Origin: Escherichia phage slur07
Reading direction: 5' to 3' (one strand)
Sequence record: NC_028780.1
DNA: 64,000 nucleotides
Shown: positions 1 to 64,000 of the stretch, in pieces
Position numbering within the stretch: position 1 is the stretch's first letter
Layout of the letters: the number at the start of each line of letters is the position of its first letter
Notes under the pieces: generated by a model
Told to the model about the DNA's origin: nothing
The model's database searches: none
Seen by the model: the letters and a program-made list of their open reading frames with translations, nothing else
Position numbers and translations under genes: made by a program

Positions 1-391
<391 letters not shown>

Positions 392-398
392 ATTCATT

Positions 399-890
399 TT
401 ATTCCCAATAATCGAGAGCAAGAGTTACTTCAAATGTTTGGATTTCATTGTTTGAATCCCAATCTAATTGAAGTTCACCCACGTTAGTAGGCCACAGACC
501 TTTAATTTCAATTTCTTTTGTTACTGTTTTAGCGTCACGAGCATATTGACGAACGATAGCGCTCTTTTTATACTCTGCAGGTTTTCCACCAGTAATTTCG
601 TTTCCTTGTCCCGCAGCAATGCTTTGCCAATCAACGAACTTCTGGCGAGCATCATGAGCTTCATCGTTCATTACTGTAACAGTCCAGTCATCGAATGTAC
701 GATCGCCTGCTACGTTAATTTTACGGTTCATAAATCCGACTGGAATTTTTTCTACAATACCAGCTGGTAAAGCAGTGGCTTTACATTGAAACGTAAAATT
801 TTGTCCAAGATAAGAAATTTCTACTTGGAATAAGTTAGGTCGCGCAAAATCACCCGATTCAAACGCGCGTGTTACATCATCTACAAACAT
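399..890 (-). CDS. 19: tail tube protein gp19
   Basis: 163 aa ORF (MFVDDVTRAFESGDF...), same length as T4 gp19; late promoters just upstream. Confidence 0.9.
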   Translation of the reverse strand: MFVDDVTRAFESGDFARPNLFQVEISYLGQNFTFQCKATALPAGIVEKIPVGFMNRKINVAGDRTFDDWTVTVMNDEAHDARQKFVDWQSIAAGQGNEITGGKPAEYKKSAIVRQYARDAKTVTKEIEIKGLWPTNVGELQLDWDSNNEIQTFEVTLALDYWE

Positions 891-904
891 ATTAGCCTCT
901 GTAG

Positions 905-912
905 TATTTATA
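905..912 (-). promoter_or_regulatory. T4-type late promoter (TATAAATA) for gene 19
   Basis: Exact TATAAATA on minus strand 15 nt upstream of gene 19 ATG; SD GAGG between. Confidence 0.6.
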
Positions 913-963
913 TCCCTATGTTTAACCTAGGGCATATAGAATTAAAGAATTAAGGATATAGTG

Positions 964-971
964 TATTTATA
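964..971 (-). promoter_or_regulatory. second late promoter motif (TATAAATA) in the 18-19 intergenic region
   Basis: Exact TATAAATA on minus strand adjacent to hairpin 973-990. Confidence 0.5.
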
Positions 972-972
972 T

Positions 973-990
973 GGCCTGTCGAAACAGGCC
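973..990 (-). terminator. hairpin in the 18-19 intergenic region
   Basis: GGCCTGT-CGAA-ACAGGCC, 7-bp stem, downstream of gene 18 stop. Confidence 0.45.
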
Positions 991-1006
991 TTTAGAATGC
1001 ACCGTA

Positions 1007-2986
1007 TTAACCTGCAAGACCAGTTAACTCATCGAAGTCTGCGCCAGTAGCAGTTGCTACGAAGTTTAAGGTAATGTAGTTAATGCTTCTAGCCGGTTGG
1101 ATGTAGAATGTTGCAACAAACTCATTTCTATCAATTACTGACGGAGTATTATTTGTTGTATCGCAAACTACACGATATTCATAAATTCCACCGAGAGCTT
1201 TAATTCCCTGTAAGTACTGGGCAGTTTCTGTGCGGAATGATGAACGAGTAAACGCGTTGTTTAATTCGAACAAACGATATTTTGAACTACGTCCGATATT
1301 CGTTTTCAACATATTAAACAGACGACGAACGTTAATACGATCAAACGGAGAAGGAACAGAAGTAGCTGTTTTATCACCATACAATACGTAACCATCACCA
1401 CCTGTACCAGTTACTGGGTTGATAGCTTCTTGATATAAACGGTCGCGCTGAGCTTGGCGAGTTTCAATAGCCAGTTTAATAACGTTAAGAATCTGACCAC
1501 GATTATAACCAGCTGGAGACATCCAAGTCTGAGATACGTTATCAGTTCTTGCGCATAAACCAGCAATATCAGCTGCTAATGGAACCCAACGATTCACATC
1601 ATTATATTTGTCATACTGATACTTATAGTTACCATCAATTGCTGCGTAGGTTGAACTGATATTAAAGTTATTATCAGTGTATGAACCTGCTGCAGTTCTC
1701 CAATTGACTAAGTTATCAACAGCACGAGTTACAGGAATTCCAACTACAGTTTCACGCGGAGGAGAGCATAATACTAAGCAATCTTGGCGAGCATCCCCAA
1801 TTGAAACGACGTGTTTTTGGACAGTAGATGCTGTTTCTAAAGATTCACCGGCACAAGAACCCGCAATAAACAGCTGAACGTCAACAGATTCACGGTCAGC
1901 AAAGAAGTCCCAAGCTTCCATCAAATCTCCTGCTGTTACTTCAGCATTTGATGATAATCCACCAGACAGAGTTAAAATTCCAGAGAAGCCTTCTGGCCAG
2001 TTTTGTGCAGTTGCAAAAATATATTCTGAGCCACCTTTTGCGAAAAAGTCATCGATATAGATGTTACTATCGTAAATATCTTTTTCACCACGCTTAGTTG
2101 AAAGAACAACGCTTTGAACAATAGCATCATTACGACGAACTATAATAGCGTACTGTGAATCAGTTTGTGGTCCATATCCAAACACTGCTTTAGCAGTAGA
2201 TGCACGAGTACCACCACCTGGATAAATTGGGAGTAATGCAGAAGCTCCTTTTGCATAGTCAGCTTTAGATACGATTTCAATTTCAATTTTATCGCCTAAT
2301 TCGCCTGGATAAAGAGCTACTACTCCTGGAATTCCATATTTTTCGAGATTTGCTTGAAAGTCAACAGCTGTCATAGCAGCTTCGGCATTTTCAATTTCAG
2401 CTAATAAAATACCAGAATCAGTAATAATTTTTCCAAGAGTTATTACTGCAGCTAAACCAGAGGAAGACGAAGAAATTTCCGCAGTCCAGTTAGAACCTAA
2501 TGCTGGATATTCGCCTACTTCTTTCGCTTTAGCGATAATTTTTGCGGTAGGAATATTAATTTTCTTAATTTTTCCATCAGCATCTACTTCAGTAATTTTA
2601 CCTTCTGTTTCAACATCTTCTGAAACATACTTAACAGTGATTTTATCTCCAACCGCGTAGTTACTACCTGGGGTAGAAATAGTGTATTCAATATTACCGG
2701 CAATCGGAGATGAGTTTTTAGCGGTATCTCTATCGACAGCACGCACAACTCGCAAATCATTTCCGTATTGTAAGAAATTCATTGCAGACATAAAATAGTC
2801 AGCAGTTTCAGCTGTAGGTTGACCAAAAGTATTAACTAAATCTACTTCATTTGTAACCTGTTTAATTTGAAAAGCAGGACCCCACTGGAATTTACCGGCC
2901 AAAGCTGCTGTACCAGTAGAGTTATTAACCACGGTGCTTTGAACCGTAGTTTCTTTGAGCTCAATGCCCGGAGATAATAAAGTCAT
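1007..2986 (-). CDS. 18: tail sheath protein gp18
   Basis: 659 aa ORF, same length as T4 gp18; synteny 19-18-17. Confidence 0.92.
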   Translation of the reverse strand: MTLLSPGIELKETTVQSTVVNNSTGTAALAGKFQWGPAFQIKQVTNEVDLVNTFGQPTAETADYFMSAMNFLQYGNDLRVVRAVDRDTAKNSSPIAGNIEYTISTPGSNYAVGDKITVKYVSEDVETEGKITEVDADGKIKKINIPTAKIIAKAKEVGEYPALGSNWTAEISSSSSGLAAVITLGKIITDSGILLAEIENAEAAMTAVDFQANLEKYGIPGVVALYPGELGDKIEIEIVSKADYAKGASALLPIYPGGGTRASTAKAVFGYGPQTDSQYAIIVRRNDAIVQSVVLSTKRGEKDIYDSNIYIDDFFAKGGSEYIFATAQNWPEGFSGILTLSGGLSSNAEVTAGDLMEAWDFFADRESVDVQLFIAGSCAGESLETASTVQKHVVSIGDARQDCLVLCSPPRETVVGIPVTRAVDNLVNWRTAAGSYTDNNFNISSTYAAIDGNYKYQYDKYNDVNRWVPLAADIAGLCARTDNVSQTWMSPAGYNRGQILNVIKLAIETRQAQRDRLYQEAINPVTGTGGDGYVLYGDKTATSVPSPFDRINVRRLFNMLKTNIGRSSKYRLFELNNAFTRSSFRTETAQYLQGIKALGGIYEYRVVCDTTNNTPSVIDRNEFVATFYIQPARSINYITLNFVATATGADFDELTGLAG

Positions 2987-3014
2987 TTTTAATCCTCTTT
3001 AATATGCTTTAATA

Positions 3015-6155
<3,141 letters not shown>

Positions 6156-6196
6156 GATTTCTCCTAATCTGGGCTTTAATTAGTTTATAATATTTA

Positions 6197-7898
<1,702 letters not shown>

Positions 7899-7910
7899 TT
7901 AAAATCCTTT

Positions 7911-7926
7911 GGGGCCTTGCGGCCCC
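7911..7926 (-). terminator. hairpin in the wac-13 intergenic region
   Basis: GGGGCC-TTGC-GGCCCC, 6-bp GC stem. Confidence 0.45.
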
Positions 7927-7929
7927 ATG

Positions 7930-9393
7930 TTATGCTGGTGATAAAAAGGTAGAAAGCAATACCCATTCGCCGTCTTTACGAACGTAAGCTTGCCCATCTC
8001 TTGGCGCTTCAGGAATATAACCGGCTTCTTGGAGAGCTTGAACATCGCCTTGTAAAGAAGATATATTGCCTTTAGCTGTATTCACTTCTTGTGTAACTGA
8101 TGCAATGTTGGTTTCGTTAGCTTTTATTGAATTGGTTAATCCGCGTTCTTCAACAGTTGAACCGTTTGGATTAGTTCCATTTACTAAAGTATTTAACGCT
8201 ACAACTTGCCCTTTAATTCCTGTGCTGTTATTACCAATCTCTACTTGTAGGTTTTGAACATCATTATTCAAGCCTGAAACAGAAGTTTCAATTGTAGAAA
8301 CTCGGTTTAAAAGAGACCCAGGAGGAGAAGGTTGTCCACCACTAGAATCAGTTCCAACAATTTGGTTTAACCATGAAACATTCGCTCTTAAACCAGATGA
8401 AGTGTTTTCACCGACGATTCCATTTAGAGATTCGATTGAAGTTGTATTATCTTTGATTTGGCCTTTAATACTTGAAGGAATATCGTCTGATCCAATAGAA
8501 GTTTCAATAACGGTTAAACGCTGTTTAATACCTCCACTTTGATTTAGCTCTAAATTAATAGATGCAATATTATCAGTGTTTGTATTAACACTCGTGATAA
8601 TCGAATTATTTCCTGGATATCCTATTGAGGTATTAATAGCACTAATGTCAGACTCAACTGTTGTCTGTTTAGTGTCAATTTCATTTAAACGACTGTAAAC
8701 GTTCTGTGAAAATGACGGTGGTTTTGGTCCAAGCTCTTCGCGAAGATTACCAACTTCAATAGTCAAAGAACCTACATCAGATTCAATAAATTTTGTTTCT
8801 AATTCGCTTAAACGTATTCCCTGTGAAGTAATGACATCAGTATTATTAATAATGCGATGCTTCATTCCACTACTAGGATTTCCTACAACAGGAAGACCAT
8901 TAATATCTTGACCTGTGTATTGTCCAAGTTCACGCTTTATCCATAGTAAATCATTTCTGATCGTTCTGTATACAGAGTTGGCCTCGGAGTTAAATGGACC
9001 AATATCAGCAAGAATGCTGTCAACTGTACTATTAGTCCCATTTAATATTTCTGTATGTTCACTGGTTAGCGTTTTAAGGTCAGAAATATCATTTTTATTG
9101 ATACTTATTTGGGCCAAAGCTTCAATATCACCAGATACATCTAAGATGCCCTGAATTGTTTTAATATCACTATTTGCGGTTTCTAAAGATGTTTTAAGTA
9201 TTCCAATGTTTTTATCAAGAACTTCAACATTTCTTAGTACAGAAACTGTAGGTCTATTCATTGAACCTTCGCTTCCATACTGTGTGTCAGCTCCTAATAT
9301 TTCTTCGCCGTTTTTAATCCAGGAAATGCGGCTCTGGCCCTCTGCAGGAGGGCCGTCAACGAATGGTAAGTCATTCAGTACAATATCTGTCAT
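7930..9393 (-). CDS. wac: fibritin (whisker antigen control)
   Basis: 487 aa; heptad-rich; C-terminus [27 protein letters not shown] is the T4 fibritin foldon. Confidence 0.93.
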
Positions 9394-10973
9394 TCTTTTA
9401 CCTTAATTATGTAGTTTAAAGAAATGTTCCATGGACGTGTTTCATTTCCAATTAATTCAGGGCGATTTAACGTATATTTGGAATTTCGCTGCGATGCCGG
9501 GTCAATTTCATATCCATCATTGGTGAAGTATGAACGGTTATCCCAGTCAAGTCCTTTACGTGTACCAACAAAATTTGATCTACGGGTATTACCGAATGCC
9601 CCAGAATCATCATGCTCACCAAATCCACCAGCATGTTTATGATAAGACATCTGCTGTTTCTGTACTTCACCAACATATCCACCAGTACAACCTACACCTA
9701 ATCTAGGTTTACCAAATTGGTCATTACCATTAACATTTGGATTTGTTAAGTGAGAGCCACGACCAGAGCCACGAACAAAAAGACCACGCATGTCAGGCAA
9801 TCCAGGATTTGATGAGCTTCCGCCATATCTTGTTCCAATTCTAGAAGCATATAATGGACAATCTGACGCTGAAACAGTTCCACCGTGGCAAAAACGCCAA
9901 GCATCACTAGGAAGACTATCAGCGGCCCACATCATAATAGCTCCGACAGGAATAGTTCTATCAATTTCATTTTGTGTTACGACACGCTTACCTTGAATAT
10001 AACCACCGGTCATGTTAACTGTTCCGGTAATATTTGCTCCACCTGAAGCTATTGTAAGCGTGTTATTAATGCGAAGTGTTCCATTGATAGTTTGACCGCC
10101 TCTTTGGTGGATAACGTCAGCATTCCAAGCTAAGGCTGATGAAGCATCTCCTCCACTCTGTGAACCGGCCGTTGTTGTTAATCTAACTACGCCTCTCATT
10201 GACGTTGTAGAACCACGACCATTAAGAGTTGCGCCAGTAACCGCAACAGAAGCATTATTCGAGTTAACTTCTGATTGTGTTCCTAATTTAATTACGCCTT
10301 TATATTCTTCAGTAGCAGATGAATTCATAAACGTATAAGGAGAAATTGCATAGCCTTCTCTCAAAGTTCCCTGACGAACCTGCGCTACTGTTGCTAATTG
10401 AACAACACCTTGGTCCGATTCAGTAGCTGTGGTTTCAGAAGGAGCAATTTGCGCAATTAATTTAATAGCTAACTGCTGTGTTTTTAATGGAGTCATTGCA
10501 GTAGTATCATCTGCACCAGCTAATGCTTGCGGTAGAGATGAAATTTTAATAACACCATTCGAGGATTCAGTTGAAACTCGTGTTTCAAACGCATTATTAA
10601 GAGCAACAGTAAATTTAGCTGGAGTTATAGAAGATTCATTATTAACTCCGGCAATGGCTTCATCATTGGTTGAATATCTTGTTAATCCGTAAACAGTTTC
10701 AGTTGCGTTTGGATATGATAATCTTGTTGCCAACGTTGCTGGTGTAACTGCTTTGGTATTATTAGTTCCATCTATAACTTCCTGTTCAGTGGCAAGAAAT
10801 AAAATTCCCTTTGTTGTTGACGATGCATCAGGAACTCCATTTACGCCAGCAGGAGAAATGGCTGCTATAGCAGCCTGAACATCAGTAATCTCTGGTGGAA
10901 AATTCGTATCGGTAGGATCAAATTTTACATAACGAGATTCATTAGAAACGTGTTGATATGTATTATTACTCAT
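9390..10973 (-). CDS. 12: short tail fibre protein gp12
   Basis: 527 aa, T4 gp12 length; start [20 protein letters not shown]; ATGA overlap with wac. Confidence 0.92.
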
Positions 10974-11629
10974 GCTGTTCTCTCAAAATGATAAAGTACT
11001 GTAGGAGTCTGCTGATTATCTAAAGTTACAGTTTGTGCGCCTAATAAATTCCATGTACCGTAGCCAGGTTTAGACTCAGAAATAATTTCCTGCGAAATAG
11101 TTATTCCATATGTAGAATATGTGCTTAATACATGTTTTTGATTGTCTAAATAAGTAACTTCTAATTTACTACCATCTGTTGGATGGTCTTTATATGAATT
11201 GATAGCAGTAAATGACGCAATAGCTTCTTGTAGTGCAACACGAACTTTGGCAACAAACTCGATAGCTGTCATTCCGGTTGTTGCTGAAACTGGAAGACCA
11301 AATACTAATACAGTAACAGGAGAACCAGGAGGAAGCGAATCATCTGTCACAGTTCCTGAAAATGCCCAATAATCAGTTTGAGAAACGCCCTCAGGAGAAA
11401 CACCAGTTTTATTAGTAATAATTGTACCAACGTCTTTTATAGAAAAATTATGAACGTCATTAATAGCTGATTCTACGTTTGGTTCATAAAATCCTTTCGC
11501 TAATTGAGAAATTGTCACTGACCCAACTGATTGACGATTCATTACATCTATATTACCAGCTTTAGGTCTAAAACCAAGAAAATCGGCTAAGCGGGAAATA
11601 ACTCCCGCTTTATTATTAAGTAAACTCAT
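10970..11629 (-). CDS. 11: baseplate wedge / short tail fibre attachment protein gp11
   Basis: ATG at 11629 gives a 219 aa product ([19 protein letters not shown]...), the T4 gp11 length; the ORF track extends 6 codons further upstream. Confidence 0.85.
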
Positions 11630-13437
11630 TATGCAATCCTTATCCAACGATAAACTGTAATATATGGTTGAATGTTAGTTATTGATGTTGGCGGAGTGTG
11701 AGTAGAGTTAGTAGATGCTTTAGCTTCACGGTATTTAGTGTAGATTGGACCGGATTCATCTGGATCGTATTGACACCCACCAACAATGACTGATCCATTT
11801 TCATCAACTATTAGAACTTCTTCATCTGTTTCAGTTGCAGGAAGATTAGCATTTTCCAATGTAATAGAAGTAGAACCACCTGTTCCACCTGCAGTATGCG
11901 AAGGATTTCCGCCAGAATCTAAATCGTTGTTATTTAGAGCAAAATTCGGATCCGAAATATCTTCATTCCATCCAACTAAAACTTTTCCTTGCCCAAATAA
12001 TTTCCATGAGCCAAATCCCATATATGTAACAGGGTTGTTTGGATTAACAGCGTTTTCATATATAGTTCCAATAGGATAAATCGTATCAAAGATATTTGAA
12101 ACAGCATTAAATTCGCGTTGATAAGATTGAACTGCTTCTACATTTGGCCAACCAATTTTATCGAAGTCTGTTAAATTTACATCACCAGAAATATCTACTC
12201 CCGGTCCTTGAGATACATAAAGATTATCAGTTTCATCAATAATCTCGTCTTTTGTTAATAATGTGCCTAAATCATTATTAAACCAGGTGATATTGATAAT
12301 GTCACCATGCTCAAATACTCTATCGAAATGTAAAATTTCCGGTATGCCGTTTTCATCAGTTTCAATTGAATAATCGGTATGAGATTGTTCCCAAGTTCCA
12401 CCTAAAACAGAGCATTCTACTTCATCGTCTGAATCGGCACCAACACAATGAAATAATGGCATTCCAACTGTGCCAGCTAATTCCTGCAAAATTCCATTAA
12501 AACGAACCTCAAGAGAGTTAGGATTAATAGGTTCTCCTGGAATTAATCCAAAAGCAGAAAATGGAATTGATTTCATTGTTGATAAATCAGTAACGTAAAT
12601 ACTTCCTTCTAAAGAAGTTTTTGACGTTAATTTTGAATCTAACAATCTAATTTGACGTCTTGTATATGAACTTCTCCACTGCGATACACCATCCATAAAT
12701 GTTTCAATTTGAACAGTGTCACCAATATTACAAGGCTGTCTTAATCGAATATTAAATCCATCAAGAGGAACTAGTTCTCCTTCATTTTCGCCCGGAGAGC
12801 CAAAATCGCTGTTTTCGCTAAACACATCGCCGTAATACAATTCGTTACCACGATGTTTTACTCTGATGTTATTTACATTATAACTGGTTCCACGGAAAAC
12901 ATCTAAAAAGTCTGTTTGTCCTTGGACTTCGACTAAAAATTCTTTACGAGCTACATTACTAATGTCTGAACTGGTAATTTTGTCAATTTGTTTATTTTTG
13001 ACATATTCCCAACGTCCTGGGGCACAATACACTAGTTCTAAATCGCTGAATTGAACATTAATTTCAACTGGTACTGCAGACCCTTTAATCGTATCGCCGG
13101 AAGCAGCTACTAGTGTAACTGGGTTGACGTTCCATGTAGCAAATACGTCTCTAGCTCTAATTACCTTGTTGTAATCATTAACTGTGCCCTTTGGAAGATT
13201 TATAGTCACTCTTCCAGAAGATGTATTAATAGCGTATGATTTTCCCCATTCTGCTGTTAATGTTTGTCCTGATGAAGCATTATAAGTTTTCCAGGCACCG
13301 GCTGAATATGGAACATCACCATCACCGAGTTCATAATAAAGCTCATCAAAGTTTTCATTTATTTTTATACCACCTTTACGCAGGTAGTCACCGGTACCAT
13401 CATCTACAACATTACCGATATTAATATTTTGTTTCAT
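11629..13437 (-). CDS. 10: baseplate wedge protein gp10
   Basis: 602 aa, T4 gp10 length; synteny. Confidence 0.9.
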
Positions 13438-14303
13438 TATTGAGCCACCCCGATTTTCTGCGTAGCGATAACTTTAACTGCTGCTCTCATACCGACAGTT
13501 GAAGAACTTATAGTCGCCGTTACGTAATTTTCTTTAATACTAAATGCAATATTAGCGATTTCGTCTTCTTCGGTTTCATTCCCAACTCGCATGACAGCAT
13601 ATTCAGAAGAAATGACCTCTGAATTAACAGTATCCACAAGAATATTTATTTCTGCTGTTTTAATTTTTCTTCCATCTACCGATTGGCATGTAACTAGTAA
13701 TTTAGCCATATTGTATTCAGTGCGATGAAATAGTGGAATATCAACTGATCCAGATGTAGAAATATTCCATGTACCTTCAGCTGGTGATTCCTTTTGTCCA
13801 AACATACTTTCAATAGAATAATTCCAAACCGACGTAGAATTATCAGATGAAATACAGCGTAAAGTTACTTTACTATATGGACTAGTTACTACTAAATTAC
13901 CCGAAACACCTTTAATTGAATCAATAGCTTGAATTGTTAAAGGATTAGTAACTGATATTGATCCATTTGAGTTAATGAATTCAACACAATCGCCGAGTTC
14001 GCCTCTTTCAATGATAACTTTAACACCTACAGTAGAGGTATCAATATCATGTCTAGTGCCAACTTTCACTGGAGTTGCATACTCTGCAATAGAGTGTTTT
14101 TGATAATATCCAGTAGCATGGATAATTTGACCATCTGCTCCGGTGCCATTTGCTACTGCCATTTTACGTTGATCGCCAAACGCATTATAAATTGCGTTAA
14201 AATCACTATTAATTTTATTACCACCGTCGAATAAGATATCACCAGTAGAAGCGTTACCAATTTCGCCGGTATCAATCAATTTCTTTGGTTCTTGAATGAA
14301 CAT
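13437..14303 (-). CDS. 9: baseplate wedge protein gp9 (long tail fibre socket)
   Basis: 288 aa, T4 gp9 length; late promoter and terminator hairpin upstream. Confidence 0.9.
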   Translation of the reverse strand: MFIQEPKKLIDTGEIGNASTGDILFDGGNKINSDFNAIYNAFGDQRKMAVANGTGADGQIIHATGYYQKHSIAEYATPVKVGTRHDIDTSTVGVKVIIERGELGDCVEFINSNGSISVTNPLTIQAIDSIKGVSGNLVVTSPYSKVTLRCISSDNSTSVWNYSIESMFGQKESPAEGTWNISTSGSVDIPLFHRTEYNMAKLLVTCQSVDGRKIKTAEINILVDTVNSEVISSEYAVMRVGNETEEDEIANIAFSIKENYVTATISSSTVGMRAAVKVIATQKIGVAQ

Positions 14304-14327
14304 AGCGGTTTCCTTATGAGTTTATAG

Positions 14328-14335
14328 TATTTATA
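14328..14335 (-). promoter_or_regulatory. T4-type late promoter for gene 9
   Basis: Exact TATAAATA on minus strand between terminator 14336-14361 and gene 9 ATG. Confidence 0.6.
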
Positions 14336-14361
14336 AAGAAAAAGGGAGCCCATGGGCTCCC
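14336..14361 (-). terminator. rho-independent terminator downstream of gene 8
   Basis: 18-nt palindrome GGGAGCCCATGGGCTCCC followed on the minus strand by TTTTT, then a late promoter for gene 9. Confidence 0.6.
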
Positions 14362-14366
14362 TTAAT

Positions 14367-15371
14367 TTAAAATGTAAACAGAATATTGATTTCTTCTGTT
14401 TGATCCATTGCCATGATAATAGGTGGCCTATTTTCCATATAAATCATTTCGCCCGAATGCCTCATTAAATCTTCCGGATCATAATAATCCTTTTCAGCTT
14501 TAACGTTTGGGTCATTTGGATGAGCTTTAGCTTCAAGAGGATTCGTGATTATTGATATTTGTCTAAATCCTTTATTTCCTGGCAATGCAGCTTCAGGAAA
14601 ATAAACTGAATCTAAATATGCTTTAAAACGGATAGTATTTGCCTTAACACGGTAAATTAATCCAAAATCATCTTGCTGCCAAGTGAGATTATCTTCATAT
14701 CCCCATCTAGTCGGGTCTTCTTTTAATTCCTCAGGCCAAGGAACCACGATATATTCATTCGTGCATCTATTTATAGATACATCAGGCGGAATCTCAAATA
14801 GATATTCCCAAACATATCCGTCCCCAGGTTCAATTGTTCCTTCAGCATCTCCTCGACCTTCAGGAGGAGTCATTGACCTAGCAGAAGGAGTCCATTTTCC
14901 ACCTAACTTAAGGCATTCATCCTTATCAGTTAAAGATGCGATTGAACACATTCCGGTATCAGGAACATCTAAACAACGATATACTAACCAGCCTGCGCCT
15001 GATTCAGTAGCGTTGTAAGGAGCTGAGTTACACACTACAATATCGTTAATTCTAAATGTGTATGGATCCGGATATCTAGTATCTCCCCAATCTCTACGAG
15101 GAATAACAGCATCAAGCATTGATGGAAGAACCTTTACTGTTCCCATCATATGCGTCCACATGTCAGTTACGCCTAATACAGAATCGGTAGGATAAGGTGG
15201 GGCAAAGCCCACCTCATTTTCATTTGATGACCATGGTTCTGATCTTCCAAATGTGATAAAGATAGTGTTTTTATCCGGACCACTTCCAATTGAATTATAA
15301 AAATTCAACATTTTTTCTGTTCTAAATTTTGAAGTAACTATCGCACGATAGATAACACTTGAATCATTCAT
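14367..15371 (-). CDS. 8: baseplate wedge protein gp8
   Basis: 334 aa, T4 gp8 length; synteny. Confidence 0.9.
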   Translation of the reverse strand: MNDSSVIYRAIVTSKFRTEKMLNFYNSIGSGPDKNTIFITFGRSEPWSSNENEVGFAPPYPTDSVLGVTDMWTHMMGTVKVLPSMLDAVIPRRDWGDTRYPDPYTFRINDIVVCNSAPYNATESGAGWLVYRCLDVPDTGMCSIASLTDKDECLKLGGKWTPSARSMTPPEGRGDAEGTIEPGDGYVWEYLFEIPPDVSINRCTNEYIVVPWPEELKEDPTRWGYEDNLTWQQDDFGLIYRVKANTIRFKAYLDSVYFPEAALPGNKGFRQISIITNPLEAKAHPNDPNVKAEKDYYDPEDLMRHSGEMIYMENRPPIIMAMDQTEEINILFTF

Positions 15372-18300
15372 CTATTTTAACCTGTGTTGGATTTTCAGGG
15401 TCTCTTGGATTTCCTATATTATCTTTTAGACGTTTATTAACTAAATCTCTAAATTGCGCAAATGTTGTTCCAGATGCATCAAATAAAGGACTCATTAATT
15501 TACGTCGTTCAGACGGCAATTGACCTTGAAATATTGAATTGTTATTTTCAGCATTATAGTCATCAGGAAGAGGATATTCTACACCAGCCATTGGGCCAGG
15601 CTCATAAATTGCTTCGCCTGTTACCGAATCATGCTCAATTTCACCAGTTGGAGTCAATTTAGCTACTCTATCAGCATATTCAGTAGGCAATCCAGAATCC
15701 CATTTATAGTTTTTGTATTTATTAATTATAGTCTCTGTATGTTTAAGAGTTAAACCAACATTAATAAACATTGTTAAAAGGGTAATTGCTATAAATCCAA
15801 ATCCTACTGGATGAACAAAACGAATAACGTCAGATTTCCAGCGGGAAGAAGGTAAATTGGATTTAATTTTCATTACATAGTATGATCTACTTCTATTAAT
15901 ATAGTCTATATTGTTTTGAAGCAAATCCTTTCCTTTAACCCCACGAATAATTTCGCCTTCAAAACTAGGGAGTCTTTCTGCTTTAACTTCTTGACCAGCA
16001 ATTAATCGTCCTAAAAGATTATGAATAGTTACGGTCCATTGCAATTTACCATTAGAATAGCTTCTTTCTATATAAGTAACATTACATCTTCCTGTTGCCG
16101 TATAAATCGTTTGTCCTACTAAATCTTCAGTCAAAGAATCAGATTGAACAATTATATCATATTCAGTACCAGCCCCAGATTCAATTTCAATTTCAACTTC
16201 TTCATTATAAAGAACTTTAAAAAGAAATTTGTATGATGCTTCAATTCCTTTAGTAGAATAAAAATCATAGCTACGTGATTCAAAGAATCTTGCAACAGCA
16301 TCGCGTTTGTCAGCATTTAAATAAATGTTTCTTTTATATATCTCTGACCACAAATATTCCCATGCATGCTCTTCTCGTGGATATTGGTTACGAATTAAAT
16401 TTCGTAAATTGTTATACTGAGTTCCATATCCATCAGAAAGATATTGAATATATGCTTCGCAAAATGCTTCAAAATTCGAATCCTGTAACAAATAAGAATC
16501 AGGCATCATTGTGCCAATTAATGGTCTTAAATCAGGGTCAGCTAATCCACGCTCTTCTTCTGGTGACCAAGGAGTCTCATGCTCTTGGTTTTGTAAAAAT
16601 GCTTTTAAAAATACTTCAGTTGGCTTCCAAATAATTTCTACTGTATCTCTCACACGATAGTTAAAATCATAGTAAGAAATTATTTCACCGGAGGCTTTGT
16701 AGAAAAGCATTCCTGATGCGTATTTTTTAAATCCAGTGAATTTGACATTTGGCATTACTATAGTGCAATCACCATCATCCCAGTATTCATGAACTAATCT
16801 ATCTGGTGATGTTTCCGGAATATTTTCTATAACTTTAGTGTATTTTAAATCGGCATAAACTACTACAGCTCTATCAGAGTTGTTTATCCAACAACGTGTG
16901 TTAGATTTTTTAGACCAGTTAAAGAACGGTTCTGCGTAGTATTTCATTGGTTGAGGAGTAAAAGTCTCCCAATCAGATTTTTCATCCGCTATAAATGCCA
17001 TCATATGATAATGCTTATCAGCTAACCATTCACGAGGAAATTCATATTTAACAGCACCGATTAACTGATATTTTGCTGCAGTTTCAGGGTCATTAACAAC
17101 ATTATCGCTTAAAAATTTAAAATTACTCGAAGACAGAGAAACTAATTTACCGTCAGTTGACATATTCGCATATCCGGGTTGAATACGTCTTCTTTCTTCT
17201 TCGGTATTACCAAAAACTCTTTTCCATGTTTTTTCATCATGATTTAAAACATATATTCCTTTATCAGCAGAATCAATTATTTTTGATGTTCTCGGATTAG
17301 CATTCAATGTTTCAACTTCACCAATAATAAGAGCAAAAACTTTATCACCGATAGAATCCATTTTATAGCATACTGCTTTAGGATTTCCAGTTATAGTCAT
17401 GGTATCAGGTTCAAAAAGTCTTTCCGAATATGTTGGAGATAATGGATCAGAATCTATAGGTGCATTACTCGTTTTTATGTATCTAACTTTGTCTCTGGCG
17501 ACAACGTAAATGTAATCATCGGTGCAAGTAATAGCTTCTGCAATGCGGTATACATTCGCTGGTAAAGTCGCATAAGTGGCAAAAATTTCTACATCAAATC
17601 CTAAATGTAATTGGTCGCCAAGTTTAGCGAATGTTATATCCTGAGAACTAAATCTGACATCGTCAGCTGACCATCTAACATCAGTCGATTTGCGGCCATA
17701 GAAAATCTTGTCGTATCCTAGAACGTATGTTGTGTTCGCAGATTGGTAATATACTGTCTTAGATAAAGGATATCCTACGCGGTCATTGAAGAGCTTTACA
17801 GCTTTCCAAGTTTGTCCTTTATCATTGGATACTTTAACTACGGGTTGATAGCGCTCAAAAAGATATAGAATCCCTTCTGATTCCATCAAATAAACACGGT
17901 TAATATCCTTACATACTTGCTGAATAGAACCTTGTATTTCATGATACTCATTTTCACCAATAATAAAATTACTTATTGATGAAACATCAACATATGATGG
18001 GCTGAATTGGAACGATTCATTCATCAATGCAGCCATTATAGTGTCATTATTAAAATTAACATAATCAGAATTATTAAGAGTAAATTTTTCCTGAATGAAT
18101 TTATTGGCTAATTGCATTTCAATCATGTTTTGAAATGTATAAGCATTTGTAGCAAAAGTTTCAAACTCTTCTGTATAAATCCAGTCAGACTGCTCAAAAT
18201 CTTGCGCAGCTGTGGCTACTCTAATAATGTATGTTGTTAATGGATCAGCATCATCAAAAAAGAAACTATTATTTGCTGTATATCCTAAATTAATCCAACG

Positions 18301-18462
18301 ATATTGATTACTCGGGAGTTTTTCCCCCGAGTTTGTTTTTGTCTCAGCGATTTCTACAAAATAGTAGAAATTAGCACCAACGTCATCCCAGCGTACTTGC
18401 ACCTGATTTGCGGATAACTTGGAAATTCTGAGACTAGTGACTGAAGGTGCTTTTACTGTCAT
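15364..18462 (-). CDS. 7: baseplate wedge protein gp7
   Basis: 1032 aa, T4 gp7 length; synteny. Confidence 0.9.
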   Translation of the reverse strand: MTVKAPSVTSLRISKLSANQVQVRWDDVGANFYYFVEIAETKTNSGEKLPSNQYRWINLGYTANNSFFFDDADPLTTYIIRVATAAQDFEQSDWIYTEEFETFATNAYTFQNMIEMQLANKFIQEKFTLNNSDYVNFNNDTIMAALMNESFQFSPSYVDVSSISNFIIGENEYHEIQGSIQQVCKDINRVYLMESEGILYLFERYQPVVKVSNDKGQTWKAVKLFNDRVGYPLSKTVYYQSANTTYVLGYDKIFYGRKSTDVRWSADDVRFSSQDITFAKLGDQLHLGFDVEIFATYATLPANVYRIAEAITCTDDYIYVVARDKVRYIKTSNAPIDSDPLSPTYSERLFEPDTMTITGNPKAVCYKMDSIGDKVFALIIGEVETLNANPRTSKIIDSADKGIYVLNHDEKTWKRVFGNTEEERRRIQPGYANMSTDGKLVSLSSSNFKFLSDNVVNDPETAAKYQLIGAVKYEFPREWLADKHYHMMAFIADEKSDWETFTPQPMKYYAEPFFNWSKKSNTRCWINNSDRAVVVYADLKYTKVIENIPETSPDRLVHEYWDDGDCTIVMPNVKFTGFKKYASGMLFYKASGEIISYYDFNYRVRDTVEIIWKPTEVFLKAFLQNQEHETPWSPEEERGLADPDLRPLIGTMMPDSYLLQDSNFEAFCEAYIQYLSDGYGTQYNNLRNLIRNQYPREEHAWEYLWSEIYKRNIYLNADKRDAVARFFESRSYDFYSTKGIEASYKFLFKVLYNEEVEIEIESGAGTEYDIIVQSDSLTEDLVGQTIYTATGRCNVTYIERSYSNGKLQWTVTIHNLLGRLIAGQEVKAERLPSFEGEIIRGVKGKDLLQNNIDYINRSRSYYVMKIKSNLPSSRWKSDVIRFVHPVGFGFIAITLLTMFINVGLTLKHTETIINKYKNYKWDSGLPTEYADRVAKLTPTGEIEHDSVTGEAIYEPGPMAGVEYPLPDDYNAENNNSIFQGQLPSERRKLMSPLFDASGTTFAQFRDLVNKRLKDNIGNPRDPENPTQVKIDE

Positions 18463-20441
18463 TGTGATATAGGCTCCAAATCGATAGTTAAGTATTGTGG
18501 ACGTAAGTCATTTTCAAATACAATCAGTGAACCATCGCGAGTAAAGATAACATCATCGGTTGGGTCAGAATATAATTCAATGGTCTGAACTTCAAATTTT
18601 TCAGATGTTAAATTAATTTTAGCGATATTCCAATAAATCATGTCAGCCGGATAATTTATTTCACCGATAACATAATATTTGTCACGTCCATCAGAATTTG
18701 CTAATTTATTAAAATCATTGCCTGTATACGGCTGAATGTTTTCATTTTCTGTAACATCGCCAGAAGCAAATGGACCAATAATAACTTTACCAATTCCTTT
18801 AGAATCTCGGTCTGTTGATACTATACGAACGTCATATAATACATCTTCTTCTAAACCAGTATCAGGATTTACAACCTTTCGTCCAGAATTAAATGAAAAC
18901 GTATTAGATTCCATAGAACGATCTTTTATTTGATTATTGTATTTAATACCTGCTTCAGGCGTTTTATAGAAGTTTTGTACTTCACGAACAATTTGAATTG
19001 TCGCTGATGAACCAATGATAGAATGATCTGCATCATCTACATATGTCAACATCTTAGACTTGGCAAAAGACGAGTTAAAAATTTCTACATCTTCGGTATA
19101 ATAACGATCAATTTTATCAATTATTTGACCTTCGAGCCACTGTTCGGATTCTTGCAGCTTATTTAAAGCATATGTGACTTTTAAATTAGTCTTAATAAAA
19201 AGATAATTAGGAGAAATAATTGATGGCGTAATAGGAGCTAAATTATAGTCTTTGAGATAATTTTTAATATCTTCACGTTGCACAGTAGTTAAATACAATC
19301 CTGATTTAGGTTTAGCAGCAATAAATGCATACCCAGGTTTAGTAGAATCAGTGAAAGTCTGAACAGCTTGAATAATAGAACCAAATCTCTCTGAAACGAA
19401 TGTATCATAATCAGTCGCAGTTACGCAGCGTTGCTGGGTTTCGCGTTTAATAGTACCCAATTCGCGAATACGCTCAATATCTTCTGGATCACCGCCGCCA
19501 TCTGCTCCGACAAAATCTGGGTCGTCGTTTGGATTTTCATTAATATTGATGACAGTTATATTTGTTAATGTATCTGCATATGAAAATCCGACTGCACCAT
19601 TCGCATCTGCACCGTTAGTACTGATGTACTCAATAACAATCGTAGAGTTCTGGGTAGGTTTAAGACCTCCGATATAATTAGCGGTCAAAGCTCCTTCAGA
19701 AGCATTAACAGAAATTTCACCTTCACCAAAATAGAATTCAGTGTTTCCATCAATAGTTTCACGCATATAGTAAATCGTTGATGTTGAACCAGCATGAACC
19801 ATTGACTTTCTCGTCCAGTTAATCCATTCCGCTCCATCAACATATAATTTAACCTGGTTTCTATCAATATTTTTATCATAAATGATAATAGGTGTTAATT
19901 TATCATAAATGATTTCAGTTCTTACTATACGTCCCTGGGCCAATTTTAAACGCGGAAAATATTGGTTATTTTTATCACGAATGGCAATAACGTCTTCGGT
20001 AGAAACGAAGTTATATGGATTAACAGAAGTATCTTTTGCATATGCTAAAAAGCGAGTTCCGCGAGGAATAGTAATGTAATTCCTATTCAATGCGTCGGTG
20101 CATGTTAACATAATTTCGGTCTGCGCAGCGGATTTTGAAGTAGGTAAATATCCGTTATCTTGTGCAGCTTGAACAACTGAACTTCGTAAGTTAGCAGTAC
20201 GCATAAAGCTTTCATACACAGCAGCATTACCAAACTGTTGAATGTACAGCGTATTATAAGCCAAAAGGTCACACAGAACGTTTAATCTTGAGCCTTCAAA
20301 ATCATAATCCAAAAATTCATTTTGGCCATTAAGCCATTCAATGAGGTTTTGTTTTATTTCAGCAAACGTACCCCCGACGAATATCTCGGGAATAGCATTT
20401 GCTGTTCTTGTTAATTGATAATTTACAGGGGTATTTGCCAT
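18459..20441 (-). CDS. 6: baseplate wedge protein gp6
   Basis: 660 aa, T4 gp6 length; synteny. Confidence 0.9.
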   Translation of the reverse strand: MANTPVNYQLTRTANAIPEIFVGGTFAEIKQNLIEWLNGQNEFLDYDFEGSRLNVLCDLLAYNTLYIQQFGNAAVYESFMRTANLRSSVVQAAQDNGYLPTSKSAAQTEIMLTCTDALNRNYITIPRGTRFLAYAKDTSVNPYNFVSTEDVIAIRDKNNQYFPRLKLAQGRIVRTEIIYDKLTPIIIYDKNIDRNQVKLYVDGAEWINWTRKSMVHAGSTSTIYYMRETIDGNTEFYFGEGEISVNASEGALTANYIGGLKPTQNSTIVIEYISTNGADANGAVGFSYADTLTNITVININENPNDDPDFVGADGGGDPEDIERIRELGTIKRETQQRCVTATDYDTFVSERFGSIIQAVQTFTDSTKPGYAFIAAKPKSGLYLTTVQREDIKNYLKDYNLAPITPSIISPNYLFIKTNLKVTYALNKLQESEQWLEGQIIDKIDRYYTEDVEIFNSSFAKSKMLTYVDDADHSIIGSSATIQIVREVQNFYKTPEAGIKYNNQIKDRSMESNTFSFNSGRKVVNPDTGLEEDVLYDVRIVSTDRDSKGIGKVIIGPFASGDVTENENIQPYTGNDFNKLANSDGRDKYYVIGEINYPADMIYWNIAKINLTSEKFEVQTIELYSDPTDDVIFTRDGSLIVFENDLRPQYLTIDLEPISQ

Positions 20442-20449
20442 TTTAAATC

Positions 20450-20743
20450 CTATTTAATGAATACTTTAGATGATGCCTGAGCCACAGTATCACCGCATGA
20501 TATTGGATCAGCCATTTGAACAGCTTTCTTTCCAGTGACATATACCTTAGAAGTTCTGGGTTGTGTCACTCCGCCATGTGTTTCATATGGCTTTTTAATT
20601 TCTGTATGTTCTGTAATTGGATCACCTGCTACGAGAACAGCAATTCCTCCAGTGAATACTTTACTTTGTGTAGCATTCACAACTGTTGGAGGCCATGCTT
20701 CATGTCCAGCAGTAACACACTTATCATAACTTAATCCTGGCAT
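20450..20743 (-). CDS. 5.4: baseplate spike tip protein gp5.4 (PAAR-like)
   Basis: 97 aa, T4 gp5.4 length; Gly/Val-rich small protein between genes 5.1 and 6. Confidence 0.8.
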
Positions 20744-21298
20744 TTATGACCTCTCATATACATAGCTTCTCAATTTATTAGCCCAACGGCTCCAATTTCC
20801 AACTATAGTTTTAGTATAATTTTTAACAAGAGTTTTTCTTACTGGAGCAGGAGGATCCGTTGGTTCAGTAGTATCAGAAGATGACCTAGAATTACTGCCA
20901 GAACCTCCAGATTCACTTTGTTCTTGGTAGTCATATATTAATGTTACTTCGTAAGTGAATGTCTTCTGGAGATTCTGAGGAGCTTTCCACAAATACAACT
21001 GAGTGTCAGAATCAGTTGGAAGGTCTTCCCATGAAGCAGCAGTTTTAAATTCATCATCTAAACGATATTTCAACGCGTCATTTCCGAAACCAAATACAGA
21101 TTCATATGTTCCATATAAGCGATTTTCTTCTACTAAAACCCCAGGAGTTTCTTCGTAACTAGTTATATTTATAGATACTAACGTTTCACCTGTTTCTAAT
21201 TGAGCGGTAAAGGTGACGTCGATAGAAGAACCTTCCATGGATTCTCCTAAATCAGCGCTCATTGGAAGTATATTAGCCAATGTCAATCCTCGATCCAT
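20744..21298 (-). CDS. 5.1: gp5.1-like protein, unknown function
   Basis: ORF between genes 5 and 5.4; first ATG at 21298 (track start 21301 is TTG); overlaps 3' end of gene 5; no clear SD so exact start uncertain. Confidence 0.55.
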   Translation of the reverse strand: MDRGLTLANILPMSADLGESMEGSSIDVTFTAQLETGETLVSINITSYEETPGVLVEENRLYGTYESVFGFGNDALKYRLDDEFKTAASWEDLPTDSDTQLYLWKAPQNLQKTFTYEVTLIYDYQEQSESGGSGSNSRSSSDTTEPTDPPAPVRKTLVKNYTKTIVGNWSRWANKLRSYVYERS

Positions 21299-23000
21299 CA
21301 ATTGTGTATTGACCAGATGAAATAGAACTCATAGATGCCATTTTTTCTGTCCAATCACCACCAACGTCCCAATCAACTGTTCCAGCAACTTTCCAAGAAA
21401 GATTTCCATTTACTGTATTAGTTTGATTTCCTTCAACTAAAGTGGTAGCATCTCCTTTAACTGTAATGTCAGCATTACCTTCAACTACAATAGTAACATT
21501 ACCTTTAACTAGGATAGTTCCATTACCTTCAACCGTCTTAGTTTCATCGCCACGTACAAATATTGTATTGCTTCCATCTATTTGGTGAAGACGATTATCC
21601 ATGTTGTAATAAATTTCTGATCCACCGACGTTAGTCTTTTTATCACCGGCTACCAAAAAATTACCATCAGCGTTGGTTATATCATACAAATTATCAACAG
21701 TTTTTCTTGTTCTTCTTCCTGACGGTGATACTTCTTCATAAGTTCCAGTTGGATGAACTAATCTGTATCGTTCTTGCCCAGGGGTATCATCAAATTCTTG
21801 GATATGTCCACTTTCAGTTTCCATTGTATGCACATAAGGATATTCACCTTTATATGAAGAAACTGGTTCTTTGAATAAAATTCTCGAGTCATTTGGAATA
21901 GGAGGATCAGCAGGGTCAGAAGATTTAGCTACAGTAGCAGCCATTGCTGATAGAGACCTAGCTGGGGTTTTCACTTCAACACCATATGATTCCAAATTCC
22001 CTGTAAGAATAATCATAGTAACACGGGATGCACGGCCTTTTGTTTGTTGATACCACAATGAATCACGACCAGCTTTATATGCTTTTTCCCAATCTCCGGC
22101 TAACATAGCAGTTAACATTGTGTTAAATTTAGCTACACCGCCAACACCCATCTGAAATGCCATATTTTCTAATGCCATTTGACGAGAACGGTTGACAGCT
22201 TGCCAGACTGGTCCTACTTTAGAATGTGATTTAATGTCACGTTGCATATCAGCCAAATCACGCTCAAATAAAGCTGTAGCTTCTTCCATTGTAATAGAAC
22301 CTGGATTTCCTGTAATTTCACGACCAACTTGTTTTGATAAAACTTTATTAATTTGAGCCATATCACGAACTGGCTGCTTCATGATAAGATGACCAATACC
22401 AATTGTCGGATATCCTTCGGTATCCCAATAAACTTTTAGTCTTAATCCTTCATCACGGCGAAGCATTTCAGCCATTGACATATTTGGATTATCATCAGTT
22501 GGAATTTCTGATAGTGGTCTATCATCGGGATTTATTGCAGTGTCTAGATTACTATCTTGGATAATATTAGAAGACGAATCATATCCTACTTCTCCGCCTT
22601 GGTTTAATACGTTAGTATCATTTCCTAAACGTCTAGGATATTGCCCAGTTGGGTCAGAAAATCCTTCAAGTCTATTCGGTTTTTCGCGAACTATTCCACC
22701 ATACGTGCCAAGGACAATTCCGTTAGTTTTCCATTTGTCTAAAAAATGACCATAAACTCTAGTTCCTTCTACCGGTCCAGTAACAGAACCTCCAATTCCT
22801 GACATTGCTGCAGAAGTTATAGGTTGAATAACTGACATCCATGGTAATTTTTCAGTTGGAATACCCATTACATCACCTTGTGCTCTTTGAGGTGGATGCA
22901 AACCAACCACACGAACACGAACACGACCTAATTTTAATGGGTCCATTCTATCTTCAACAACACCAACAAACCAATTAAGGTTATTACTTATCATTTCCAT
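21273..23000 (-). CDS. 5: baseplate hub / cell-puncturing protein gp5 with lysozyme domain
   Basis: 575 aa, T4 gp5 length; internal T4-lysozyme-like segment (EGYPTIGIGHL); C-terminal VxGxxxxxT beta-helix repeats. Confidence 0.93.
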   Translation of the reverse strand: MEMISNNLNWFVGVVEDRMDPLKLGRVRVRVVGLHPPQRAQGDVMGIPTEKLPWMSVIQPITSAAMSGIGGSVTGPVEGTRVYGHFLDKWKTNGIVLGTYGGIVREKPNRLEGFSDPTGQYPRRLGNDTNVLNQGGEVGYDSSSNIIQDSNLDTAINPDDRPLSEIPTDDNPNMSMAEMLRRDEGLRLKVYWDTEGYPTIGIGHLIMKQPVRDMAQINKVLSKQVGREITGNPGSITMEEATALFERDLADMQRDIKSHSKVGPVWQAVNRSRQMALENMAFQMGVGGVAKFNTMLTAMLAGDWEKAYKAGRDSLWYQQTKGRASRVTMIILTGNLESYGVEVKTPARSLSAMAATVAKSSDPADPPIPNDSRILFKEPVSSYKGEYPYVHTMETESGHIQEFDDTPGQERYRLVHPTGTYEEVSPSGRRTRKTVDNLYDITNADGNFLVAGDKKTNVGGSEIYYNMDNRLHQIDGSNTIFVRGDETKTVEGNGTILVKGNVTIVVEGNADITVKGDATTLVEGNQTNTVNGNLSWKVAGTVDWDVGGDWTEKMASMSSISSGQYTIDGSRIDIG

Positions 23001-23574
23001 AAGATTTCTCCATTATACGTATAAGGTCGTTCATAAATGAATTGATGTCTGATTTTGCTATTATTTTTATTTGACGAAGTTTTTCATTTTCAAGAACAGC
23101 AGCTTCATACGTATCGACCGCAGCAAGTGCTCCTTCATATTGAGGATATTTTCTAGCTTTATCACCTTTGTCATACCAAACATATGGATTATCATCGTAT
23201 GATATTAAATTATAAAATTTTTCACCGTTCTCATTCACATGATATACTATCTGGTCTCCACCCACATTTTTGTATTTTTGTATAGATGCTTGATAAGCAG
23301 CTTCTTGTGAAGTAATCCATCCATAATACGGATCATAATTATCATTACACATCAATAAAACCCAATACAACTGTGGATTTCCATATATAGTATTTGCTAA
23401 TTCTTCCGGGCGTGGTGAACCTTTGATATAATAAGTACGTAAGCGGTATCCCGCAAGAGCACGTTTAAAATAGTCTTTATAGTTTCTAAAAATATCTGTC
23501 ATAGGAATAGTCGGCGCGTTTTTATTCACCGTTTTGGCCGCATATTCAATCGGATCAAAAAATGTAAAGAGCAT
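22984..23574 (-). CDS. 53: baseplate wedge protein gp53
   Basis: 196 aa, T4 gp53 length; late promoter 23603-23610 upstream. Confidence 0.85.
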   Translation of the reverse strand: MLFTFFDPIEYAAKTVNKNAPTIPMTDIFRNYKDYFKRALAGYRLRTYYIKGSPRPEELANTIYGNPQLYWVLLMCNDNYDPYYGWITSQEAAYQASIQKYKNVGGDQIVYHVNENGEKFYNLISYDDNPYVWYDKGDKARKYPQYEGALAAVDTYEAAVLENEKLRQIKIIAKSDINSFMNDLIRIMEKSYGNDK

Positions 23575-23587
23575 GGGCCCTCCTGTT

Positions 23588-23595
23588 TATAAATA
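23588..23595 (+). promoter_or_regulatory. T4-type late promoter for gene 4
   Basis: Exact TATAAATA on plus strand 27 nt upstream of gene 4 ATG; divergent from the gene 53 promoter. Confidence 0.6.
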
Positions 23596-23602
23596 TATTA
23601 TC

Positions 23603-23610
23603 TATTTATA
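23603..23610 (-). promoter_or_regulatory. T4-type late promoter for gene 53
   Basis: Exact TATAAATA on minus strand in the 53/4 divergent intergenic region. Confidence 0.6.
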
Positions 23611-23621
23611 AGGAGAATCCA

Positions 23622-24074
23622 ATGGCATATTCTGGAAAATGGGTTCCTAAAAATATATCAAAGTATAGAGGTGACCCTAAAAAAATTACGTATAGATCAA
23701 ATTGGGAAAAATTCTTTTTTGAATGGTTAGATAAAAATCCAGAAATTATTGCATGGGGTAGTGAAACAGCAGTAATTCCTTATTTTTGTAATGCAGAAGG
23801 GAAAAAACGTAGATACTTCATGGATATTTGGATGAAAGATTCTTCTGGACAAGAATTTTTTATTGAAATAAAACCTAAAAAAGAAACACAACCACCAGTT
23901 AAACCAGCACATCTAACAACCGCAGCGAAGAAAAGATTTATGAATGAAATTTATACCTGGTCTGTGAACACTGATAAATGGAAAGCAGCACAATCTTTAG
24001 CTGAAAAGCGTGGAATAAAATTTAGAATTCTAACAGAAGATGGATTACGAGCTCTTGGCTTTAAGGGGGCATAA
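23622..24074 (+). CDS. 4: head completion protein gp4
   Basis: 150 aa, T4 gp4 length; divergent from gene 53 as in T4; late promoter 23588-23595. Confidence 0.85.
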
Positions 24075-24898
24075 TGGCTATTTTTCAAATAATTAATGAA
24101 AGCACTCCCCAAGTTCCAAAGGTTAAGCAATCATTAAACGAAAAGAAATGGATTCAGATAGGTCTTGAATACAGAAAGGCCAAAGCAAAAGGAATGACAG
24201 GAAAGCAATTTGCTGAAGAAAGAGGAATCAAATACTCTACGTTTACTTCGGCAATGTCAAAATATGCTTCAGGAATTAAAACGGCTGAAAAGATTCAAAA
24301 GCTTGAATCAAAACCAATGAATAAACTCAATAAGCAAGAAAGACAACTGCTTATGATAAATTCATTCAGGCAAACATTGCGTGATAAAATTCGTAATGAA
24401 GGTGCAGCAATTAATAATAAAACCAGAAAGTGGTTTGCTGAAACTATTAAGCAAGTAAAAGGACATAAAGTTGTTCGCCCGCAGCCGGGACGAATATATG
24501 CTTTTGCTTATGATGCTAAACACAAGGAAACTCTTCCTTATTGGGATAAATTTCCTTTGATAATTTACCTTGGTTTAGGTAAGCATAATTTAATGTACGG
24601 ATTGAACTTGCACTATATTCCACCTAAAGCTCGTCAGCAATTCCTAGAAGAGCTTTTAAAGCAATATGCAAATACACCTACTATTACTAATAAAACGAAA
24701 TTAAAAATTGATTGGAGTCAAGTGAAAGGATTTAGGGGCGCAGACCAAATGATTAAGGCATATATACCTGGTAATATTATGGGTAGCCTTGTTGAAATCG
24801 CCCCGAAAGACTGGGCGAACGTTGTGTTGATGCCACTTCAGCAGTTCGTTTCAAAAGGAAAACGTTTCTCTGCAAACAAAGTCTGGTCAAATATCTAA
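24074..24898 (+). CDS. 2: DNA end protector protein gp2
   Basis: 274 aa, T4 gp2 length; TAATG overlap with gene 4. Confidence 0.85.
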
Positions 24899-25004
24899 TT
24901 CTATTATCTTCCATTCTTTTCTGTTGTTTGTTCTAAATGGAATTGAATGGAAGGGACTTAGACCCATTATACCACCAACAGTTATAAAGCATTATGAGGA
25001 ATAT

Positions 25005-25535
25005 ATGTCGCAAGCTCTGCAACAAATTTTTAACCAAGCAAATACAACTAACTTTGTAGTATCAATACCACATAGTAATACTACATCTGCTTTTACTTTA
25101 AATGCTCAGTCAGTTCCTATTCCAGGAATTAGAATACCTGTTACTGATACTGTGACTGGGCCGTTTGGACTGGGCCGAGCACAACGTCCAGGTGTTACAT
25201 TTGAGTATGATCCACTCATTGTGAGATTTATAGTTGATGAAGAACTTAAGTCGTGGATAGGAATGTATGAATGGATGCTAGGAACTAGCAACTATCTTAC
25301 AGGTGAAAATACTGCCCAAAAAACAGGTCCTGAATACATTACGCTTTACATCTTAGATAATAGCAAAACTGAAATCGTGATGTCAATAAATTTTTATAAG
25401 CCTTGGGTTTCTGACCTATCTGAAGTAGAATTTAGCTACACAGAAGATTCAGACCCGGCTTTAGTATGTACTGCAACGATTCCTTACACATATTTTCAAG
25501 TAGAAAAAGATGGAAAAATTATAGCAGAAGTTTAA
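25005..25535 (+). CDS. 3: tail completion / tail tube terminator protein gp3
   Basis: ATG at 25005 with SD TGAGGAA gives 176 aa (T4 gp3 length); track ORF extends 27 codons upstream. Confidence 0.8.
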   Translation: MSQALQQIFNQANTTNFVVSIPHSNTTSAFTLNAQSVPIPGIRIPVTDTVTGPFGLGRAQRPGVTFEYDPLIVRFIVDEELKSWIGMYEWMLGTSNYLTGENTAQKTGPEYITLYILDNSKTEIVMSINFYKPWVSDLSEVEFSYTEDSDPALVCTATIPYTYFQVEKDGKIIAEV

Positions 25536-25584
25536 TGCTTCAGTTTTGTGTGTTATAATCTTAATTAAATTTGAGGAGAAACAC

Positions 25585-26309
25585 ATGAAACTAATCTTTT
25601 TAAGCGGTGTAAAGCGTAGTGGAAAAGATACTACTGCTGATTTTATCATGAGCAATTATTTTGCAGTTAAATACCAACTTGCTGGTCCTATTAAGGATGC
25701 ATTGGCTTATGCATGGGGCGTATTTGCAGAAAACACTGACTATCCTTGCTTAACTCGTAAAGAGTTTGAAGGAATTGACTATGATCGTGAGACTAATTTA
25801 AATCTGACTAAATTAGAAGTAATCACGATTATGGAACAAGCATTTTGCTATCTTAATGGTAAAAGCCCGATTAAAGGTGTGTTTGTTTTTGATGACGAAG
25901 GACAAGAATCAGTTAATTCCGTAGCATTTAACAAGATTATTGACGTTATAAATAATATTGAAGATCAATGGTCAGTCCGTCGTCTGATGCAAGCCCTAGG
26001 TACGGATTTGATTGTTAATAACTTCGACCGCATGTACTGGGTAAAATTATTTGCTTTAGATTATCTTGATAAATTTAACTCAGGTTATGATTATTATATC
26101 GTTCCTGATACTCGTCAAGATCATGAAATGGATGCGGCTAGGGCGATGGGTGCTACAGTAATTCATGTAGTTCGTCCTGGTCAAAAATCCAATGATACAC
26201 ATATTACAGAAGCTGGATTGCCAATTCGTGATGGCGATTTAGTAATTACAAACGATGGTTCTCTTGAAGAACTTTTTTCTAAAATTAAAAATACACTAAA
26301 GGTACTATA

Positions 26310-26310
<1 letters not shown>
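25585..26310 (+). CDS. 1: deoxynucleoside monophosphate kinase gp1
   Basis: ATG at 25585 with SD GAGGAGAA gives 241 aa starting MKLIFLSGVKRSGKDTTADF (P-loop); T4 gp1 length. Confidence 0.9.
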
Positions 26311-27007
<697 letters not shown>

Positions 27008-27019
27008 TTTCACAAAGTT

Positions 27020-27049
27020 GTTTACATGGGGTTTTAGTAGTGATACTAT
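27020..27049 (+). promoter_or_regulatory. early (sigma70-type) promoter, -35 GTTTAC / 18 bp / -10 TACTAT
   Basis: GTTTAC 27020-27025 and TACTAT 27044-27049; drives the IPI-locus gene. Confidence 0.65.
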
Positions 27050-27060
27050 TACCCTATCAA
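27037..27060 (+). repeat. 24-nt direct repeat, copy 1 (GTAGTGATACTATTACCCTATCAA)
   Basis: Identical to 27337-27360, exactly 300 bp downstream; the two copies bracket the IPI-locus gene. Confidence 0.8.
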
Positions 27061-27085
27061 AACAAATGTGAAATTGGAGAACAAA

Positions 27086-27319
27086 ATGAAAACGTATCAA
27101 GAATTTATTGCTGAAACTGCTGATGTAAAAGTTGAGTTTATTTACACTGGCAAGAAAGATAAAATGGGTGAAATGCCTCATGGAGTTCTTCGTGATGCAT
27201 TAGATGATTTCGGTCAACTCGGTGGTGAAGAGTTTGGCGATTACTTTGTTATCTATGGCCCGGCAAAAGTCATTGAGAAATGGGCTGATAAATATAAATC
27301 AATTTTTCGTAAAAAATAA
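27086..27319 (+). CDS. internal protein with capsid targeting sequence (IPI-locus protein)
   Basis: ATG at 27086 with SD GGAGA; 77 aa starting MKTYQEFIAETAD, the T-even CTS consensus cleaved by the prohead protease; not the T4 IPI length. Confidence 0.75.
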   Translation: MKTYQEFIAETADVKVEFIYTGKKDKMGEMPHGVLRDALDDFGQLGGEEFGDYFVIYGPAKVIEKWADKYKSIFRKK

Positions 27320-27349
27320 GTTTACTTTTAGATAGGGTAGTGATACTAT
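27320..27349 (+). promoter_or_regulatory. early promoter, -35 GTTTAC / 18 bp / -10 TACTAT, -10 centred in a 9-bp-arm palindrome
   Basis: GTTTAC 27320-27325, TACTAT 27344-27349; palindrome GATAGGGTA(27331-27339)...TACCCTATC(27351-27359). Confidence 0.65.
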
Positions 27350-27360
27350 TACCCTATCAA
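27337..27360 (+). repeat. 24-nt direct repeat, copy 2
   Basis: Identical to 27037-27060. Confidence 0.8.
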
Positions 27361-27377
27361 CTACCGAGGAGAATAAA

Positions 27378-27563
27378 ATGAAACGTTGTGAATTAATTCG
27401 AAATGTTGCTATTGCAATTTCTGCTTCTGCATTTAGTTTTTCAATGTTTGTTGGATTTATATGCGGATTATTGACTACAGCAGAAAATGTATTTTCACTT
27501 GTAGTAGCATTTTTAATTGGTTTAATTGCTATCGTTATGGATAAAATTTCTAAAGGTGAATAG
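27378..27563 (+). CDS. small membrane protein (two predicted TM helices)
   Basis: 61 aa, SD GAGGAG 8 nt upstream; hydrophobic AIAISASAFSFSMFVGFICGLL... Confidence 0.55.
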   Translation: MKRCELIRNVAIAISASAFSFSMFVGFICGLLTTAENVFSLVVAFLIGLIAIVMDKISKGE

Positions 27564-27564
27564 A

Positions 27565-27945
27565 ATGTATAAAGTGTACGCTGATTATCAGGCTAATCCA
27601 TCTGAAAAGCCAGATTGCCAAATTGGATGGGCTCATGATACCCTGCTTGAAGCAGTAGATGCTGCTCAAAAATTAGGATATAGTTATGTAGATATTGTTC
27701 AACCTGGTGGAACAGTTATTACTCTTGAAGAGTTTAATAATATTAAACCAAACTTTTTACTTTTTGCAGGTGATAATTATTATCCTCGTGGTGGATATGC
27801 TGATTTAATCGCGAAAGCCGCTACCGAAGATGAACTCCGTGATATTATCAAAGAAAATGAAAACAAACCGATGTATGGTTCTAATCGCTTTGATTGGTGG
27901 CAAATTGTAAATGCCCACACTCATACTATTGTTGATGAAGGCTGA
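27565..27945 (+). CDS. hypothetical protein
   Basis: 126 aa from ATG 27565 (MYKVYADYQANP...); tightly packed after previous gene. Confidence 0.55.
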   Translation: MYKVYADYQANPSEKPDCQIGWAHDTLLEAVDAAQKLGYSYVDIVQPGGTVITLEEFNNIKPNFLLFAGDNYYPRGGYADLIAKAATEDELRDIIKENENKPMYGSNRFDWWQIVNAHTHTIVDEG

Positions 27946-27947
27946 TA

Positions 27948-28238
27948 ATGATTCTTTATGCTAAAGTATCATCCATTGAAAATGGATATAAATATGATCA
28001 AGACGCGGCTAAAGCCTTGATTGATGATTATGGCATTTTAACATGTTTTGAAGTTGAAAAGGTTTACATTGACCGTTCATCTTCTCAGGTTAAATTAGTG
28101 AAGGAAGACCGTAAATTTAATACAGTAAATTTTGATTTCTTTATTGAAACAGAAAAAGGTCCTCTTGAATATGATATTTTCAAGAATCCTTTGGGTCTTG
28201 AATGTATTCAGAAAACGTATATTAATGCAGCGTGGTGA
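27948..28238 (+). CDS. hypothetical protein
   Basis: 96 aa ORF, 2 nt after previous stop. Confidence 0.55.
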   Translation: MILYAKVSSIENGYKYDQDAAKALIDDYGILTCFEVEKVYIDRSSSQVKLVKEDRKFNTVNFDFFIETEKGPLEYDIFKNPLGLECIQKTYINAAW

Positions 28239-28240
28239 AA

Positions 28241-28756
28241 ATGAATATTTGTTTAGGTACTACAATTCCGCAGGGTTACGTAATTGATGTCACTACCTGG
28301 GAAAATGATGGTGACAACTATAAAACTAAAACACTGTTTGGCGTAGAAGAGCATGAAATCTTACAATTCCAATATCTTTTAAAGAAGTTTAAAAGCAGAC
28401 ATTCTAGTACTAAAGCTGAACGTTATTGTGGTAATGGCTTGTTCAGCGAGCAATCGCTTTTTATTTATGAATACTTGGTTGAAGGACTGTTCTCAGAACA
28501 ACTTTATCCAGAATTCATTAAAAAGGTCTTTGACATAGAAGTTGACCTTGGTAATAAATCCGAAGAAGACGAAGAACGTGTATTTGACTTATTCTTTGTG
28601 AATGGTAATAAAGTGCTTGAAGGACTTATTAATATTTTAGGCAGTGCTTCTGAGTATTATGATTATGATTTTTTGCGTGTAGTTGAGAGTGTTAAATACT
28701 CTTATATAGAAAAAGAAATTGTTTTGCCGACCGTTAAAATGTTTAATTTGCTTTAA
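28241..28756 (+). CDS. hypothetical protein
   Basis: 171 aa from ATG 28241 (GTG at 28232 is an alternative start). Confidence 0.55.
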   Translation: MNICLGTTIPQGYVIDVTTWENDGDNYKTKTLFGVEEHEILQFQYLLKKFKSRHSSTKAERYCGNGLFSEQSLFIYEYLVEGLFSEQLYPEFIKKVFDIEVDLGNKSEEDEERVFDLFFVNGNKVLEGLINILGSASEYYDYDFLRVVESVKYSYIEKEIVLPTVKMFNLL

Positions 28757-28842
28757 GAATTATTTGTTATTATTAATTCATACCGCACTGATTAATACCC
28801 TCTATCATCAAGGGTTCTTGTTTGAGAGCCTTTGTTAATAAT

Positions 28843-28915
28843 TGGGAATTAGCCAAGTTGGTAAGGCACTGGATTTTGATTCCAGGATGCAAAGGTTCGA
28901 GTCCTTTATTCCCAG
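28843..28915 (+). tRNA. tRNA-Gln (anticodon UUG)
   Basis: Cloverleaf by eye: acceptor TGGGAAT/ATTCCCA, anticodon stem CTGGA/TCCAG with loop TTTTGAT, T-arm AGGTTCGAGTCCT. Confidence 0.75.
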
Positions 28916-28916
28916 C

Positions 28917-29003
28917 GCGAGAATGGTCAAATTGGTAAAGGCACAGCACTTAAAATGCTGCGGAATGATTTCCTTGTGGGTTCGAGTCCCACTTCTCGCA
29001 CCA
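28917..29003 (+). tRNA. tRNA-Leu (anticodon UAA), CCA encoded
   Basis: Acceptor GCGAGAA/TTCTCGC, anticodon loop CTTAAAA, long variable arm, T-arm GGGTTCGAGTCCC, 3' ACCA. Confidence 0.75.
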
Positions 29004-29008
29004 AATTT

Positions 29009-29082
<74 letters not shown>

Positions 29083-29128
29083 ATTTATGACTCGTCGTGA
29101 GACGCTCAGTTCTTTATTAGGGACTGAT

Positions 29129-29737
29129 ATGCATTTTTATCTTTATAAAATAACAAATAAAATTAATAATAAAATTTATATTGGTGTGCATTCTACCGAA
29201 AATTTAGATGATGGATATATGGGTTCTGGTAAATTATTAAAAAGAGCCCAAGATAAATATTGTATAGAAAATTTTTCTAAAGAAATATTAGAGTATTTTG
29301 ACGATAAAGAATCTATGCTTGAAGCCGAGAAAAATATTGTCACAGAAGAGTTTTTAAATAGACCAGATGTGTATAATTTAAAACTTGGAGGTGAAGGTGG
29401 ATGGGATCATATAAATAATTATCCTATGACAGATCAGCAACGCGAATTAATTTCATTGGGTGTTAAAAAGGCACATTCTAACGGAAAATTAAAAGGATGG
29501 TCTTCAAATGGATTAATGAAGAATGGCTTTGCTGGTAAAACTCATTCTCAAGAAGCTAAACGTAAAATAGCAAAAGCAAACGAAGCAAAAGTTTCTGCGG
29601 ATGAAAGAAAAAGAAGAATAGAAATTTCTAAATTATATGATTTTTCTAAACGTGGCGAATTGTCTAAATATGCTAAGCATATTGGCGTAAGTCATACTCA
29701 AGCAAAAAGAATTCTAAATCAAATTAACAATATATAA
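29129..29737 (+). CDS. segB: GIY-YIG homing endonuclease, SegB-like
   Basis: 202 aa from ATG 29129 (MHFYLYKITNKINNKIYIGVHST...GYMGSGKLL); GIY-YIG motifs; sits inside the tRNA cluster as T4 segB does. Confidence 0.8.
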   Translation: MHFYLYKITNKINNKIYIGVHSTENLDDGYMGSGKLLKRAQDKYCIENFSKEILEYFDDKESMLEAEKNIVTEEFLNRPDVYNLKLGGEGGWDHINNYPMTDQQRELISLGVKKAHSNGKLKGWSSNGLMKNGFAGKTHSQEAKRKIAKANEAKVSADERKRRIEISKLYDFSKRGELSKYAKHIGVSHTQAKRILNQINNI

Positions 29738-29740
29738 ATA
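29733..29740 (+). promoter_or_regulatory. TATAAATA motif immediately upstream of tRNA-Ser
   Basis: Exact late-promoter octamer at the segB 3' end, 4 nt before tRNA-Ser; could be chance in AT-rich DNA. Confidence 0.3.
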
Positions 29741-29743
29741 TTT

Positions 29744-29833
29744 GGAGGCGTGGCAGAGTGGTTTAATGCACCGGTCTTGAAAACCGGCAGTCGCTCCGGC
29801 GACTCATAGGTTCAAATCCTATCGCCTCCGCCA
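29744..29833 (+). tRNA. tRNA-Ser (anticodon UGA)
   Basis: Acceptor GGAGGCG/CGCCTCC, anticodon loop CTTGAAA, long variable arm, T-arm AGGTTCAAATCCT, 3' GCCA. Confidence 0.75.
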
Positions 29834-29839
29834 GTTTTT

Positions 29840-29915
29840 GCTGATTTAGCTCAGTAGGTAGAGCACCTCACTTGTAATGAGGACGTCGGCGGTTCGATTC
29901 CGTCAATCAGCACCA
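29840..29915 (+). tRNA. tRNA-Thr (anticodon UGU)
   Basis: Acceptor GCTGATT/AATCAGC, anticodon loop CTTGTAA, T-arm GGTTCGATTCC, 3' ACCA. Confidence 0.75.
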
Positions 29916-29916
29916 A

Positions 29917-29991
29917 GGCCCTGTAGCTGGAAGGTTCAAGCAAGCGACTCATAATCGCCAGATGGTGGTTCAATTCCACCCAGGGCCACCA
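29917..29991 (+). tRNA. tRNA with CAU anticodon (Ile2-type as in T4, or Met)
   Basis: Acceptor GGCCCTG/CAGGGCC, anticodon loop CTCATAA, T-arm GGTGGTTCAATTCCACC, 3' ACCA; D-arm pairing imperfect. Confidence 0.65.
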
Positions 29992-30003
29992 AATTATGAA
30001 TTA

Positions 30004-30090
30004 GGGGAGTTATCCCGTAGAGGTAGCGGTGTGGACTGTAAATTCATTGTCATTGCGACTCGGGTGGTTCGACTCCACCACTCCCCACCA
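30004..30090 (+). tRNA. tRNA-Tyr (anticodon GUA), class II with long variable arm
   Basis: Perfect 7-bp acceptor GGGGAGT/ACTCCCC, anticodon loop CTGTAAA, variable arm TGTCATTGCGACTCG, T-arm GGTGGTTCGACTCCACC, 3' ACCA; D stem and anticodon stem contain GU or mismatches. Confidence 0.6.
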
Positions 30091-30094
30091 ATTT

Positions 30095-30169
30095 GGATGT
30101 GTAGCTCAATGGCAGAGCGATCGCCTGTTAAGCGATTGGTTATAGGTTCGAATCCTATCACGTCCGCCA
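30095..30169 (+). tRNA. tRNA-Asn (anticodon GUU)
   Basis: Acceptor GGATGTG/CACGTCC, D-arm GCTCAATGGCAGAGC, anticodon stem ATCGC/GCGAT with loop CTGTTAA, T-arm ATAGGTTCGAATCCTAT, 3' GCCA. Confidence 0.7.
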
Positions 30170-30173
30170 AATA

Positions 30174-30249
30174 CGAGGCATAGCTCAGAAGGAAGAGCAA
30201 GGACCTTCTAAGTCCTGGGTCGTAGGTTCGATCCCTACTGCCTCGACCA
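30174..30249 (+). tRNA. tRNA-Arg (anticodon UCU)
   Basis: Acceptor CGAGGCA/TGCCTCG, D-arm GCTCAGAAGGAAGAGC, anticodon stem AGGAC/GTCCT with loop CTTCTAA, T-arm GTAGGTTCGATCCCTAC, 3' ACCA. Confidence 0.75.
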
Positions 30250-30560
30250 GACAAGAAGCCGGGTCGCTACCGGCAAGTCGTCGGACTGATGTTCCCTGTT
30301 TAAGGACTGGCATTAATAAATCTTTATGTTTTGTTAATGCCCCCTTATATCACAGCAGAAACGGCGCACCGAATTATCGATTCGAGGAAATATCTTTGCC
30401 ATAAGCCGAGTAGCGTTTTTGACGGAACGTTCGGATATGGTCGAGATATGGCCTTTTAAAAATATTGAGTAGCGTCAACTACTTAATAACCGGGTTCGAA
30501 TCCCGGCGTTTCGTACAAACACTTGCCTTAGCAGGTGGAACCCCGACAAGGTTGCCGCAA
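30250..30560 (+). ncRNA. candidate stable small RNA(s) with tRNA-like T-arm (compare T4 species 1/2 RNAs)
   Basis: 310-nt non-coding stretch after tRNA-Arg with several hairpins (GCCGG..CCGGC at 30258-30274; GGCATTAA..TTAATGCC at 30309-30341) and a T-arm-like CCGGGTTCGAATCCCGG at 30490-30506; ends at terminator 30566-30593. Confidence 0.3.
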
Positions 30561-30565
30561 GGCTT

Positions 30566-30593
30566 AGCCCCGACCGAAAGGTTGGGGCTTTTT
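30566..30593 (+). terminator. rho-independent terminator at the end of the tRNA/stable-RNA cluster
   Basis: AGCCCCGACC-GAAA-GGTTGGGGCT + TTTT. Confidence 0.65.
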
Positions 30594-30595
30594 AG

Positions 30596-30603
30596 TATAA
30601 ATA
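30596..30603 (+). promoter_or_regulatory. T4-type late promoter for CTS internal-protein gene
   Basis: Exact TATAAATA 41 nt upstream of ATG 30644; late expression fits a capsid-packaged protein. Confidence 0.5.
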
Positions 30604-30643
30604 TAGTAGTATATTAAATCCACGAATTAAAACAGGAAATAAG

Positions 30644-31117
30644 ATGAAATCATATGCTCAATTTTTAAATGAAGCGGTGTTAAATGAAGCATCTAGCACC
30701 GAAATTCAAGCTGTCGCAAAAGCAGCCATTGCAGCGGGTAAATATTCCTATAAAGATGCTTCTGACGAATCACGATTCCAATTTGCTCGCGACATGAAAG
30801 CAGAAGGATTTACGGGAAATGCAGTTAGTATGGCCTGGAAAAGTTTAGTTGCTACTGGCGCTGCTTTTGCAAAGGCTTCGGGTAAACCTGCTCCTAAAGC
30901 AGATCCTAAAGTCACACAAGAGAAAAATATCGTTAAAGGAATTATCTCCAGATATGAAGCTATCCTTAAAGAGCTTTTAGTAATCAAAACTGAAGGTCAA
31001 AAGTTAGCTCGTGCTTATAGTTTCAAAGATAATCCACATGCTCATGACCTAGAGTATGTTGAAGACATCCAAAAAATTATTAAAGACCGCATTTGGTCTG
31101 CTAAACAAATCAAATAA
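30644..31117 (+). CDS. internal protein with capsid targeting sequence (CTS)
   Basis: 157 aa, MKSYAQFLNEAVLNEA... (CTS-like MK.Y..F..E); SD AGGAAA; late promoter TATAAATA 30596-30603 upstream; flanked by near-identical terminators. Confidence 0.7.
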   Translation: MKSYAQFLNEAVLNEASSTEIQAVAKAAIAAGKYSYKDASDESRFQFARDMKAEGFTGNAVSMAWKSLVATGAAFAKASGKPAPKADPKVTQEKNIVKGIISRYEAILKELLVIKTEGQKLARAYSFKDNPHAHDLEYVEDIQKIIKDRIWSAKQIK

Positions 31118-31124
31118 CATTCTT

Positions 31125-31152
31125 AGCCCCGACCAAAAGGTTGGGGCTTTTT
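31125..31152 (+). terminator. rho-independent terminator (near-identical copy of 30566-30593)
   Basis: AGCCCCGACC-AAAA-GGTTGGGGCT + TTTTT. Confidence 0.65.
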
Positions 31153-31271
31153 GGTATCTAGGCCTTTCCGGGCCTCTCTAGGCATCATTTAGTTTATACC
31201 CTTTATAATATATTATCCTACCTTTTAATTGCCCCTCCTGACCCTAGAATTCCCTAAAACTTTTTAAAAAT

Positions 31272-31328
31272 TTTTTCACAAAACTGTTTACATCCCTGTT
31301 CTTCCATGGTACTATACAACTATCAACT
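31272..31328 (+). repeat. promoter-module repeat, copy A (21 + 23 nt identical blocks)
   Basis: TTTTTCACAAAACTGTTTACA (31272-31292) and ATGGTACTATACAACTATCAACT (31306-31328) are identical to 46802-46822 and 46836-46858; only the 13-nt spacer differs. Confidence 0.75.
31286..31315 (+). promoter_or_regulatory. early promoter, GTTTAC / 18 bp / TACTAT
   Basis: GTTTAC 31286-31291, TACTAT 31310-31315; flanking sequence near-identical to the promoter at 46816. Confidence 0.65.
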
Positions 31329-31359
31329 ACTGATACAGAAAAACAACTTGGAGAATGAA

Positions 31360-31623
31360 ATGGATAATTACGGCGAACTGTTCAACTTCTTTATGAAATG
31401 CGTTTCAGAAGATTTCGGTCGTACAGTGAATGATATTAAAGTTATCGGTCCTGACCATCCGATGTTTGAAACCTACGCAGTAATGGGTAATGAAGATGGT
31501 CAGTGGTATACTGTAAAAGTTGTGATTAATATGTTCACAGCTGAAAGTTATGTTAAACTGTCTTCTAAAGTTTACCACGATAACGACGAAATCGCAGAAG
31601 AATATTTCAATAATATGAAATAA
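31360..31623 (+). CDS. hypothetical protein
   Basis: 87 aa from ATG 31360 with SD GGAG; own early promoter 31286-31315; track ORF start 31306 lies inside the promoter -10. Confidence 0.55.
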   Translation: MDNYGELFNFFMKCVSEDFGRTVNDIKVIGPDHPMFETYAVMGNEDGQWYTVKVVINMFTAESYVKLSSKVYHDNDEIAEEYFNNMK

Positions 31624-31653
31624 GTTTACACAGGCTCATGATTGAGATATTAT
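31624..31653 (+). promoter_or_regulatory. early promoter, GTTTAC / 18 bp / TATTAT, overlapped by a 9-bp-arm palindrome
   Basis: GTTTAC 31624-31629, TATTAT 31648-31653; palindrome CAGGCTCAT(31631-31639)...ATGAGCCTG(31652-31660). Confidence 0.6.
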
Positions 31654-31678
31654 GAGCCTGTAACTTGAGGAGAACATT

Positions 31679-32014
31679 ATGAAACGTAACTTTAGTAAAG
31701 CTTTTTGTAATCGAAATTATTATCCCGAAGAGCTTTTTGAATCTAAGGAATTTAAAGAGTTTAACGAACGTTCTCAAAACATGCCTGTACAGTGGGTATT
31801 GGATTATGCTAACCGTATCTTTGAAGGTGTACGTTTCGTTGGCCCTGATGATGAAGCTCCTTATTTTAAAAAGGCTTGGGAACTTGCTAACCAAGCATAT
31901 ATCAATGCTTTAGAATCTTCTAAAGGCACTGACGATGATTTTACTTTATTGGCTATCAATGATGCCGTTATCGAGGCCATTGACGTCTTTATCGATGAGA
32001 TAGACGAAGAATAA
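31679..32014 (+). CDS. hypothetical acidic protein
   Basis: 111 aa, SD GAGGAG; acidic C-terminus (DVFIDEIDEE); own early promoter 31624-31653. Confidence 0.55.
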   Translation: MKRNFSKAFCNRNYYPEELFESKEFKEFNERSQNMPVQWVLDYANRIFEGVRFVGPDDEAPYFKKAWELANQAYINALESSKGTDDDFTLLAINDAVIEAIDVFIDEIDEE

Positions 32015-32039
32015 GTTTACAATCTATTAAAAACGTGAT
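32010..32039 (+). promoter_or_regulatory. early promoter, GTTTAC / 18 bp / TATTAT
   Basis: GTTTAC 32010-32015, TATTAT 32034-32039. Confidence 0.6.
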
Positions 32040-32071
32040 ATTATCTAATTGTATCAACCTAAGGAAATACT

Positions 32072-32665
32072 ATGAACACACTGAAGAAAATTGTTGAGTT
32101 TATTCGCACTAAACTTGGTTCTGCTATGGCTAAAAATTTATCTGTCGAAGAACAGTATACTGCTGCAGCAGCAAAACTACTTGATAAAATTAAAGATCTA
32201 AAAACTGCTTCTGTTAAATCTATTAATGAAGAAAAACGTATTCGTGAACTTATTGTCGAAAAGAATCGACAAGCCGAATCAAAAGAGCGTGAAATTCGTA
32301 AACTTCTTTCCGAAGGTCAAGATGTAACAATGCATGCTAAACTCGGTTTACTATATCGTCGAACGGCTGAGCAGTTGACTACTAAAGCTGACGGTTATGC
32401 TGAAATGCGAATTGAAATCGCCAAGAAAGTAGTTGAGTTAGATGATGCTCGTCAAGAACTTGCAGTTAAATTGGAATATATCCGTGAAACTCGTGCAGCA
32501 AATGCCCTTGGAATTAGTACTGCAGATGATGTAGTTGAAATTGCAGCGCTGACTAAGGTTGATATTGAAGATACCCTTGCTCGAGTTGAAACCTTTAACG
32601 GTAATATTTCCGGGGTTGAAACTACCTCTGCCGATGTTCAGGAATACATTAATTCTCTGAAATAA
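32072..32665 (+). CDS. coiled-coil protein, possibly PspA/IM30-like
   Basis: 197 aa, almost entirely heptad-rich helix; N-terminal amphipathic segment; C-terminal [15 protein letters not shown] resembles the PspA ARFESFERR region (recall only). Confidence 0.5.
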
Positions 32666-32670
32666 TGATA

Positions 32671-32686
32671 AGGGGCTTCGGCCCCT
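32671..32686 (+). terminator. UUCG-loop hairpin
   Basis: AGGGGC-TTCG-GCCCCT after the 32072-32665 gene; weak T-run. Confidence 0.45.
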
Positions 32687-32706
32687 ATTACTTGGAGTAA
32701 ATAGGA

Positions 32707-33312
32707 ATGAAAATGCAAAGTGATTTCAATTCAATGTTTGAAGAGTTCCAAAGACAAGTTGATGTTCCAGACCAATTACTAAATGCTCTTAAACGCATGG
32801 CAGAAGGACGTAATTACTATTGGAGCTCTTCATATGAAACTGATGAAAGTCTTTCTGGATTTTATAAAGGTAAAAAGTCTTTAATACGTCCTGGAATACT
32901 CATTAAAAGTATTGAATCAATTCATTCATTGACATGTGATTTTGATGTTGAATTTACTGATTTCATTTCTCCTGAATGGACAGTTTGTTATTTAAATGAC
33001 GATTATGATTATCTTGGCGTTTATAGTTTAAGTGACGCATGGTTTAAACGTAATTTACAAAAGTCAAATTTGTTCTATATTGATACTACGGTAAAATTTC
33101 AGGGAAAGAAATATTTCTTTACTCTTATAGTTGATTCTGAAACAAAACATGAAAATAAACGTATTCTTAGTAAAAAGAATATCTTGACTATTGTTGATGA
33201 TCTTTTTGATAAATTCGTGGAAAATCCCAATTTTGAAAGCGATTTATTATTAGAAAAATTTGTTAAGGAATGTAGAGAATATGTTAAAGCCATCACTATA
33301 CCTTCCAAGTAA
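32707..33312 (+). CDS. hypothetical protein
   Basis: 201 aa ORF with SD GGAG upstream. Confidence 0.55.
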   Translation: MKMQSDFNSMFEEFQRQVDVPDQLLNALKRMAEGRNYYWSSSYETDESLSGFYKGKKSLIRPGILIKSIESIHSLTCDFDVEFTDFISPEWTVCYLNDDYDYLGVYSLSDAWFKRNLQKSNLFYIDTTVKFQGKKYFFTLIVDSETKHENKRILSKKNILTIVDDLFDKFVENPNFESDLLLEKFVKECREYVKAITIPSK

Positions 33313-33673
33313 ACCTGTGAAGTATGAATTAAAGCGCCAGCTAATTCCTACTGATGTATTAATAGGTCCTGTGACAGCTATATCATTTGTAATTCTATTG
33401 ATTGTTGGAATGGTTATAGACTTTATGACTGATATTGAATCTGGCGTAATATTTTTGTTAGTATTAATTCTTCCATTAGTAGTTCCATTTTTATTGGTAC
33501 CTGTAAATTGGGTAGGATATTGGTATCAAGGAAGGCATTATCGTAAACGTGTACGTGAATGGAAAGCTCAGTGTAAAAAGATCAAAAAGGAACACCAGCT
33601 TAAACTAAATATGTATGAATTTAATGAAATTATGAAATTTGTTAAGGAATCACGATGCAAAAGCCAAAACTAA
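33281..33673 (+). CDS. small membrane protein (paralog 1 of 3)
   Basis: 130 aa from ATG 33281; two hydrophobic helices; C-terminal FVKESRCKS-type motif shared with the next two genes. Confidence 0.5.
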   Translation: MLKPSLYLPSKPVKYELKRQLIPTDVLIGPVTAISFVILLIVGMVIDFMTDIESGVIFLLVLILPLVVPFLLVPVNWVGYWYQGRHYRKRVREWKAQCKKIKKEHQLKLNMYEFNEIMKFVKESRCKSQN

Positions 33674-34029
33674 ATAAAGTCAAATATTCTTTTTCTGAGT
33701 CATTTTTAATTTTTGCTGTGGCGTTGGCTGCAGCTCTTGCTGGTAGTCTTATTGGATTAACGATTGACTGTATTATTTTAAACATCCGCAGTAACGTCAG
33801 CGGTATAGTAGATATAATAGAAGTTTGGAGTGAACTTCATTATACTATAGCAATTTCATTATTTTCATTCTTTGGTATTATTTTATATTTTCATTATGAT
33901 AATTTTAAAATAAATTGGCAAAGAAAAAAGGATTACAAAATACAATTAAAAGAATATAATAACTACATATCTTATATTGAAAATGAATCAATGAAAGAGT
34001 TTGTGAGTGATTGCAGGAAAATCAAATGA
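33655..34029 (+). CDS. small membrane protein (paralog 2 of 3)
   Basis: 124 aa; two TM helices; C-terminus EFVSDCRKIK; SD AAGGA. Confidence 0.55.
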   Translation: MQKPKLNKVKYSFSESFLIFAVALAAALAGSLIGLTIDCIILNIRSNVSGIVDIIEVWSELHYTIAISLFSFFGIILYFHYDNFKINWQRKKDYKIQLKEYNNYISYIENESMKEFVSDCRKIK

Positions 34030-34510
34030 TTTTAAAAACTCGCTGGTATGATTTAGATGATGGGGACGATGGCATTTCAGTCGATAGAGTTGACTGGAGC
34101 GGCTGTTCTGAAGATACAAAGAAACGATTAATTAGGGAGTTTAGAATGGGATATCAAGCAGTTAAGCCATCTACTGTAACAGATGATAAATTCGTGTGTA
34201 TTCAAAATGGTCGTGCTAAGTTAACGAACGCTGATTGGTTCACAGATAAGAAGGTTATTCTGTGGTATATTATTAGTTTTCCTGTGACATCATTTGTATT
34301 TTGCTTCTTTGGAGAAAGTCCAGTAGGCAGAACGGAAGATTGGATTCTTTTAATTATACTTGTTAATATTTTTACAGCAGCAGTACTATCAGGAATATGG
34401 TGCGTGTTCATTGAAATGCCATGGCGTTTACGCAGACAGCAAAAGATTTATGATGAAAAGAAATATGCTCAAAATTTAAATAGCTTTATCACTGAATGCA
34501 GGAAATTAAA

Positions 34511-34514
<4 letters not shown>
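34026..34514 (+). CDS. membrane protein (paralog 3 of 3)
   Basis: 162 aa from ATG 34026 (ATGA overlap); two TM helices; C-terminus SFITECRKLK. Confidence 0.55.
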
Positions 34515-35755
<1,241 letters not shown>

Positions 35756-35756
35756 T

Positions 35757-35786
35757 GTTTACTTCCTCCAAGGACTTTGATACTAT
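35757..35786 (+). promoter_or_regulatory. early promoter for denV, GTTTAC / 18 bp / TACTAT
   Basis: GTTTAC 35757-35762, TACTAT 35781-35786. Confidence 0.65.
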
Positions 35787-35813
35787 ACATTCATCAACTA
35801 CTTGGAGGAAATT

Positions 35814-36230
35814 ATGACTCGTATCAATTTAACACTTGTTTCTGAACTGACCGACCAACATCTTATGGCTGAGTATCGTGAATTGCCGCGTGTTTTTGGT
35901 ATAGTTCGTAAACATGCGGCAAATGGTAAGCGGGTTAAAGATTTTAAAATATCTTCCGAGTTTATTTTAGGCTCTGGTCATGTTACGTTCTTTTACGATA
36001 AGTTAGAATTTTTGCGAAAGCGTCAATCAGACATTATAACGGAATGCTTAAAACGTGGGTTTAGTATAAAAGATACTGAAGTTCCTGACATCAGCGATAT
36101 TCCAGCAGAATGGAAAAATGATTATAATCCATGCAAATCAGCTATTAAATTGAGTCAACAACGACTCGATGAAAAAATTTTAATGAAGCCACACTGGTAC
36201 AAGTATTACGGCAAAAATATTTACATTTAA
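35814..36230 (+). CDS. denV: endonuclease V (pyrimidine-dimer DNA glycosylase)
   Basis: 138 aa from ATG 35814 with SD GGAGGAA: [29 protein letters not shown]..., matches T4 endo V; early promoter 35757-35786. Confidence 0.93.
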
Positions 36231-36239
36231 AGGAAACAT

Positions 36240-36713
36240 ATGAAAACATATCAAGAATTTATTACTGAAGCAGCTATTAATTCTCAAATTATTGCTGAAT
36301 CTTTTACTGATCTTTTGAAATTTAAAAAAGGTCAAAAAATCACTGCTGTATTGGATGATGGTACAGAAGTTGAGATGGATGTACAGGGATATAATTATGC
36401 AGTAGATGGAAAACTGTATAATAAATCTCATGCTAAATTTGATTCATTTGACGACTTTGTTAATACAGTTGAAGATGAAAAAACTCGTAGATCCATTGCA
36501 ACTGGTGATGCTAAGGTTCTTATGGCACACGGCCATGAACGCATTCGCGCTAAGCAGAATAAAATGGGCGAAGATAATTTCGCATTAGTTGGTTATCAAT
36601 CTGGTAAACAAACTTATGGTTATCAGCGTACTGCTACCATGTATAACAAAAATGGTAAAATCGCTTTCGTGAATAGTAAAGGTTCTGTTCAGTACGTCAA
36701 ATCATTCAAATAA
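36240..36713 (+). CDS. internal protein with capsid targeting sequence (CTS)
   Basis: 157 aa MKTYQEFITEAAINSQIIAE...; SD AAAGGAAA. Confidence 0.7.
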   Translation: MKTYQEFITEAAINSQIIAESFTDLLKFKKGQKITAVLDDGTEVEMDVQGYNYAVDGKLYNKSHAKFDSFDDFVNTVEDEKTRRSIATGDAKVLMAHGHERIRAKQNKMGEDNFALVGYQSGKQTYGYQRTATMYNKNGKIAFVNSKGSVQYVKSFK

Positions 36714-36866
36714 GCAAATAAGAAATATGGGAACAAGCTGGACCTCATGATTCTATGAGGGATTCCCGCCAACCTGTAATAAGGTCGAGCCCAAGTGCGG
36801 TAATGGGTAAATACAGAAATGGAAAATTCATGCGCCATGGAATGGCCCAAATTTAGAGAGAATAAA

Positions 36867-37406
36867 ATGAGAACATTTTTAACTGGTCCTTATCTATCCC
36901 TGATGAATGCTTTTACACACCATTCTGATGCTAGAGTAGAAGAAATTTGTAAAAACGATTATATCCCACCATTTGAAGACTTACTCAAGCAGTATTGCAC
37001 ACTTCGATTAGATGGTGGCAGACAATCCGGTAAATCAACTGCTGTGACTAACTTTGCTGCTAATTGGCTGTATGATGGTGGAACAGTTATTGTTCTTTCT
37101 AATACTTCAGCTTACGCTAAAATTTCTGCGGGCCACATTAAAAAAGAATTTTCTCGTTATTCTAGCGATGATATTCGATTCCGCTTATTTACCGATTCTG
37201 TCCGTAGTTTTATCGGTAATAAAGGAAGCAAGTTCAGAGGTTTATCGCTTTCGCGGATTTTGTATATAATCGATGAGCCTGTTAAATCTCCTGATATGGA
37301 TAAAATTTACGATATTCATATTGAAACTGTGCACCACTGTTGCAATAGTAAATGCTGCATTGGTGGTATTACTCGTCCACAGTTTTTCATAATCGGAATA
37401 CAATGA
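36867..37406 (+). CDS. small P-loop NTPase
   Basis: 179 aa from ATG 36867 with SD GAGAG; Walker A GGRQSGKST, Walker B-like ILYIIDEP. Confidence 0.55.
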   Translation: MRTFLTGPYLSLMNAFTHHSDARVEEICKNDYIPPFEDLLKQYCTLRLDGGRQSGKSTAVTNFAANWLYDGGTVIVLSNTSAYAKISAGHIKKEFSRYSSDDIRFRLFTDSVRSFIGNKGSKFRGLSLSRILYIIDEPVKSPDMDKIYDIHIETVHHCCNSKCCIGGITRPQFFIIGIQ

Positions 37407-37732
37407 TGACAGACACACAGCTTTTCGAATATCTTTATTTTTCGCCAAAAACTATTAAAAATAAATTGGTGAATCATTTTGAAATTTTGGCAAATAATAA
37501 CGTCTTGAGCGAATTTTATCCTAAGCAATACAAATTACAAAAAGGCGTATTCAAAGGATGCAGAGTTTTGTGCACTGCTCCTAATGCAAGATTAATGAAT
37601 AAAATTCCATATTTTACCATGGAATTTATTGATGGACCTTTTAAAGGACTAATCACCCAAAGTTTAATGGCATATGATTCTGAGCCATTTTTAATTAAAG
37701 AACAATCTTGGATAAATTTATTTTCTAATTGA
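37403..37732 (+). CDS. hypothetical protein
   Basis: 109 aa from ATG 37403, overlapping previous stop. Confidence 0.5.
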   Translation: MMTDTQLFEYLYFSPKTIKNKLVNHFEILANNNVLSEFYPKQYKLQKGVFKGCRVLCTAPNARLMNKIPYFTMEFIDGPFKGLITQSLMAYDSEPFLIKEQSWINLFSN

Positions 37733-37738
37733 GGTTAT

Positions 37739-38101
37739 ATGAAAGCATATCAAATTCTTGAAGGCACACATAAAGGTACTATTTATTTTGAAGATGGTAT
37801 TCAAGCACGAATTATTGTTTCTAAAACCTTTAAAGAGGACTCTTTTGTAGACCCAGAAATTTTCTACGGTTTGCATGCCCGTGAAATTGAAATTGAGCCA
37901 CAACCTACAGTTAAAATTGAAGGTGGTCAACACCTGAACGTTAACGTTTTGCGTCGTGAAACTCTGGAAGATGCAGTTAAGCATCCGGAAAAATATCCGC
38001 AGCTGACCATCCGTGTATCCGGTTATGCAGTTCGCTTTAACTCTCTGACTCCGGAACAGCAGCGCGACGTTATCGCTCGTACCTTCACCGAGAGTTTGTA
38101 A
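37739..38101 (+). CDS. autonomous glycyl-radical cofactor (GrcA/YfiD-like)
   Basis: 120 aa; C-terminal ~57 aa ([57 protein letters not shown]) matches the glycyl-radical domain of E. coli GrcA/PFL including the RVSGY glycine-radical motif. Confidence 0.85.
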
Positions 38102-38322
38102 TGGCAAAGATAATTATTGAAGGTTCTAAAGATGTGCTAAATGCTTTCGCCGAGTGGTTTAGTAATTCAGGCGAACAGCAATTTAATGAAGCGTGGACCA
38201 TGGGTGATATTGATGGAATTTATCCTACGACAGAAATTTCTGTTCAAGGATATGGCATTCATGAACCCATTCGTTTAGTTGAATATGATTTATGTACTGG
38301 TGAGGAAGTCAAATATGATTGA
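38101..38322 (+). CDS. hypothetical small protein
   Basis: 73 aa, TAATG overlap with previous gene. Confidence 0.5.
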   Translation: MAKIIIEGSKDVLNAFAEWFSNSGEQQFNEAWTMGDIDGIYPTTEISVQGYGIHEPIRLVEYDLCTGEEVKYD

Positions 38323-38581
38323 AGATATTAAGGGTTATAAACCACATACTGAAGAGAAAATCGGTAAAGTGAATGCTATCAAAGACGCTGAAGTTCGTTT
38401 AGGACTTATCTTTGACGCTTTATACGATGAATTCTGGGAAGCATTTGATAGCTGTGAAGATGATGAACTCGCGAAGAATTATGCTGAAAGCCTCGATCAG
38501 TTAACTATTGCTAAAACGAAACTCAAAGAAGCCAGTATGTGGGCTTGCCGTGCTGTGTTCCAACCAGAGGAAAAATACTAA
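38315..38581 (+). CDS. hypothetical small protein
   Basis: 88 aa from ATG 38315 with SD GAGGAAG. Confidence 0.5.
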
Positions 38582-38859
38582 TGGCTCAATTAAGTGCAGG
38601 GTTTGGTTATGAGTATTATACTGCCCCTCGTCGTGTATCTGCCGCTCCTAAGAAAATTCAAAGTCTTGATGACTTCCAGGAAGTAGTCCGTAAAGCTTTC
38701 CAGGACTATGCACGCTATCTTAAAGAAGATTCACAGGACTGTCTCGAAGAAGATGAAATTGCTTACTATGAACAGCGTCTTGAACAGCTTAAAAATCTAC
38801 ATGAGGTTCGTGCAGAAGTTTCAAAGTCTATGAATAAATTGATTAGATTTAAAGAATAA
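38581..38859 (+). CDS. hypothetical small helical protein
   Basis: 92 aa from ATG 38581 with SD AGAGGA (TAATG overlap). Confidence 0.5.
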
Positions 38860-38861
38860 CT

Positions 38862-38891
38862 GTTTACTTTTCCTCTTGACTGTGGTATAAT
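38862..38891 (+). promoter_or_regulatory. early promoter for regB, GTTTAC / 18 bp / TATAAT
   Basis: GTTTAC 38862-38867, TGTGGTATAAT with -10 at 38886-38891. Confidence 0.7.
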
Positions 38892-38918
38892 TTTTCTATC
38901 AGTTAAGAGGAGAACAAC

Positions 38919-39380
38919 ATGACTATCAATACAGAAGTTTTTATCCGTCGAAATAAGCTTCGTCGTCACTTTGAGTCGGAGTTTCGTCAAATTAACAATG
39001 AGATTCGTGAGGCATCAAAAGCAGCAGGGGTCTCATCGTTTCATCTAAAATATTCTCAACATCTTCTTGATCGTGCAATTCAACGGGAGATTGATGAGAC
39101 ATATGTTTTTGAATTATTCCATAAAATAAAAGACCATGTTTTAGAAGTTAATGAATTCCTGAGTATGCCTCCGCGTCCTGACATTGACGAGGATTTTATT
39201 GATGGGGTTGAATATCGTCCTGGACGTTTAGAAATCACAGATGGAAATCTTTGGCTTGGATTTACAGTTTGTAAACCTAACGAGAAGTTCAAAGACCCGT
39301 CACTTCAATGTAGGATGGCAATTATCAACAGTCGTCGTTTACCAGGAAAGGCTTCTAAAGCAGTAATTAAAACTCAATGA
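38919..39380 (+). CDS. regB: site-specific endoribonuclease RegB
   Basis: 153 aa MTINTEVFIRRNKLRRHFESEFRQINNEIREASK..., matches T4 RegB length and sequence; early promoter 38862-38891. Confidence 0.93.
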   Translation: MTINTEVFIRRNKLRRHFESEFRQINNEIREASKAAGVSSFHLKYSQHLLDRAIQREIDETYVFELFHKIKDHVLEVNEFLSMPPRPDIDEDFIDGVEYRPGRLEITDGNLWLGFTVCKPNEKFKDPSLQCRMAIINSRRLPGKASKAVIKTQ

Positions 39381-39387
39381 GGTAAGC

Positions 39388-39933
39388 ATGAGAAAAGCAC
39401 TACTCGCTGGTCTATTGGCCATTTCAATGATGGCACATAGCTCCGAGCATACTTTCAGTAATGTCCAACTCGATAACATGCGTTACGCGTATCAATTCGG
39501 GGAACAATTTTCTAAGGATGGAAAATATAAAACACATAAAAATATCCACAAGAGCGGATTAGGTCATATAATGGCAGCCATTTTATGGCAAGAAAGCTCT
39601 GGCGGAGTTAATTTAAAATCTAAACCAAAGCATCACGCTTATGGAATGTTCCAAAATTATTTGCCTACTATGCGAGCGAGAGTTAAGGAACTTGGTTATA
39701 ATATGACCGATGCTGAAATAAAAAGAATGTTGAATAAACGGTCCAATTCAGCTTCCTGGGCGTACATTGAACTTTCTTATTGGTTAAATATACATAAGGG
39801 CGATATAAGAAAAGCAATATCCTCTTATAATTCGGGATGGAATGTTAAAGCAGGTTCTAGATATGCTTCTGAAGTCCTAGAAAAGGCTAATTACCTTAAA
39901 AATAATAAACTTTTGGAAATAGTAAATGACTAA
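39388..39933 (+). CDS. secreted lytic-transglycosylase-like protein
   Basis: 181 aa; N-terminal signal peptide (MRKALLAGLLAISMMAHS); SLT-like catalytic region ILWQESSGG ... AYGMFQ. Confidence 0.6.
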   Translation: MRKALLAGLLAISMMAHSSEHTFSNVQLDNMRYAYQFGEQFSKDGKYKTHKNIHKSGLGHIMAAILWQESSGGVNLKSKPKHHAYGMFQNYLPTMRARVKELGYNMTDAEIKRMLNKRSNSASWAYIELSYWLNIHKGDIRKAISSYNSGWNVKAGSRYASEVLEKANYLKNNKLLEIVND

Positions 39934-40267
39934 AATTTTGGTTTTATGTATAGGATTAATTTCATTTTCTGCGTTAGCAGATACATCATATACTGAAATT
40001 AGAGAGTATGTAAACCGTACTGCAGCGGATTATTGCGGGAAAAATAAAGCATGTCAAGCTGAATTTGCACAGAAATTAATATATGCATATAAAGACGGAG
40101 AAAGAGATAAATCAAGTAGATACAAAAACGATACATTATTAAAACGATATGCTAAAAAGTGGAATACCTTAGAATGTTCAGTTGCGGAGGAGAAAGATAA
40201 AGCCGCTTGTCATTCAATGGTTGACCGTTTGGTAGATTCTTATAATCGAGGATTGAGTACTAGATGA
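39926..40267 (+). CDS. small secreted Cys-containing protein (possible vs ortholog)
   Basis: 113 aa; signal peptide MTKILVLCIGLISFSALA; four Cys; position after regB. Confidence 0.5.
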   Translation: MTKILVLCIGLISFSALADTSYTEIREYVNRTAADYCGKNKACQAEFAQKLIYAYKDGERDKSSRYKNDTLLKRYAKKWNTLECSVAEEKDKAACHSMVDRLVDSYNRGLSTR

Positions 40268-40731
40268 TTGTAAAATATATCAAGGGCGATATTGTCGCCC
40301 TTTTCGCTGAAGGTAAAAATATTGCGCATGGATGCAATTGTTTTCATACTATGGGTTCAGGCGTAGCGGGTCAATTAACCAAAGCTTTCCCTAAAATTTT
40401 GGAAGCTGATAAATTACAGACTGAATGGGGTGATGTAACTAAACTCGGTTCTTACTCAGTCTATGAAAAATACTTTAGGACTCATAAAGCGTATTGCTTT
40501 AATCTTTATACTCAATTTCAACCAGGGCCAAATTTTGAGTATTCCGCTTTAATGAATTGTATGTTAGAATTAAATGAGTTTGGTGAAAATAAACTGATTA
40601 AACCTACAATCTATATGCCTAGGATTGGTGCAGGCATAGGTAAAGGGAACTGGGATATTATTGAGGGGATTTTAGATACATATTCCTCTAAATTAGAAAT
40701 TGTGATTGTTGATTGGGAACCGTTATTATGA
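40264..40731 (+). CDS. macro-domain-like protein
   Basis: 155 aa; GDIVAL ... HGCNCFHTMGSGVAGQL ... IGAGIGKG resemble macro (ADP-ribose binding/hydrolase) motifs. Confidence 0.5.
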   Translation: MIVKYIKGDIVALFAEGKNIAHGCNCFHTMGSGVAGQLTKAFPKILEADKLQTEWGDVTKLGSYSVYEKYFRTHKAYCFNLYTQFQPGPNFEYSALMNCMLELNEFGENKLIKPTIYMPRIGAGIGKGNWDIIEGILDTYSSKLEIVIVDWEPLL

Positions 40732-40940
40732 ATATACATTATCCACATCCGTATGACCCAAAGAATAAGGCAGTAATTATTCGTCAATGGGAACGCATTT
40801 GTCGTACTAAATGTCCAATTAATAGTCCACATGATGTAGATAAAGACTACATTGGAACATTCGTTGAATATACCTTTATTGATAAGAAAGGTCGTAAACA
40901 GCATGTAGAAGAATACTGCTTAAAGGTGACATGGTTATGA
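40728..40940 (+). CDS. hypothetical small protein
   Basis: 70 aa from ATG 40728 (ATGA overlap). Confidence 0.45.
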   Translation: MNIHYPHPYDPKNKAVIIRQWERICRTKCPINSPHDVDKDYIGTFVEYTFIDKKGRKQHVEEYCLKVTWL

Positions 40941-41143
40941 GCCAAACTAGTATTCTTAAAAATGCCCACTGTGAAAAGTGTAAATGGCCGGTTGTTTTTG
41001 CTTTATGCAACGATGAAATGGCTTGTGATTTCGATTATTGGTGCTATTGTTCTAATAAAGGATGCATCAATCATAAAGGTGAAGGATTTTATTCGGGATT
41101 TTATCCTTATCCAGATTTCGTTAAAGAAGGTAAACCGAAATGA
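40937..41143 (+). CDS. Cys-rich small protein (putative zinc-binding)
   Basis: 68 aa from ATG 40937; CEKC ... C ... CDFDYWCYC ... C. Confidence 0.45.
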   Translation: MSQTSILKNAHCEKCKWPVVFALCNDEMACDFDYWCYCSNKGCINHKGEGFYSGFYPYPDFVKEGKPK

Positions 41144-41313
41144 ATAGTTCTGAGTTACAATATGAAGTGTTACGTGAACTTGATAATTTAATTGAACTCG
41201 CTGTTAATAAAGGTTTTGCCATTGGAATTGGTCAAAAAGATACTGATCATTTAACTGTGGAAATATTTAAGCAAAAGCGAATTATTTTAAAACTTTTGGA
41301 AATTAATATATGA
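41140..41313 (+). CDS. hypothetical small protein
   Basis: 57 aa ORF not in the track; ATGA overlaps at both ends (41140, 41310) continue the coupled gene chain. Confidence 0.4.
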   Translation: MNSSELQYEVLRELDNLIELAVNKGFAIGIGQKDTDHLTVEIFKQKRIILKLLEINI

Positions 41314-41495
41314 GTTTAAGCAAAGAACAAAAAGACAAACTCTTTTCTCTTATCCACGAAGTTATGGATAAAAACAGTGAATTGGAAAAAGTTTGTGATG
41401 AATGCGGTCCTTTTAATGCAAATGAATACGAAGAACTTTCTAAAGAATTCGATAATAAAGAACAAGAACTTATTAATTATATAAATTCCTTATGA
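41310..41495 (+). CDS. hypothetical small protein
   Basis: 61 aa, acidic; ATGA-coupled. Confidence 0.45.
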   Translation: MSLSKEQKDKLFSLIHEVMDKNSELEKVCDECGPFNANEYEELSKEFDNKEQELINYINSL

Positions 41496-41680
41496 TTACT
41501 CGCGAACAAAAGAACGAAATATTATTTTTAGTTGGTGAAATTATTAGTTTAGAAAAGGATTTGTCTTTTGAAATATCTTCTGAATATGGAGATGCCGAAA
41601 CATATTACGAATTAGTAAAATCTATCGATAAAGTTGAAAATGATTTAGAAACATATTTAGAAAATTTAACTAAGGACTAA
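41492..41680 (+). CDS. hypothetical small protein
   Basis: 62 aa, acidic; ATGA-coupled. Confidence 0.45.
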   Translation: MITREQKNEILFLVGEIISLEKDLSFEISSEYGDAETYYELVKSIDKVENDLETYLENLTKD

Positions 41681-41681
41681 G

Positions 41682-42263
41682 ATGGCGAGTTTAATTTTTA
41701 CTTATGCAGCAATGAATGCTGGAAAATCTGCTTCTCTTTTGACTGCTGCACATAATTATAAAGAACGTGGAATGAGTGTATTAGTTCTTAAGCCTGCTAT
41801 TGATACTCGCGATTCTGTCTGTGAAGTCGTTTCTCGCATTGGAATTAAGCAGGAAGCGAATATTATTACAGATGATATGGATATTTTCGAGTTCTATAAA
41901 TGGGCTGAAGCACAAAAAGATATTCATTGCGTATTTGTAGATGAAGCTCAGTTTTTAAAAACTGAACAGGCGCATCAATTGAGCCGAATTGTTGATACAT
42001 ATAATGTTCCTGTTATGGCTTATGGGCTAAGGACTGATTTCGCTGGAAAATTATTTGAAGGTTCTAAAGAACTTTTAGCGATTGCAGATAAACTTATTGA
42101 ACTAAAGGCAGTTTGTCATTGTGGTAAAAAAGCGATTATGACAGCTCGATTAATGGAAGATGGATCACCAGTTAAAGAAGGTAATCAAATCTGTATTGGT
42201 GATGAAATTTATGTTTCTTTGTGTAGAAAACATTGGAATGAATTAACTAAAAAGCTCGGTTAG
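41682..42263 (+). CDS. tk: thymidine kinase
   Basis: 193 aa, T4 Tk length; P-loop AAMNAGKSASLL; C-terminal Zn-ribbon cysteines. Confidence 0.9.
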   Translation: MASLIFTYAAMNAGKSASLLTAAHNYKERGMSVLVLKPAIDTRDSVCEVVSRIGIKQEANIITDDMDIFEFYKWAEAQKDIHCVFVDEAQFLKTEQAHQLSRIVDTYNVPVMAYGLRTDFAGKLFEGSKELLAIADKLIELKAVCHCGKKAIMTARLMEDGSPVKEGNQICIGDEIYVSLCRKHWNELTKKLG

Positions 42264-42272
42264 TGCAAAAGT

Positions 42273-42280
42273 TATAAATA
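42273..42280 (+). promoter_or_regulatory. T4-type late promoter upstream of rI.-1/rI
   Basis: Exact TATAAATA in the tk - rI.-1 intergenic region. Confidence 0.45.
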
Positions 42281-42305
42281 GGTTTATCTAACTAAAGGGG
42301 TATAT

Positions 42306-42518
42306 ATGCTACAATTAACTGAAAAGCAACTTCGCAATCTTACTGTTCTTCAATTAGATGAAATTCGTAGGGAAGTTGGAAATATCATTTCAGCTTTGCG
42401 TCGAGAAGTATCACTCAACCAATCTCCGGCAGACTATACTAGATTGCGAAATTTTGAAAAATACCTTGATAAAGTTAAGGCCGTGCATCGGCATAAAGTA
42501 AATACAGGACAAAAATGA
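42306..42518 (+). CDS. hypothetical protein (rI.-1 position)
   Basis: 70 aa ORF between tk and rI. Confidence 0.5.
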
Positions 42519-42530
42519 TAGGAGGCCTTT

Positions 42531-42824
42531 ATGGCCTTAAAAGCAACGGCACTTTTTGCCATGCTAGGATTGTCATTTGTTTTATCTCCATCGATTGAAG
42601 CGAATGTCGATCCTCATTTTGATAAATTTATGGAATCTGGTATTAGGCACGTTTATATGCTTTTTGAAAATAAAAGCGTAGAATCGTCTGAACAATTCTA
42701 TAGTTTTATGAGAACGACCTATAAAAATGACCCGTGCTCTTCTGATTTTGAATGTATAGAACGAGGCGCGGAGATGGCACAATCATACGCTAGAATTATG
42801 AACATTAAATTGGAGACTGAATGA
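42531..42824 (+). CDS. rI: lysis inhibition regulator RI (antiholin)
   Basis: 97 aa MALKATALFAMLGLSFVLSPSIEANVDPHFDKFMESGIRHV..., matches T4 RI; signal-anchor N-terminus. Confidence 0.92.
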   Translation: MALKATALFAMLGLSFVLSPSIEANVDPHFDKFMESGIRHVYMLFENKSVESSEQFYSFMRTTYKNDPCSSDFECIERGAEMAQSYARIMNIKLETE

Positions 42825-43207
42825 AATTCAGCGACTTTTCACAAAGTGGAAAACCTTCAAAGGCAGATGAATACTTAGGTTTATTAATGGCTGCACAAGC
42901 TTATTTTCATTCTGCACATTTTGAAACTAAAAGTTATGCTAGACACAAAGCATACGATTTTATTTTCTCCGAGTTGCCAGATTTGATTGATAAATTTGGT
43001 GAGCAATATTTGGGGTATTCTGGTAGAAAATACACACCTTCAATTCCAGATGCCAGTAAACTTCCTACCGACACAATTAAAATGATTGATCACATACTAG
43101 ACCAATCTAACAGCATTTATAAAGAAATGCCTCCAGCCATCCAAAGCACGATAGATGATATTACTGGAATGTTTTACCAGAGTAAGTATCTTCTTTCCCT
43201 CGAATAA
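42821..43207 (+). CDS. hypothetical protein (rI.1 position)
   Basis: 128 aa, ATGA overlap with rI; terminator follows. Confidence 0.6.
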
Positions 43208-43211
43208 CATT

Positions 43212-43235
43212 AGTCTCCTTCGGGAGACTTTTTTC
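43212..43235 (+). terminator. rho-independent terminator after rI.1
   Basis: AGTCTCC-TTCG-GGAGACT + TTTTTT. Confidence 0.65.
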
Positions 43236-43244
43236 ATTTTACCG

Positions 43245-43274
43245 GTTTACTTTCCGTTTGAGCTGTGGTACTAT
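43245..43274 (+). promoter_or_regulatory. early promoter, GTTTAC / 18 bp / TACTAT
   Basis: GTTTAC 43245-43250, TACTAT 43269-43274; follows terminator 43212-43235. Confidence 0.65.
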
Positions 43275-43302
43275 ACAACTATCGGATAAAGAGGAGAACA
43301 TC

Positions 43303-43491
43303 ATGAAAATTGAAGCACTTAATCAAGAAGGAAATATCTACGTCATCATTAATGGTGATTTTTTCGTCGACATGGATGAAGTTACTAGTGAAGAACTTGT
43401 AGAATTTCTTAAGAAACGTTATAATATGTGTGATGAAGTTGCAACTCACATGGCGTGTGCAATATTCTCTCTTTCATATGTGGTGGAATAA
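43303..43491 (+). CDS. hypothetical small protein
   Basis: 62 aa from ATG 43303 with SD GAGGAGAA; early promoter 43245-43274. Confidence 0.5.
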
Positions 43492-43694
43492 TGATTAGTA
43501 TCGAACAAGCGGATAAAATTAAGGAATTGGTAGCTTTAATTCGTAAAGCAGATGAGGAACTTAGTGACTTTGCTTGGTTTTCGTCAGGCATTGCAAATAA
43601 AAGTATTGAAGAACTTGAAGATAAAGTTAATAATGCTGTAGAAGCGTTAGATATGTTTCTTGATGAAATTATCGATCATAATACGAGAGTTTAA
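43491..43694 (+). CDS. hypothetical small protein
   Basis: 67 aa from ATG 43491 (TAATG overlap). Confidence 0.45.
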   Translation: MISIEQADKIKELVALIRKADEELSDFAWFSSGIANKSIEELEDKVNNAVEALDMFLDEIIDHNTRV

Positions 43695-43696
43695 GT

Positions 43697-43891
43697 ATGC
43701 TAACACGCGAACAGTTTGAAAAAATCATTAAATTAGCACGTGATATTGAAATAGATTCATATCAATTAGCAGTTGAGCATTGTGAAGGATATTCATACGA
43801 CGGTATAGAAGCAGCTAAAAAGGATTTGGATAAATCCAAAGCTAAGTTAGTTCAATATCTTGAAATGATTAGGTGGAATAATGAAAACTGA
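43697..43891 (+). CDS. hypothetical small protein
   Basis: 64 aa ORF. Confidence 0.45.
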   Translation: MLTREQFEKIIKLARDIEIDSYQLAVEHCEGYSYDGIEAAKKDLDKSKAKLVQYLEMIRWNNEN

Positions 43892-44054
43892 AAAGCAGAT
43901 GTTTTTAATGAAGCTAATTGAAGAATATGCTAATGCAGTTTCTGACTATGAATGTTCTTCTCGTGAAAGAGGTACAGCTTTCGCAAAGGAAGAAATGAAA
44001 ATCATGGTTGATGCTCATACAAAGCTTCAGAATTTTATCGAAAACGTCATTTAA
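43881..44054 (+). CDS. hypothetical small protein
   Basis: 57 aa ORF not in the track; ATG 43881 overlaps previous gene end. Confidence 0.35.
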   Translation: MKTEKQMFLMKLIEEYANAVSDYECSSRERGTAFAKEEMKIMVDAHTKLQNFIENVI

Positions 44055-44056
44055 TG

Positions 44057-44086
44057 GTTTACAAGTTGGCAAGGTTATGGTATAGT
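44057..44086 (+). promoter_or_regulatory. early promoter, GTTTAC / 18 bp / TATAGT
   Basis: GTTTAC 44057-44062, TATAGT 44081-44086. Confidence 0.6.
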
Positions 44087-44114
44087 AATCTTGTCAACTG
44101 CCAAGGAGAAGAGA

Positions 44115-44219
44115 ATGAAAGTTTTGTTTGTTGTGTATGTGGTGATTCAATATAATTACCCAATGTTTACTTATAATCTGGTGAACAACATTATTGATAT
44201 GATTCAGAGGAGTATGTAA
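44115..44219 (+). CDS. hydrophobic 34-aa leader/membrane peptide
   Basis: MKVLFVVYVVIQYNYPMFTYNLVNNIIDMIQRSM; strong SD AAGGAG 7 nt upstream; stop overlaps next start (TAATG); downstream of early promoter 44057-44086. Confidence 0.35.
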   Translation: MKVLFVVYVVIQYNYPMFTYNLVNNIIDMIQRSM

Positions 44220-44764
44220 TGACGGTAGCGGCGAAACGATTAGTATTAGAAGTTAGTTCACTTTTTGGTGAATTGGCTATAGAAAAAGTAAATAATATGT
44301 ATCGTTTGACACAAGAAGACGATATGCTATATTTTACGCCTAGTGAAATCATTCATTTAACCCAAATTGAAAATCCTTATACTGATAAAATTGTAAGCAT
44401 TAATGATGAGCATAAAATTCATTTTTATTCTTCATGCCCAGGATTTAATATTGAAAGCGAGTCAATATGCTTATCAGTTATCCATTGGGATAGTTTTATA
44501 GATAAGATTAAATATTTTTATTATTCTAATGAAAGAAAACACAGTTTAAAATGGTTTAAAAATTGCAATGCTATTATTACTAACGCTTGCAATCAGAATG
44601 ATGAAACTGTTTTAAACGTATCAAAATGTTATGAAGATGGAGATGTCTTAACTATTCGTCAAATTGATGATTTTCGAGCACATATTGTCACATTTACCAA
44701 AGACGAAGCTATTGCACTAAAGACTTATCTTGATTCTGTTATTCCAACTATGATTTCAAAGTGA
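44219..44764 (+). CDS. hypothetical protein (paralog pair, member A)
   Basis: 181 aa; C-terminus KDEAIALKTYLDSVIPTMISK resembles that of the next gene. Confidence 0.55.
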   Translation: MTVAAKRLVLEVSSLFGELAIEKVNNMYRLTQEDDMLYFTPSEIIHLTQIENPYTDKIVSINDEHKIHFYSSCPGFNIESESICLSVIHWDSFIDKIKYFYYSNERKHSLKWFKNCNAIITNACNQNDETVLNVSKCYEDGDVLTIRQIDDFRAHIVTFTKDEAIALKTYLDSVIPTMISK

Positions 44765-44770
44765 GGAAAT

Positions 44771-45292
44771 ATGTTTATTTCAAGTGAAAGTGGTTTAATT
44801 CGTGTTGAATTTAAAAATGACATCTTCCTTAGTCAAGGAGATGATATTATTAAAATGAGTTATGACGAAATCAAGAAAATTTGTCATACTCTTGAAAGCC
44901 GTGGAAAAGTAAATGCTGTTATTGACATCGGTGATTTATGGGTAACGCTTTATGAAGTATCCGAAGGATTTAACATTGAAGATGAAAATAACATTTTAGC
45001 TATTGATAAAAGAACTGATTTGTTTGATGTATTAAAAGCCTATGAACAGTCAAATGGTGGAAGAAAAGCTGCATTGATTTATCAAAAACCACATTCATGT
45101 GGAACTGCTTCAATCATTTCAAATATTGAAGGTGAAGTTGATACTTATATGTGTGTTTTAAAAGCTGGTGGTGACCGTCATCCGGATTTTATTTCTATTC
45201 GTCAAAACAATGGAGAAATTTCATTATCAAAATCAGAAGCTGAAGCTATGATTAAGTATTTAACAACCATTACGCCTTCAATGAAAGGATAA
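44771..45292 (+). CDS. hypothetical protein (paralog pair, member B)
   Basis: 173 aa; C-terminus KSEAEAMIKYLTTITPSMKG; shared internal GFNIE(S/D)E motif. Confidence 0.55.
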   Translation: MFISSESGLIRVEFKNDIFLSQGDDIIKMSYDEIKKICHTLESRGKVNAVIDIGDLWVTLYEVSEGFNIEDENNILAIDKRTDLFDVLKAYEQSNGGRKAALIYQKPHSCGTASIISNIEGEVDTYMCVLKAGGDRHPDFISIRQNNGEISLSKSEAEAMIKYLTTITPSMKG

Positions 45293-45294
45293 TT

Positions 45295-45756
45295 ATGATT
45301 ATTAATGAAAACTCTTGGCACTATAAATTATTCAAATTGTTTAACGATGAATGGCAACGACCTAAGACATTATGCGCATATTTTTGGTCTATTGCCATTC
45401 CTACATTTTTCGTTTCTATTTTTGGGTGTGCTATACTCGTAGGGTTAACAATTATTTGTGCAGAAAGCCTACAACGTTGGCTTATTTTCGGTAGTTTATG
45501 GACTCTTCTTCCATCGGCATTTATACTTGCACTTTTGGTTGTTTTACTTATTATCGGTTCATTTGTTATTCCTGCACATTTGCGTGAAAAATATAAAGAT
45601 TATAAATGGAAAAAGGATTATGCTTTACACGTAGAAAATATTGATAGAGCGTATAAAGGTTTACCTCCTATTCAACCCAAGAAATCGATTATCGTCGAAT
45701 TTTTAAAAGCTCGTAAAGCTAAAGTATGTCCTGTTATTGAATATAAGGCTGAATGA
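45295..45756 (+). CDS. membrane protein
   Basis: 153 aa; two or three hydrophobic helices. Confidence 0.55.
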   Translation: MIINENSWHYKLFKLFNDEWQRPKTLCAYFWSIAIPTFFVSIFGCAILVGLTIICAESLQRWLIFGSLWTLLPSAFILALLVVLLIIGSFVIPAHLREKYKDYKWKKDYALHVENIDRAYKGLPPIQPKKSIIVEFLKARKAKVCPVIEYKAE

Positions 45757-46765
45757 TGAAAACAGTAATGAAAAGCTATTTTGGTAGTCATCTTTATGGA
45801 ACTTCTACCCCAGAATCTGATGTAGATTTTAAAGAAATTTTTGTTCCTCCTGCTCGCGATATTCTTATCGGAAATGTCAAAGAGCACATGAGTAAAAACA
45901 CTAACAACACATCATCTAAAACACTAAAGATGATATTGACCATGAACTATACAGTCTTAAATATTTCTTTAAATTAGCAGCAGATGGTGAAACTGTAGCA
46001 TTGGATATGCTTCACACTCCACCTGAACTAGTGGTTAAATCTGATTTGCCTGATGTGTGGAAGTTTATTCAAGACAACCGTTCTCGTTTTTATACGACTA
46101 ACATGAAATCCTATTTAGGATATGTCCGCAAGCAAGCTTCTAAATACGGCGTCAAGGGTTCTCGTTTGGCTGCATTACGTGATGTATTGAAAGTAGTTAA
46201 TCAAATCCCTGAGCAATGGGTTGATTACCAAGAAGACGGTTCCATTAAGCAGCGTCGTACTAAAGTTGAAGATATTAAGCATCGTCTTCCAGAAAACGAA
46301 TTCTGTGAATGGGTGTTCCATAATCATGAGAAAACAGGTCCACAAACGTTCTATACAGTGCTGGGTCGTAAATATCAGACAACGCTTTCTCTTATTGAGC
46401 TTAAGCAGTCACTGAACAAATTAGATGCTGAATATGGTGAACGTGCTCGTAAGGCCGAAGCTAATGAAGGTATTGATTGGAAAGCACTAAGTCATGCTTG
46501 TCGTGGTGGACTTCAACTATTGGAAATTTACAAAACTGGCGACTTGATTTATCCACTCCAAGATGCTCCATTTATTCTCGACGTGAAGTTGGGTAAACAT
46601 CCATTTAAAACAGTTCAAGAGTTTTTGGAAGATGTGGTCGATCAAGTAGAAGCAGCATCTACTGAAGCTTCTAAGAATGGTATGCCTAAAACAGTAGACA
46701 TGAGTTTCTGGGATGACTTCCTTGAGAAGGTCTATCTTGAAAACCACCGAAGTTATTATAAATGA
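45753..46765 (+). pseudogene. nucleotidyltransferase-fold gene interrupted by a -1 frameshift (programmed frameshift, pseudogene or sequencing error)
   Basis: Frame-0 ORF 45753-45977 (74 aa, GS...SDVD NTase motif) stops at TAG 45975-45977; the -1 frame is open from 45920 to 46765 (254+ codons); slippery heptamer T_TTA_AAT at 45968-45974; no SD before first downstream ATG (46007). Confidence 0.6.
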
Positions 46766-46767
46766 TA

Positions 46768-46791
46768 GGGAGCCTTCGGGCTCCCTTTTTT
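46768..46791 (+). terminator. rho-independent terminator
   Basis: GGGAGCC-TTCG-GGCTCCC + TTTTTT, directly followed by early promoter 46816-46845. Confidence 0.65.
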
Positions 46792-46801
46792 ATTTCAAAA
46801 A

Positions 46802-46858
46802 TTTTTCACAAAACTGTTTACAAGCATAAAGCTTTATGGTACTATACAACTATCAACT
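46802..46858 (+). repeat. promoter-module repeat, copy B (terminator plus early promoter)
   Basis: Same two blocks as 31272-31328; preceded by terminator 46768-46791. Confidence 0.75.
46816..46845 (+). promoter_or_regulatory. early promoter, GTTTAC / 18 bp / TACTAT
   Basis: GTTTAC 46816-46821, TACTAT 46840-46845; follows terminator 46768-46791. Confidence 0.65.
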
Positions 46859-46879
46859 GATACGGATTTGGAGAATAAA

Positions 46880-47848
46880 ATGAAAACTGTAACTATCAAT
46901 AAGGGTATCTACTTCGGTAAAGAAATCTCTGGAACTTTTGAGCTCTTAGGTGAATGGTTCCCAGATAATGCTCCGGTAGATGCGCAAGGAGATGGTAAAG
47001 TTTTTGTTGAAATTGACGGTAAACGTCGCGGTGTTTGGGTTTACAAATCAGACATTTCATATGATGGTGTAAAAGTTGAAGAAGTTAAAGAATCGTATGA
47101 AGATATGAAAACCCGCATTAATAAAAGATTTAATGTTATGGGAATGATGACGAATGGTATTATTAATGGAAATATTCGTTCATTAATTATCTCTGGTGCG
47201 GCGGGTATTGGTAAAACGTATTCTTTAGATAAAGCTTTAAATAAAGCAAATGATATTGGATACATTGAATATAAAAGCATTAACGGTAAAATCTCCGGTA
47301 TCGGTCTTTATGAACAGCTTTGGAATAATCGTGAAGAGAATTCTGTCCTTTTGATTGATGATGTGGATGTTTTCTCTGATATGGACATTCTTAATCTTCT
47401 GAAAGCTGCTCTGGACACTGGAGAGACCCGTAAAGTCTGCTGGAGCACCGCATCTTCTTACTTAGAAGAAAAAGGCATTGAGCGTGAGTTTGAATTTAAA
47501 GGAACGATTGTTTTTATCACAAACGTTGACATTGACCGCGAATTAGACCGTGGTACTAAACTTGCTCCACATTTACAAGCATTAGTGTCCCGCTCAGTTT
47601 ATTTGGATTTGGGTGTTCACACTAATGAAGAAATTATGGTCAGGGTTGAAGATGTTATTCTTTCAACTGACATGATGCAAAAGCGCGGTCTTTCTGATGA
47701 AGAAACTTATAAAGCATTATCATGGATGAAAGTCAATGTTAATCGTTTACGCAATGTTTCACTGCGTACTGCTCTTTATCTTGCTGACTTTATTATGACC
47801 GACAAAAATGGTTGGGAAGAAATTGCTGAGGTTACTCTTCTGAAATAA
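46880..47848 (+). CDS. AAA-type ATPase
   Basis: 322 aa from ATG 46880 with SD GGAGAA; Walker A GAAGIGKT, Walker B LLIDDVD; early promoter 46816-46845. Confidence 0.7.
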   Translation: MKTVTINKGIYFGKEISGTFELLGEWFPDNAPVDAQGDGKVFVEIDGKRRGVWVYKSDISYDGVKVEEVKESYEDMKTRINKRFNVMGMMTNGIINGNIRSLIISGAAGIGKTYSLDKALNKANDIGYIEYKSINGKISGIGLYEQLWNNREENSVLLIDDVDVFSDMDILNLLKAALDTGETRKVCWSTASSYLEEKGIEREFEFKGTIVFITNVDIDRELDRGTKLAPHLQALVSRSVYLDLGVHTNEEIMVRVEDVILSTDMMQKRGLSDEETYKALSWMKVNVNRLRNVSLRTALYLADFIMTDKNGWEEIAEVTLLK

Positions 47849-47946
47849 TTCATAAGAGGCCTTCTATGACAAAAAGGCAGTTCAGAAATAGATTATATGG
47901 ACTGCCATCAAAAAGATGACTAGAATTAAACTGGTAAATGGAGGTA

Positions 47947-48252
47947 ATGATGTTATACTCAAAGGCTCGTGAAATTTATGAAACTAAAATTAAAGAAGCA
48001 GTATTTCAGTTCGCAACAACGATGCGATGGACAAATGATTGGGAGTATTCAAAAAATCATAAGAAGTCCTTGGTGACAAGAAAGGCTCATATGTTAGTGT
48101 TAATAGACCGTGAGCAGATTAAAGCCCGAGAAGCCCTCCAGAATCATAAAAAGGCTGCCTTTGAATGGTTTATGGATAACACTGCTCCTGAGACTAAGAA
48201 AGCAGTGAGCGCGTGGTTCAGTGGAAAAAATTGTGAAAGAAGTTTCTTTTAG
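47947..48252 (+). CDS. hypothetical protein
   Basis: about 101 aa; SD GGAGG before ATG 47947/47950. Confidence 0.5.
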   Translation: MMLYSKAREIYETKIKEAVFQFATTMRWTNDWEYSKNHKKSLVTRKAHMLVLIDREQIKAREALQNHKKAAFEWFMDNTAPETKKAVSAWFSGKNCERSFF

Positions 48253-48254
48253 TT

Positions 48255-48284
48255 GTTTACAAGACCGTTCCTCTGTGGTACTAT
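48255..48284 (+). promoter_or_regulatory. early promoter, GTTTAC / 18 bp / TACTAT
   Basis: GTTTAC 48255-48260, TACTAT 48279-48284. Confidence 0.65.
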
Positions 48285-48312
48285 ACAACTATCAACTACG
48301 GAGGAACAGAAA

Positions 48313-48840
48313 ATGAATGCTAAAGATATTTTCAACTTGGTAAACTACAATGATGGTAAATTTAAATCTGAAGCTCAAAGCAAGTTCTTTAATGACATCT
48401 CAATTGGAGGTGAAATCACTGTTGATGGAGGACAAATTTACAAATCACGTTGGAATTGGATCGTTATTATTGATGAGATTGGTATTGTAGAAATTTACAA
48501 AAATACGAATAAAAATCGTACATTACACTGGTCTCGTGATACTAACGAACAGTACAAAAAGGATAAAGCATCTAAATTATCTCGTGTAACTCAAGAAGAT
48601 ATTGAGTTCATCAAGAAAGATATTTTGATGTATGATAACTTAATTGCTGAAGAGCAAGCTGTTATTGATAAATTTGATGAGATTAAAGCTTCTCGTGAAA
48701 TTCCTGATTTTATGAAAGAATCAGTAAATGAACGATACACTCTCATTTCAGAGCGTATTGAAACTTACAAAAAGCAAAGAGCTGAACGCCAGAATACTCT
48801 TCGGAAGTTTGAAGAACGGTTAAAGACGGTACTCGCATAA
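48313..48840 (+). CDS. hypothetical protein with C-terminal coiled coil
   Basis: 175 aa from ATG 48313 with SD GGAGGAA; early promoter 48255-48284. Confidence 0.55.
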   Translation: MNAKDIFNLVNYNDGKFKSEAQSKFFNDISIGGEITVDGGQIYKSRWNWIVIIDEIGIVEIYKNTNKNRTLHWSRDTNEQYKKDKASKLSRVTQEDIEFIKKDILMYDNLIAEEQAVIDKFDEIKASREIPDFMKESVNERYTLISERIETYKKQRAERQNTLRKFEERLKTVLA

Positions 48841-48895
48841 CCGCTTTATACCAAGGATGGTATAATGGTTCTAAGCCCTTTTAATTGAGATTATT

Positions 48896-49303
48896 ATGAA
48901 ACAGTTGATAATTAAAAGATTGAATTTATTGATATGTTGTTTATGTATAGTAATTGCATATGGTTATTACGCAATTAATGATTATATGCATTATAAAGAT
49001 TATGATGTTACTGTAGTTAATACCTTTACAGGAACTCAAGGAAAGGGGTCTAGTTTATCGTTTATTGCCGTATATGAACTAAATGACGGTTATAGATTTA
49101 GCGAATATATTTCACTGGAGATGTATTCTTCAATAGAAAAAGGTGATAATATTACTGTAAGTTTACGTCCTTTCGACGTAAAACAGACATTGTTTGATAA
49201 TATTGTTTGGTTCTTTGGAATGGTATTAGTTCAATCTGTGTGTGGTGCTTATATAGTCTGTTCCATCTTATTCTGTATATTTAGTAAAATTGAAATTGAG
49301 TGA
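48896..49303 (+). CDS. membrane protein
   Basis: 135 aa; N- and C-terminal hydrophobic helices. Confidence 0.55.
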   Translation: MKQLIIKRLNLLICCLCIVIAYGYYAINDYMHYKDYDVTVVNTFTGTQGKGSSLSFIAVYELNDGYRFSEYISLEMYSSIEKGDNITVSLRPFDVKQTLFDNIVWFFGMVLVQSVCGAYIVCSILFCIFSKIEIE

Positions 49304-49310
49304 GGAAAAT

Positions 49311-50198
49311 ATGTCAGTAGTAATTAATAATGTCAATGCAGTAATTAAATCTTTAGTTAATAAAAAATTGAATGAATGGACTGTACTTCGTCGTGGAGAG
49401 CCAGATAAATTTTTTCATAGATTTAACCCAACTTTGGATTTGAATGTTATTGACAGAGATGTTCATGCTGAAATATTAGATAAGTTTAAAGTTGATATTG
49501 GGTTTGGATTAGATAAACATTTACAACGAACAAACGGGTCTGGAATGGGTTTATCTAATCGCATCATGAAAGCCCTTAATAAAATTGGAGCGTTGTCTCG
49601 TATTAATGCGAGTGAAATCCTTCGCAATTATAATAAAGGATATGACCTTTATGGTCGACTAATGCCGAAATTATCATTCGATCAAATGATTGCGGATTTG
49701 TGGGAAAATCAACGACGATTATTAGCATTAGGCGCTCGATTAGCTAAAGGTCTAGATAAACAAATGATTTTTAAGACCAATAATACAGAAGACCTTAAAT
49801 GCTTTAAATTTAGTATTCGCGGCGATGATTATTATATCAGAGCTCGCTCTACAGATTATGTTAATATGGGGCATCATCTCTGTTTAGCTTTTGAAGTTTT
49901 AAAAGAAGCTGGAACGTTAGAATATTCATCTGGTGCTAAATGCCCGATTGGTTCAAATTGCATTTTAATTTATCGCCCGGATGAATCCAGTTTAACTAAA
50001 TTTCCTACAAAACCTGTACCAGTTCGTAGTAATGAAAAACATTCTGAGCAAATTGATTATTTTAATAAGCAAATTGAAGAGCTGAATATTTCTATTCAAC
50101 AATATGACGATGAAATTTTCAGACTATCTGGACTGAGTAGTAAAGCTAAATCTGAACGTGAAAAATTAATTAAAATTGTTGATTTACTTAAATCTTAA
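49311..50198 (+). CDS. hypothetical protein with C-terminal coiled coil (tandem set, 1 of 4)
   Basis: 295 aa from ATG 49311 with SD GAGGAAA; C-terminal ~35 aa heptad region. Confidence 0.6.
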   Translation: MSVVINNVNAVIKSLVNKKLNEWTVLRRGEPDKFFHRFNPTLDLNVIDRDVHAEILDKFKVDIGFGLDKHLQRTNGSGMGLSNRIMKALNKIGALSRINASEILRNYNKGYDLYGRLMPKLSFDQMIADLWENQRRLLALGARLAKGLDKQMIFKTNNTEDLKCFKFSIRGDDYYIRARSTDYVNMGHHLCLAFEVLKEAGTLEYSSGAKCPIGSNCILIYRPDESSLTKFPTKPVPVRSNEKHSEQIDYFNKQIEELNISIQQYDDEIFRLSGLSSKAKSEREKLIKIVDLLKS

Positions 50199-50206
50199 GG
50201 AACACC

Positions 50207-51226
50207 ATGAAAACTCGTTCTCAAATTGAAGATATGGTTCGTAATGCCAGCTATACTCGTGATGTTATGACATTTTTGTGCCAAAATAATTTAGACCCTG
50301 ATAAAGTTAATCGTGATATTCACTTTAAATATATGAATAGCAGTGAATGGTTACGTCATTTTAGTAAAGCGGGGTATATTACACAAATGACTGCTCGTGA
50401 GCAGCTCACCGATTTCTGTAAAACTATTGATTATAAAAATCCTCTATTTGTTCAAGGTGTTGGTCAGAGTAAGGTCGATTTATCATCTGGATTTTTCAAT
50501 CCAAATCATTATCGTATTGAATGGAGATTTATTGCTCTATTCCGTAAACAATTAAAGCAAATTTTGTCGACGGCTAGTCGATTAAAAGGTTCTGATATTA
50601 ACTTAAAGAATCTGAAATTTGATGGTTATACTCTTCAGATGGAAGTAAGACCATTAAAAGAAAATAATAGAACTGCACGAATTAGCTTTAAACCTAATAC
50701 AAAAAATTCTCTTTCAATTTGTGAATGCCTTAAATCACAGTTGACAGAAGCATTTAAGTATATGGATGTTGTTGCTGCTGTTCAATCTAAGATTTTACCT
50801 CGTTTTGAACGATTTAAGTTAGATACAACATCATATGAACTTGATATGATCGTTTCATTTAAATACGATTTTTTGAGAAAGGACGAAGTCCCGCAAGAGA
50901 AAAAGCAGGAAGTGCAAGATAACTTAAATTTATCCAATTACTTATCAAACGATCCTAAATTTTGGATGTATAGTTCAGGTAATAATGATGCATGGAAATT
51001 CAATAAAGTGAATTTTCTTCCTGTTGAAAATCCGAGTCTTAAACCTGTTGAAAAATGGCACGCGGATGCGATTGAGAAGTCTATCAAGGCAGTAGATGAT
51101 GAACTCGTTAAAGCGACCAATGAAGTGCTAGAAGCTGAAAAGGCGTTAGAACAAGCTCAAGAAAAAGTAAAAAATCTCACGAAGCAACGTTCTAAACTGA
51201 ACAATGCACTAAATGCACTGAACTAG
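50207..51226 (+). CDS. hypothetical protein with C-terminal coiled coil (tandem set, 2 of 4)
   Basis: 339 aa; SD AAGGAA; C-terminal heptad region ...LEAEKALEQAQEKVKNLTKQRSKLNNALNALN. Confidence 0.6.
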   Translation: MKTRSQIEDMVRNASYTRDVMTFLCQNNLDPDKVNRDIHFKYMNSSEWLRHFSKAGYITQMTAREQLTDFCKTIDYKNPLFVQGVGQSKVDLSSGFFNPNHYRIEWRFIALFRKQLKQILSTASRLKGSDINLKNLKFDGYTLQMEVRPLKENNRTARISFKPNTKNSLSICECLKSQLTEAFKYMDVVAAVQSKILPRFERFKLDTTSYELDMIVSFKYDFLRKDEVPQEKKQEVQDNLNLSNYLSNDPKFWMYSSGNNDAWKFNKVNFLPVENPSLKPVEKWHADAIEKSIKAVDDELVKATNEVLEAEKALEQAQEKVKNLTKQRSKLNNALNALN

Positions 51227-51255
51227 TTTACTTTGCCACAAGGATGTGGTATAAT
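51226..51255 (+). promoter_or_regulatory. early promoter, GTTTAC / 18 bp / TATAAT
   Basis: GTTTAC 51226-51231, TGTGGTATAAT with -10 at 51250-51255. Confidence 0.65.
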
Positions 51256-51283
51256 GTTCTTACTTTCTACTGAGGAGATTATT

Positions 51284-52285
51284 ATGACTCGTAACGAATA
51301 TATCAAATCATTCAATAGCGTTATTGATGATAAAGCTATACCGATGTTTGGTCAAAATATCGTTCTTTCTATTATCAATCAATGGCTCAATAGTGTTGAT
51401 GCAAGTATTGTTTCTTCTACTAAATTTATTCATGAAATTCGTAAAATTTCTAGCCGTGTAGATAAAGATGTTATCAAGAAAACTTTTAAAGAGTCTCGTC
51501 TTCTTTCATATTTGGTTAATCGGGATATTCTTGGTAATTTTGGGAAAGAAATTAAACGAACCAAAGATGTAGTAGGATATAATTGGTTCGGTGATGTTAA
51601 TTCTTATCATCTTAATAATAAAGAAGACCCTGAGAATATTTTTACTCGTCGTTGGATTAGTAATTTCAGACTTTTCAAAGGACAAATTCTAAAATCAGCT
51701 TCTAAATTATGTTATGGCGATTATCGTCAAATTCATCCTTTGGCTTCTGATATGATTATCGTAAAAGAATATGAGCTTGATGAAAATAAAGTAGCTATTT
51801 TTGTGAATTATGGATTTTTTACACCAAACGCTAACCAAAAGAATATTAATAAATTTTTCTCAATTGCTAGCACTATAACTCGTCAGTTAGAGACTGCATT
51901 ACTTTGTATGGAAACAGTAGAAAATATTCATACATATCCTTTTAAGAATATATGCGGATGGGAAGGATATAAAATTGTAATTAGTCTTCGTGAAGTGAAA
52001 TGTGCTTATTCACCGACTGATAAAGAAATTTACCAACAAAAATGTGAAGAAATTGTGAATACTCCTAAAGAAGAAACTACACTTGAGGAACTAATGGATA
52101 ATCTTGATGATTCGCCTGAATCGGTAGAAATTCGTCCAGAAGTTATTGCATTAGAAAAAGCTTATAAAGAAGCTCTAGAAATTTCTAATAAAGCGCAGAA
52201 AGAATATGAGCAGGCTAAAAAGATTTGGGAAGAATCCGTTAATCGTCTTGATCGTCTTGAACAAGCTTTACAGTTAATTAAGTAA
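51284..52285 (+). CDS. hypothetical protein with C-terminal coiled coil (tandem set, 3 of 4)
   Basis: 333 aa from ATG 51284 with SD GAGGAG; own early promoter 51226-51255; C-terminal heptad region. Confidence 0.6.
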   Translation: MTRNEYIKSFNSVIDDKAIPMFGQNIVLSIINQWLNSVDASIVSSTKFIHEIRKISSRVDKDVIKKTFKESRLLSYLVNRDILGNFGKEIKRTKDVVGYNWFGDVNSYHLNNKEDPENIFTRRWISNFRLFKGQILKSASKLCYGDYRQIHPLASDMIIVKEYELDENKVAIFVNYGFFTPNANQKNINKFFSIASTITRQLETALLCMETVENIHTYPFKNICGWEGYKIVISLREVKCAYSPTDKEIYQQKCEEIVNTPKEETTLEELMDNLDDSPESVEIRPEVIALEKAYKEALEISNKAQKEYEQAKKIWEESVNRLDRLEQALQLIK

Positions 52286-52337
52286 TTTAAAGCCAAGGAT
52301 GGCTCGGAGTATAAACCATTAACCAAGTGAGAAGAAT

Positions 52338-53267
52338 ATGAAAACTCGTAAACATTATATTGATTATTTTGACAGTCTTATTACTAAACATCGTAATTAT
52401 CAGATAGGACACAGAGCAGTAATCAATAATATTCTTCGTGATTTCCTTCAATATGTTGGTCAGGAAAATCATATCTGTAAAGATACTCAAACCGCTTATT
52501 CTCATTCGTTAGGCAATTTGCTTGAATGGTTTAAACGTTCTCGTATGTTATCTTCTACTGTAGCTCATGAGAACATTAAAAACTTTATGAAGCCGAGCTT
52601 CATTAAATCTGAGACATCTATAACCGATTTGGTTGAATTTACTATTGTTAATGATGTTAAAAAGACTCATTTGGCTGATTGGTTTTCTACCATTCCTGAA
52701 ACTAAATTTGCTGATAAATTTGCTTGTCAATTCAATGACCAAGTGAATATGCTTTTTAAGCATGCTCGCAAACTATTTACCGCGGGCGATGACCGTACAA
52801 ATACAGTTCATGTTAAGGACTGGGTTATTGCTGATGAAGTAACACACAAGCCAGGTGGTTCATCAGTATTAATTAATATCCAGGTTCCTTATTATTACTC
52901 ACGTAATCTTGGCACCATGACAGCTAAAGAAATTAATAAGCACAACAAAACTATTCGTTCGTTGTCTTATAAACTCCGCATGATGTTAAAAATTATGGAC
53001 GTAGTGGAAATGTATGACGAAACCGAAGATAATGGTTCAATGTTATACAGTTCACGCATTCTAATTAAACTGAAGAACCCTAATACATATAAGACAGTTG
53101 TAAAAGAGCCTAAAGTAGAAAAGGTTGATAATCTGAGTGAAGAACGTGAATATCTCAATGCCCGTTTGATTGAAGTTGAAGCCCAAATTACAGAACACGC
53201 CAAATTGTTAAAAGCTCTTAATGCAAAAGCAAATGGTTTACGTAATGCTATTGAGGTATTGAAATGA
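52338..53267 (+). CDS. hypothetical protein with C-terminal coiled coil (tandem set, 4 of 4)
   Basis: 309 aa; C-terminal heptad region ...[42 protein letters not shown]. Confidence 0.6.
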   Translation: MKTRKHYIDYFDSLITKHRNYQIGHRAVINNILRDFLQYVGQENHICKDTQTAYSHSLGNLLEWFKRSRMLSSTVAHENIKNFMKPSFIKSETSITDLVEFTIVNDVKKTHLADWFSTIPETKFADKFACQFNDQVNMLFKHARKLFTAGDDRTNTVHVKDWVIADEVTHKPGGSSVLINIQVPYYYSRNLGTMTAKEINKHNKTIRSLSYKLRMMLKIMDVVEMYDETEDNGSMLYSSRILIKLKNPNTYKTVVKEPKVEKVDNLSEEREYLNARLIEVEAQITEHAKLLKALNAKANGLRNAIEVLK

Positions 53268-53653
53268 AAAAGCGTTTATTAGAAGACATTGCAGCTTCAA
53301 GTAATTCCAGTTTAATTAAAATTATTATGGCTGGTGAGGAAGATGATATGGAAATGCGTGGAAAGATTCATGGCTGCGACGATTTAGATTTTAAACCTCC
53401 AGCATGGGATGCTATTATGGCTATGGTTGAACGACGTGAAAGAGCTTCTAAAAACGTTCCTAATTGCCCTGAATGCGGTACTGAACAAGTTCAATTGATT
53501 AACTGGCGTAAACCAGAGCTTGAATATAAATGCCGTCAATGTAAACATAAATTCAGTAAGCATGCTCCGGAAATGGTTAAATTGCCTGACTCTACTGAGT
53601 TCTTTAAAGAACTTGTGAGTGTTCAACCAATGCCTAATAATATTTTGGATTAA
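53264..53653 (+). CDS. zinc-ribbon protein
   Basis: 129 aa; CPECG ... 17 aa ... CRQCKHKF (C4 ribbon); ATGA overlap. Confidence 0.55.
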
Positions 53654-53655
53654 AA

Positions 53656-53898
53656 ATGACCAAGCGTAAAGAATATATGGAGGCTGCTGAAAAGGCAGTC
53701 CGTGAATTAGCAATAGCTTATTATAATGAACATGGTAAATTTCCTGATAGATACAGCGTGCTTAAATCTGCTTTAACTCGTTCATATAAAAATATGCTAT
53801 CAGAAGTAAGTGATATTATATACAAACATAAAGAACAAACGGGCCAAAGTCTTGATTACGACGAGACTTTTAAACAAGTACTAGGAATTAAGGAATAA
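53656..53898 (+). CDS. hypothetical protein
   Basis: 80 aa ORF. Confidence 0.5.
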
Positions 53899-53900
53899 AT

Positions 53901-54164
53901 ATGTTTAAAGTATATGGTTATGATAGCAACATTCATAAATGTGTGTATTGCGATAATGCAAAACGTCTTTTGACCGTGAAGAAACAGCCGTTTGAATTTA
54001 TCAACATTATGCCGGAAAAAGGTGTTTTTGATGATGAGAAAATCGCTGAGCTTCTGACTAAACTAGGTCGTGATACTCAAATCGGCTTGACAATGCCCCA
54101 GGTATTTGCTCCCGATGGAAGTCATATTGGTGGATTTGACCAACTGCGAGAATATTTTAAATGA
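53901..54164 (+). CDS. nrdC: thioredoxin/glutaredoxin NrdC
   Basis: 87 aa MFKVYGYDSNIHKCVYCDNAKRLL... with CVYC redox motif; matches T4 NrdC. Confidence 0.92.
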   Translation: MFKVYGYDSNIHKCVYCDNAKRLLTVKKQPFEFINIMPEKGVFDDEKIAELLTKLGRDTQIGLTMPQVFAPDGSHIGGFDQLREYFK

Positions 54165-54376
54165 TGCTCGAAGGAACTGACTATATTCATGATTACCGCG
54201 GAAGCGCGGTATATGTAGGTGATGAAGTTGCAGTTTATTATGGGTATGGAACTTTGATGACAGCCAAGGTTATTCAAATTAAAAATAATCGTGCTAAACT
54301 CGAAGTTTATTATTCTAATGGTGAAAAGTCTATTTCTAAGTGGAAATACGGCGATTGTATGGTTAAATTGGGGTAA
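54161..54376 (+). CDS. hypothetical protein
   Basis: 71 aa, ATGA overlap with nrdC. Confidence 0.5.
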   Translation: MMLEGTDYIHDYRGSAVYVGDEVAVYYGYGTLMTAKVIQIKNNRAKLEVYYSNGEKSISKWKYGDCMVKLG

Positions 54377-54378
54377 AT

Positions 54379-54549
54379 ATGATTTACGATATTAATGTAT
54401 CACGAGCTCCGTCAATGGTTACTATTCCAGCCGAAGAACTAGATCGTCTTCAGAAAATTGAAGAACTTCTTTGGGAAATTGAATGTGACCTGCCATCAGG
54501 ACTAGAATCCTGGATTGATGATGAAGAACTTAATAAATTGCGAAATTAA
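54379..54549 (+). CDS. hypothetical small acidic protein
   Basis: 56 aa ORF not in the track; ATG 2 nt after previous stop. Confidence 0.35.
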   Translation: MIYDINVSRAPSMVTIPAEELDRLQKIEELLWEIECDLPSGLESWIDDEELNKLRN

Positions 54550-54559
54550 TTGGTGAAAA

Positions 54560-54880
54560 ATGACTATTGAAAATAAATTAGATGTTGATGCAGTTCTGAG
54601 CGAAATCATTGAAGACCATGATGCATTTTCGGAAAACTATGATTTCGATTTTTCCGATTATCTTAAACCTGTCGAAATAGAAGACTGGGTGCAAGATGGT
54701 AAATGTCAATATCGTCAGTGTGTTTACTTTAGTCCAAAACATAATGTACATGTGGCTGTAAATGAATCTCGGTCAGGTTCTTATCATTCTGACTGGTATT
54801 ATGCAGTTCCGACTGTTGAACTAGTCGAGCCCCATGAACGTGTAGTAACTCAGACAGTACGAGAATGGATTACGCTATAA
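54560..54880 (+). CDS. hypothetical protein
   Basis: 106 aa ORF. Confidence 0.5.
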   Translation: MTIENKLDVDAVLSEIIEDHDAFSENYDFDFSDYLKPVEIEDWVQDGKCQYRQCVYFSPKHNVHVAVNESRSGSYHSDWYYAVPTVELVEPHERVVTQTVREWITL

Positions 54881-55003
54881 AACCTTGGTGGGCGGCTAGA
54901 TGGGAAACTGTAGAGCCAGAGCCGGAAGAACCGGTTTACACTGATGAAGAAACGGTGTATAATGAACCTACAATAAATGACATAATTGATATGGAGATGG
55001 GAC

Positions 55004-55423
55004 ATGATTACAGTAGATAAGTGGTTTAGAATTAATCGTGCTGATACAGGGCTGTGTAATTACTGGCCGGAACTTAGTGCAGGTAATGTCTTTAAAGTTC
55101 GTGAACTTGCAAAAGAATGTGAAGATGATATAGAGCCTGATACTGGAATTATTGAAATTGAACTTTCTGATGGAAAGATTATTAACATCTACGATAAGCC
55201 AATTACGTATTGGTGCTTGTGGAATACTGAATCAGTAGAAAATGGCGAAATTGAAGAAGTTGTAGAGCGAACTAATCAAGTTGTTCAGAAGCCTAAAGCC
55301 GATTTTCAAGGTGAACGTATTTCATATGCATTAGCTAAATTAGCTGCACAAGAAAATAACGATGGCTATGAAGGAAATTTGATGCAAGCTGCGGCAGAAT
55401 ATATTGAATGGCTTGAAACCTAA
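55004..55423 (+). CDS. hypothetical protein
   Basis: 139 aa from ATG 55004 with SD GGAGATGGGA; an overlapping 51-aa ORF (54865-55020) is an alternative. Confidence 0.5.
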   Translation: MITVDKWFRINRADTGLCNYWPELSAGNVFKVRELAKECEDDIEPDTGIIEIELSDGKIINIYDKPITYWCLWNTESVENGEIEEVVERTNQVVQKPKADFQGERISYALAKLAAQENNDGYEGNLMQAAAEYIEWLET

Positions 55424-55500
55424 ATTTCTTTTTCTGACCAAAAGATTCGGCAATATAAGCGATTGAATCAAATGTTTTACAATACTTGAAAATAATAAAT

Positions 55501-55525
55501 ACCCTTATCTATTTAAGGTAAGGGT
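55501..55525 (+). promoter_or_regulatory. RBS-sequestering hairpin upstream of gene 49
   Basis: Inverted repeat ACCCTTA(55501-55507)/TAAGGGT(55519-55525); the right arm contains the SD (AAGGG) 6 nt before ATG 55531, as described for T4 gene 49. Confidence 0.55.
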
Positions 55526-55530
55526 TTATT

Positions 55531-56004
55531 ATGTTATTGACTGGCAAATTATACAAAGAAGAAAAACAGAAATTTTATGATGCACAAAACGGTAAATGCT
55601 TAATTTGCCAACGAGAACTAAATCCTGATGTTCAAGCTAATCATCTTGATCATGACCATGAATTAAATGGACCAAAAGCAGGAAAGGTACGTGGATTGCT
55701 TTGTAATCTCTGCAATGCCGCAGAAGGTCAAATGAAACATAAATTTAATCGCTCTGGTTTAAAGGGACAAGGCGTTGATTATCTTGAATGGTTAGAAAAT
55801 TTACTTACTTATTTAAAATCCGATTACACCCAAAATAATATTCACCCTAACTTTGTTGGAGATAAATCAAAGGAATTTTCTCGTTTAGGAAAAGAGGAAA
55901 TGATGGCCGAGATGCTTCAAAGAGGATTTGAATATAATGAATCTGACACCAAAACACAGTTAATAGCTTCATTTAAGAAGCAGCTTAGAAAGAGTTTAAA
56001 ATGA
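55531..56004 (+). CDS. 49: endonuclease VII (Holliday-junction resolvase)
   Basis: 157 aa MLLTGKLYKEEKQKFYDAQNGKCLICQRELN...; matches T4 gp49; RBS-sequestering hairpin upstream. Confidence 0.93.
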   Translation: MLLTGKLYKEEKQKFYDAQNGKCLICQRELNPDVQANHLDHDHELNGPKAGKVRGLLCNLCNAAEGQMKHKFNRSGLKGQGVDYLEWLENLLTYLKSDYTQNNIHPNFVGDKSKEFSRLGKEEMMAEMLQRGFEYNESDTKTQLIASFKKQLRKSLK

Positions 56005-57818
56005 CAATTGAAAAAGAAATTGAAGGATTGATTCATAAAACTAATAAAGACCTTTTAAACGAGAATGCTAATAAAGATTCTCGTGTTTTTCCAACTCAAC
56101 GGGACCTTATGGCTGGTATTGTGTCTAAACACATTGCCAAAAATATGGTCCCGTCTTTTATTATGAAAGCGCATGAAAGCGGAATTATCCATTTCCACGA
56201 TATTGATTATTCCCCTGCTCTTCCATTTACTAATTGCTGTTTAGTAGATTTAAAAGGAATGCTTGAAAACGGATTTAAGCTAGGTAATGCACAGATTGAA
56301 ACTCCTAAATCAATTGGCGTTGCTACTGCAATTATGGCACAAATTACTGCACAGGTTGCTTCTCACCAATACGGCGGAACGACTTTTGCGAATGTAGATA
56401 AAGTACTTTCTCCTTATGTTAAACGCACCTATGCAAAACATATTGAGGATGCAGAAAAATGGCAAATCGCCGATGCGTTGAATTATGCTCAATCTAAAAC
56501 AGAAAAAGACGTATACGATGCATTCCAAGCTTATGAATATGAAGTAAATACTCTCTTTAGTTCAAACGGACAGACTCCTTTTGTAACAATTACATTTGGT
56601 ACGGGAACTGACTGGACTGAACGAATGATTCAGAAAGCAATTCTGAAAAATCGTATTAAAGGTCTTGGTCGTGATGGGATAACTCCTATTTTCCCTAAGC
56701 TTGTTATGTTCGTTGAAGAAGGTGTTAATCTTTATAAAGACGATCCGAACTATGATATTAAGCAGCTTGCTCTAGAGTGCGCAAGCAAAAGGATGTATCC
56801 TGATATTATTTCAGCTAAGAACAATAAAGCTATCACTGGTTCATCTGTTCCTGTTTCTCCAATGGGTTGCCGTAGTTTCTTGAGCGTATGGAAAGATTCG
56901 ACTGGTAATGAAATTCTTGATGGACGTAATAATCTTGGTGTTGTAACATTGAATCTTCCTCGCATCGCGTTAGATTCTTATATTGGAACACAGTTCAATG
57001 AACAGAAATTTGTTGAATTGTTCAATGAACGAATGGATTTGTGTTTTGAAGCTTTGATGTGTAGAATTAGTTCCTTAAAAGGAGTTAAAGCGACTGTTGC
57101 TCCTATTCTTTACCAAGAAGGTGCATTCGGGGTTCGTCTTAAACCTGATGACGACATAATTGAGTTATTTAAAAACGGTAGAAGTTCAGTGTCTTTAGGA
57201 TACATTGGTATTCACGAATTGAATATTCTTGTCGGTCGTGATATTGGACGAGAAATTTTAACTAAAATGAATGCTCATCTTAAACAGTGGACTGAAAGAA
57301 CCGGATTTGCTTTTAGTTTATATTCGACTCCTGCTGAAAACCTTTGTTATCGCTTCTGTAAACTCGATACAGAAAAATATGGAAGCGTAAAAGATGTTAC
57401 CGATAAAGGTTGGTACACTAACAGTTTCCATGTTTCAGTAGAAGAAAATATTACTCCGTTTGAAAAGATTTCCCGTGAAGCGCCATATCATTTCATTGCG
57501 ACAGGTGGTCACATTTCTTATGTTGAACTTCCTGATATGAAAAATAACTTAAAAGGTCTTGAGGCCGTGTGGGATTATGCTGCACAACATTTAGATTATT
57601 TTGGTGTTAATATGCCAGTAGATAAATGTTTTACATGCGGAAGTACCCATGAAATGACTCCTACTGAAAACGGATTTGTTTGTTCTATTTGTGGAGAAAC
57701 TGATCCTAAAAAGATGAATACCATAAGAAGAACATGTGGTTATTTGGGAAATCCGAACGAACGCGGATTTAATCTCGGTAAAAATAAAGAAATCATGCAT
57801 AGGGTTAAACACCAATGA
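56001..57818 (+). CDS. nrdD: anaerobic ribonucleoside-triphosphate reductase NrdD (uninterrupted)
   Basis: 605 aa continuous ORF; C-terminal glycyl-radical motif RRTCGYLG; Cys cluster CFTCGSTHEMTPTENGFVCSICG; ATGA overlap with 49. Confidence 0.92.
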   Translation: MTIEKEIEGLIHKTNKDLLNENANKDSRVFPTQRDLMAGIVSKHIAKNMVPSFIMKAHESGIIHFHDIDYSPALPFTNCCLVDLKGMLENGFKLGNAQIETPKSIGVATAIMAQITAQVASHQYGGTTFANVDKVLSPYVKRTYAKHIEDAEKWQIADALNYAQSKTEKDVYDAFQAYEYEVNTLFSSNGQTPFVTITFGTGTDWTERMIQKAILKNRIKGLGRDGITPIFPKLVMFVEEGVNLYKDDPNYDIKQLALECASKRMYPDIISAKNNKAITGSSVPVSPMGCRSFLSVWKDSTGNEILDGRNNLGVVTLNLPRIALDSYIGTQFNEQKFVELFNERMDLCFEALMCRISSLKGVKATVAPILYQEGAFGVRLKPDDDIIELFKNGRSSVSLGYIGIHELNILVGRDIGREILTKMNAHLKQWTERTGFAFSLYSTPAENLCYRFCKLDTEKYGSVKDVTDKGWYTNSFHVSVEENITPFEKISREAPYHFIATGGHISYVELPDMKNNLKGLEAVWDYAAQHLDYFGVNMPVDKCFTCGSTHEMTPTENGFVCSICGETDPKKMNTIRRTCGYLGNPNERGFNLGKNKEIMHRVKHQ

Positions 57819-58285
57819 ATTATGATAGATTTTATCCTTGCGATTTTGTTAATGGCCCTGGTTGCAGGGTTGTTCTTTTCGTTACAGGTTGTTTGCATAA
57901 ATGCGAAGGGTGTTATAATAAATCAACATGGAATGCTAGAAATGGTATTCCATTTACTGGTGAAACACTAGAACAATTGATTGAATGTTTGAATAATGAT
58001 TATATAGAAGGATTAACTATAACCGGAGGTGACCCTCTTTATCCTGATAACAGAGACGTGATTCACTCTGTGGTTCAAACAGTAAAAAATCTTTATCCCA
58101 ATAAAAGCATTTGGTTGTGGACAGGATATAAGTTTGAAGATATTAAACAACTAGAAATGCTTAAATATGTTGATGTTATTATTGATGGGAAGTATGAGAA
58201 AAATCTTCCGACTAAAAAGCTGTGGCGAGGATCAGATAATCAGCGACTTTGGTCAAATACCGATGGGGTGTGGAAACATGATTAA
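57815..58285 (+). CDS. nrdG: anaerobic ribonucleotide reductase activating protein NrdG (radical SAM)
   Basis: 156 aa; Cys motif near the N-terminus (CLHKCEGCYN); ATGA overlap with nrdD. Confidence 0.9.
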   Translation: MNYDRFYPCDFVNGPGCRVVLFVTGCLHKCEGCYNKSTWNARNGIPFTGETLEQLIECLNNDYIEGLTITGGDPLYPDNRDVIHSVVQTVKNLYPNKSIWLWTGYKFEDIKQLEMLKYVDVIIDGKYEKNLPTKKLWRGSDNQRLWSNTDGVWKHD

Positions 58286-58400
58286 ATTGAATTATATTAT
58301 GGACACTATAAATGATATGATTTTTCATTTTGGTCCAGAATTTTATTCGCAATATAGTTTAGTGCTTATCAATGCTTGGTTAATCAATTAAGGGTAAAAT

Positions 58401-58613
58401 ATGTATAAATTTCGTAAAGGTTTAGCTGATTTTCTTACAACTGTAACGTTCTTTCTGTTTATGGCAGTTGGAGCTATTTTTCTTATTCCTTTTATTGTTG
58501 TATTTTTCGTGATTAGTTTAATTTCTCCAGAAAAGGGCTTATCTTCTAGTGAGTTCAATGAGCGTCTGGATAAAATTACTAACAAGCTGAATGCTGCTCT
58601 TAGTAAGGAATAG
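58401..58613 (+). CDS. small membrane protein
   Basis: 70 aa; one long hydrophobic segment. Confidence 0.5.
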   Translation: MYKFRKGLADFLTTVTFFLFMAVGAIFLIPFIVVFFVISLISPEKGLSSSEFNERLDKITNKLNAALSKE

Positions 58614-58615
58614 TT

Positions 58616-58924
58616 GTGAAACAAAATAAGATTGAAGTCTATGGAATTCCAGATGAAGTAGGTCGTTGTCCTGGATGTCAATCAGTTACAAAACTTCTAA
58701 AGGAGCTCAATGCTCCTTTTACTTTCTATAAAGTTCTTACAAATAATGGTAAGATTGAGTATGATCGTCCACTGATTGTATCTCTTGCTAAACGCGCTGG
58801 ATTCACATCTCTTAACATTCGTTATCCAGTCATTTTCATTAATGATTCTAGACAAAAGAACATTAAACACTTCAAAGAAACTCTCATTTCACTTGGATAT
58901 GATAGAGATATCATAGAAGATTAA
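58616..58924 (+). CDS. nrdH: glutaredoxin-like protein NrdH
   Basis: 102 aa from GTG 58616 with SD AAGGAA; CPGC redox motif. Confidence 0.75.
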   Translation: MKQNKIEVYGIPDEVGRCPGCQSVTKLLKELNAPFTFYKVLTNNGKIEYDRPLIVSLAKRAGFTSLNIRYPVIFINDSRQKNIKHFKETLISLGYDRDIIED

Positions 58925-58925
58925 G

Positions 58926-58950
58926 ACGGGCCCTCTGGGCCTTTCTTTCT
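58926..58950 (+). terminator. hairpin plus U-rich tract after nrdH
   Basis: GGGCCC-TCT-GGGCC followed by TTTCTTTCT. Confidence 0.45.
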
Positions 58951-59022
58951 CACATTCTGTATATTACCATTCTAAGCTATCGTTCCTTTCTTATCATTCC
59001 CTAAAATATTTTTCACAAAGTT

Positions 59023-59052
59023 GTTTACAACAAGTTCAAACCGTGGTATTAT
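59023..59052 (+). promoter_or_regulatory. early promoter, GTTTAC / 18 bp / TATTAT
   Basis: GTTTAC 59023-59028, TATTAT 59047-59052; follows hairpin 58926-58950. Confidence 0.6.
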
Positions 59053-59082
59053 TAACATATGAATTGCCTTTGAGGAATTGAT

Positions 59083-59265
59083 ATGGTTATGATTGATAAA
59101 GAAATTAAAAGGGGACAGTATTATCTTATTAATGGTAATGCTGTTCGCGTTACTCATGTAAATAGTTTTGAAGTTTGCTATATTATACTCAAGTTACATA
59201 AACGCATGATTTGCGATCGTGCTGCATTTAGTTCAGTTGCTAAGGAAATTAAACTCCATGGGTAA
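59083..59265 (+). CDS. hypothetical small protein
   Basis: 60 aa, SD GAGGAA; early promoter 59023-59052. Confidence 0.45.
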   Translation: MVMIDKEIKRGQYYLINGNAVRVTHVNSFEVCYIILKLHKRMICDRAAFSSVAKEIKLHG

Positions 59266-59551
59266 AACGTATCGTCGTAAAGACTTGAAAGTGCGTGATT
59301 ATGACTATTTCGGAAAGCGTAAAGCTCCTGACGGTGTAAGTCATAAAGATATGGTTGAAAACATTTTTCGCTCAGATAAATGGCGTAGAATGAAAGGTAT
59401 TGATTCAGAAGTTAAAGATGAGTTAAATCGTCAATTACGCGGTGAAGTAAGAAAGTTGAAAAAATCAGTTTACATTGACGATGATTTTGATTATAATACT
59501 TCTCAACGAGTTGCTAAACGTAAATCAAACGAGTGTTATCGTTACAGCTGA
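59258..59551 (+). CDS. hypothetical basic protein
   Basis: 97 aa from ATG 59258; Lys/Arg-rich. Confidence 0.45.
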   Translation: MGKTYRRKDLKVRDYDYFGKRKAPDGVSHKDMVENIFRSDKWRRMKGIDSEVKDELNRQLRGEVRKLKKSVYIDDDFDYNTSQRVAKRKSNECYRYS

Positions 59552-59558
59552 GGAAAAT

Positions 59559-59690
59559 ATGAATATCAAACGCATGCTTTTTAAGCAAGGGCTATACACT
59601 TTAAATGTTACTCCAAAGGGTGATACAACTAAGTGGTCAGTAAATGACTGGATTAAATTTATTGATGAAAACGGTAATTGGGAAATTTAA
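59559..59690 (+). CDS. hypothetical small protein
   Basis: 43 aa from ATG 59559 with SD GAGGAAAA. Confidence 0.3.
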   Translation: MNIKRMLFKQGLYTLNVTPKGDTTKWSVNDWIKFIDENGNWEI

Positions 59691-59891
59691 ATGAATCCTG
59701 AATCTAAATTATCGCAGCGAATTGCCGAAGCTCGTCGTCAGTTCTTTGAAAATATGATAGCACAAGGTATTGATGACGAAGTTTTTCTAAACTGGTTTTG
59801 GAATCACAAATATTCAAGTTGCTCAGGAGCAATATTAATATCAGCCGCAATGATGTATGAAGGCTGGAAGGGTGCCAAAAAGTTTAGCTAA
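59691..59891 (+). CDS. hypothetical small protein
   Basis: 66 aa ORF followed by terminator 59891-59908. Confidence 0.45.
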   Translation: MNPESKLSQRIAEARRQFFENMIAQGIDDEVFLNWFWNHKYSSCSGAILISAAMMYEGWKGAKKFS

Positions 59892-59908
59892 GGGCTTCGG
59901 CCCTTTTT
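59891..59908 (+). terminator. rho-independent terminator
   Basis: AGGGC-TTCG-GCCCT + TTTT. Confidence 0.55.
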
Positions 59909-59943
59909 GGATAATAAAATTTTAACGTAATTGAGGATAATGT

Positions 59944-60270
59944 ATGACTATTCAAATTAAAAACGTCATTAATTCTTACGCATATGATAAAGTAGTTTCT
60001 TTGCTAGAAAAAGGCGATATTGTAACTCCTCAAATTTTGGATAAATGGGAAAAAGAGCTTCATCAGACGATGAAACAGAATGATCAGAAGATTGGACGCA
60101 ATACTGTCCGTGAATTGTTGGTTCAATATATCTTGTCAGAATTTGATGTTAAAGCTTTTGGTGTAGAATCTAAAGCTTATCAAAAGCATGAAATTTCCGA
60201 TAAAACTATTCGTCGCATGAAAAATCAACGCAAGAAAAAATTTGCAGACCTGAAAATTACTAAGGTATAA
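59944..60270 (+). CDS. hypothetical protein
   Basis: 108 aa, SD GAGGATAA. Confidence 0.5.
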   Translation: MTIQIKNVINSYAYDKVVSLLEKGDIVTPQILDKWEKELHQTMKQNDQKIGRNTVRELLVQYILSEFDVKAFGVESKAYQKHEISDKTIRRMKNQRKKKFADLKITKV

Positions 60271-60272
60271 TT

Positions 60273-60488
60273 ATGAACGAAGCTCTTATTAACGATTTGC
60301 GTCTTGCCGGATATGAAGTAAATACAAACGGCAATGGTTTAACTCAAATTGAAGGAAATGGATTCATCCTTGAGTATGAATTTAGCCAATGGTGGTTATA
60401 TGGCAATTATGGCGAATTGATTGAATATGTTGACCAATTTGATTCACTAGATGCAGCTCTTGAAGCGGCTAAGTTGATGAATGTATGA
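60273..60488 (+). CDS. hypothetical small protein
   Basis: 71 aa ORF. Confidence 0.45.
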   Translation: MNEALINDLRLAGYEVNTNGNGLTQIEGNGFILEYEFSQWWLYGNYGELIEYVDQFDSLDAALEAAKLMNV

Positions 60489-60754
60489 AATTTATTAATA
60501 TTTCTATTACTATTGAAAATTATGGCATTTTCTATGTTGACCAATACATGAAAATTTCATTTTTCCCAAATAAAACTGGTGTTGGATATTGGGAAAGTCA
60601 TGTTTCTGAATTAAATGAAAGTGAATATGTTAGTACACATGAAAAGTTTTTAGACTTTTTATATCATGCTGATTTAACTAGTCATTATATAGATATTCAT
60701 GAATTTAAAAAGATGATGGAAAAAGTATTCCAAGCATACTGTTTACTTAGATAA
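60485..60754 (+). CDS. hypothetical protein
   Basis: 89 aa, ATGA overlap. Confidence 0.45.
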   Translation: MKFINISITIENYGIFYVDQYMKISFFPNKTGVGYWESHVSELNESEYVSTHEKFLDFLYHADLTSHYIDIHEFKKMMEKVFQAYCLLR

Positions 60755-60795
60755 CTGATATCCTCTATGCTTTAAGATAGATCTTCAAATATTAT
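60741..60795 (+). promoter_or_regulatory. putative promoter region upstream of gene 55 (MotA-box-like ATGCTTTA)
   Basis: GTTTAC at 60741-60746 and MotA-box-like ATGCTTTA at 60767-60774 followed by AT-rich -10 candidates; spacing not ideal. Confidence 0.3.
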
Positions 60796-60832
60796 GATAT
60801 AATAGATCTATGAATTGAGCTAAGAGGTGAAA

Positions 60833-61390
60833 ATGTCAGAAACTAAGCCTAAATATAATTACGTAAACAATAAAGAGCTTTTACAAGCTATTATTGATTG
60901 GAAAACAGAATTAGCAAATAATAAAGACCCAAATAAAGTAGTTCGTCAGAATGATACTATCGGATTAGCCATTATGCTTATTGCAGAAGGCTTATCTAAA
61001 CGTTTCAACTTTTCAGGATACACCCAGTCTTGGAAACAAGAAATGATTGCAGATGGTATAGAAGCTTCTATTAAGGGGCTTCACAATTTTGATGAAACGA
61101 AATATAAAAACCCGCATGCGTATATAACTCAAGCTTGTTTTAATGCATTCGTCCAACGTATTAAAAAAGAACGTAAGGAAGTTGCAAAGAAATATAGTTA
61201 CTTCGTTCACAATGTCTATGACAGTCGTGACGACGATATGGTTGCGTTAGTAGATGAAACTTTTATTCAAGACATCTACGATAAAATGACGCATTACGAA
61301 GAATCAACCTATAGAACACCGGGGGCTGAAAAGAAAAGTGTTGTAGACGATTCTCCTAGTTTGGATTTTTTATATGAGGCTAACGATTAA
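60833..61390 (+). CDS. 55: late-transcription sigma factor gp55
   Basis: 185 aa from ATG 60833 with SD AAGAGGTGA: [24 protein letters not shown]..., matches T4 gp55. Confidence 0.92.
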
Positions 61391-61592
61391 CCTCTCCGGA
61401 TTCTTGGAAGAAATACCTGAAGTTGAAGCTATTCCCTATTTACTTAAAATGTATCTCAGGGAAGTTTTAGCTCTTGACATTGATATTGATCCAGAAAATC
61501 CGTATGATACCGCTTTTAAATCTAATGGTGTAGAATTAAATTACAGGTATCATTTAACAGATGATGATTTTTATTTTATATTAGAGAAATAA
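61374..61592 (+). CDS. hypothetical protein
   Basis: 72 aa ORF overlapping gene 55 end by 17 nt. Confidence 0.4.
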
Positions 61593-61593
61593 T

Positions 61594-61911
61594 ATGACTG
61601 ATAAACCCGAAATTAATGATGAAGTGGAAAAGCTTATTTCTTCTATTGAAGAAAAGAACCGTCTTGAAGCAGAAAGAAAAGCAAATAAGTTATTGTCTAA
61701 AAACAAACGCGAACTGAATCGTCTTTATAAGCACGCTCAGACTGCAGCTGAAAACAATAATTTTGCTCAATACGAATATGCTATCAAGAAAAGTCGGGAT
61801 ATTCTAAAACAGCCATATAACGATGAACTCATCAGTATTCTTTGGAAGACTACTAGATCGCAAATTGAGGATATGATTGATGCTTACACACGTAAAATTC
61901 AAGCGTCTTAA
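61594..61911 (+). CDS. hypothetical coiled-coil protein
   Basis: 105 aa, SD GAGAAA. Confidence 0.5.
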   Translation: MTDKPEINDEVEKLISSIEEKNRLEAERKANKLLSKNKRELNRLYKHAQTAAENNNFAQYEYAIKKSRDILKQPYNDELISILWKTTRSQIEDMIDAYTRKIQAS

Positions 61912-62083
61912 AATTAATGCAGGATTTACTGAATCTTTGAATGGTCATCTTTGTGTGAAAATTTCTGAAAAAGAATACCATGATAGTTCAATTAAAGAAG
62001 TTAATCCTCCTATTGTAAGAGCAGACCCTAATATGAAAGTGTGGGTTGATTCTTATCAAGTCAAAAAATGGTGGCAGTTATGA
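61880..62083 (+). CDS. hypothetical small protein
   Basis: 67 aa from ATG 61880, overlapping previous gene by 32 nt. Confidence 0.35.
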   Translation: MLTHVKFKRLKINAGFTESLNGHLCVKISEKEYHDSSIKEVNPPIVRADPNMKVWVDSYQVKKWWQL

Positions 62084-62143
62084 AAGATGAACACCCAGAC
62101 TTCTGAAATAGATTATAATAAAATTCGTTCCTCTAAAGAGGAA

Positions 62144-62260
62144 ATGATGAGACTCTTTAAAGCGTCTCATGATAAAGCTAAAGCAGAAGGAACTATAAAA
62201 TATAAGCGCATAAAATTTAAAAGTTCTAACGAGCCTCTGTATGGCGTATTATGTGGATAG
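62144..62260 (+). CDS. hypothetical small basic protein
   Basis: 38 aa ORF not in the track; SD AGAGGA; followed directly by hairpin terminator. Confidence 0.3.
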   Translation: MMRLFKASHDKAKAEGTIKYKRIKFKSSNEPLYGVLCG

Positions 62261-62274
62261 GAGCTTCGGCTCCT
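62259..62274 (+). terminator. UUCG-loop hairpin upstream of alpha-gt
   Basis: AGGAGC-TTCG-GCTCCT; weak T-run. Confidence 0.4.
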
Positions 62275-62326
62275 ATATTGCTTTATAAATTTTTGGTAAA
62301 ATAAACCAAAACAAAGAGGATATTAA

Positions 62327-63529
62327 ATGAAAGTATGTATTTTTATGGCTCGAGGTCTTGAAGGTTGTGGTGTAACTAAATTTTCTCTTGAGCAACGTGA
62401 TTGGTTTATTAAGAATGGTCATGAAGTAACTTTGGTTTATGCTAAAGATAAATCATTTACTCGTAATTGCGCGCATGATTATAAATCATTTTCAATTCCG
62501 GTTTTATTGGCAAAAGAATATGATAAAACACTTAAGCTGGTAAATGATTGTGATATTCTAATTATCAATTCAGTTCCTGCTACTTCGGTTGAAGAAGACA
62601 CTATTAATAACTATAAAAAAATTATTGATAACATTAAACCTTCTGTTCGTGTTGTAGTTTATCAACATGACCATTCTTCTCTTTCTTTGCGCCGAAATTT
62701 GGGATTAGAAGAAACTGTTCGTCGAGCTGATGTTATTTTTAGCCATTCTGATAATGGTGATTTTAATAAAGTTCTGATGAAAGAATGGTATCCTGAAACA
62801 GTTTCTCTGTTTGATGATATTGAAGAAGCACCGACAGTATATAACTTTCAGCCTCCTATGGATATTGCGAAGGTTCGGTCAACCTACTGGAAAGATGTTT
62901 CTGAAATTAACATGAATATCAACCGTTGGATTGGTCGTACGACTACATGGAAAGGTTTTTATCAGATGTTTGATTTTCATGAAAAACATCTTAAACCTGC
63001 AGGACTAAGTACTATTATGGAAGGTCTGGAACGTTCTCCAGCGTTCATTCCTATTAAAGAAAAAGGAATTCCATACGAGTATTATCGTCTTCATCAAGTA
63101 GACCAAATTAAAATTGCTCCTAATTTGCCAACGCAAATTCTTGACCGTTATGTAAATAGCGAAATGCTTGAACGTATGAGTAAATCCGGTTTTGGTTATC
63201 AGTTGAGTAAGTTGGATAAAAAATATCTACAACGTTCTTTAGAATATACTCATCTCGAGCTTGGTGCATGTGGAACAATTCCGGTATTTTGGAAATCTAC
63301 TGGCGAAAATTTAAAATTCCGTGTTGATAATACTCCTTTGACCTCGCATGATAGCGGTATCATTTGGTTTGATGAAAATGACATGGAATCAACATTTGAA
63401 CGTATTAAAGAACTGTCATCTGACCGAACTCTTTATGACCGCGAACGCGAAAAAGCTTATGAATTTTTGTATCAGCATCAAGATTCAAGCTTCTGCTTTA
63501 AAGAACAGTTTGACATTATTACAAAATAA
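62327..63529 (+). CDS. a-gt: DNA alpha-glucosyltransferase
   Basis: 400 aa, T4 alpha-gt length; start MKVCIFMARGLEGCGVTKFSLEQRDWF; position between 55 and 47. Confidence 0.88.
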   Translation: MKVCIFMARGLEGCGVTKFSLEQRDWFIKNGHEVTLVYAKDKSFTRNCAHDYKSFSIPVLLAKEYDKTLKLVNDCDILIINSVPATSVEEDTINNYKKIIDNIKPSVRVVVYQHDHSSLSLRRNLGLEETVRRADVIFSHSDNGDFNKVLMKEWYPETVSLFDDIEEAPTVYNFQPPMDIAKVRSTYWKDVSEINMNINRWIGRTTTWKGFYQMFDFHEKHLKPAGLSTIMEGLERSPAFIPIKEKGIPYEYYRLHQVDQIKIAPNLPTQILDRYVNSEMLERMSKSGFGYQLSKLDKKYLQRSLEYTHLELGACGTIPVFWKSTGENLKFRVDNTPLTSHDSGIIWFDENDMESTFERIKELSSDRTLYDREREKAYEFLYQHQDSSFCFKEQFDIITK

Positions 63530-63545
63530 AGGGCTTCGGCCCTTT
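63528..63545 (+). terminator. UUCG-loop hairpin after alpha-gt
   Basis: AAAGGGC-TTCG-GCCCTTT. Confidence 0.45.
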
Positions 63546-63568
63546 AGCTTTATACGGAGTTTGATATA

Positions 63569-63709
63569 ATGATATTTCTTGGATATGTGATACTTTTTCT
63601 TGCATTTTATCTATTCACTAGAGCATGTTGGATTGGGTTCTTTAGCACGCCAGATGGGTTTATTTCAATAATTTTATTTTGCATTTCAATGACGGTTCTT
63701 GATATATGA
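63569..63709 (+). CDS. hydrophobic 46-aa peptide
   Basis: MIFLGYVILFLAFYLFTRACWIGFFSTPDGFISIILFCISMTVLDI; ATGA overlap with gene 47 start. Confidence 0.3.
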   Translation: MIFLGYVILFLAFYLFTRACWIGFFSTPDGFISIILFCISMTVLDI

Positions 63710-64000
63710 AAATTTTAAATTTAGGTGATTGGCATTTAGGCGTTAAAGCCGATGATGAGTGGGTTCAATCCATTCAGTTGGATGGAATTAAACAAGCAAT
63801 AGAATATTCTAAGAAAAATGGAATTACTACATGGATTCAATACGGCGATATTTTTGATGTGCGAAAAGCAATCACGCATAAAACTATGGAGTTCGCTCGT
63901 GAAATAGTTCAAATGCTTGATGATGCTGGTATTACCCTACATACTGTTGTAGGAAACCATGATATGCACTTTAAAAATACTTTAACTCCAAATGCCTCTA
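63706..64000 (+). CDS. 47: recombination endonuclease subunit gp47 (Mre11-like), N-terminal part (continues beyond window end)
   Basis: MKILNLGDWHLGVKADDEWVQ... with phosphoesterase motifs GDWH and GNHD; position after alpha-gt as in T4. Confidence 0.88.
   Translation, partial: MKILNLGDWHLGVKADDEWVQSIQLDGIKQAIEYSKKNGITTWIQYGDIFDVRKAITHKTMEFAREIVQMLDDAGITLHTVVGNHDMHFKNTLTPNAS

Follow-up and report, generated by a model that had tools for sequence, protein, structure and literature searches.

Two Pseudomonas enzymes of the RlaP family (PF10127) add one or two NMPs to the 3′-OH ends of RNA, and three catalytic Asp residues are strictly conserved in the enzymes of this family (PMC12776372). The same work, a 2025 preprint, assigned NrdC.11 of phage T4 to cluster 5 of PF10127 (PMC12776372). 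Nucleotide addition, which bacterial members of the family carry out as part of RNA repair, is the activity of the Pseudomonas enzymes, whereas the phage protein has been likened to RlaP by its sequence. The locus analysed here is the nrdC.11 gene of Escherichia phage slur07, a Tequatrovirus (T4-like) genome, and encodes an RlaP/PF10127 Pol-beta-type nucleotidyltransferase. It shares with T4 NrdC.11 and RlaP the G-S motif, the DxD motif, the third Asp and, once the sequence is repaired, the match to the family profile, but it differs from them in being interrupted after codon 56, so that no full-length enzyme is encoded.

Frameshift mutations of the Streisinger type, which arise in homopolymers, are classic in the rII and lysozyme genes of T4. 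The slur07 lesion does not differ from them in kind, since it consists of the loss of a single base in a mononucleotide run, with a shifted frame, an early stop and an unchanged remainder of the gene; what is unusual is that the same site has been struck in at least three backgrounds. With dnaX, the IS911/IS3 elements and the phage tail chaperone genes G/GT, on the other hand, slur07 has in common an in-phase X_XXY_YYZ heptamer and a long open −1 frame, but it departs from these recoded genes in that no stimulator was found, the two-frame layout is not conserved, the A-site codon AAU is a weak one and the product would be deprived of a catalytic residue. A third point of comparison is provided by the ‘savior indels’, that is, the low-level translational correction of indels (reviewed in PMC5009743). 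There, too, a frameshift lies near a shifty sequence, and slipping ribosomes could in principle make up for part of its effect, but slur07 gives no sign of compensation, and only about 0.1% would be expected without a stimulator.

The two reading frames of nrdC.11 in slur07

The elements of the locus are listed below, with positions counted in the window, the whole stretch of 64,000 nucleotides that was analysed.

45295–45756, plus strand: upstream gene of 153 aa, whose TGA overlaps the start of nrdC.11 (ATGATG)
45753–46765, plus strand: nrdC.11, frameshifted; one ORF of 337 codons after restoring one A
45753–45977, plus strand: 0-frame ORF of 74 aa, starting MMKTVMKSYFGSHLYGTSTPESDVDF; 73 aa if started at ATG 45756
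45918–45921, plus strand: A4 run, site of the 1-nt deletion; ancestral state A5, from the alignments with relatives
45920–46765, plus strand: −1-frame continuation, native residues 57–337 (NTKDDIDHE to the stop)
45926–45929, plus strand: A_AAG tetramer, hypothetical leak site, read off the sequence
45968–45974, plus strand: T_TTA_AAT heptamer in slippery phase, directly 5′ of the TAG, starting on the third base of a codon
46007–46765, plus strand: downstream ORF of 252 aa as annotated publicly; covers the C-terminal portion of NrdC.11 and lacks the catalytic core at the N terminus
46767–46792, plus strand: intrinsic terminator after nrdC.11, made up of a GC-rich hairpin of 8 bp and a T-run behind it; OE5505 also has a terminator annotated here

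The geometry of the locus proved to be as originally predicted. Both coordinates and translation of the 0-frame ORF were confirmed, including its end at TAG 45975–45977, and the −1 frame, in which a TAA at 45917–45919 precedes the opening at 45920, is indeed open up to its stop at 46763–46765. The 74-aa ORF comprises native residues 1–55 (56 by the 337-aa count), among them the G-S and DxD motifs, followed by 19 out-of-frame residues (TLKMILTMNYTVLNISLN). Normal translation from the gene start gives no access to the −1-frame continuation. As had also been pointed out, the first ATG of that frame, at 46007, is not preceded by a usable Shine-Dalgarno in the adjacent sequence (TGGTGAAACTGTAGCATTGGATATG). 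The overlap between the upstream gene and nrdC.11 is a normal coupled arrangement, which is likewise found in OE5505, RB32 and ESh18.

In the public slur07 record (LN881732) the split is already present, uncommented, in the form of two CDSs. The 73-aa form, started at 45756, is identical to CUL02416.1 / YP_009197358.1 of slur07 and is labelled ‘nucleotidyltransferase’, and the 252-aa product is identical to CUL02417.1 / YP_009197359.1, the adjacent slur07 gene, which is labelled ‘hypothetical protein’ and in which the profile search detected no significant Pfam family. These two public ORFs (73 aa and 252 aa) should be merged and flagged as a single frameshifted nrdC.11 pseudogene. Beyond annotation, the importance of the finding is little and its explanation an ordinary one.

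The assignment to the Pol-beta-type nucleotidyltransferases, which the original prediction had drawn from the signature in the short ORF, was substantiated by profile searches with the repaired protein. Pfam RlaP (PF10127) was matched with 44 bits (cut-off 23, E = 2.9e-11) over residues 7–135, in one stretch that runs across the break, whereas the 74-aa fragment alone reached 18.8 bits, under the 23-bit cut-off. Likewise, phrog_388 ‘nucleotidyltransferase’ matched the repaired protein over its full length (E = 1.5e-137), and the region is labelled nrdC.11 or nucleotidyltransferase in RB32 and other records. The label ‘thioredoxin’, frequent on this region in phage records, obtained no support from the Pfam result.

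In an alignment of 62 diverse homologues, whose numbering is used for these residues, G10, S11, D22, D24, N56 and D62 are invariant and D60 and S67 are near-invariant. N56, D60, D62 and S67 all fall within the 19 codons read out of frame in slur07, and it is the −1-frame continuation that holds them. The G-S motif and the first two Asp residues (D23 and D25 in the numbering of the 337-aa protein) are thus read in frame 0 and the third Asp, in DDIDHE, in the −1 frame; the G-S and the three catalytic Asp residues are not found in a single frame in slur07, and they come together only with one A restored. The AF2 model of the T2 orthologue (98% identical; pLDDT 93.8) consists of an N-terminal nucleotidyltransferase domain and a C-terminal helical domain, with D62 placed on the β-strand 61–67. 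Foldseek searches against the PDB returned only weak generic nucleotidyltransferase matches (kanamycin nucleotidyltransferase, HalB and 3c18; E about 1e-2), and no match to the repaired protein appeared in the PDB sequence search. Accordingly, neither the PDB sequence copy from 2026 nor the structures released up to April 2026 offered a closely related solved structure.

A one-base deletion with intact relatives

The 1.3 kb around the locus match 655 phage records, and over 20 kb of the window the best phage records are at most 97.8% identical to slur07. In OE5505, RB32, ESh18, JK38, EC.W1-1 and Ptacy1496, nrdC.11 is one ORF of 1011–1014 nt. Where the relatives read TCTAAAAACAC, slur07 reads TCTAAAACAC, and the one consequential difference in the DNA alignment is AAAAA versus AAAA. 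This agrees with the possibility, raised from the letters of slur07 itself, that one A is missing at 45918–45921 and that its restoration would bring DDIDHE into frame, given that the relatives carry five A and a single ORF. With one A restored, the 337-aa protein is 100% identical to YP_010072383 of OE5505. At the DNA level the two genes are 99.9% identical, and only one base, a synonymous one, differs besides the deletion.

The deleted form did not turn up among the phage records searched, a collection without LN881732. A 50-mer with the A5 run finds matches in 482 phage records, while the corresponding A4 49-mer has none in the GenBank phage records. A shorter A4 34-mer gave no match in IMG/VR, where the A5 form has four, and none in the JGI metagenome contigs or in the complete E. 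coli genomes; the A5 positive control excluded query masking as the cause of these zero counts. At the protein level, 1442 of 1516 phage records gave a single tblastn location with coverage of 80% or more, with homologues spanning from Tequatrovirus to T4-like phages of Aeromonas, Acinetobacter and Vibrio. Among 50%-identity representatives 3322 homologues were found, and the best 150 of these were mostly single-stretch matches with proteins of about 310–350 aa. Since the homologues appear as single ORFs both by tblastn and in the search of representatives, the two-frame layout is, as judged from these sequence comparisons, not conserved in nrdC.11.

We consider that the break in nrdC.11 is a genuine and recent loss-of-function mutation produced by replication slippage, a reading which, on the sequence evidence, we would give a probability of roughly 0.8. 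One A would have been lost from the A5 run, most likely when a strand slipped during replication. Ribosomes that begin at the usual start codon would then quit the native frame after Lys codon 56 and stop 19 codons later. The resulting 74-aa product would retain the G-S and DxD motifs but would be devoid of the invariant Asn, of the third catalytic Asp (both in the segment KNTKDDIDHE) and of the whole C-terminal helical domain, and because these parts are missing the enzyme is expected to be inactive. The deletion would also have brought the T_TTA_AAT heptamer into slippery phase, a coincidence to be ascribed to AT-rich sequence. Of the three readings offered by the original prediction, the inactivating deletion is the one that gained support, whereas programmed frameshifting, which had been placed first in its title, did not. 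The event appears to be very recent, since the repaired protein is identical to that of OE5505 and a single other, synonymous base separates the two genes. The −1 frame downstream of the break is perfectly intact, which fits a very recent event and would equally fit continued use.

The loss would be tolerated by the phage because nrdC.11 is dispensable on laboratory hosts. Viable T4 phages with reduced genomes have lost, among other large fragments, nrdC.11–mobD.3 (PMC9825161). Natural lesions of the gene in addition to that of slur07 also support tolerance: phage pSs-1 has lost another single nucleotide of nrdC.11, at codon 230, and a contig of ERR4089631, described below, is damaged at two places. 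Other truncated NrdC.11 fragments are on record as well.

The A4 allele in other backgrounds

Exact look-ups in contig indexes found the 73-aa form, while the 74-aa and 252-aa forms are not on record there. A Logan contig of SRR32729830, the NCBI assembly GCA_048639585 and a Logan contig of ERR4089631 likewise encode exactly this 73-aa (or 69-aa) product. The nrdC.11 genes of SRR32729830 and GCA_048639585 are identical to each other, which makes a single sample their probable source; their identity is 96.4% with slur07 and 99.4% with the A5 phages EC.W1-1 and Ptacy1496. In ERR4089631 the gene is 94.8% identical to slur07, and its best matches reach only about 96–97%. It bears in addition a second lesion, a net change of −11 nt at the positions corresponding to 46207–46258 of the window, which breaks the −1 frame. 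Counting slur07, the identical deletion is thus present in three divergent T-even backgrounds, and for two of the three the nearest sequenced relatives are intact at 99.4–99.9% identity. Counts of synonymous and non-synonymous changes showed few lineage-specific changes on the A4 lineages, a number compatible with a recent lesion as well as with continued constraint.

The existence of A5 neighbours at 99.4–99.9% identity makes an independent origin of the A4 alleles the simpler interpretation of these sequences. It is also possible that the allele arose once and was spread by recombination, in line with the sequence identity of the surrounding 120 bp in nearly all relatives. Recurrence of a 1-nt deletion across independent T-even lineages is the only mildly interesting point of the case, and it could be used to ask when an RlaP-type enzyme becomes dispensable or counter-selected. 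The finding of A4 in three lineages may reflect merely the large number of A5 runs that are available as mutational targets. Instead of neutral slippage, selection or an artefact specific to this site could also account for the recurrence in three backgrounds.

That the deposited sequence lacks the A through an error of sequencing or assembly, while the phage itself has an intact nrdC.11, is in our opinion unlikely, although several features of the locus are those that an error would produce. The break lies in a homopolymer, the remaining gene is flawless and encodes, once repaired, a protein identical to that of OE5505, and the allele occurs in no other GenBank phage record. Consensus errors at 5-base runs are, however, rare on Illumina MiSeq. 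Phage slur07 was plaque-purified on E. coli MG1655 and its sequence, although described as a draft genome, was obtained with Illumina MiSeq (2×250), assembled with SPAdes and checked by remapping of the reads (PMC4698387). Moreover, the window contains 370 runs of at least 5 bases (51 of them of at least 6), and no gene-breaking indel relative to JK38 is seen at any of the others. When the window was compared with JK38, using the coordinates of its CDS table, a handful of 1-nt indels was found, all but two of them intergenic. One of the two, at 49296, alters only the last residues of a gene, and the indel at 45918 is the only one in the window that breaks a conserved ORF. Because this sole gene-breaking indel stands against 370 such runs, a general homopolymer error problem is not visible in the window. 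The identical allele was furthermore recovered in independent data sets, in one case in both the NCBI and the Logan assemblies. Taken together, these observations lead us to infer that the deletion lies in the phage DNA and is not a consensus error.

Alternatively, the A5 run at codon 56 might be a recurrent switch-off site, an A5/A4 on/off tract under host-dependent selection that is favoured wherever the nucleotidyltransferase is costly or triggers a defence, with or without rare slips at A_AAG leaking a near-native enzyme from the A4 state. If true, this would explain the identical deletion in three divergent T-even backgrounds, which occurs with A5 relatives alongside, and the further lesions of nrdC.11 would be in keeping with it. 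We find this scenario improbable, and more doubtful than a consensus error. Contingency tracts typically have 7 or more bases, and a run of five is short for that role; both states occur among close relatives, but the tract of 5/4 bases does not qualify as phase-variable in the usual sense. With 370 runs of at least 5 bases in the window, occasional neutral hits in dispensable genes are to be expected. In addition, the recurrence search was able to detect this exact allele only, which constitutes an ascertainment bias. Concerning the leak, the tetramer at 45926–45929 is the only −1 slip site that would restore DDIDHE, at the price of two changes, N57T and T58L. One of the two changed residues is nevertheless the invariant Asn, and tetramers without a stimulator operate near background, at about 0.15%.

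The proposed ribosomal frameshifting at the T_TTA_AAT heptamer

The idea that programmed −1 ribosomal frameshifting at T_TTA_AAT (45968–45974) yields a functional 337-aa fusion, named first at the outset, now appears extremely unlikely. It was founded on correct observations. The heptamer has the canonical pattern, is in phase and abuts the 0-frame stop; a further 263 codons are open in the −1 frame; and translation confirmed that a −1 slip at this point would give a 337-aa product. Against it, the alignment check showed the orthologues to be single ORFs, and the two-frame layout is missing from all the relatives examined. Relatives with an intact gene read these bases as TTC TTT AAA TTA, that is, in a non-slippery phase, and their conservation is thus to be attributed to selection on the protein.

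The slip product would, in addition, bypass the catalytic segment. Because D62 sits in the out-of-frame stretch, a slip at T_TTA_AAT would produce a protein without the third catalytic carboxylate, lacking N56 and D62, both invariant, as well as the near-invariant D60 and S67. The second lesion of ERR4089631 points in the same direction, given that a −1 frame broken further downstream would not be expected in a recoded gene that is functional.

No stimulator was detected on either side of the heptamer. Downstream, the 90 nt at 45975–46064, folded without pseudoknots, are less stable than their shuffles (z = +1.35; equalled or surpassed by 186 of 200), and upstream no Shine-Dalgarno-like element of the GGAG/AGGA type is present in 45940–45967. 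Unstimulated heptamers in E. coli do not exceed about 10 times the background of 0.055%, and shifting is poor with heterogeneous ZZN codons, AAU being one of them (PMC4066793). Transcriptional slippage, which requires runs of about 8 or more, can be dismissed for a run only 4 A long.

We judge the heptamer, on the basis of its sequence context, to be a chance by-product of the deletion. Its slippery phase was described correctly, but its frequency does not exceed chance: in the ORFs of at least 100 codons in the window, and with Y being A or T, in-phase X_XXY_YYZ heptamers number 80 per 17,046 codons, of which 13 are TTTAAAT, and the chance of finding at least one in the 19 codons from the opening of the −1 frame to the stop is about 0.086. 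Chance alone is therefore expected to place in-phase slippery heptamers beside frame breaks in AT-rich phage genomes, and conservation and the location of the catalytic residues should be considered before weight is given to them.

Further carriers of the A4 allele

The contig ABYEWA010000010.1, from an assembly labelled E. coli (GCA_048639585.1), is 169,284 bp long, matching T4-like phage genomes in size. Across the 3.2 kb surrounding nrdC.11, the stretch that was read, it is T4-like and contains the same frameshifted nrdC.11, suggesting that the host was sequenced together with a lytic phage.

The Logan contig of ERR4089631 constitutes a third carrier of the A4 allele, and its nrdC.11 bears an additional complex lesion:

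L011 (Logan ERR4089631) 286-1290; window equivalent 46207-46258: second complex lesion, net -11 nt

Through this second lesion the original frame is regained in the C-terminal part, the gene having lost 12 nt in total, while residues 56 to ~150 are still out of frame and contain several stops. The copy represents a pseudogene of greater age or, alternatively, a chimera created in assembly.

Other single-base indels

A different lesion was found in Shigella phage pSs-1:

KM501444 (L015), 11115-12124: nrdC.11 split into two ORFs of 244 aa and 81 aa

Here the split comes from the loss of one base at codon 230 (GGTGAACG to GGCG-ACG), a deletion distinct from the A4 allele. An 81-aa nrdC.11 fragment resembling that of pSs-1 is also recorded for Yersinia phage fPS-65.

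Another A-run, at window position 49296, has three bases versus four in phage JK38 (L008, ~15372). As read from coordinates and flanking sequence, this 1-nt indel falls at the extreme end of the 134-aa gene, where it alters the C-terminus from ...KIEN* to ...KIEIE*. It is a natural homopolymer indel like that of nrdC.11, and is harmless.

Annotation and upstream neighbours of nrdC.11

Many GenBank and UniRef records give the name 'thioredoxin' to NrdC.11, NrdC.10 and adjoining genes, a label apparently spread from the nrdC.x locus names. NrdC.11 is a PF10127 nucleotidyltransferase, and for NrdC.10 the matches to AAA/STAND-type ATPases are no more than weak and sub-threshold.

Upstream of nrdC.11 lies a pair of paralogues:

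44219-45292: two tandem paralogous genes (181 aa and 173 aa), each with T4_y05I_N and T4_y05I_C domains

These are putative transcription factor domains. The ORF next downstream of the pair is described in the RB32 annotation as 'replaces mobD'.

A GIY-YIG reading frame in the tRNA cluster

29087-29737, + strand: 216-aa ORF, GIY-YIG catalytic domain (Pfam PF01541)

This ORF scores 26.8 bits with PF01541 (cut-off 22.6), and NUMOD3 is sub-threshold at 20.1 bits, under its cut-off of 20.4. It is located inside the phage tRNA cluster, flanked by tRNA-Gly and tRNA-Ser. At this position JK38 has instead a tRNA-Pro and no matching DNA, and the window, in which Pro and His are missing, contains nine tRNAs versus 11 in JK38. 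The ORF resembles an inserted homing endonuclease gene of the SegB type.

Follow-up and report, generated by a model that had tools for sequence, protein, structure and literature searches.

The closest described system is nrdC.5 of phage T4, which restores the plating of a T4 deletion mutant on Dsr1 cells when expressed alone from a plasmid (Srikant et al. 2022, PMC9391042). The literature searched gave no published mechanism for NrdC.5, binding to Dsr1 included. According to a 2026 preprint, major capsid proteins are what the sensor of Dsr1 recognises (PMC12803255). An analogy for the mode of action is offered by DSAD1 and DSR2: DSAD1, a phage inhibitor, binds this SIR2-type defence protein and keeps a structural protein of the phage from activating it. 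In T4 the nrdC.1-6 block can be deleted on laboratory hosts (PMC9825161), and the adjoining gp49.2, beside nrdC, is an inhibitor of OLD (PMC13096335), so the neighbourhood holds anti-defence genes. The genes of the dmd-tifA-adfA island and anti-OLD gp49.2 are likewise early, dispensable and host-range-determining, and are amplified or deleted by recombination. T-even anti-defence islands hold unrelated small proteins, whereas the products of nrdC.3 to nrdC.6 appear to be paralogs that share one architecture, each about 300-340 aa long.

The window analysed is a stretch of 64,000 nucleotides from Escherichia phage slur07 (NC_028780.1). It belongs to Tequatrovirus, showing 98% DNA identity to genomes of that genus and 92% over 7.5 kb to the T4 GenBank record U76612. 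The gene order and names of that record identified the four genes as T4 nrdC.6, nrdC.5, nrdC.4 and nrdC.3, a correspondence which the initial annotation had left undecided. The set is flanked by nrdC.7 and nrdC.2 and located upstream of nrdC, with the order, orientation and position of T4 kept. The four plus-strand reading frames are adjacent, closely spaced and co-directional, and their coordinates and lengths agreed with the initial annotation: nrdC.6 (49311-50198, 295 aa), nrdC.5 (50207-51226, 339 aa), nrdC.4 (51284-52285, 333 aa) and nrdC.3 (52338-53267, 309 aa). Each starts with ATG after a GAGG/AAGG-type Shine-Dalgarno sequence, and the nrdC.3 stop overlaps the nrdC.2 start (ATGA). Two of the proteins begin with MKTR, as had been observed, and the third with MTRN. 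The amino acid identity to the T4 orthologs is 93-96% for NrdC.6, NrdC.5 and NrdC.4 and 61% for NrdC.3.

The early promoter proposed before the third gene was recovered at 51227-51255 on the plus strand (GTTTAC, 17 nt, TGgTATAAT; 10/12 in the consensus scan, extended -10). The 'early promoter 50.0' of U76612 is annotated at the matching position, just upstream of nrdC.4, which points to early expression of the family. The flanking genes also bore out their first description. In the downstream protein there are two CxxC pairs, and its Pfam matches to zinc ribbons are weak; the upstream 135-aa protein carries hydrophobic stretches of the kind seen in membrane proteins. Further upstream, nrdC.8 (48313-48840, plus strand, 175 aa, phrog_2274) has heptad windows at 136-148 and a tail ending in RLKTVLA, in phase with the tails of the four. 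No hhalign link to the four was found when NrdC.8 was represented by its 85%-identical p000v ortholog; it is treated as a neighbour with a heptad tail rather than as a family member. A search of the locus against Rfam found no RNA element, and an RNA element was rejected on this ground. NCBIfam gave no useful matches.

The database assignments split the four proteins into three separate families in Pfam and likewise in PHROGs. NrdC.5 matched PF23882 (DUF7235) over its full length with 411.6 bits (cut-off 30); NrdC.3, NrdC.4 and NrdC.6 showed no match to it, leaving NrdC.5 as its sole member among the four. NrdC.4 and NrdC.3 fall into phrog_1435 (E 6e-169 and 6e-115) and PF26897, and NrdC.6 into phrog_2257 (E 2e-152) and PF26899; both of these Pfam families were taken from the precomputed annotation of homologs. 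Many GenBank records label these proteins as thioredoxins, a label that derives from the locus name nrdC.x. It was rejected, as none of the four gave a thioredoxin or glutaredoxin Pfam match even at E <= 1 and the topology of the NrdC.4 model differs from the thioredoxin fold.

The initial annotation had seen no obvious mutual similarity ahead of the tails and had suggested unrelated, hypervariable N-domains on a shared oligomerisation module. Pairwise BLAST revealed a single similarity among the four, that of NrdC.3 with NrdC.4 (BLASTP E 1.9e-5, 24% identity over 226 aa), and the same pair reached 97% in hhalign. The N-domains of NrdC.5 and NrdC.4 were aligned by hhalign with tails removed and chimeric sequences excluded, giving 84-89% (E 2.5e-6 to 7e-6) over about 147 columns. 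The exclusion concerned P0056, a natural NrdC.5::NrdC.3 chimera which creates a false NrdC.5/NrdC.3 match when present in the NrdC.5 alignment. The protein P0233 of Klebsiella phages matched two families end to end, that of NrdC.5 (93.7%, E 2e-7, 238 columns) and that of NrdC.4 (96.3%, E 2e-9), and it shares the N-terminal M(K)TR start with NrdC.3, NrdC.4 and NrdC.5. An exhaustive HMM search with the NrdC.4/NrdC.3 profile against 1.84 billion representatives returned only 10 proteins, the bridging P0233 included; those traced by tblastn or BLASTP were phage-derived, and no bacterial or defence-system relative appeared in this search. The profile comparisons thus argue strongly for homology of the non-tail region in NrdC.3, NrdC.4 and NrdC.5.

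The link of NrdC.6, the most divergent paralog, is of moderate strength and comes mainly from one structural match. Foldseek aligned the NrdC.4 model to the BFVD model of JS10 NrdC.6 over the full length (E 1.9e-5, prob 1.0, 349 columns), with moderate TM-scores of 0.41 and 0.47. About 15 other Straboviridae proteins of 280-374 aa in BFVD were also matched at full length. In hhalign the alignment of NrdC.6 with NrdC.4 was colinear but weak (P ~0.03); the conserved motifs run colinearly in both proteins, the same three facing each other. BLASTP, hhalign, P0233 and Foldseek together contradict the picture of unrelated heads and uphold the proposal of a diversified tandem family. Because homology extends to the N-terminal and central domains, the genes are better described as whole-gene duplicates than as different heads on a common tail. 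The comparison of the four genes at DNA level gave short chance matches only; without DNA repeats between the genes, a recent duplication was rejected. The genes themselves were already known. The link between them as a superfamily is newly recognised, and the three-family split in Pfam and PHROGs hides it.

In the common layout, an N-domain made of helices is followed by an alpha/beta domain; a disordered linker then leads into the C-terminal helix, which spans about 50 residues. The AlphaFold2 model of NrdC.4 (pLDDT 83, pTM 0.67) placed the helical domain at 1-84, the alpha/beta domain at 88-235, a low-confidence linker at 261-283 and the helix at 285-332, and no close solved structure was found for it. 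The NrdC.5 model (pLDDT 43) was unusable for fold search. Its input was a shallow alignment of 16 sequences, mostly >80% identical, from which NrdC.4-family rows were kept out to avoid bias. As this prediction failed, the fold of NrdC.5 is deduced from its profile matches only. Tail terminator and tail completion proteins, with their lambda gpU-like fold, were considered as structural relatives of the alpha/beta domain; the similarity was weak. The idea of NrdC.5 as a tail-terminator decoy was set aside on account of this weakness and because the preprint gives major capsid proteins as the ligands of the sensor of Dsr1.

The heptad character of the C-terminal tails, described initially for all four proteins, was seen in a heptad scan and in the helices of the NrdC.4 and NrdC.5 models. 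The scan used an in-house score, not COILS or Marcoil. Amphipathic a/d periodicity occupied the last 45-58 residues of each protein with hydrophobic a/d occupancies of 0.75-0.94, and the best heptad windows, compared with 200 whole-protein shuffles, gave p = 0.00, 0.00, 0.02 and 0.045 for the four proteins. All tails are on the plus strand. The NrdC.6 tail (50043-50195, aa 245-295) scored 0.85, a value reached by 0/200 shuffles, and the NrdC.5 tail (51044-51223, aa 280-339) scored 0.90 with an a/d occupancy of 0.94. The NrdC.4 tail (52136-52282, aa 285-333) has an occupancy of 0.81 and forms a single helix in the model with pLDDT blocks of 73-86; the best window of this protein lies at 185-212, outside the tail, whose own windows score >= 0.7. 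The NrdC.3 tail (53130-53264, aa 265-309) scored 0.78. In NrdC.5 the tail, as one helix at 280-338, is the sole moderately confident part of the model.

The four tails are alike in length and in their L-x-x-L-K-type end, and their heptad register counted from the C-terminus is identical. Tail-only hhalign between paralogs gave 1-35% probability, the profiles being too short for significance, so tail homology rests on position, length, register and end motif. Conservation favours the tails over the heads in NrdC.6 (59-71% identity across genera vs 30-41% for the rest of the protein), in NrdC.4 (the best-conserved part of the family alignment) and in NrdC.3 (in comparison with T4, 76% vs 40-57% for the core), and the NrdC.5 tail is poorly conserved between genera (28-36%). 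The tails display the pattern of a coiled coil, with at least four to five continuous a/d heptads on a predicted helix. Not every long amphipathic helix forms a coiled coil, and self-association is putative.

The comparison of the locus between T-even genomes, proposed initially, revealed polymorphism in the presence of the genes and in their alleles. The tblastn search found nrdC.6 in 740 phage records, nrdC.3 in 652, nrdC.4 in 552 and nrdC.5 in 532. The number of copies upstream of nrdC ranges from one to four among Straboviridae genera, with one member in Marfavirus, two in Mosigvirus and three each in Dhakavirus and Gaprivervirus; all four E. coli-phage genera examined possess a nrdC.6 copy. 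Natural deletion and fusion variants exist, nrdC.4 being absent or fused away in some, and the nrdC.6 of T4 itself has lost its tail through a frameshift. NrdC.6, NrdC.5 and NrdC.4 are not hypervariable within the genus. The nrdC.3 alleles form classes of about 95%, 75% and 60% identity, and slur07 carries a divergent core (52608-53147, plus strand, aa 91-270) with 40-57% amino acid identity to T4 NrdC.3, between two ends of 83-100%. The neighbours of this divergent core are 91-99% identical to T4, and between 52400 and 53200 the DNA identity drops from 94-99% to 58-77%. The same core matched Mosigvirus p000v gp212 with 87-97% in most 30-residue blocks, one block having 53%.

The favoured explanation, which we hold to be fairly probable, is one duplicated family whose tandem members, paralogous over their whole length, are inhibitors of host defence or of other host proteins. 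One ancestral gene would have given old tandem duplicates, now without DNA similarity, whose products keep one architecture and act as early, dispensable accessory proteins. The family would consist of stoichiometric protein inhibitors. Target specificity would reside in the globular head, above all in its alpha/beta domain; the head would evolve fast or be exchanged, and the better-conserved tail would provide self-association or a common docking function. NrdC.5 would most likely bind Dsr1 early, probably at its sensor region, and this SIR2-type NADase would thus not be switched on when late phage proteins appear; NrdC.3, NrdC.4 and NrdC.6 would act in the same way on other targets. The slur07 NrdC.5 is 96% identical to the T4 anti-Dsr1 protein and may share its activity. 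The other three are remote homologs with its architecture and, belonging to the same family as a protein which disarms Dsr1, are good counter-defence candidates. The anti-defence part of the initial annotation is thus plausible, its phenotype being published for one member, NrdC.5 of T4.

A more specific version is conceivable, though rather doubtful. The family would be a modular counter-defence platform, in which the N-terminal helices and the in-phase C-terminal helix, the latter for oligomerisation or docking, form a conserved scaffold around an alpha/beta cassette that sets specificity and can be exchanged. Every paralog and every nrdC.3 allele class would neutralise a different host sensor, NrdC.5 would block the capsid-sensing TPR domain of Dsr1, and intragenic recombination would reassort specificities between phage genera.

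The strongest rival, in our judgement also unlikely but deserving weight, accepts the family but takes NrdC.3, NrdC.4 and NrdC.6 as early proteins of host takeover or phage physiology whose binding partners belong to conserved machinery of the host or the phage; the anti-Dsr1 effect of NrdC.5 would then be a specialised offshoot. The 93-96% identity of NrdC.6, NrdC.5 and NrdC.4 between slur07 and T4 is consistent with it, as is the wide spread of NrdC.6, and the literature searched gives no defence target for the three proteins. However, the whole block is dispensable on laboratory hosts, the copy number varies between genera, nrdC.4 is missing or fused away in natural variants and the nrdC.3 core shows deep allelic divergence; for these reasons host-specific accessory functions fit better than core physiology.

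An improbable rival is a single hetero-oligomeric complex of the four proteins, perhaps with NrdC.8, joined through the in-phase C-terminal helices and acting as a unit. The likeness of the tails, their better conservation in NrdC.6, NrdC.4 and NrdC.3 and the close spacing of the genes would suit such a complex, whereas nrdC.5 alone complements the T4 deletion mutant, several genera hold only one to three members, T4 nrdC.6 lacks its tail and the tail-to-tail profile similarity is weak. That the four genes are unrelated, with a convergent or separately acquired tail, is very improbable and already contradicted for NrdC.3, NrdC.4 and NrdC.5: the restricted BLAST similarity, the three database families and the missing DNA repeats speak for it, but profile matches span the N-terminal and central domains without tails, P0233 bridges two families, the NrdC.4 model matches an NrdC.6-family model at full length, and motifs and the M(K)TR start are shared.

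Although T4 has been studied better than any other phage, no function is assigned to most of its early accessory genes. The relationship within nrdC.3-6 is missed by the current databases, and in many GenBank records the genes are wrongly labelled as thioredoxins. If the favoured reading of one family with an anti-Dsr1 member is right, three orphan genes would become specific counter-defence candidates, and such candidates would extend to relatives in Straboviridae whose hosts include Klebsiella, Acinetobacter and Pectobacterium. The region most likely to set specificity is marked by the allele island of nrdC.3, which bears on the prediction of host range and on deciding which T4-like phages to use in therapy.

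The region was compared with T-even phage records. A 6-kb query around it matched 742 phage records with a best identity of 98.1%, and on sequence similarity the region is part of a Tequatrovirus (T4-like) genome. The original T4 record U76612 is 92% identical to the window across 7.5 kb and lists the genes in the order nrdC.11,.10,.9,.8,.7,.6,.5,.4,.3,.2,.1; the glutaredoxin gene nrdC itself lies after nrdC.1 at 53901-54164. Because U76612 names the genes in this order, the four plus-strand ORFs are nrdC.6 (49311-50198, 295 aa), nrdC.5 (50207-51226, 339 aa), nrdC.4 (51284-52285, 333 aa) and nrdC.3 (52338-53267, 309 aa), which settles the correspondence to the T4 nrdC.x proteins left undecided by the initial annotation. 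All four start with ATG and carry a Shine-Dalgarno-like GAGG/AAGG upstream. The promoter proposed ahead of the third gene was recovered by a scan at 51227-51255 (GTTTAC, 17 nt, TGgTATAAT) and coincides with the 'early promoter 50.0' annotated in T4 U76612. Neither Rfam families nor meaningful DNA repeats were found in the region. The Shine-Dalgarno regions of nrdC.4 (51265-51283, GAGGAG) and nrdC.8 (48295-48312, GGAGGA) include GGAG, the target motif of the RegB endoribonuclease, and a 2006 RegB paper mentions nrdC.8. The nrdC.11 ORF at 46001-46765 represents the C-terminal 254 aa of a 336-aa T4 protein, annotated as nucleotidyltransferase in related phages. Behind nrdC.11, a strong GC-rich hairpin with a T-run on its 3' side (46767-46786) matches a T4-annotated terminator, and a promoter-like site at 46817-46845 ahead of nrdC.10 matches the T4-annotated 'early promoter 54.4'. 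NrdC.10 (46868-47848) showed sub-threshold matches to AAA/STAND-type NTPases with the P-loop GAAGIGKT.

The N-terminal regions (heads) had been described as having no obvious similarity to one another by eye, a view which is contradicted by their detectable homology. BLASTP aligned 226 N-terminal residues of NrdC.3 and NrdC.4 with 24% identity (E 1.9e-5); the two proteins share one PHROG, and their profiles matched at 97% in hhalign. The hhalign comparison was repeated without P0056, a natural NrdC.5::NrdC.3 fusion that contaminated the initial alignment. With the C-terminal tails cut off, NrdC.5 residues 52-201 matched NrdC.4 residues 68-224 (84% probability, E 7e-6), and with the tails kept the two family profiles matched at 89% (E 2.5e-6). 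An exhaustive profile search of 1.84 billion representatives returned just ten proteins. One of these, P0233 (315 aa, from Marfavirus phages of Klebsiella), aligned over almost its whole length with the profiles of both NrdC.4 (96.3%, E 2e-9) and NrdC.5 (93.7%, E 2e-7, 238 columns). The N-terminal M(K)TR start is common to NrdC.3, NrdC.4, NrdC.5 and P0233. The evidence for common descent of nrdC.3, nrdC.4 and nrdC.5 is strong. In the profile comparison suggested by the initial annotation, the pairs NrdC.3/NrdC.4 and NrdC.5/NrdC.4 thus matched at 84-97%. The hhalign match of NrdC.6 to NrdC.4 was weak (P about 0.03) but colinear, with the three best-conserved motifs of both families facing each other in the alignment. 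The NrdC.4 model (pLDDT 83, pTM 0.67, from a 25-sequence alignment) matched the BFVD model of NrdC.6 from phage JS10 with E 1.9e-5 and probability 1.0 over 349 columns, and JS10 NrdC.6 is a homolog of the window NrdC.6 with 49% identity. The link of NrdC.6 to the family rests mainly on predicted structure, and its common descent with the other three has moderate support.

In the NrdC.4 model, residues 1-84 form six helices at the N-terminus; these are followed by an alpha/beta domain of order beta3-alpha2-beta2-alpha-beta2 (88-235), short helices with a low-confidence linker (about 240-283) and a C-terminal long helix; this architecture and the periodicity of the tail are common to NrdC.3-NrdC.6. 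The C-terminal heptad segment claimed for each protein was confirmed using a simple heptad score, the hydrophobic fraction at a/d minus the bulky hydrophobic/Pro/Gly fraction elsewhere, in 28-residue windows. The C-terminus holds best or near-best windows in all four proteins, and the best windows gave p = 0.00, 0.00, 0.02 and 0.045 against 200 whole-protein shuffles; the top window of NrdC.4 is 185-212 and not the tail, whose windows score at least 0.7. The a/d occupancy of the last 56 residues is 0.75-0.94, and AlphaFold2 modelled the tail as a single helix in NrdC.4 (residues 285-332) and as a helix in NrdC.5 (280-338). NrdC.5, NrdC.4 and NrdC.3 share exactly one heptad register when positions are numbered back from the C-terminus, and NrdC.6 and NrdC.8 follow the same phase after allowing one extra terminal residue. 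Between genera, tail identity exceeds head identity in NrdC.6 (59-71% vs 30-41%) and NrdC.4 (63-67% vs 42-51%), and by a much smaller margin in NrdC.5 (28-36% vs 21-24%). The 175-aa product of nrdC.8 (48313-48840) also has a C-terminal heptad helix in phase with the four, ending RLKTVLA, and homology of its N-part to the four was undetectable using the p000v ortholog (from a Mosigvirus phage) as test sequence; NrdC.8 may therefore be a fifth tail-bearing protein.

Full-length BFVD matches to the NrdC.4 model came from T4-like phages of Acinetobacter, Pectobacterium, Erwinia, Klebsiella, Enterobacter, Serratia and Yersinia, including two neighbouring accessions of Acinetobacter phage Acj61. The number of recognisable members in the region upstream of nrdC, counted by inspection, varies between genera: four in Tequatrovirus, three in Dhakavirus and Gaprivervirus (nrdC.6-,.5- and.4-like, with nrdC.3 absent), two in Mosigvirus (nrdC.6- and.3-like) and one in Marfavirus. 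Pectobacterium phage PM2 and Acinetobacter phage Konradin each gave one candidate, picked for its size and for having a heptad tail; at 309 aa, the candidate from PM2 is as long as the protein of this phage that BFVD returned. The tblastn record counts were 740 for nrdC.6, 652 for nrdC.3, 552 for nrdC.4 and 532 for nrdC.5. Presence/absence polymorphism was found across T-even relatives, as 1-4 copies by genus and record counts of 532-740. Between the nrdC.6-like and nrdC.5-like genes, Dhakavirus and Gaprivervirus lack a separate nrdC.7 and have one or two additional small ORFs of 26-71 aa (5763-5978, 4855-5043 and 4744-5041 in loci L001, L002 and L003, respectively).

Individual genes are also rearranged. 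In P0056, residues 145-271 of NrdC.5 are joined to residues 129-309 of NrdC.3 and nrdC.4 is deleted; this fusion occurs on contigs up to 167 kb. In the 378-aa NrdC.6 of Shigella phage Sf25 (P0122), residues 176-258 are duplicated internally. The T4 reference nrdC.6 (U76612 6623-7450) encodes 275 aa and has a frameshift near its end, due to which it lacks the conserved heptad tail present in the window phage and other genera; the tblastn match on NC_000866.4 was also in two pieces. The nrdC.4 gene of phage T2 appears to be split or truncated (a two-piece match in AP018813 and a 155-aa product; T2 records AP018813, MH751506), and the BFVD entries behind short nrdC.4 products are A0A2Z5WKJ2 and A0A482N302. 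A 158-aa nrdC.4 product is annotated in phage G8.

The nrdC.3 gene has a sharply bounded divergent core. The products of nrdC.11 to nrdC.4 are 91-99% identical to T4 and NrdC.3 is 61% identical; within NrdC.3, residues 1-60 (83-90%) and 271-309 (73-100%) flank a core (91-270) of 40-57% identity. Between 52400 and 53200, DNA identity to T4 falls abruptly (from 94-99% to 58-77%), and it is still reduced (76-83%) in the aligned part of nrdC.2 within the drop region 52400-53600; NrdC.2 has 129 aa here and 104 aa in T4, with 76% identity. The core is 87-97% identical to the Mosigvirus p000v protein in most blocks (one block 53%), and its DNA identity to p000v, 84%, is about equal to that of nrdC between those two genera. 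By comparison of sequences, 52400-53600 resembles an allele island of recombinant origin, with an nrdC.3 core that agrees with p000v. The tblastn identities for nrdC.3 form classes near 95%, 75% and 60%. The low T4 identity and high p000v identity of the core indicate that at least two old nrdC.3 allele lineages circulate within Tequatrovirus.

Nine or ten successive genes of the nrdC.x block are labelled 'thioredoxin' in matched GenBank records (e.g. MW749001, KX130864). Nine nrdC.x proteins were scanned, and none gave a Pfam match to thioredoxin or glutaredoxin; the label seems to have been copied from the locus name.

The genes are dispensable: nrdC.1-6 is listed with the large fragments that T4 is able to lose (Yuan et al., PMC9825161). 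A T4 clone with deletions was unable to plate on ECOR17 until dsr1, encoding a SIR2-type defence protein, was removed from the host, and expression of T4 nrdC.5 alone brought back plating on MG1655 carrying dsr1 (Srikant et al., PMC9391042), showing anti-Dsr1 activity of NrdC.5. The product gp49.2, encoded a few genes downstream, inhibits OLD (2026 paper, PMC13096335), and phage major capsid proteins are reported to be recognised by the TPR sensor of Dsr1 (2026 preprint, PMC12803255). The literature search found no paper on the NrdC.5 mechanism and nothing beyond sequence notes on nrdC.3, nrdC.4 and nrdC.6. The whole family may act as binding-type inhibitors of host defence proteins, in which the alpha/beta head would set specificity and the tail would mediate association. 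NrdC.5 would occupy Dsr1 early in infection, much as the phage inhibitor DSAD1 acts on DSR2. The main alternative is that the other three paralogs, nrdC.3, nrdC.4 and nrdC.6, have non-defence roles in host takeover. A joint hetero-oligomer of the family members is less likely, since nrdC.5 complements alone and the member number differs between genera.

These are known, long-annotated T4 genes and therefore do not represent a novel type of element. The analysis is useful in three respects: it places the four genes in a single superfamily that includes a known anti-defence protein, it recognises the GenBank 'thioredoxin' labels as artefacts, and it identifies the sharply bounded divergent core of nrdC.3.
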